Below, piece after piece: positions 1 through 34,381 of a stretch of 34,381 nucleotides of DNA. The stretch lies in contig KZ538299.1 of NCBI GenBank assembly GCA_000934665.2, forward strand, positions 62,001 to 96,381, written 5' to 3'. Under the pieces are notes generated by a model that was given only the letters and a program-made list of their open reading frames with translations, was not told where the DNA came from and made no database searches. A program made the translations under genes and the position numbers. Every line of letters begins with the position of its first letter. Position 1 is the first letter of the stretch. The DNA is from Catajapyx aquilonaris (Eukaryota).

Positions 1-3000
1 GCGGATCTGCAAATAATGTTTCCATGTATTTGACCCGTTCCTGTTGGCACAGCGGTACGCATTTTCCATCTTATTTATTATGTCATGCGGATGATTTTTT
101 TTACGAGCTCAATCGAGTGCGCACTCACATTCGCGCAGCTACATTGTTTCGACAACAATGTTGCCGCTGAGGTTCGTTCCAGATCATTGGCACCGTCGCA
201 AACGTAGCGTTGGAAACAGCTATCATTGATCATTCCAACCGTGGAGGCTGCGCGAACTGTGGTGCGCACTCGGTTTTGTTTGTTTAAAAAAATCCATATA
301 ATCACCTTTGATCCGTCAAGCTCGATGACTCCGTATTTGTACTGAGGTCCTGCACTGACTAGTCTCTTCTGTAACTCTCGGACACTGTCCCACATGGCCA
401 GGTTGTGCTTTCGAGAGTGGGTCAGCACCAGAGAGTCGTACAGGACAGTCCAATTAAAAGACATGGGACGCGCCCCGACGCCTTCAATCAGCGGAAACGT
501 CACGTGGAAAGCGGCGTCGTCGCACACAACCAGCGGATACGAGACGTCCATTTCCGGAACCATTTCCTATATACCAAAAGATTCAGCGCTACAGTTATCG
601 TGCACGTGTAAGGACAGAGTCACGCCTAGCCAATTTTATATACCTGAGATCCGGGCACTGTGACTTCTCCGGATGCGAACTGCGCTTCGTTGCTGGCTGA
701 ACTCCGGACTGAATCTCTGAACTTCAGCTTGACGCCAGCGTCTAGCCCGGCCCCGACGCCCAGGGTGACCAGCACCTTTCGTCCGCCGAAAATACATTTG
801 GGTTCGTCACCCAGAAGCTTGGAAGTGTCGTCGAAGATGTCCCGACAGTCTCTTGGTCCTTCGACTGGACGGTCGAATTCAATGGAAAGTCGACGCCAGT
901 CTTGGGTCAGTCTCACGGAGGTCACTACTGGAGGACCTGACGCCTCATCAGTGCTGTTGGTCCTATTGTCCACACTAGAAACGGCTGGAAGACACTGCAT
1001 TGTACCGTCCACCGACACCTCTCGGTTGGAGACACCGCACTGCTTTGCACAATCTCTGGTGACAGGTGATGTCACACACATGCCACAGTCCCAATACGCA
1101 TCTGAGGATAAACGAAGCGTTACTTTACGAGCTCAGCCAAGTGCGCACCCACACTCGCGCAGTTCTATCATTGCGCATGCTTGCTGCGCAGACATCATGC
1201 GCAATGTGCGAGTGTGGGTGCGCACTCGGTTGCGATCGTAAAAACAGTGCTCATACTTCCATTCGGTTGATTGTTGCAATCTGTTGGCACGTCCGGCGAC
1301 GCATTTTCCCATTGTAGGCCCATCACAACAATGCTGTCCGACATGGGCGATCCTTTTCCGCACATCTACGTCATAAATACACTATAGTGAACTCGTTGCC
1401 AAAATCAGTATGACAGTGACAATCAATCGACTTTCAATAAGGCGGTCATACTATTGTTCATGCATATAGATGGAGCATAAATCATCTGCACACTCTCAGT
1501 TCGTGCGAGGGATAGCGGTACTATCAGGTCGGACAAACATCCGACGGAGAGAATAAGCGGATTAGGAGAAAGATTTATAGTTGAATGCGGGTATCGGTGT
1601 TCAAAGCTCGTATATGTTTTACAACACCATTGATTTCTGTTGCATTTTTGTTATTATTTTAAAATTGGTGCAATAAGCAAATCGATTTGGCATTTTATGT
1701 ACCTTCCCGCAGTTTGGTAGAAACACTGCCATGGTCTCCGCAGAGTCGTCAGCTGCTGTGTCCCATGCTGCGAAAATTAGTCGCGTGCTTCTCATCGCCT
1801 GCACCCTGTCCCATGGGGGTGTCCCTCCGGGGTCAGGGTTGAATCCAGGGGCAGGGACGAACCTCAGCTGGTGTCCGGGGCCTAAGACCGAGGCTGTCAC
1901 GGTCAAAGATGACCTGGAACAGATTGTTAAAAGGTGGGAACAAACAAACAATATTGTTTGTCCAGGCTTTTGTTCGTCGTACCTTTGCGAAGAAGAGTCA
2001 TCAGAAAGGTCGAATATGCCTTCGAATGTTGGTGCGATACACAATGCAGTTGTTATGTCCTCTGGGGTCAGTCCACTGGACAGTTGCGTCCAGGACTGAC
2101 CATCTGATGACCACTGCCACTGTCCCAGGGAGAGGTCCGGACTGCAGGACAGGACGACCATTCCCAGGTTGTCCCCAGAGAAGAACCGACCGACGAAACC
2201 GGACACCACGAAGGGAGACCTGTCTGGTACCCTGGACAGTCTTGGCACCATACCCAGGTGGAAGCTCTCGTATGGTTCTGGGTACGTGGAGGTTCTGACA
2301 AGAAGAAGAAAAAAATGTGACAAAATTAATTAATCGAGGCAATAAAAATACTGACAGGGCACAGTGCGGTGCATTTTCTAAAATTATTATTATTATTATT
2401 GCAATTACATATTAGGGAAAGTGTATGAGAAGAAATCATATTATACTGTATAATAGGATTATTTTATACCAGTTTTATATATACAGTATATGAATTATTA
2501 GAGTAGTTTATGATTTATGTTATATATGCTTATATAATCATTTATACATTAATGTAATATTTTGATAACTTACTGTTGCAGAAGTCGCCGGGAAGTTGGC
2601 AGGCCTTCATCACAACCCTGCATAAAAAAAAGAAGACAGTAGTCCTACTTACTGTACATTATGAAAAATTTTTATTCGTTTGTTTGTGTGTAAATATATT
2701 ATTTGCCTTATTATCTGTTTGTCAGCTGTGCTTCTTCATCTATTACTTTTGTTCATCTATTTTCGAGATTTATTAATGTCGACTTATTTTATTTACTCGT
2801 ACAGTATACATTCATTATTATTACCCATTGCAATTTACTTGTTGCTTATGTATTGTCGTTGCTTATTTTAGCCTCATCAGAATGAAGGATTAATCGCTTC
2901 ACTATCATGCGATTCCTCATGATATGCTCATTTGCGATAGCAGTTAAGTGCCCTAATAAAATTTATAATATGTTTCTATCATATAGGCCTACAGATTATC

Positions 3001-4576
3001 ATGAAAACCCGTTATTTTCGCTTGAGACCCTTGCAAGTGACATGCATTTATTTTTAACTTTCCGCTTTCATCAGAGTGACGGACGTTTTACATGGCATGG
3101 GAGGGTAGCGTCTGCCCTAAATATATCCAGGTCATTTTTGATGCCGGGTTACTTTTAAAATAATTATTAATCGCCGGTTGCGCCCCTGAAGGTGATACAT
3201 AAAATAAATGTAACTAAATCTTTCCACAACTTTGTGCAATAATCAACACTCAATTTCTATATCAGTAATTATGTGGTAATTATAGGAAAGTTAAAAAGTG
3301 TTCGTTTGTCCGTTAAATGATAATGACGTCACAATAAGCAACAATAATTATTATTGTCCACAATTTAACCAGTTAAAGGCTTGTGACATTTATCTGGTTG
3401 AATAATACTCATGCTTATAGCTCTTGGTATTTCCACGTAATTAATAAATTATTACAAGCTTATGAAATCGGACTGTATTGACTGCAGCACTTGATTAGGA
3501 AGTGCGAAAATTCAGGGATTTTTTTTTTTTTTGCTGTTAGTTACGGCATCGGTTTGTTAGTTCGCATGTTCCGGTCCGAATTATTCCATCGGGTTGATAG
3601 GCCCTTTCAAACCGGCATATGAATTAATAATATCACGATGGGGTGGATTTCCACAAGGGAATTGTTTCGAAGGGGGGGCTGGGGGTGGAGATAAACATTG
3701 TCATGAGACACGTGTTGTAGCCCCATGGATACTGTTCGCGATATGGGGCCCAACTTTTGCGTGATGGAATTTAGATTCGGCATGAATATGAAGCAAGCAT
3801 GTTTTCCATGAAATTTTACCCGATCCGAACAATATTACGATCACAATATTATGTTGCTGACTCCTAGTAAGCAAAATTCATTTCCATTGCTTATAAAACA
3901 GTCCAACTGATTCGTCCGGTTTCATTTAGAGTTAGTTGTGGACTAATCAGCTCATTATTAAACAGCTAATTAGTTGTCAAAGACTGCTAATATGATATGG
4001 AAATTATTGACTGTCTTTTTTCAAACAATGATTGTTGCATTTTTAGGCATTCGTTGTATTTCATGCCCCTTAGAAGTAATTGCTGTAAAGTTGTAACTAA
4101 TAAAGCGGCGTTTAATAAAATCTCTTACTAAAACTGCATTCTCAACTGGAGCACAGTGCATCCTCATTAATTAGCCCAGATAATTATCTGTGCACTTGTC
4201 CAAATGTTAGATTTTTTTGAAGTTATTGTGTTTGTTTTTAATTCGTTTGTAAAACTAAATACTTTAAAAAAAATTTACTAAAATAATTCGGCATGGTTTA
4301 ATTACAGTCCTGCTGTATAACAATTTTGCAATAATATGTAACTTGTTACATGCAATAAGTTCGGTGCACTGAGAATAAGTTCAGTAACCTGATCGACCCT
4401 GAGGAGCATTATACTCATTGCATATACTCTGCTATTTTTGGACGGCACGTCAGTAATTATTATTGCACTTACCTTGCCTTGATTGCAGTCTTTTTTCTCC
4501 AAAATAATTGCGGAGTAATCCCTCGCACTGAGACCCACATGGTGAGGAGGCACCACAAGCACAAGCAACAGGCCAT
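1..4576 (-). CDS. Uncharacterised secreted/cell-surface protein, REJ/PKD1-like (5' part; runs off the left edge of the window)
   Basis: Exons 4576-4473, 2294-1983, 1913-1703, 1365-1257, 1101-644, 566-306, and a next exon starting at 6. All introns are GT-AG with consistent phases (2,2,0,1,0,0), giving about 485 aa without stops. N-terminus MACCLCLWCLLTMWVSVRG looks like a signal peptide. It is followed by GQWQWSSDGQSW...LRFVP...LIFAAWD, then DCNNQPNGNAYWDCGMC...DCAKQCG, then PVVTSVRLTQDWRRLSIEFD...C..IF...LG..PKC and YPLVVCDD...GVGARPMSFNW, which recall the N-terminal part of REJ-domain proteins. The family call is by motif recollection, not a search. Confidence 0.72.
100..290. mobile_element. 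Non-autonomous inverted-repeat element (MITE-like), copy 1, intronic
   Basis: Left arm tttacgagctcaatcgagtgcgcactcacattcgcgcagc (100-139) pairs imperfectly with gctgcgcgaactgtggtgcgcactcggtt (247-275). Same terminal sequence as the element at 1124-1242. Confidence 0.6.
1124..1242. mobile_element. MITE-like palindromic element, copy 2 of the same family, intronic
   Basis: tttacgagctcagccaagtgcgcacccacactcgcgca at the left is the near reverse complement of tgtgcgagtgtgggtgcgcactcggttgcgatcgtaaa at the right. Fills most of the 155-nt intron 1102-1256. Confidence 0.65.
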
Positions 4577-5367
4577 CTGAGCAATAAATTTTAAACAATT
4601 ATTATTACAGGACGTGTTTAAAAAAGGTAACAATAGAGAGGTGTGAAGTCTCATTGTTTGTAATGACAATAGAGAGAAAAAAAAAACCAGACGTACTGTA
4701 TAAAGAAAAGCGTCCAGCCAGACGACCAAGCATGTTTTCGAGTCGGATGCGTGACACCAAGTGTCGAAGCGGGTCACTTGTAAGTCAGTGGTCATGCACG
4801 AAGGATCGTCATGGTGACCAGCGGTCAAACAAGCCCGGCCATTTTTGGCGGGTCCGTCTCAATGGGGGCGGTATGTGTGTCGTGTGTAATGCGGGTTGTA
4901 TATCATTGGAAATCGATTTTTTTTTCTTTTTTTTTCGAACCATCAGATATGTCACATTTGTTATCTGGGCCAGCATTTTCCATTTCGAGTTGTTTTTTTA
5001 AATATTATAAGGGTTAAAACAAACTGGCCCAGATTTTTTTTTCGTCATATACGTCTTGCGATGCATTAAAATGTCACACATGACTTATGAACCTTCATAT
5101 TGTCGCCTGATTTATTGCAAGTGCTGGTGGTTATTAATAAATTGTACTGTAAAAGTGGGTTGATAGTGATGACTGTCATAACTCGTATTTATGGGGCGCA
5201 CCTGAATTAATTTTTTGTTTTCTCACAAATCATGCATGGCATGTCGTGTCATAAAGTACCCCAACGGTGGGTGCAATTAAATTCAAAATTGATTAGCAGA
5301 ATTGCACCATTTCTGTGAATTGAAATGAATGCGAGGCATCCGAATAATTGATGGCCAAATTGAATGG

Positions 5368-5426
5368 AAATTAGTCGGAATTGAGACGAATGAAACCGTT
5401 TCATTCGTCTCAATTCCGACTAATTT
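5368..5426. repeat. Perfect inverted repeat, 29-bp arms with 1-nt spacer
   Basis: aaattagtcggaattgagacgaatgaaac-c-gtttcattcgtctcaattccgactaattt; arms checked base by base. Confidence 0.95.
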
Positions 5427-6639
5427 GAATGAAGCGCATAGGACTTAATTAATTGAATTGAGTTGATGAATTTTCATTTGATTGTCATCACACAATGTGA
5501 ACTATTTACTCCATATTTTTGCTTCTGGTTTTGATGTAAGCTGATCTCTACATGTCAGAGAGTGACTCCGACAACTGATACCACCGGGTTGATGTCGCGT
5601 GTGCATACAAAATGGATGAAGATTTTTGCTTCTTGATCTTTTTTTTCCTTTTTCTTTTGAAGTTTTTGCCTGTTCCATTCACTTCCGTCTATGAAGTATT
5701 CATATAAGACTACGGCAGAGAATGAGGATGAAGTACTGTCCTATTGTGAAGCACTTACGCGGACCTACTATTCACAATGTTGCTCGTTTAGTGACATGAA
5801 GATATGTGCCTGTAATGGAAGCTATTACAAATCGGGGGAAGTGGAGCAGATGTAGCCTGTATAATATTTATTGCAAAAGGATAAATCCGCCACATACGGT
5901 CTATACACTTTTTGTTATGGTAGTTCTCCAAGTCTTGATATTTGGATTTATTATTTGGGACTACCACTTGTGTCGTTTGGACGAGAAGTTATTATTATAC
6001 CTAGTGCTATAATTTTGTGAGGTGAAAGATTTGTAGATGAAACTTTATTGCACGAGATGTTTTTCGTCGACAATGATTAATGCAAGGTTCTGTATATATG
6101 TATCTTTTATAAAAGCATACATAATTCAACGAATAAGCACTTCCCTACATATTCCATTATCACTGTGTAAACTCTAATCAGGGATATGACTTGTCTATAT
6201 ACACTACTTGTAGGCAGTAGGATATACATTGCACATTGCAACTGCAACAGCACTAGAATATTGGCCAACTCAAGTTGGATTGCTATTATTATTAGCAACC
6301 CATAACATGACAATATTTCCTCAAATTCTCTCAGGGAAACCTGTACATGAGGTAAAATAAATAATATTGATTTTTAAAAAATCATATTGCAATTTTACGT
6401 ATAATTCAAAAAGTGCCGGGTATCCTGAAAGAGTTCAAAGTTGGGTCACTAGATGCCACAAGTGCTACGCTAACTTGTGGCCACCTGGCGTCCAAATCTC
6501 AAACCAAAAGCAAGCACAAAAAAAAAAATCAAGCGACCACCAATTCCGTCAATTAACTAATAAAATATAATATAATATAGGTAATTTTAATCGCAAATTT
6601 CAATATCTAATTAAATATAAATGGCTAAGTGACCGTTAC

Positions 6640-6830
6640 GGGCATTGATTCCGCGCTTTCGATTGGTTCCCGCCATTAAATACCCGTCTCTGATTGGCAT
6701 GTTTCCACGTGTAAACCCGGGCGCTACTTTCCCAGGCGGCGCGCCCCGATTCCCGCCCGCTGATTGGGTCTCCCCGCGCAACCGCCTTGTTGACGCCGGA
6801 ACTACTTTCCCCGGTGGAACATTCGAATGG
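6640..6830 (+). promoter_or_regulatory. Probable promoter of beta-tubulin gene 1 (GC-rich, three reverse CCAAT boxes, GC box)
   Basis: GATTGG at about 6661, 6692 and 6762; cccgccc at about 6752; abrupt AT-rich to GC-rich switch 250-430 nt upstream of the ATG at 7066. Confidence 0.6.
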
Positions 6831-7065
6831 TTTTTGTTTGTTGTTGTCTGTTGGGCGGGTCAACCAACCGGTAACCAAGCGAGGGTTCAGTGTGTGTTTG
6901 GATCCGGTCGGGCACTGTCGTGTTCGAACCCCGCGCCTCCCCAGCTGTCTCGCTCTCCCTCCACTCAAAGGCTCCAGCCACCAATTTCTTCGTGTGAGAT
7001 ACACTTCTCATATAAATAATAATAATTTCGTGTGCGTTCTGTGCTGAGCAGCTCAGACTTCCAGG

Positions 7066-12690
<5,625 letters not shown>

Positions 12691-12986
12691 GCGTCCGGTC
12701 CCATCCAGAGAGGGGAAGCGGACACACTAGAGAGCCAAAAAAAACGTCTTCCGATTGTTTTCGTATTTTGAGTATTTCTTGACAAGTTGTGTGATCTCTA
12801 AAAGTAAAAGCACGACAAATGAAGTTGGTAGACGAGATGGCGCAATAATAATAATAAAAAGTACCTGGTAGTTTATAGTGGAATATTATAAAGAAAAGTG
12901 TCTGTGTGAGAGAGAGAGAGAGAGTACGAGCGAGAGAAGCAGTTGTCCAAATCCCAAGTTATTTTGTAATCTATCTTTGTCGTGCT

Positions 12987-12992
12987 AATAAA
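12987..12992 (+). terminator. Candidate polyadenylation signal of beta-tubulin 1
   Basis: AATAAA about 300 nt after the stop codon; another at 12853-12858. Confidence 0.5.
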
Positions 12993-14329
12993 TATCTAGT
13001 TTGGAGAATAATACACGGTCTTCTCGGTTTGAAAAATGGAGCGTAACCTGCAGCTCATGCTGCTGTGAGTGTCAGAGTGACGTCATGCGGTGGAATTTGT
13101 TGCCCTCGGAGAGCTGTGGCTGGCGATGATAGATGGCAGCTCTTGGTGCCGCTCGTCGAAATCCGTTAAAATTACTTCTTGGCACCGGCCGTGTTGTCAC
13201 ATGTAGGATGTTACCTGGAAAATGATAAGACGGTCGGCTTGTCTCACGAACGAACGAACGTGTACAGTTTCACTGCCCTATTTGCTGGCAGAGTACACAA
13301 GGTACAGTCTCGTTCATAAAAGAATGGTACGACTATAATGGACGAAAGTTTATCCAGCATATATTCGCCAACCTAATATAGCCTATTTTTCGACCTCTTC
13401 TGCACCTCAGGTGACTCGTATGAGCCATCTCGATTTTTTTAGATTAAATTCTTCATTACCAAAATGTTCAACCAAGTCAGAACCAGGTGCAATGCTTATG
13501 CATATTTCATGTGAAGTTCCTCCTTAAAATTTTCCTACTTCGCTTTGTTTTTTCTTCTCTCTTTTTTCGTTTGTTTGCTTTACTTTGATTCCCTTTTCCC
13601 GGATTTCCTCATGGCCCCTACCATAATGGACCTTACGCGGCTACACATGCTGGCGACCCAGGGGTGTGTGTACTGTACCGACCGATCGCCTTGAATCGGA
13701 ATCGGCGGGATACTTCTTTACGAATAAGCTTCAATAAGAGTCACCACCACCCTGATTACGCAACATTGCACTAACAATAATTGGTGCGTGGAGATAACAA
13801 CGGCAACATCTAGGAACATCTGGAGTGCGGAACATGCCGGTTCCAATATAAGGGGGGAAAATAAAGAAAGGAAAAGAGCCTGGAAGGCGAGGCGGGCGGT
13901 GGGAGCGTGGGTGGTTCAACGGTCAGAATTCAAACAAATCGGGCTTTCGAAAATCATAATTTCAAATTGAAATAATTGCGGGGGAGGGGGGGGGGNNGGG
14001 GGGGGGCATACATAAAACCCGAGGTTGGAAATAACATTAGGAGGAGCACAATTGCGATATCCTGCCCTTTTGTTGGGCTCATCTGTTCGAGGTCAAAGTG
14101 CGGATGGATTGTCGGCAATTATGAGCCCCTTGCACTGTACACTGTGCTGTACAGTACGCCCCGGGTGTGCCCAGGTTAGGACTGGATGGAACACCCATGC
14201 CGCACACAGTTGCGATATCGCAAGTCGATATTTCCAACCCTACGATGCCACACCCATCCGCAATTTACACGTGTGCCAAGCTCCAACAGTGATAGGCTCG
14301 TCAGTCCACCCGTCCCGCTCCTATCGGTC

Positions 14330-14470
14330 CTCCCAACCTCGACTTCCGCGTGTAAACCCCCTCTCAAGGAGCCAATCCCCCAGTCCGCTCCCCCCCAGCC
14401 AATCACCGTCCATCTCCTCGCCCTTCTTTTTCTTTCCCCCCGTTGAAATATATCCGTTGCGCGCTTCTCC
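14330..14470 (+). promoter_or_regulatory. Probable promoter of beta-tubulin gene 2
   Basis: Two CCAAT boxes (agccaatc about 14370, agccaatca about 14397), C-rich tract and an AT-rich aaatatat at about 14446, upstream of the ATG at 14577. Confidence 0.55.
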
Positions 14471-14576
14471 CTTCCCTTCGAGTCAACCCAGCAGACCAGA
14501 CCGGACAAGTCCTTCGTCTCGTCTCCTCTTGAATCTCAAATCAAATCCAAACCACCCCAACAACAACAGAGAAGCC

Positions 14577-17531
<2,955 letters not shown>

Positions 17532-20500
17532 ACCCTCTCACCCTTCCTTCAAAGCCGCTCCCCACATTCCCACAGCGAGGACCAAAATCATGGCTTTATC
17601 CTGTTAATTAAAAAATAACCCACCCCTGCCTCCGAATCATGTCCCTCTTTTGTTACCTGTCGACTTTTTTCCTTTTGTGATTTTTTTGATACGTTGCATA
17701 TGTGACTCCCCTTTAAAACTGTACATTGTTTAAAGCCAGTGCAGTTTTGTGATTTTTCTGTGCACAATTGGGTTTACATAAAGATGCCTTGTTCAATGCA
17801 ATACCGACTCATTATTATCCCTATGATGTCACGTATTACGTCACCCTAGTCGAAGCGACGACGCCGGGTTGCATGCAGGTAATGCCGCTTGTGACTCACC
17901 GAATCAATACCCTGACCCGAAGTTTACCCCCCCTTGAAATGGTCCGCATGACTCATATGCTGTAATGCAGTTACAAGTTATGCTGACCATCGGCCTTCGT
18001 AGGGTGTGTTGGCCAATTTTCCCTTTCGCCTACGATGCATCCCACACGTCACGTAACGGTGGGCACCATGGCCTTGTATGGCCAAAGCTGCTGGGATCTC
18101 TCGGTGGTAAAAGGAGGACACGACATAAGAAGGTCACCTGTGGGAGGGTTTGACCACCTTCCTCCTGTGGGTTGAAGGCACCCCACTTTTTAAAAAAGAG
18201 ATGCTCCAGATTAAAAGCCGGCACAACAATTTTTATATGAACAGTTTTGGCTGTGTTACTTGCACTGGAACCAGCACGTCGACCCCATTCATTTTTTAAA
18301 AAAAAGCAATGACTTCCGTTCACTTCAGTTGAATATTTCAATGCAAAAGAGGCTGTATATGTGTGTGTGCCAAAAAGACATGTCCCACTTTCACATTTTG
18401 TCACGTACTGTCACAATTAACCGGTACTTGCACAGGGGGGTGTTAACACAATTTTTGTTCATAGCTTCGTACAACTGGGGTTTGTACAAGTTTGCAAATT
18501 GCCAATTGCAATATTTTGTCCTACTTGAATGGTTTTTCTTTTGCGTTGTGCTCAGCAACGGGACAGTCATCCCTGGCTATAGACCACAGGGAGACGGATC
18601 GATAGACGTGTCTATAGCCACCAACACGTGATATGCAATAGACACACGCAGGTTGCCATAGCAAACGCACATTACTCTGCAACATGGTGTCTTTTTAATT
18701 ATATGGACATACTGCATGTATAAAACGCAATGTTTGTCTGTTTGTCCAATTTTGTACCGCATCATTTCTACATGTTGCAATTTTTTTTTTCTTCTGCTGG
18801 TGCTTCTAATGTTTCATTGATAATGTTGAGTACTTGGCATGTACTGCGAGTGTATATGTACAGAGAGCCCTGTATAGATTTTCGTGGCGGTGGTATAGTG
18901 GGTGTGGGTGGGTGGGTGGGGGGGAAAAGGTGGATGACTCACACGCATGGTTGCCAACAACTCGGCAACGTCGCTTTCTAGTGTGGAGGGGTGAAGTCAT
19001 GCCGAAAAAGGACATGAAGGGAAAACTAGTCGACTCTTGGAAGACTACGCCTATACAGAGCTTGATATAGGACAAGGGATTTAATGGCCCTTTAATACCC
19101 GGCCCCCATTTATGCTGGGGCGTTCAGCAATTGAAAATTATAATTAAAAATTGAGCAGCGCACTTTTATATTATAGTTGCTTTATTATTATTCAAACAGG
19201 TTTTTCTGGAGTGAACAAAATTCCATGGGAGCATCCTGGTGTACATCTGTACTTGTTATCTGACAGGAAACATGTGTCAGGAGACGTCTATCGCGCATTG
19301 TTAAAGGGTTGGATTAGTAGTGTTCAGAGTAGGGGAGACCACAAAGGGGTGCTCCCAGGCAACTTGAAACTTTAATTAGAATGATTGGCCCATATGGCCC
19401 TGTTGTTTTAATTTGTGGACGTGGGCGATGATTAGAAAGTCTGAGTACCTGTACGTTGGTTATTATAGTTGAGGATCGTCATTTCCTCAAAGGGTGCTGC
19501 ATACATTATACAGACGACGAGCTATTTGTTTAATGCAGTTGCATGACGGAGGCTTTGATGTGCTTGCAAGTATTATTCGAGCGGATAAGTTAGGCTATGT
19601 CGGGTTAGATTAGGTTAGTAATAAATAAAAATAAGTAGGTGTTAATAAATATCTAAAATAATTAAATAGGGACTAATTAATTAATTCATGAACAATTAAC
19701 AAATGTGGCACTTAATAAATCATTAAAATGTTGATAATGTTATCAGTGAAGAAGTGAACAATCAGTAAATATTAAAAATAGCATAACATCTATAATATTA
19801 AAATCATTGCGGGAGTTGGCCGAGGCCTCTGATTGGTCCGCCGCATATTGTTACCGCCACCTCCCCATTGGCCCGCGTTCTACTCATGCGCAATGGGGGT
19901 GTAAACAACTCCTCTGTTGGGTTACCGGGGAAACTGTACATTACTTATTGTTATAAATGAATTGGTGGATAATAAAGTGTTTGTTTATGTTAGGTAAGGT
20001 AACTGGGTATATATAGGCTACGCCGATTTGTCTAAAACAAAATGAATCCAGTTTCGTGACTTGCCTGCATGAATATCTGCAAGAGTCATAATAATACATT
20101 GTACAGGCTTGCATGCTAGTGTCACATTATTACTCCCTTTTTTTCCCCTCCAAAAATAAAATTCCTCGGTTAGCTGACTTCCTCCAAAAAGATGGTCACG
20201 ACTTTCGGGTCGCGCATATGGTACATAAAATGTGTCTGGGCAACAAATAGTGTGCTACTTGAACATGTTTTGAGCTTGGAATTACGGTCACTTGTTCCTT
20301 TCCGCTTTGAGGGATCCTCGGGCAGACGGAAACTAAAACTCTCTTGAGCACACTAATTAAGAGAGGAAAGGAAAGGAAACATGACCCCAGTTTATTATAA
20401 AGTGCGCTTATTCTTCAAAAAAAGATGTACGTGCCCACTCAAGTGGGAACCATTGTTTTTTTTATATGTATATTCTGCCTCCAATAATAAGGTAACCTAT

Positions 20501-20618
20501 ATACGTCCATAAAATAGCCCTCATAATGGGTCACGAACCTTTACCAGCGAAGCTTCGATCGGCCTCGTTTCCCCCTTTTGCACGACCAGCAAAGAGTACA
20601 TTGCACGGCCCTGAATCA

Positions 20619-20904
20619 TCATCATACAGGGTGATTCATAACAATGCCAACAAACTTATTACAATATGGCAGCTGCAGAGGATCAATTTACACATGTAGA
20701 GGTGTCATTCGGTCTGTGCAGATGAGATAGAACCTACGACACTTCCATCGTCAACGTACAGGGTGATTCATAACAATGGGATGAAGAGGGTGAACTCCAT
20801 GGGAGCACTTTATGTAGAGGTGTCATTTGATCTGTGCAGACTCGTTACTAAGATAATTAGCATTAATTAAAATGAGGATGATACAACCTACGACACTTCC
20901 ATCG
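20619..20904 (+). repeat. Tandemly duplicated Tc1/mariner-like end fragment
   Basis: tacagggtgattcataacaatg at 20625 and 20757, each followed by atgtagaggtgtcatt..tctgtgcaga and aacctacgacacttccatcg. Confidence 0.7.
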
Positions 20905-22499
20905 CCTCAATTGCCTGCTACTCTATATATAGTAACTTGATATTAAGATATTATTGTTACAGTAACACTGGTTTGAAGTAACGACATATAGCGCAGTGAT
21001 TACTATTGTTGTAAATATAACACTGCTGTGATCATTATATGGTAATGTCCAGTGTGCCAATTGGAGCCACGTTCGGCCTTTTCTTTCCTCCTCCGCCGAC
21101 TACTACGTCACCCCCTGCAACTTGTGTCCTTATAAGATGAGGTTGCTTTTCCAAGGGTGAGAAGACGAGAGTGTGTTGGTAGAGCATTGCGTGGGATCTA
21201 TCCAGGGATTATTATTCCAGTTTTTATTTTTATTTATATTACGAACGGGCTATGTAAAGTAGTGTGTGGTCCCACTCAGCAGTGCATGAAGATAGAACCG
21301 AGTGGGGACACGCCCCTTCGTTGCACAGGGTGTTACGCAAATTAATTTCAGCCAAACATTTATTATAGGCAGCAGAATGTCTAAGCAGCCACTCATTCAG
21401 TTCGCAGTGGCATAGGACACCCGTGTTAAATTTAATTACTAACGATTAAATTATAAATGAGTTAAATCGATTGAGAAGTAAGTAAAATGACGAGAGTTAA
21501 AGAAGCACCCTGTATGATGAGAGATGCCCATATCCTGCAAACCGTGAAGAGGAAGCGGAGCATTTTCTCCTCCAAGAGATAATGGTAGAAGAGGTGGATG
21601 GGCAAAAGAAAAGGAGAGGTTGTCTCGTCATCATCATCAGCATCACCTGCAGCTGTGCACGCCCCTCTCTAGCTGTGTGCTGCACGTGTGTTTATACTAT
21701 AAATAACTATGGCACATCACATGCGAAGCAAACTTCCGGCCTGGTCCGCTGCATTGTCATCTTGTTTTCTCATGAATAGGCGCGCTGGAAAACTTTAACC
21801 AGGAATAGATATGGGCAGCTCGGGGCAGCTCTTGATATGGGGGCTGTGTATGACTCTACAGAGATTGCGGTATCACTTTTAAGAGGACAAGGTGCAACAC
21901 CGGTTTTCCTAAGAGAAATTACACATCAAAGATTACGCGGTATTAGCCGAGGAAAAAAATCAGTATTTCAATTAGTGCTGTTCAAAGTGCATTTCCCCGC
22001 CAGTTAACACATGTCAAAGCTATAATGAACACGATGATGACGATGATGTGATGATATATATTAACGATCGATTTGTTGCACCAATTTTAAACCAGCCGTA
22101 TATAATGATAATAAACCGTAATAAACCGATGGCGGTCGGTTAACCCGGCCTGGGTTAACCTGTTTTTTAAAGACGCGCCTGCCATCTCTGGGCTTACGAA
22201 CTAACTGCGGGTGATTCCAAATTTGTTGTAGTTTTATGTTAATTGCATTGTAATTGCGTGCACGTAGTAAATTGGGTGCGAATAATACGGATTAGAGAGA
22301 ACCTATAGGTACAAATTGCAATTACGGCACATCGGCGTTGTGACAAGTGCGATTTTCTGTCCCTTCGCACGTCGCATTTTCGCGTGCATTAAATAGATCT
22401 GCAATGGGCATTAATATTGAGGTCGGCGCGGTTTTATGCTGCGGGGATATAATCTTACAAATAGTGATAAATTTTTTGCAACATACGCAGCCAGTTTCA

Positions 22500-22900
22500 C
22501 ACGCAGTTCCGTTGCAATAAATGCAGCCAATCAGCGAAACACCCGCTACAACGTACCCTCAACGTTCTTTTTTTTTAAATGACACCACATGATGTCACAT
22601 AATCTACCGATCGCAAATCCCCTTCGAAATATGAGAACCCGCCATCGCCGCATAATCCATAAATTGGCCTAACAACAGGTCAATTGTGGAATTTGCGCGG
22701 AATTTGCGACATGTGTTTCTGTCCGGTATAAATGACGTCACGACTGCGCCACAGTCCATGATATAACGATGCTCAACGGTTCAACGAAATAGCCACGCCA
22801 CCAGATGTCACTAGTGGCGCTCTATTGCGACCAATCCCACGGGCACATCCACGCCACCTATCGGGCAAAGGTGTGAGGCGAGCGGTCCGTTGTGCCGTTG
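22500..22900 (+). promoter_or_regulatory. Probable CSE1L promoter
   Basis: CCAAT boxes at about 22527 and 22831, TGACGTCA (CRE) at 22733-22740, GC-richer than flanks, upstream of the ATG at 23079. Confidence 0.5.
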
Positions 22901-23078
22901 TCTTGTGGTTTGATCATCCTTGGCCGTTGCCTTGTTTTTGAATGGCTGCCGGTAAAAGGCACGTTTTGTTCCGTTTCCTCCCCGTTTCCCCTCCGATCCG
23001 GTGATTAATCCCAGGGTTCGACGAGCCCTGTGCCTCCTCCGGACCAGACAGAAGGAAGAGAGAGAGAGAGACAGAGAG

Positions 23079-26000
23079 ATGGAGGTGAGCGACGGGAACC
23101 TGCAGACCCTCGCCGGGTACCTGCAGCAGACCCTGTCCGCCGATGTTAACGTCAGGAAGCCCGGTATTACATTTCACTCACTAATTATTAACCATTCGTT
23201 TTATAAACTCTCTTCCCTCGTGTGGAAATGACAACAACAACAACACCAACAACAACAACACTAACTAATACAATCATTCAATAACTAATATAACAATCAT
23301 TGCAATAACTAATATAACAATCATTCAATAACTAATATGACAATCATTCAATAACTAATATGACATAAATCAATATAATAACTAATGTGACATAAATCAA
23401 TATAATAACTAATGTGATAACAATCAATGTAATGACTACAGGGTGGTCGGTAAATGGCGCACAAGCTTCAGGAAGCTTGTGCGCCATTTAAACCGACCAC
23501 CCTGTATAATCGATATAATAATAATAATAATAATAATAACAATAATAATAACAATAATAATAAATGTAATAATATACAAGATGTGTAATTTTACCTTGTT
23601 CAAGAAGCAGTTGCAAGTAATGATGAGTTAATTAAGACGAATTTTTAAATTATTAATTAATAGTATTAATTACAGATATTGCAAGCAGCAGCTACAAGGT
23701 ATCATAATTATTGCTACCTTATTAAATTACTACTGATTAGTATTACGGCTATTACAGTCGCGTGATAATGAATTACTAATTGTTACTACCTTATATATTT
23801 AAATTACTCATTACGTGCAGTAGTTACAAGTGTAGTTAATTGCTAATTCTTGACGTGTTGTGCATTGCTAATTGCTTATTTAATTGCAGCTGAGCGTTTC
23901 TTGGAGTCCGTGGAGGTGAATCAGAACTATGCGGTGCTTCTGCTTCATCTGGTGGCGAAGGATGACGTGGACCTGACGCTGCGAGTGGCTGGAGCGGTTG
24001 CCTTCAAGAACTACGTGAAGCGCAACTGGAAAGTCGTGAGTGTCTTGCGTTTGCGCCGGGTGTATACATGCAAATAATTAATTTGCATTTATAATTGGCA
24101 GGATGAGGATGCTGGAGATAAGATTCACGTGGCGGACCGTGAGCTGATCAAGAAGAACCTCGTGGGTCTGATGCTGAAGAGCCCTGAAGCGGTTCAGAGG
24201 CAGCTGAGCGACGCCATTACCGTAATCGGTCGAGAGGATTTTCCGGACAAATGGCCTGGACTGCTGCAGGAGATGGTGGAGAAGTTTGCTTCAGGTACGA
24301 CCTTTTAATTGACATAAACTGACTCCGTACATTACAGCTGATTAAATGCACTACATTATTTCGATTTTAGGTGACTTCCATGTGATCAACGGCGTCTTGC
24401 GTACTGCGCACTCAATATTCAAGCGTTATCGCCACGAGTTCAAGTCGCAATCGCTCTGGACTGAGATCCGACATGTGGTTGATAAGTTCACCAAGCCTCT
24501 GACCGATCTGTTTGTGGTAATGAACACAATTATTCACGTTCTCCTTCACGTACCTAACGACTAAGTTTGTAATTTCAGGCCACTTTTGAGCTGGCGAAAC
24601 AACATGCGGAGAATGCAGATGCCCTTCGCATCATTTACAGCTCGTTGATTCTTATCTCCAAGATTTTCTACTCATTAAACTTCCAGGCGAGTAGCATTGT
24701 GTGTGTCACTTATGACCTTCTCATGATGTATGTGTTTGTAGGACCTTCCTGACCTGTTTGAGGATTCGATGGAGGTGTGGATGAAGCATTTTTTGGAGCT
24801 TCTCTCTGCCGACAACAAGCTTCTGGCTAGTCCAGACGAGGACAACGCTGGACTCGTGGAGCAGCTGAAGTCGCAAATATGCGACAATGTGGGCCTGTAC
24901 GCTCAAAAGTATGACGAGGAGTTCCGACCGTACTCTCCCCCTTTCGTGAAGGCCGTTTGGGTCCTGCTTGTCATGACTGGTAATCAGCCGAAGTACGACT
25001 TGGTAAGTTCGAAGCGACTCTGTATGACGGATTGGTTCTAATAATTTGTTGACTGTTGCAGCTGGTGAGCAATGCACTTCAGTTCCTCGCGCTTGTTGCC
25101 GAGCGTCAGCATTACCGCGAACTGTTTGAGGACCAGCATGTGTTGAGCAGCATTTGCGAGAAGGTGGTCATACCCAACATGGAGTTTCGGCTGTCGGACG
25201 AAGAGCTGTTCGAGATGAATCCGGAGGAATTTATTCATCGTGATATCGAAGGCGCGGATGTGGGGACTCGCAGGAGAGCCGCATGCGAGCTGATCCGTGC
25301 GCTCAGCTGCTTTTTTGAGGGACAGATCACGACCATATTCGGACAGTACGTACAGATCCTTTTCGCCCAGTACGGAGAGAATCCGGCGAGAAACTGGAGG
25401 AGTAAGGACGTGGCTATCTACTTGGTCACCTCCTTAGCCGCAAAGGCTCAGACCGCTAAGCACGGGACCACAAAGACCAACCAGCTGGTCGATCTTGTCG
25501 ACTTTTATAGGCAGCACATTATACCTGATCTGCAGAACACTAAAGGTAATGTTGCGTTACGTACTTTGCGATGTGATAACCTGATCTTGCTCAATTCCAG
25601 TTAATGAGGTTCCGGTTCTGAAGGCTGCGGCTGTGAAATATGTCATAGTGTTTCGATCTCAGCTGCCGACTGAGCTTGTGATCGAATCTCTTCCGTATAT
25701 TGTGCACCTGCTGGGCAGTGAAAGCATCGTAGTTCACTCCTATTGCGCAAGTGCAATTGACAAGATCCTGATGCTTAAGGCGTCGGATGGATCTGCCCTG
25801 TACGTAAATGCGGATCGATATGCAATTATGTTGTTAACGCGCTTTTTCACAGGGTGAAAGCCGAGACCTTGTCGTCGGTTGCGGAACGACTGCTGACGAA
25901 CCTGTTTGCAACCCTTACTCTGCCTGGATCGGAAGAGAACGAGTATGTGATGAAGGCCGTGATGCGAGCATTCTCGACGCTGCAAGAGCGGGTTGTTCCA

Positions 26001-27455
26001 TACTTGCCGCATCTCCTCCCGAAGATAACGGAAAAGCTGATCGCCGTAGCCAAAAACCCATCTAGACCGCACTTCAACCACTACCTTTTCGAGACACTTG
26101 CCCTTTCGATCAGGTGACTTATTTCATTCGCGTAAAAACCAGAACGTTGCAAAATAATGTGTGCTTTCAGGATTGTTTGCCGGTCGAATCCGACTGCAGT
26201 TGGGTCTTTCGAGCAGGCTTTGTTCCCCGTGTTTCAAGATTTGCTGAGGCAGGACGTGCAGGAATTTGTTCCGTACGTGTTCCAAATCCTGTCGTTGCTT
26301 CTGGAAGTCCACGAGACGAGCCACATTGGAGCCGGAGAGGCGAAGGGAATTCCGGACCCTTACATGGCCCTGTTCCCGTGTCTTCTCATCCCAGTCCTGT
26401 GGGAAAGACCCGCGAATCTCCATCCGCTGGTCAGACTGCTGCAGTCGTACATTTGTACTGGTCCGCAGCAGATTATGGAATCAAACGGACTGGTAAGTAC
26501 GGCTTGCGCTCGTACGTTATGAAAACTACTTGTACGTTCTTTTCCAGAGTGGTCTGCTGGGCATCTTTCAGAAGTTGATCGCCTCGAAAGCTAATGATCA
26601 TGAAGGTTTCAACCTGATCCAAAGCCTGATTGAGTTCCTACCTGTGGACAAGCTGTCTCCTTACCTGCACCAAGTGTTGGTGCTCCTTTTCCAGCGGCTT
26701 TCCTCCTCAAAGACGACCAAGTTTGTCAAATGCTTCATCGTTTTCCTTGCCGTCTTCACCATCCGGTACGGAGCGTCCCAGCTGGTCGAACTAGTCGACA
26801 GTATACAGGCCAAGTGAGTATCGCTGAAAATATGTTTCGCTTGTCATCGCCATGTTGAAATTTCCAGAATGTTTGGAATGGTACTAGACCGACTGGTAAT
26901 CGCTGATGTTCAGAAGGTCTCGGGACAGCTGGATCGGAAAATATGCGCTGTCGGAATCACCCGAATGCTCTGCGATTGTCCAGCTCTTCTCAACGGCGAC
27001 TACGTCAACTTTTGGTTCGTATTCGACGCCATTGCGACGACAACTTTTCCAACTGATATTAAACTGTTGCAGGCCGCCTCTCCTGCAAGCGTTGATTGGA
27101 TTGTTCGAACTTCCTGAAGACGAGAGTGCTCAAGGTGACGAGCATTTCGTGGATATCGAGGACACCCCGGGGTACCAGACGGCTTATTCGCAGCTCGTTT
27201 TCGCAGGAAGAAAGGACCGAGATCCGCTCGGAGGTCAGTCACTTTCTATACTACAAGTCGGAATTATGAAGAGGCGTAATTGCATGTTGCTTTCCAGGCT
27301 CGGTGAGTGATCCGCGTCTGTACTTGGCTACATCGCTTCACAGCCTGTCCCAAGCGAATCCAGGCCGTGTGGCGCAAATGGCCAGCACTTTGAGCCAGGA
27401 AGTGCAAAACTGTATGCAGAGATACCTCCAAGGAGCCAACCTCACATTGGCGTAA
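23079..27455 (+). CDS. CSE1L: Exportin-2 / CAS (importin-alpha export receptor), 978 aa, 14 exons
   Basis: Exons 23079-23163, 23890-24035, 24102-24294, 24371-24516, 24579-24686, 24742-25002, 25062-25545, 25601-25799, 25853-26113, 26171-26492, 26548-26813, 26868-27014, 27073-27233, 27298-27455 (2937 nt). Conserved motifs FKNYVKRNW, FKRYRHEFKS, NEYVMKA, NPSRPHFNHYLFE, EFVPYVFQ, FQKLIASKANDHEGF, IEDTPGYQTAYSQL. Confidence 0.96.
23232..23575 (+). repeat. AT-rich minisatellite (about 23-26 bp units) plus (AAC)n and (AAT)n tracts in CSE1L intron 1
   Basis: ataactaatataacaatcattca-like unit about 7 times (23260-23425); (AAC)n at about 23232-23260; (AAT)n at about 23515-23570. Confidence 0.85.
23437..23506. 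mobile_element. 70-bp minimal Tc1/mariner-type MITE (TA-CAGGGTG...CACCCTG-TA)
   Basis: tacagggtggtcggtaaatggcgcacaagcttc-ag-gaagcttgtgcgccatttaaaccgaccaccctgta; arms pair except for a 2-nt indel. Confidence 0.8.
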
Positions 27456-27574
27456 AACATTTCCTGCAATTTTTTTTTTAAAAAAAGAAAATGGTGTAGC
27501 ATTCAAGAACTGATAGACTAATTGTTACAAGTGATTAGATTTTTTTGTTTCAACAGTTGCGCCTTTTCCAGCCG

Positions 27575-27580
27575 AATAAA
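27575..27580 (+). terminator. Candidate polyadenylation signal of CSE1L
   Basis: AATAAA 120 nt after the stop codon, followed by a GT/T-rich tract (gtgatttgttttgt). Confidence 0.6.
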
Positions 27581-27834
27581 AAATACTTTTAGCTGTGATT
27601 TGTTTTGTCCCTTTCGATAATCTTTTTGCCGGCAGTTTTAAGTGGCGCAATGCTTGTGAAACATGAGCTCATTACGTTTTATCAAGAAGTCGACTTGGGG
27701 GGCAGATTTCTCAAGGTGAACGAGTTTGATGCGCCGAGTCTTTTTCGCACTTCAGCACATACTTATATGTTACTGACATAACTGTTAAGAGCGGCACATT
27801 TTTGCCGAGTTTGCATCGTCTCTCGTCGCTAATG

Positions 27835-28040
27835 GAATTTTGTGCAGCTGACCTGAACTGATTGAGAATAGTATATCAATTTGCAGCTCATTCGCGATGA
27901 TCTTTAGATAGATTTGCTGCGTGTTAATTTTTATGGGAATTTGCAGCTAGTTCGCAATAATTTTTATACCAGTTTGCAGCAGTTCGTAATAATGCCAATT
28001 TGCATTTTGTTTGCGTCATTTTTAATGACAATTTGCAGGT
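27835..28040 (+). repeat. Degenerate short-period repeat (aatttgcagc core)
   Basis: aatttgcag/tttgcagc-like core recurs about 7 times at roughly 30-40 nt spacing. Confidence 0.55.
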
Positions 28041-29629
28041 CGTGTTTTTTCCCCCCTCCCCCTCAAATGGACTAGTGCGGAATTATTGTTCCTGATGGAA
28101 GACGCCAATATATATAGTTCGCACTTCATCCGGGTTCGGCTTGGTCCATCGGCTTCAGACTTTTATCAGGGGCAGACGGTCCAACCAAACAAGTTGTAAA
28201 AACACAAACATTATAAAAAAATAGGGGCAACGTTCACTCTGCAAAATGCAGGTTATTATTTTCGCAGTTGATATTACTTCAATGATATATCCGTAATTTG
28301 AGGGAATTCCCAATACCTTTTTTTTTTCCGTGCCTATTTTAGTGATAAGCCAATCATGTCTGATCTATATGCGTCTAGCCTTCGAAGGTCTTCAAGCTGA
28401 TAATTATTGGGGGAGCCGCGGACTATTTCTGTCTCCAGTCGCTTCCTTCTGGCGAAATGAAGTGTGATGTCAAAGGTCAGCTGCGGTCACATATCTTGGA
28501 ATCCCCTCAAAAAAAAAGAACTGTATCGGTCGGAGCAACATTGCGACATTGATATAGTCACAATGGATGTAATGAGAGTGGATGCATAGCGACGACCGCA
28601 CTGGAAGGAGGAGGAAGCCTGCTGCTGCAATTAGTCCGCACTCGCAGTACGTACTCGCATCATTACGGGGCAATATCTAATTAGTAATTCACAGCACTAT
28701 TAAGTCATACATTTGTACTACTGCATGTAACATTAAACAGTAAATGCAAAGTGTTTATCAAAGCGCGATTCAAATCTCATGTACGACATTCGAATAATTA
28801 CTCTTGCTGCCATATTTAATTAGGAATTAACGGCATTATTAAGTTTGTACAGTGTATGTAGTGAGTGCGTATGTAGTAACATTTGATCAAAGCTTGATTC
28901 AAGCAAGAGCTCTTGATTCAAGTACGTTGCGTACGTACATTGCAATTGTGCAATTGCAAGAAGAAATGAGTTTATTATTAGGAGTGCGCTCTTCCGTAGT
29001 CTTTGCATCCGGCACGTGCTAATTGCTGTTTGTACATACAGTACACACACCTTTGTTTTGTAAACAGATAGGTTAATAAAAACAGCTAGAAGACTTCGCA
29101 ACATGCGCATCATGCAATCACGAGATGAACCATAACCAGCATACAATTGGAGGCAAATTGCATAGGCCACAATAATATCAGGGCACAATTACAGTATGCA
29201 TGGCTGCGCGAATTCTTTTTTTTTTTGCACAATACGTCACTGGAAAGCGCAAAAAAAGAAACGGAAATGTGCCATTTCATTTCCTCATCTCTTTTTTTTT
29301 GCACGTACTCGTGCTAAAATTCGCGAATAAGTAGTATAGCACCGTCGTATTTCCCAGGCTGTCCCACCCAGCCTGAAAATAATCCGGGTTGTTATTTCCA
29401 AGCCCCGTCCGGATAATAATCCCTCCTTATTCTCTGTACAGCTGTGTACACAGGTGGTCCTGCCCTTCGATTGCAGCAATTATTATTTTATAATTGCAGT
29501 GTCGTCGTACCTAGTGTACCAACCGACAATGCAGGTGGGTCATGTGAGGCATCATGTAACGATGGGTCAGACCAGCAACTGCCATCCAAAATTAGGATTT
29601 TTGGCAGTACTCAACATGTCATGACATAA

Positions 29630-30120
29630 GTACTTGAAGTGTACGTAGAGCACATGAAGTTAACGCACCGGGCATGAAGCGCACACTGTACAACTGTACA
29701 TCAGTGTAAGCAGTGTACGTGCTTTGTACGTAGAGCACGTGCAGCGTGCGTAGTGTACATGCTGTGTACATCATGTATGTGCATTGTACTGTACGTAGCA
29801 GTGTACATGCTGTGTACATCACGTATGTGCATTGTACTGTACATAGTGTATGTAATGCACATGCCGAGTACATAGCATATCTACTGTGTACATAGTGTGC
29901 AGGCAGAGTACTTATAATACACGCAGTGTACTAGTCTTTGTGCTTTGTAACTAGTGTACATGCATCATACATAGGGTACATGCAGCGTACATAGTGTACA
30001 TGAAGTGTACATGATGCAGTGCACGTAATGTACATACAGTGAACATAACGTCCAGTGTGCAGTGTACATGGCATATATATACAGTATATGCGGTGTACGT
30101 ATGATACGATAGTGTACTAC
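29630..30120. repeat. Low-complexity GTAC/TGTACA-rich degenerate satellite
   Basis: Dense agtgtacatg / tgtgtacatc / gtgcattgtactgtac units upstream of the first TMEM68 coding exon. Confidence 0.8.
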
Positions 30121-30222
30121 AAGCGACGTAGGATGTATTTACAGCCTCGTTATTAGTGGGTGTTATCAGTTACTGGGCGATAAGTCATTGTGTTTTGTGT
30201 TTTTATTCCAGGTGTTGAGGCG

Positions 30223-32250
30223 ATGGAGGGCCTGGCAGGGGTTGTGGCCGTGTCCAGTTGCGGGGAGGGCAGAATGAAGGTGGGGCTGCCCCTGGATCAC
30301 CGCCTTGTGCAGCTGCAGTGCTGGCCGCACCTGCTCTTCGGGATGGAGTCCAACCTCGTGCCCAACACCACCATCAGCCTCTTGCACTCCCTCGGTAAAT
30401 TACGCTGCTGCGGAATAATAATTGTCGGAAAATTATTGGTGTTTTCCCGAGTCCAGCAATGGTTTGACCTTCGACACGGTGACGTCTTGGATGCCCTAAC
30501 CACTGATAAGACATGGTCTCACGAGTGTGTCATATTGCATGGGCTGTCCTTGTTGGCTGCTCACCAAGTCTTCCGCAGATATCGCATTTTGACATCAGGA
30601 AGCAACATTTTTTTCCCGTTGAATTTGTGATTTTAATGGCCAGATTATGGGTTTACAACTTGCGGAGATGACCTTGACATGATTGCTGTGCCAGCATTAA
30701 TGTAACTTGGAATCCAGCTAATGCTTATTACTACATGTTTTGCACAGGGTACGAATCATACACGGAACAGATGCGGAAAAGACAGGTGCAAATTCACATT
30801 CGTGAAATCTAATGAGGTTATCACGATCAGTTTGTAACGGATCAGAATTGCCGATTTGGAGCATAAACTGCGAGGATATGAAGCAAGAGATTTTTTTTAA
30901 ATCTACGTCCGAATCAGAACATGCCGAATTATTTTGCGGTTATTCGTGATAATGATAAACTCTCTGAACTCGTGTGCAGCGATGCAGATCGACTTCACAA
31001 ATGTCAGATTTTCCTCCTCTTTACGTGTATGAACTTGCTGAAATTGTCGAATGTCATCCCATTCTAGCGATGAGAGATTTTAACATGCCAAGCTCCGTAA
31101 TTAATATTATGTGCTTGCGATCCCAGGCAACTGCCTCGGAGTGGAGCTGGATGTGAACCTGTGGGCATGGCTCCTCTGGCTGTTCACCCCTGTGATCGTG
31201 GCGTTCCTTCTCCCGTGGCTCATCATGGTCTTCATATACCTGTCCTCTCTCTTTGTCTACATCTACAAGCTCCACCGACATCGTCTCAGGACAGCTTATG
31301 AGATTGACTTTTTCGAGGGGGCCAGGCAGACCCTGGCCGCGCTCTGGGATGCGCAGGGATGGATCTGGCATGGCTACGAGATCCACGGACTAGACAGGAT
31401 CCCGCCGGATAGTGGAGCTCTCATTGTATATTATCACGGGGCTATCCCCATCGACTATTACTACGTAATGGCCAAGTCCATTCTCTACAAGGGAAGGCAT
31501 ATCAGGTGAATGCTTACACTCCGGTGGTCGGACCATTTTGCTAATGTCGCGCTTCAATTTGCAGATCTGTGGGTGATCGATTCTTGTTCCGCATGCCTGG
31601 TTGGGCCGGATTGATGGAAGCCCTCCAGGTTATTCCAGGAACGGTGCAGAGTTGTGCGAGTATACTGCGGAACGGAGAGCTGCTGGCCATTGCTCCAGGC
31701 GGAGTTTACGAGGCATACTTCAGTACCGAATATTACAATCTGCTGTGGAGGAAGAGGATAGGATTCGCTAAGGTCGCCCTGGAGGCCAAAGTGGTAAGTC
31801 CGCAAGGGCTGAATTGTGTACGCAAACTTTATGTCCGCACTTTTCAGCCAATTCTGCCGATGTATACGGAGAATCTCCGAGAAGCATTTCGAGCGCCGCA
31901 GTGGGGATCGTCATTCTGGCGCTGGTTGTACCTCAAGACTCGTCTCCCACTCATTCCCCTGTATGGAAACTTTCCAGTCAAGATGCGAACTTTCATCGGG
32001 GAACCAATTCCATACGACCCGAGTCACACTCCAGAGCAACTTGCTCATAAGGTACTATAAAATTGGTGCATTCACGCGTAGAATTGGTGGCCGAATGTTC
32101 AGTTCAGTCCTCGAATTGTCACGTAATTTGTTGCAGACGCAGCTGGCAATAGAAGGTCTGATCAAGGATCATCAGTACGTCCCAGGAAGCATTTTAAGGG
32201 CTCTTTTAGCGCGAGTGTACGACTGGAAGCCGGGAAAGAAGACGTCGTAG
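30223..32250 (+). CDS. TMEM68: TMEM68 (DIESL) PlsC-family acyltransferase; 365 aa from ATG 30223 or 325 aa from ATG 30343
   Basis: Coding exons 30223-30394, 31127-31505, 31565-31793, 31848-32051, 32137-32250 (GT-AG, phases consistent). Motifs WDAQGWIWHGYEIHGL, YYHGAIPID (HXXXXD), LAIAPGGVYEA, GFAKVALEAK, PLYGNFPVKMRTFIGEPIPYD, and an N-terminal hydrophobic segment. Confidence 0.93.
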
Positions 32251-33383
32251 TTGTACCCACGTTGAGGTGTACGTTGGAAAGTTGTTGACATTTGGAAGGG
32301 GAATTAAGTGAAATAGGGTACAAAGTGATGGACCTTGAGGTCACTTTTTTGATTTTTTTTGGTGACAATTTTATCCTCAAAACGCATTCCAAGACATGAA
32401 GGTTGTGGATGTTTACAATTATTTTTTTTCTCCTCTGTCATAGTCTTTTTATTTTTGTGTATTGTACATAAATTTTTAGGTCAGGAATCTCCCTGGCGAA
32501 TCTATAAGTTATAACTGCGAGTCAGCACTTTTCATCCTTAAGTTTACTGGTGATATGTTATTGTCCTAACCTGCGAGATGAAGCTGGTTCTTTATAGCAG
32601 TTTTTTGCTGTAGCTCAGTTAGGAATTATATTGTATTTTATAAACATGAAATCTCTCTGAATTGCAATGTAATAACAATATTGTAGCGGGCGTCTCTTTC
32701 TTTTCATGGATTTGCCCCCTATTGTGCAATAAATACTATTTTACACAAACGACGTTGAGAGGTTCGTCGTCGTCATTTCGATGGATTGCATTTACACATC
32801 ATGCTGGCAACATTTGCAATGATTCCAGCGTGTTTTCTCCTACAAAGATTTGTACATTCTGTGCCCACATCATTTCAGGGGAAAATTTAAATGAAATGTT
32901 GTTCCTTTCTAGCCTTTACACTTCATTTGTTTTTGTTTTTTTTGAAAGGGAAATATTTTGTGTAAGTTCAGTCATTGGAATCACTGTAAGTTCAGGCTTC
33001 CACCTAAAAAGGTGAACAAAAATTTCAGTCTTACTTTCACAATATTTTCTATAAAAAATTTAGGAATGAAAGAGTTGTAGTGCATTTTCCACGTTCATAA
33101 TTCAATGCCGGAAAGGTGCGGGGAAACATTATGAATTTTTGTTCAAGTACCACTAACATATTTTTAATTTTAAACCACTGTTAGCCATTTACACCAAGCA
33201 CCCAGGTGTCTTTTTTTTTTGAAAATTCATTTTAGAAAATATACCACAAAATATCATTCGCATCTCAGTGTTATTTTGACAGGCAGACATGTTTGATCCG
33301 CTGGGAGCCTGTCTACCTCTGCACGTCTTTTGCTCCCCTAATAACCGCGCCTTCTCTGGATCGCAATTTCAAGCTGCCTGTAT

Positions 33384-33712
33384 GGGGTCGTCCATATACC
33401 ACGTGACCGATTTTCGGGCACTTTTTGACCCCCCCCCCNNNNNNNNNNNNNNNNNNNNNNNNNNNNNNNNNNNNNNNNNNNNNNNNNNNNNNNNNNNNNN
33501 NNNNNNNNNNNNNNNNNNNNNNNNNNNNNNNNNNNNNNNNNNNNNNNNNNNNNNNNNNNNNNNNNNNNNNNNNNNNNNNNNNNNNNNNNNNNNNNNNNNN
33601 NNNNNNNNNNNNNNNNNNNNNNNNNNNNNNNNNNNNNNNNNNNNNNNNNNNNNNNNNNNNNNNNNNNNNNNNCCCTCCCCCCAAAACGGTCACGTGGTAT
33701 ATGGACGACCCC
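33384..33712. mobile_element. DNA transposon/MITE with perfect 26-bp TIRs spanning the assembly gap
   Basis: ggggtcgtccatataccacgtgaccg (33384-33409) and its exact reverse complement (33687-33712); TAT on both outer flanks (possible 3-bp TSD, PIF/Harbinger-Tourist-like). Confidence 0.8.
33439..33672. other. Assembly gap (N run) flanked by poly-C
   Basis: Run of N in the sequence. Confidence 1.
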
Positions 33713-34235
33713 TATAAGGTATAAGTGCTGATGAATATTCGTCCTATTGAATGCAGCTCTATACATTAATATTTTCCAGTTTTGTGCTGGAAGGGTGGAG
33801 AAATAGCCACTTAAAATCTCCGTATAACTAACTCAGGTCCACATGCAATAGTCATCAATAATACAACAATATACGGTACTAGTAGCCTATGACGTAAGCT
33901 TGATATTCCCATATTTATGCTGGAACTGTGGAAATATACTAGTTTCGTGCTAATATATTTCAAACAAGCTTTACCTTATTCGTACGTCGTACCATCTTTA
34001 AAGCACTAAATAAAAGTTTGCAGTAGGCGACACTGAGGCGACAAGAATTTAGGCGCTGTATAAATATAAATAAGTACATATTATAAATGGACGCAAAAAA
34101 AAAAAACAAATCGATATAAGGATATACTATGAGAATTTATTTGACAAATGACACTCCATTGAGATTAATGGTATTTTGTGGCGCCCTTTCTTTACAGCAA
34201 GTAGACATGCTGGAGAGAGTGTGAGTATCGAAGTA

Positions 34236-34305
34236 GCGCAGTGGTCCAGTGGTTAAGACTCTTTCTTCGTAACCCGAAGGTTGAAGGATCGAATCCGGAA
34301 AGAAA
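34236..34305 (+). mobile_element. tRNA-derived SINE head or tRNA pseudogene
   Basis: A-box-like gtggtccagtggttaag (34241-34257), loop-like ttcgtaa, and B-box-like ggatcgaatcc (34286-34296). Acceptor and anticodon stems do not pair properly, so this is not an intact tRNA. Confidence 0.5.
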
Positions 34306-34381
34306 GACGTCGTTTCTTTTTATCGCAATGGACCTTCCTCTCTGCTGTGCCTTACTTCATCATTTATTATTACTCTTTGAA

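Follow-up and report, generated by a model that had tools for sequence, protein, structure and literature searches.

How a module resembling the repeats of giant bacterial adhesins came to lie in a spliced gene of the arthropod Catajapyx aquilonaris, and what kind of protein such a gene would make, are the questions raised by the first part of the window (here the whole stretch of 34,381 nucleotides that was analysed). Both are addressed below, starting from the exon chain.

A spliced gene continuing beyond the window

The predicted gene lies on the minus strand, and the six in-window exons of the original prediction were recovered as proposed, with AG/GT ends and joined in frame into 485 aa; all the motifs it had quoted are present. 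Following a short exon at 4473..4576, the first half of the module (VS..G, G.VV, GQWQWS.DG..W), together with an insertion of about 30 aa, is encoded at 1983..2294 and the second half (A.VL, LRFVP..FN, F.AWD) at 1703..1913. A 109-nt exon (1257..1365) carries what is probably the final strand of the module, followed by the start of a DC..CG repeat, the exon at 644..1101 holds the remainder of this repeat, a linker and an unnamed domain of about 110 aa that precedes REJ, and the in-frame exon at 306..566 contributes 87 aa that run into the REJ region. Pfam and NCBIfam searches of the in-window exons, including 644..1101, gave no match, nor did 306..566 alone match Pfam. The 69-nt segment 1982-1914, between the two module exons, is in frame, and the module profile score cannot tell it in or out (33.3 vs. 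33.2 bits); it was treated as an intron because of its splice sites and its negative coding score, the codon model having been trained on the gene itself, so that coding scores of the core exons are circular.

The following exon starts at position 6 (1..6 on the minus strand), and the gene extends beyond the left edge of the window for another 7.3 kb or so, from G000:C528:62006 to about 54689 (L002 9906-2589) on the same strand, where REJ, GAIN/GPS, a 2,286-nt mucin-like exon, a SEA-like segment, one transmembrane (TM) helix and the tail are encoded. This leftward extension, which the original prediction had proposed, yielded a chain of 20 exons and 2,204 aa with 19 GT-AG introns and 0 stops, to which a last exon of 88 aa should probably be added. 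The gene is thus read as intact, with about 21 exons and a predicted product of about 2,290 aa, a type I membrane glycoprotein, as part of the overall interpretation to which we assign a probability of about 0.65. The domain order is signal peptide, bacterial-type module, degenerate DC..CG repeat, REJ, GPS, Ser/Thr stalk, SEA-like segment, TM helix and short tail. The contig is gapless, neighbouring genes are animal and a different gene follows; bacterial contamination is ruled out by the introns inside the module, the gapless contig and these neighbours. The gene looks single-copy, paralogues of the module having been sought by a single-sequence search of the genome and in about 150 kb of DNA.

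The 5' end is less certain. The 104-nt exon at 4473..4576 (minus strand) was predicted to encode a signal peptide, and it does contain the hydrophobic core of one in either of two frames; the frame originally given may, however, be wrong. Among the 189 AG and 206 GT sites in 2295-6600, its donor ranks 1/206 and its acceptor 5/189, while a 44-nt segment at 2574..2617, also on the minus strand, ranks 1/189 as acceptor and 7/206 as donor and has a GC content of 57%, compared with 27% and 18% on either side. This segment is probably a mini-exon missed in the first reading, and the frame of 4576-4473 is therefore open to doubt. The mini-exon restores the frame in two ways. In model B, translation would begin at an ATG at 4733, in an uncertain candidate first coding exon (4697..4733, minus strand; donor rank 3/206) that would supply the first 12 aa of the signal peptide, with a reading frame that stays open across 4576-4473 and 2617-2574. 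Model A' alone requires a speculative 22-nt micro-exon (2356..2377, minus strand) with AG/GT ends, a following intron of 61 nt and a restored frame. Codon statistics do not settle the 5' frame: the codon log-odds of exon 4576-4473 are 1.2 in frame A (ATG 4576) and 6.8 in frame B, and the 11-residue hydropathy values are 2.5 and 2.4, respectively.

The module and the repeat of giant bacterial adhesins

The bacterial-adhesin-like character proposed for the module was borne out on three profiles. Against a profile of 191 bacterial adhesin repeats from 119 proteins, a set whose starting protein had been chosen for its match to the module, the score was 33.2 bits (best of 2,000 shuffles, 5.9); against an independent GTDB repeat set it was 16.2 bits and against both sets combined 29.0 bits, the next best among 3,704 open reading frames of the same genome reaching 5.4. 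The AWD-type subset of repeats gave 15.5 bits and an hhalign probability of 41%. With hhalign the module reached 96.5% with a score of 62 (at most 18.8 in 60 shuffles), 95.4% on a second profile and 64% with alignment A3, and its motifs were collinear with the bacterial repeat over 132 columns, 17 of the 29 well-conserved repeat columns inside the query being identical. Both halves score: the N-terminal one alone 16.8-19.3 bits, the C-terminal one alone 14.1 bits (best of 1,000 shuffles, 7.4; hhalign 73%), and the hhalign match extends at low confidence into the 109-nt exon.

Part of this signal comes from a motif that is not specific. In a phmmer search of 1.84 billion representatives, 10 of the 11 matches to the module were unrelated Ig or propeller repeats caught through the WQ motif, and one was a whole-domain bacterial-type relative; an Ig profile gave 22.9 bits on the WQ motif alone, and masking the motif lowered the module score to 5-13 bits. 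A metagenome scan confirmed one of 95 pattern matches, an intronless bacterial-type repeat (L085), which is not independent of the WQ motif because it was found through it. The module might accordingly be an animal domain of other descent, Ig-like or derived from CSPG, with an Asp-box-like WQ.S.DG..W hairpin, its resemblance to the adhesins being convergent or motif-level, and the appearance of CSPG4, at low Z, in the fold lists of both structural models agrees with this. We regard such convergence as improbable: the C-terminal half, which lacks the WQ motif, retains its score over shuffles and gives -1.4 with the Ig profile, the motifs are collinear along the whole alignment, and a profile built from 14 CSPG repeats of this genome scored the module at -1.6 bits, with the module absent among the 15 genome matches to PF16184.

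At the level of sequence, then, the module is homologous to the repeat of giant bacterial adhesins, and this repeat is its only relative among the sequences searched. All module matches in the Atlas with assigned taxa are bacterial, and the repeat was found in 63 of 64 GTDB loci, across many phyla. The module had no match in Pfam and NCBIfam or, by tblastn, in plasmids; word-indexed searches with the module frame and exon 1101-644 found nothing among proteins of at most 2,000 aa, a limit below the predicted length of the product. The bacterial repeat, of about 155 aa, occurs in DUF4347, Calx-beta, VCBS, Cadherin_4/5 and Big_9 proteins of Planctomycetota, Azospirillum, Magnetococcales, cyanobacteria and others, and shares with the module the collinear series VS..G, G.WQ.S.DG..W, A..L, LRF.P..FN and F.AWD. 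It differs in forming tandem arrays with acidic NDAP / ED / DxD linkers, whereas the module is a single copy with two insertions (about 30 and 14 aa) and cysteines, has lost most of the acidic linker residues (DxD is absent, NDAP altered), is split by introns and sits on a eukaryotic type I membrane protein.

Structural modelling points to a cadherin-like fold for the bacterial repeat (pLDDT 96), as 38 of its top 50 structural neighbours are animal cadherins (best Z 6.6). A similar sandwich may be formed by the module, whose own model, built solely on the frame before splicing, is weak (best Z 4.6, pLDDT 63). Foldseek returned no hit with E <= 0.001 for either model in PDB or for the bacterial model in BFVD, and the best E in a PDB sequence search with the repeat profile was 0.16. 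Bacterial cadherin-like domains can be Ca-dependent lectins, as described for RapA2 (PMC10574481).

From the DC..CG repeat to the membrane

The 109-nt exon at 1365-1257 also gained support from the DC..CG repeat that spans its 3' junction, since the joined repeat scores double: 20.2 bits, compared with 9.9 when exon 1101-644 is taken by itself (13.0 for the best of 2,000 shuffles), on a profile built from 69 repeats in 63 IMG/VR loci that were located with the pattern given in the original prediction. One unit matches this profile of natural repeats; where the original prediction announced repeats in the plural, the gene has a single degenerate unit followed by the beginning of another rather than an array. 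The combination of adhesin repeat and DC..CG repeat did not turn up in other proteins: none of 145 proteins contained a DC..CG repeat, and none of 63 DC-repeat open reading frames an adhesin repeat. For exon 1101-644 the top three Atlas clusters are haptophyte (0.84-0.85), to be taken as a lead only, and viral contigs gave no match.

A REJ/PKD1-like region is supported for the gene, with the Pfam REJ hits lying left of the window: REJ (PF02010) scores 56.5 and 28.3 bits (cut-off 25) on two exons left of it, while the in-window exons do not match the Pfam model. A PDB sequence search with the REJ exon found nothing significant. REJ is followed by a GPS (PF01825; E 5e-4, 21.0-22.2 bits, just under the cut-off of 22.5) whose motif is cut by an intron and in which N-I-G stands where the tripeptide of the cleavage consensus, H-L-T/S (PMC9672506), is expected.

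Beyond the GPS comes a stalk of about 750 aa, encoded by the mucin-like exon, with 40% Ser+Thr and 25 sequons, and then a membrane-proximal SEA-like segment with a G-S-I-I-V site spanning an exon junction. The SEA-like assignment rests on this motif and on a sub-threshold FAZ1_cons match (18.6-19 bits, cut-off 27.5); an exon-by-exon search with PF01390 did not list the locus. Hydropathy shows one TM peak, and Pfam found no PLAT in the exons that encode the TM helix and the tail.

In the REJ proteins described in PMC1934368 and PMC9672506 the GPS directly precedes the first TM helix, whereas here about 890 aa intervene, which could suggest that there are two genes, one for a secreted REJ-GAIN protein (like SpREJ10) and, after it, one for a membrane mucin; the locus might otherwise be non-expressed. 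These options appear even less probable than convergence, as the GPS and stalk exons are separated only by a 59-nt GT-AG intron and joined in frame, the last GPS strand, by reading, crosses this junction into the stalk exon, the start of that exon has no hydrophobic leader, and the 2,204 predicted codons are free of stops and frameshifts.

Single-pass REJ proteins of the PKD1 family are already known from sea urchin. SpREJ1, SpREJ8 and SpREJ9 (PMC1934368) share with the present protein a signal peptide, REJ, GPS and one TM helix, and SpREJ9 also has Ser-rich regions; their described tips are of the C-type lectin/EGF kind, in contrast to the bacterial-type cadherin-like domain and DC..CG repeat found here, where the GPS has no H-L-T/S and is set apart from the TM helix by the mucin-like stalk and the SEA-like segment. 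Polycystin-1 and PKD1-like proteins, including the canonical-looking ones that this arthropod genome also keeps elsewhere (C394 and C603), have REJ followed by GAIN/GPS in common with it, but the present protein has one TM helix instead of 11 and neither PLAT nor channel part. Residues 1-1275 gave one weak match (26% over 68 aa, E 0.015) to the open reading frames of the C394 and C603 loci, and the gene is not a plain canonical PKD1-like gene. With the transmembrane mucin MUC1, which has an autoproteolytic SEA domain (PMC9564314), it shares the Ser/Thr stalk, one TM helix and a GSIIV resembling GSVVV; MUC1 has no REJ-GAIN or cadherin-like tip, and the SEA domain is here a candidate.

Origin and possible role of the module

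The exon chain, REJ, GPS, Ser/Thr stalk and single TM helix, together with the homology of the module, lead us to read the product as a REJ-GAIN-type type I glycoprotein that would serve as a long stalk for adhesion or ligand capture, not as a channel subunit. The single module would form the binding tip, which REJ-GAIN and the glycosylated stalk would keep well away from the membrane, and it may bind a glycan, matrix or microbial ligand. Because N-I-G replaces H-L-T/S, the GPS is presumed not to cleave itself, and any shedding would take place at the membrane-proximal GSIIV site; adaptors could be brought in by the proline-rich tail.

As for the origin of the module, we lean slightly towards an old eukaryotic family, patchily kept, over transfer from bacteria. 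Acquisition from a bacterium within the arthropod lineage, with fusion to a REJ-GAIN gene and later gain of introns, is a tentative alternative. All the whole-domain relatives detected, by phmmer, in the Atlas and in the GTDB loci, are bacterial-type, the genome's own CSPG repeats offer no match, and the two to three spliceosomal introns in the module exclude, with the gapless contig, a contaminant. The best single bacterial repeat is, however, only 26-35% identical over 85-150 aa, too low for a donor to be named; of the very large bacterial family, the search with a single sequence caught only one cluster and would therefore miss equally distant eukaryotic copies; and the next domain (exon 1101-644) points, as a lead, to haptophytes. 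More doubtful than transfer as such is the fuller scenario in which an arthropod lineage captured one adhesin repeat as the binding tip of a REJ-GAIN protein, mucin stalk and SEA-type shedding replacing GPS self-cleavage, to give a class of releasable surface receptors for microbes or glycans that is as yet undescribed.

No description of this architecture was found in the literature searched. For the undescribed receptor or adhesin family originally suggested, the word family is not supported, the gene looking single-copy. The locus adds to the REJ-GAIN proteins an arrangement with GAIN in mid-ectodomain, a mucin/SEA-like stalk below it and a cadherin-like bacterial-type tip above it, in an arthropod that has retained canonical PKD1-like genes as well. 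Through it a common bacterial adhesin repeat is defined for which the Pfam and NCBIfam copies used contain no model and of which an animal gene carries a copy; the locus also provides a natural test of the role of a non-cleaving GAIN domain far from the membrane. If the transfer is true, a bacterial adhesion module would have been built into an animal receptor; if not, the module would belong to an old eukaryotic surface-protein family worth cataloguing.

Gene extent and the two ends of the protein

Six minus-strand exons (4576-4473, 2294-1983, 1913-1703, 1365-1257, 1101-644 and 566-306), predicted to join in frame, were confirmed, giving 485 aa once their ends are set at AG/GT sites, and the chain continues into another exon beginning at window position 6. 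The window corresponds to C528:62001-96381 of the genome. Extended to its left, the gene comprises 20 exons that encode 2,204 aa uninterrupted by stops, with 19 GT-AG introns of 59-1,855 nt and no N bases in gene or flanks; a probable last exon, whose acceptor is a choice among weak options, adds 88 aa. A small MITE-like element with terminal inverted repeats of ~30-45 nt is found in three introns (window 95-291 and 1124-1244; L002:2936-3176, L002 being a stretch of the same contig left of the window).

At the 5′ end, the 44-nt segment 2617-2574, GC-rich between AT-rich flanks, has an acceptor ranked first of 189 and a donor seventh of 206 (sites in 2295-6600), and its inclusion breaks the frame originally proposed from ATG 4576 (model A). 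The frame is restored by a 22-nt micro-exon (model A′) or by reading 4576-4473 in another frame from ATG 4733 (model B; used here for residue numbers). Codon scores are split, one 5′ exon scoring 6.8 (B) vs. 1.2 and the other 6.9 (A′) vs. -0.2. The signal peptide ascribed to exon 4576-4473 holds as a hydrophobic leader in all three models, with identical downstream frame, while the frame first stated is one of several candidates.

The REJ part of the predicted REJ/PKD1-like region was recognized by Pfam (56.5 and 28.3 bits, cut-off 25), the matching exons all lying left of the window. It is followed by a GPS motif (E 5e-4; 21 bits, below the cut-off of 22.5) with N-I-G at the site where self-cleavage needs H-L-T/S (PMC9672506, in excerpt). 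A 2,286-nt exon encodes a stalk with 40% Ser+Thr and 25 sequons, and the next segment, bearing GSIIV and a sub-threshold FAZ1_cons match, was not among the matches listed in the Pfam SEA search; we read it as SEA-like by likeness to the MUC1 site GSVVV (PMC9564314, in excerpt). One transmembrane helix (~aa 2165-2188) precedes a proline-rich tail; its exon (L002:3577-3192) holds a possible 60-nt in-frame intron, the frame being kept with or without it. The gene product has no PLAT or channel part and cannot be a channel subunit.

The adhesin-like module and the DC..CG region

Neither Pfam nor NCBIfam recognized the N-terminal module (2294-1983, 1913-1703 and probably a last strand in 1365-1257), predicted to resemble a repeat of bacterial adhesins. 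Searched by phmmer against 1.84 billion representatives it gave 11 matches, of which, judged by sequence and Pfam content, nine are Ig-repeat proteins and one a BNR propeller, all drawn in via the WQ.S.DG motif; the predicted adhesin repeat itself was present in the other, a planctomycete Calx-beta protein (P0005). A taxon was recorded for four of the ten clusters looked up, all four bacterial. The P0005 repeat region retrieved 439 proteins, 120 of them listed, and 191 non-redundant repeats from 119 of these, P0005 left out, formed a profile that scored the spliced module at 33.2 bits (best of 2,000 shuffles 5.9); hhalign gave 96.5% (score 62, 132 columns; at most 18.8 in 60 shuffles). Weaker values came from 32 AWD-type repeats (15.5 bits; hhalign 41%), from 96 repeats of 63 of 64 GTDB loci (16.2 bits) and from alignment A3 against the unspliced frame (64%). 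With a combined profile the module scored 29 bits, and the next best of 3,704 ORFs of its own genome 5.4.

The WQ motif is nonspecific, an Ig profile scoring the module 22.9 bits on it, but the half without the motif still reached 14.1 bits (best of 1,000 shuffles 7.4), against -1.4 for the Ig profile. The module query covers 29 of the 36 columns that are at least 70% conserved, and it is identical in 17 of the 29. As a control, 14 of the 15 CSPG matches of the genome were used, one with a stop being left out: the module scored -1.6 bits against these repeats, and they at most 5.5 against the bacterial profiles. Two CSPG-repeat genes serving as controls lie on other contigs (C639:40700-47500 and C678:51200-54400). 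The closest single bacterial repeats share 26-35% identity with the module over 85-150 aa; the Atlas also placed it nearest bacterial clusters (0.92), a weak pointer because recognition was low. We conclude from these sequence comparisons that the homology, as predicted, is real but distant.

The bacterial repeat is predicted to fold as a cadherin-like sandwich (pLDDT 96), and 38 of its top 50 structural neighbours are cadherin domains, with a highest Z of 6.6 (rmsd 3.1, 104 residues); Z below 8 indicates a sandwich in common, not close kinship. The module, modeled in its unspliced frame with the intron in and the last strand out, gave pLDDT 63, motif strands above 80 and a best Z of 4.6.

The DC..CG pattern matched 63 IMG/VR loci, with at least two loose copies in 24 of the 63 ORFs. 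A profile from these loci scored the spliced region at 20.2 bits (best shuffle 13.0) vs. 9.9 for exon 1101-644 alone, supporting the 1257/1101 junction; the repeat type stands, reduced from repeats to one degenerate unit and the beginning of a second. The domain that follows had no family match, its top three Atlas clusters (0.84-0.85) being haptophyte, a lead only.

Proposed working, relatives and origin

What the sequence shows is a single-pass glycoprotein: its base is REJ-GAIN, its Ser/Thr stalk is long, and its tip has homology to the adhesin repeat. The stalk would raise the tip, which would bind an outside ligand. RapA2 and other bacterial cadherin-like domains can be calcium-dependent lectins (review PMC10574481, in excerpt), but RapA2 belongs to another family and the module lacks most acidic linker residues. 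The GPS is probably uncleaved, and shedding, if any, would occur at the SEA-like site; SEA domains are known to release under force (PMC10556640, in excerpt).

Other REJ matches in the genome fall on three further contigs (C394:23048-27000, C603:11000-21000 and C4613:7000-14000). Those on C394 and C603, the latter with Pfam PLAT, read as canonical REJ-GAIN-TM (PKD1-like) genes and are remote from the present one (one match, 26% over 68 aa). Elsewhere, SpREJ1, 8, and 9 are single-pass (PMC1934368, in excerpt), and a coral REJ protein is multi-pass (PMC4890752, in excerpt). The base design is known; the combination of domains was not found in the main-text literature searched, where neither this architecture nor the bacterial repeat was found described, and PMC12716839, in excerpt, contained nothing pertinent.

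Contamination is excluded by introns within the module, a contig without gaps and animal neighbours: the genome is that of an arthropod (66 matches to cuticle family PF00379), and tubulin, Cse1 and Cep192-like genes lie nearby. Two tandem beta-tubulin genes (window ~6900-12690 and 14600-17531, plus strand) are followed by CSE1L (~22900-27310, plus; Pfam Cse1) and an acyltransferase candidate (~31100-32250, plus) with no Pfam match, presumably TMEM68-like. The first tubulin gene has long introns, one within a 10-letter protein stretch and missing from the second gene. On the left, L003, a further stretch of the contig, holds the Cep192-like gene (L003:1-3700, plus; Pfam Cep192_D4). Two tandem paralogues on the minus strand (L002:1-2260 and L003:6700-10000; contig ~48800-54360), which we take to resemble ADAM10/Kuzbanian metalloproteases, gave no Pfam match in three exons tested and lack HExxH in the likely zinc-site region; they are possibly diverged, catalytically dead copies.

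Transfer of the module from bacteria fits the homologues found. Eukaryotic proteins of this length were covered by one single-sequence search only, which recovered just one cluster of the large bacterial family and is thus no proof of absence in eukaryotes. Protists and marine invertebrates have REJ proteins that carry DC..CG repeats. Algal receptors with cadherin-like domains are reported in PMC12757656 (in excerpt), which raises the same question of origin. On these grounds we lean slightly to an old eukaryotic family, patchily kept. The ~155-aa bacterial repeat (GTDB loci L021-L084; proteins P0005 and P0027-P0145) is widespread and merits a family model of its own, as the Pfam and NCBIfam copies used contain none for it.
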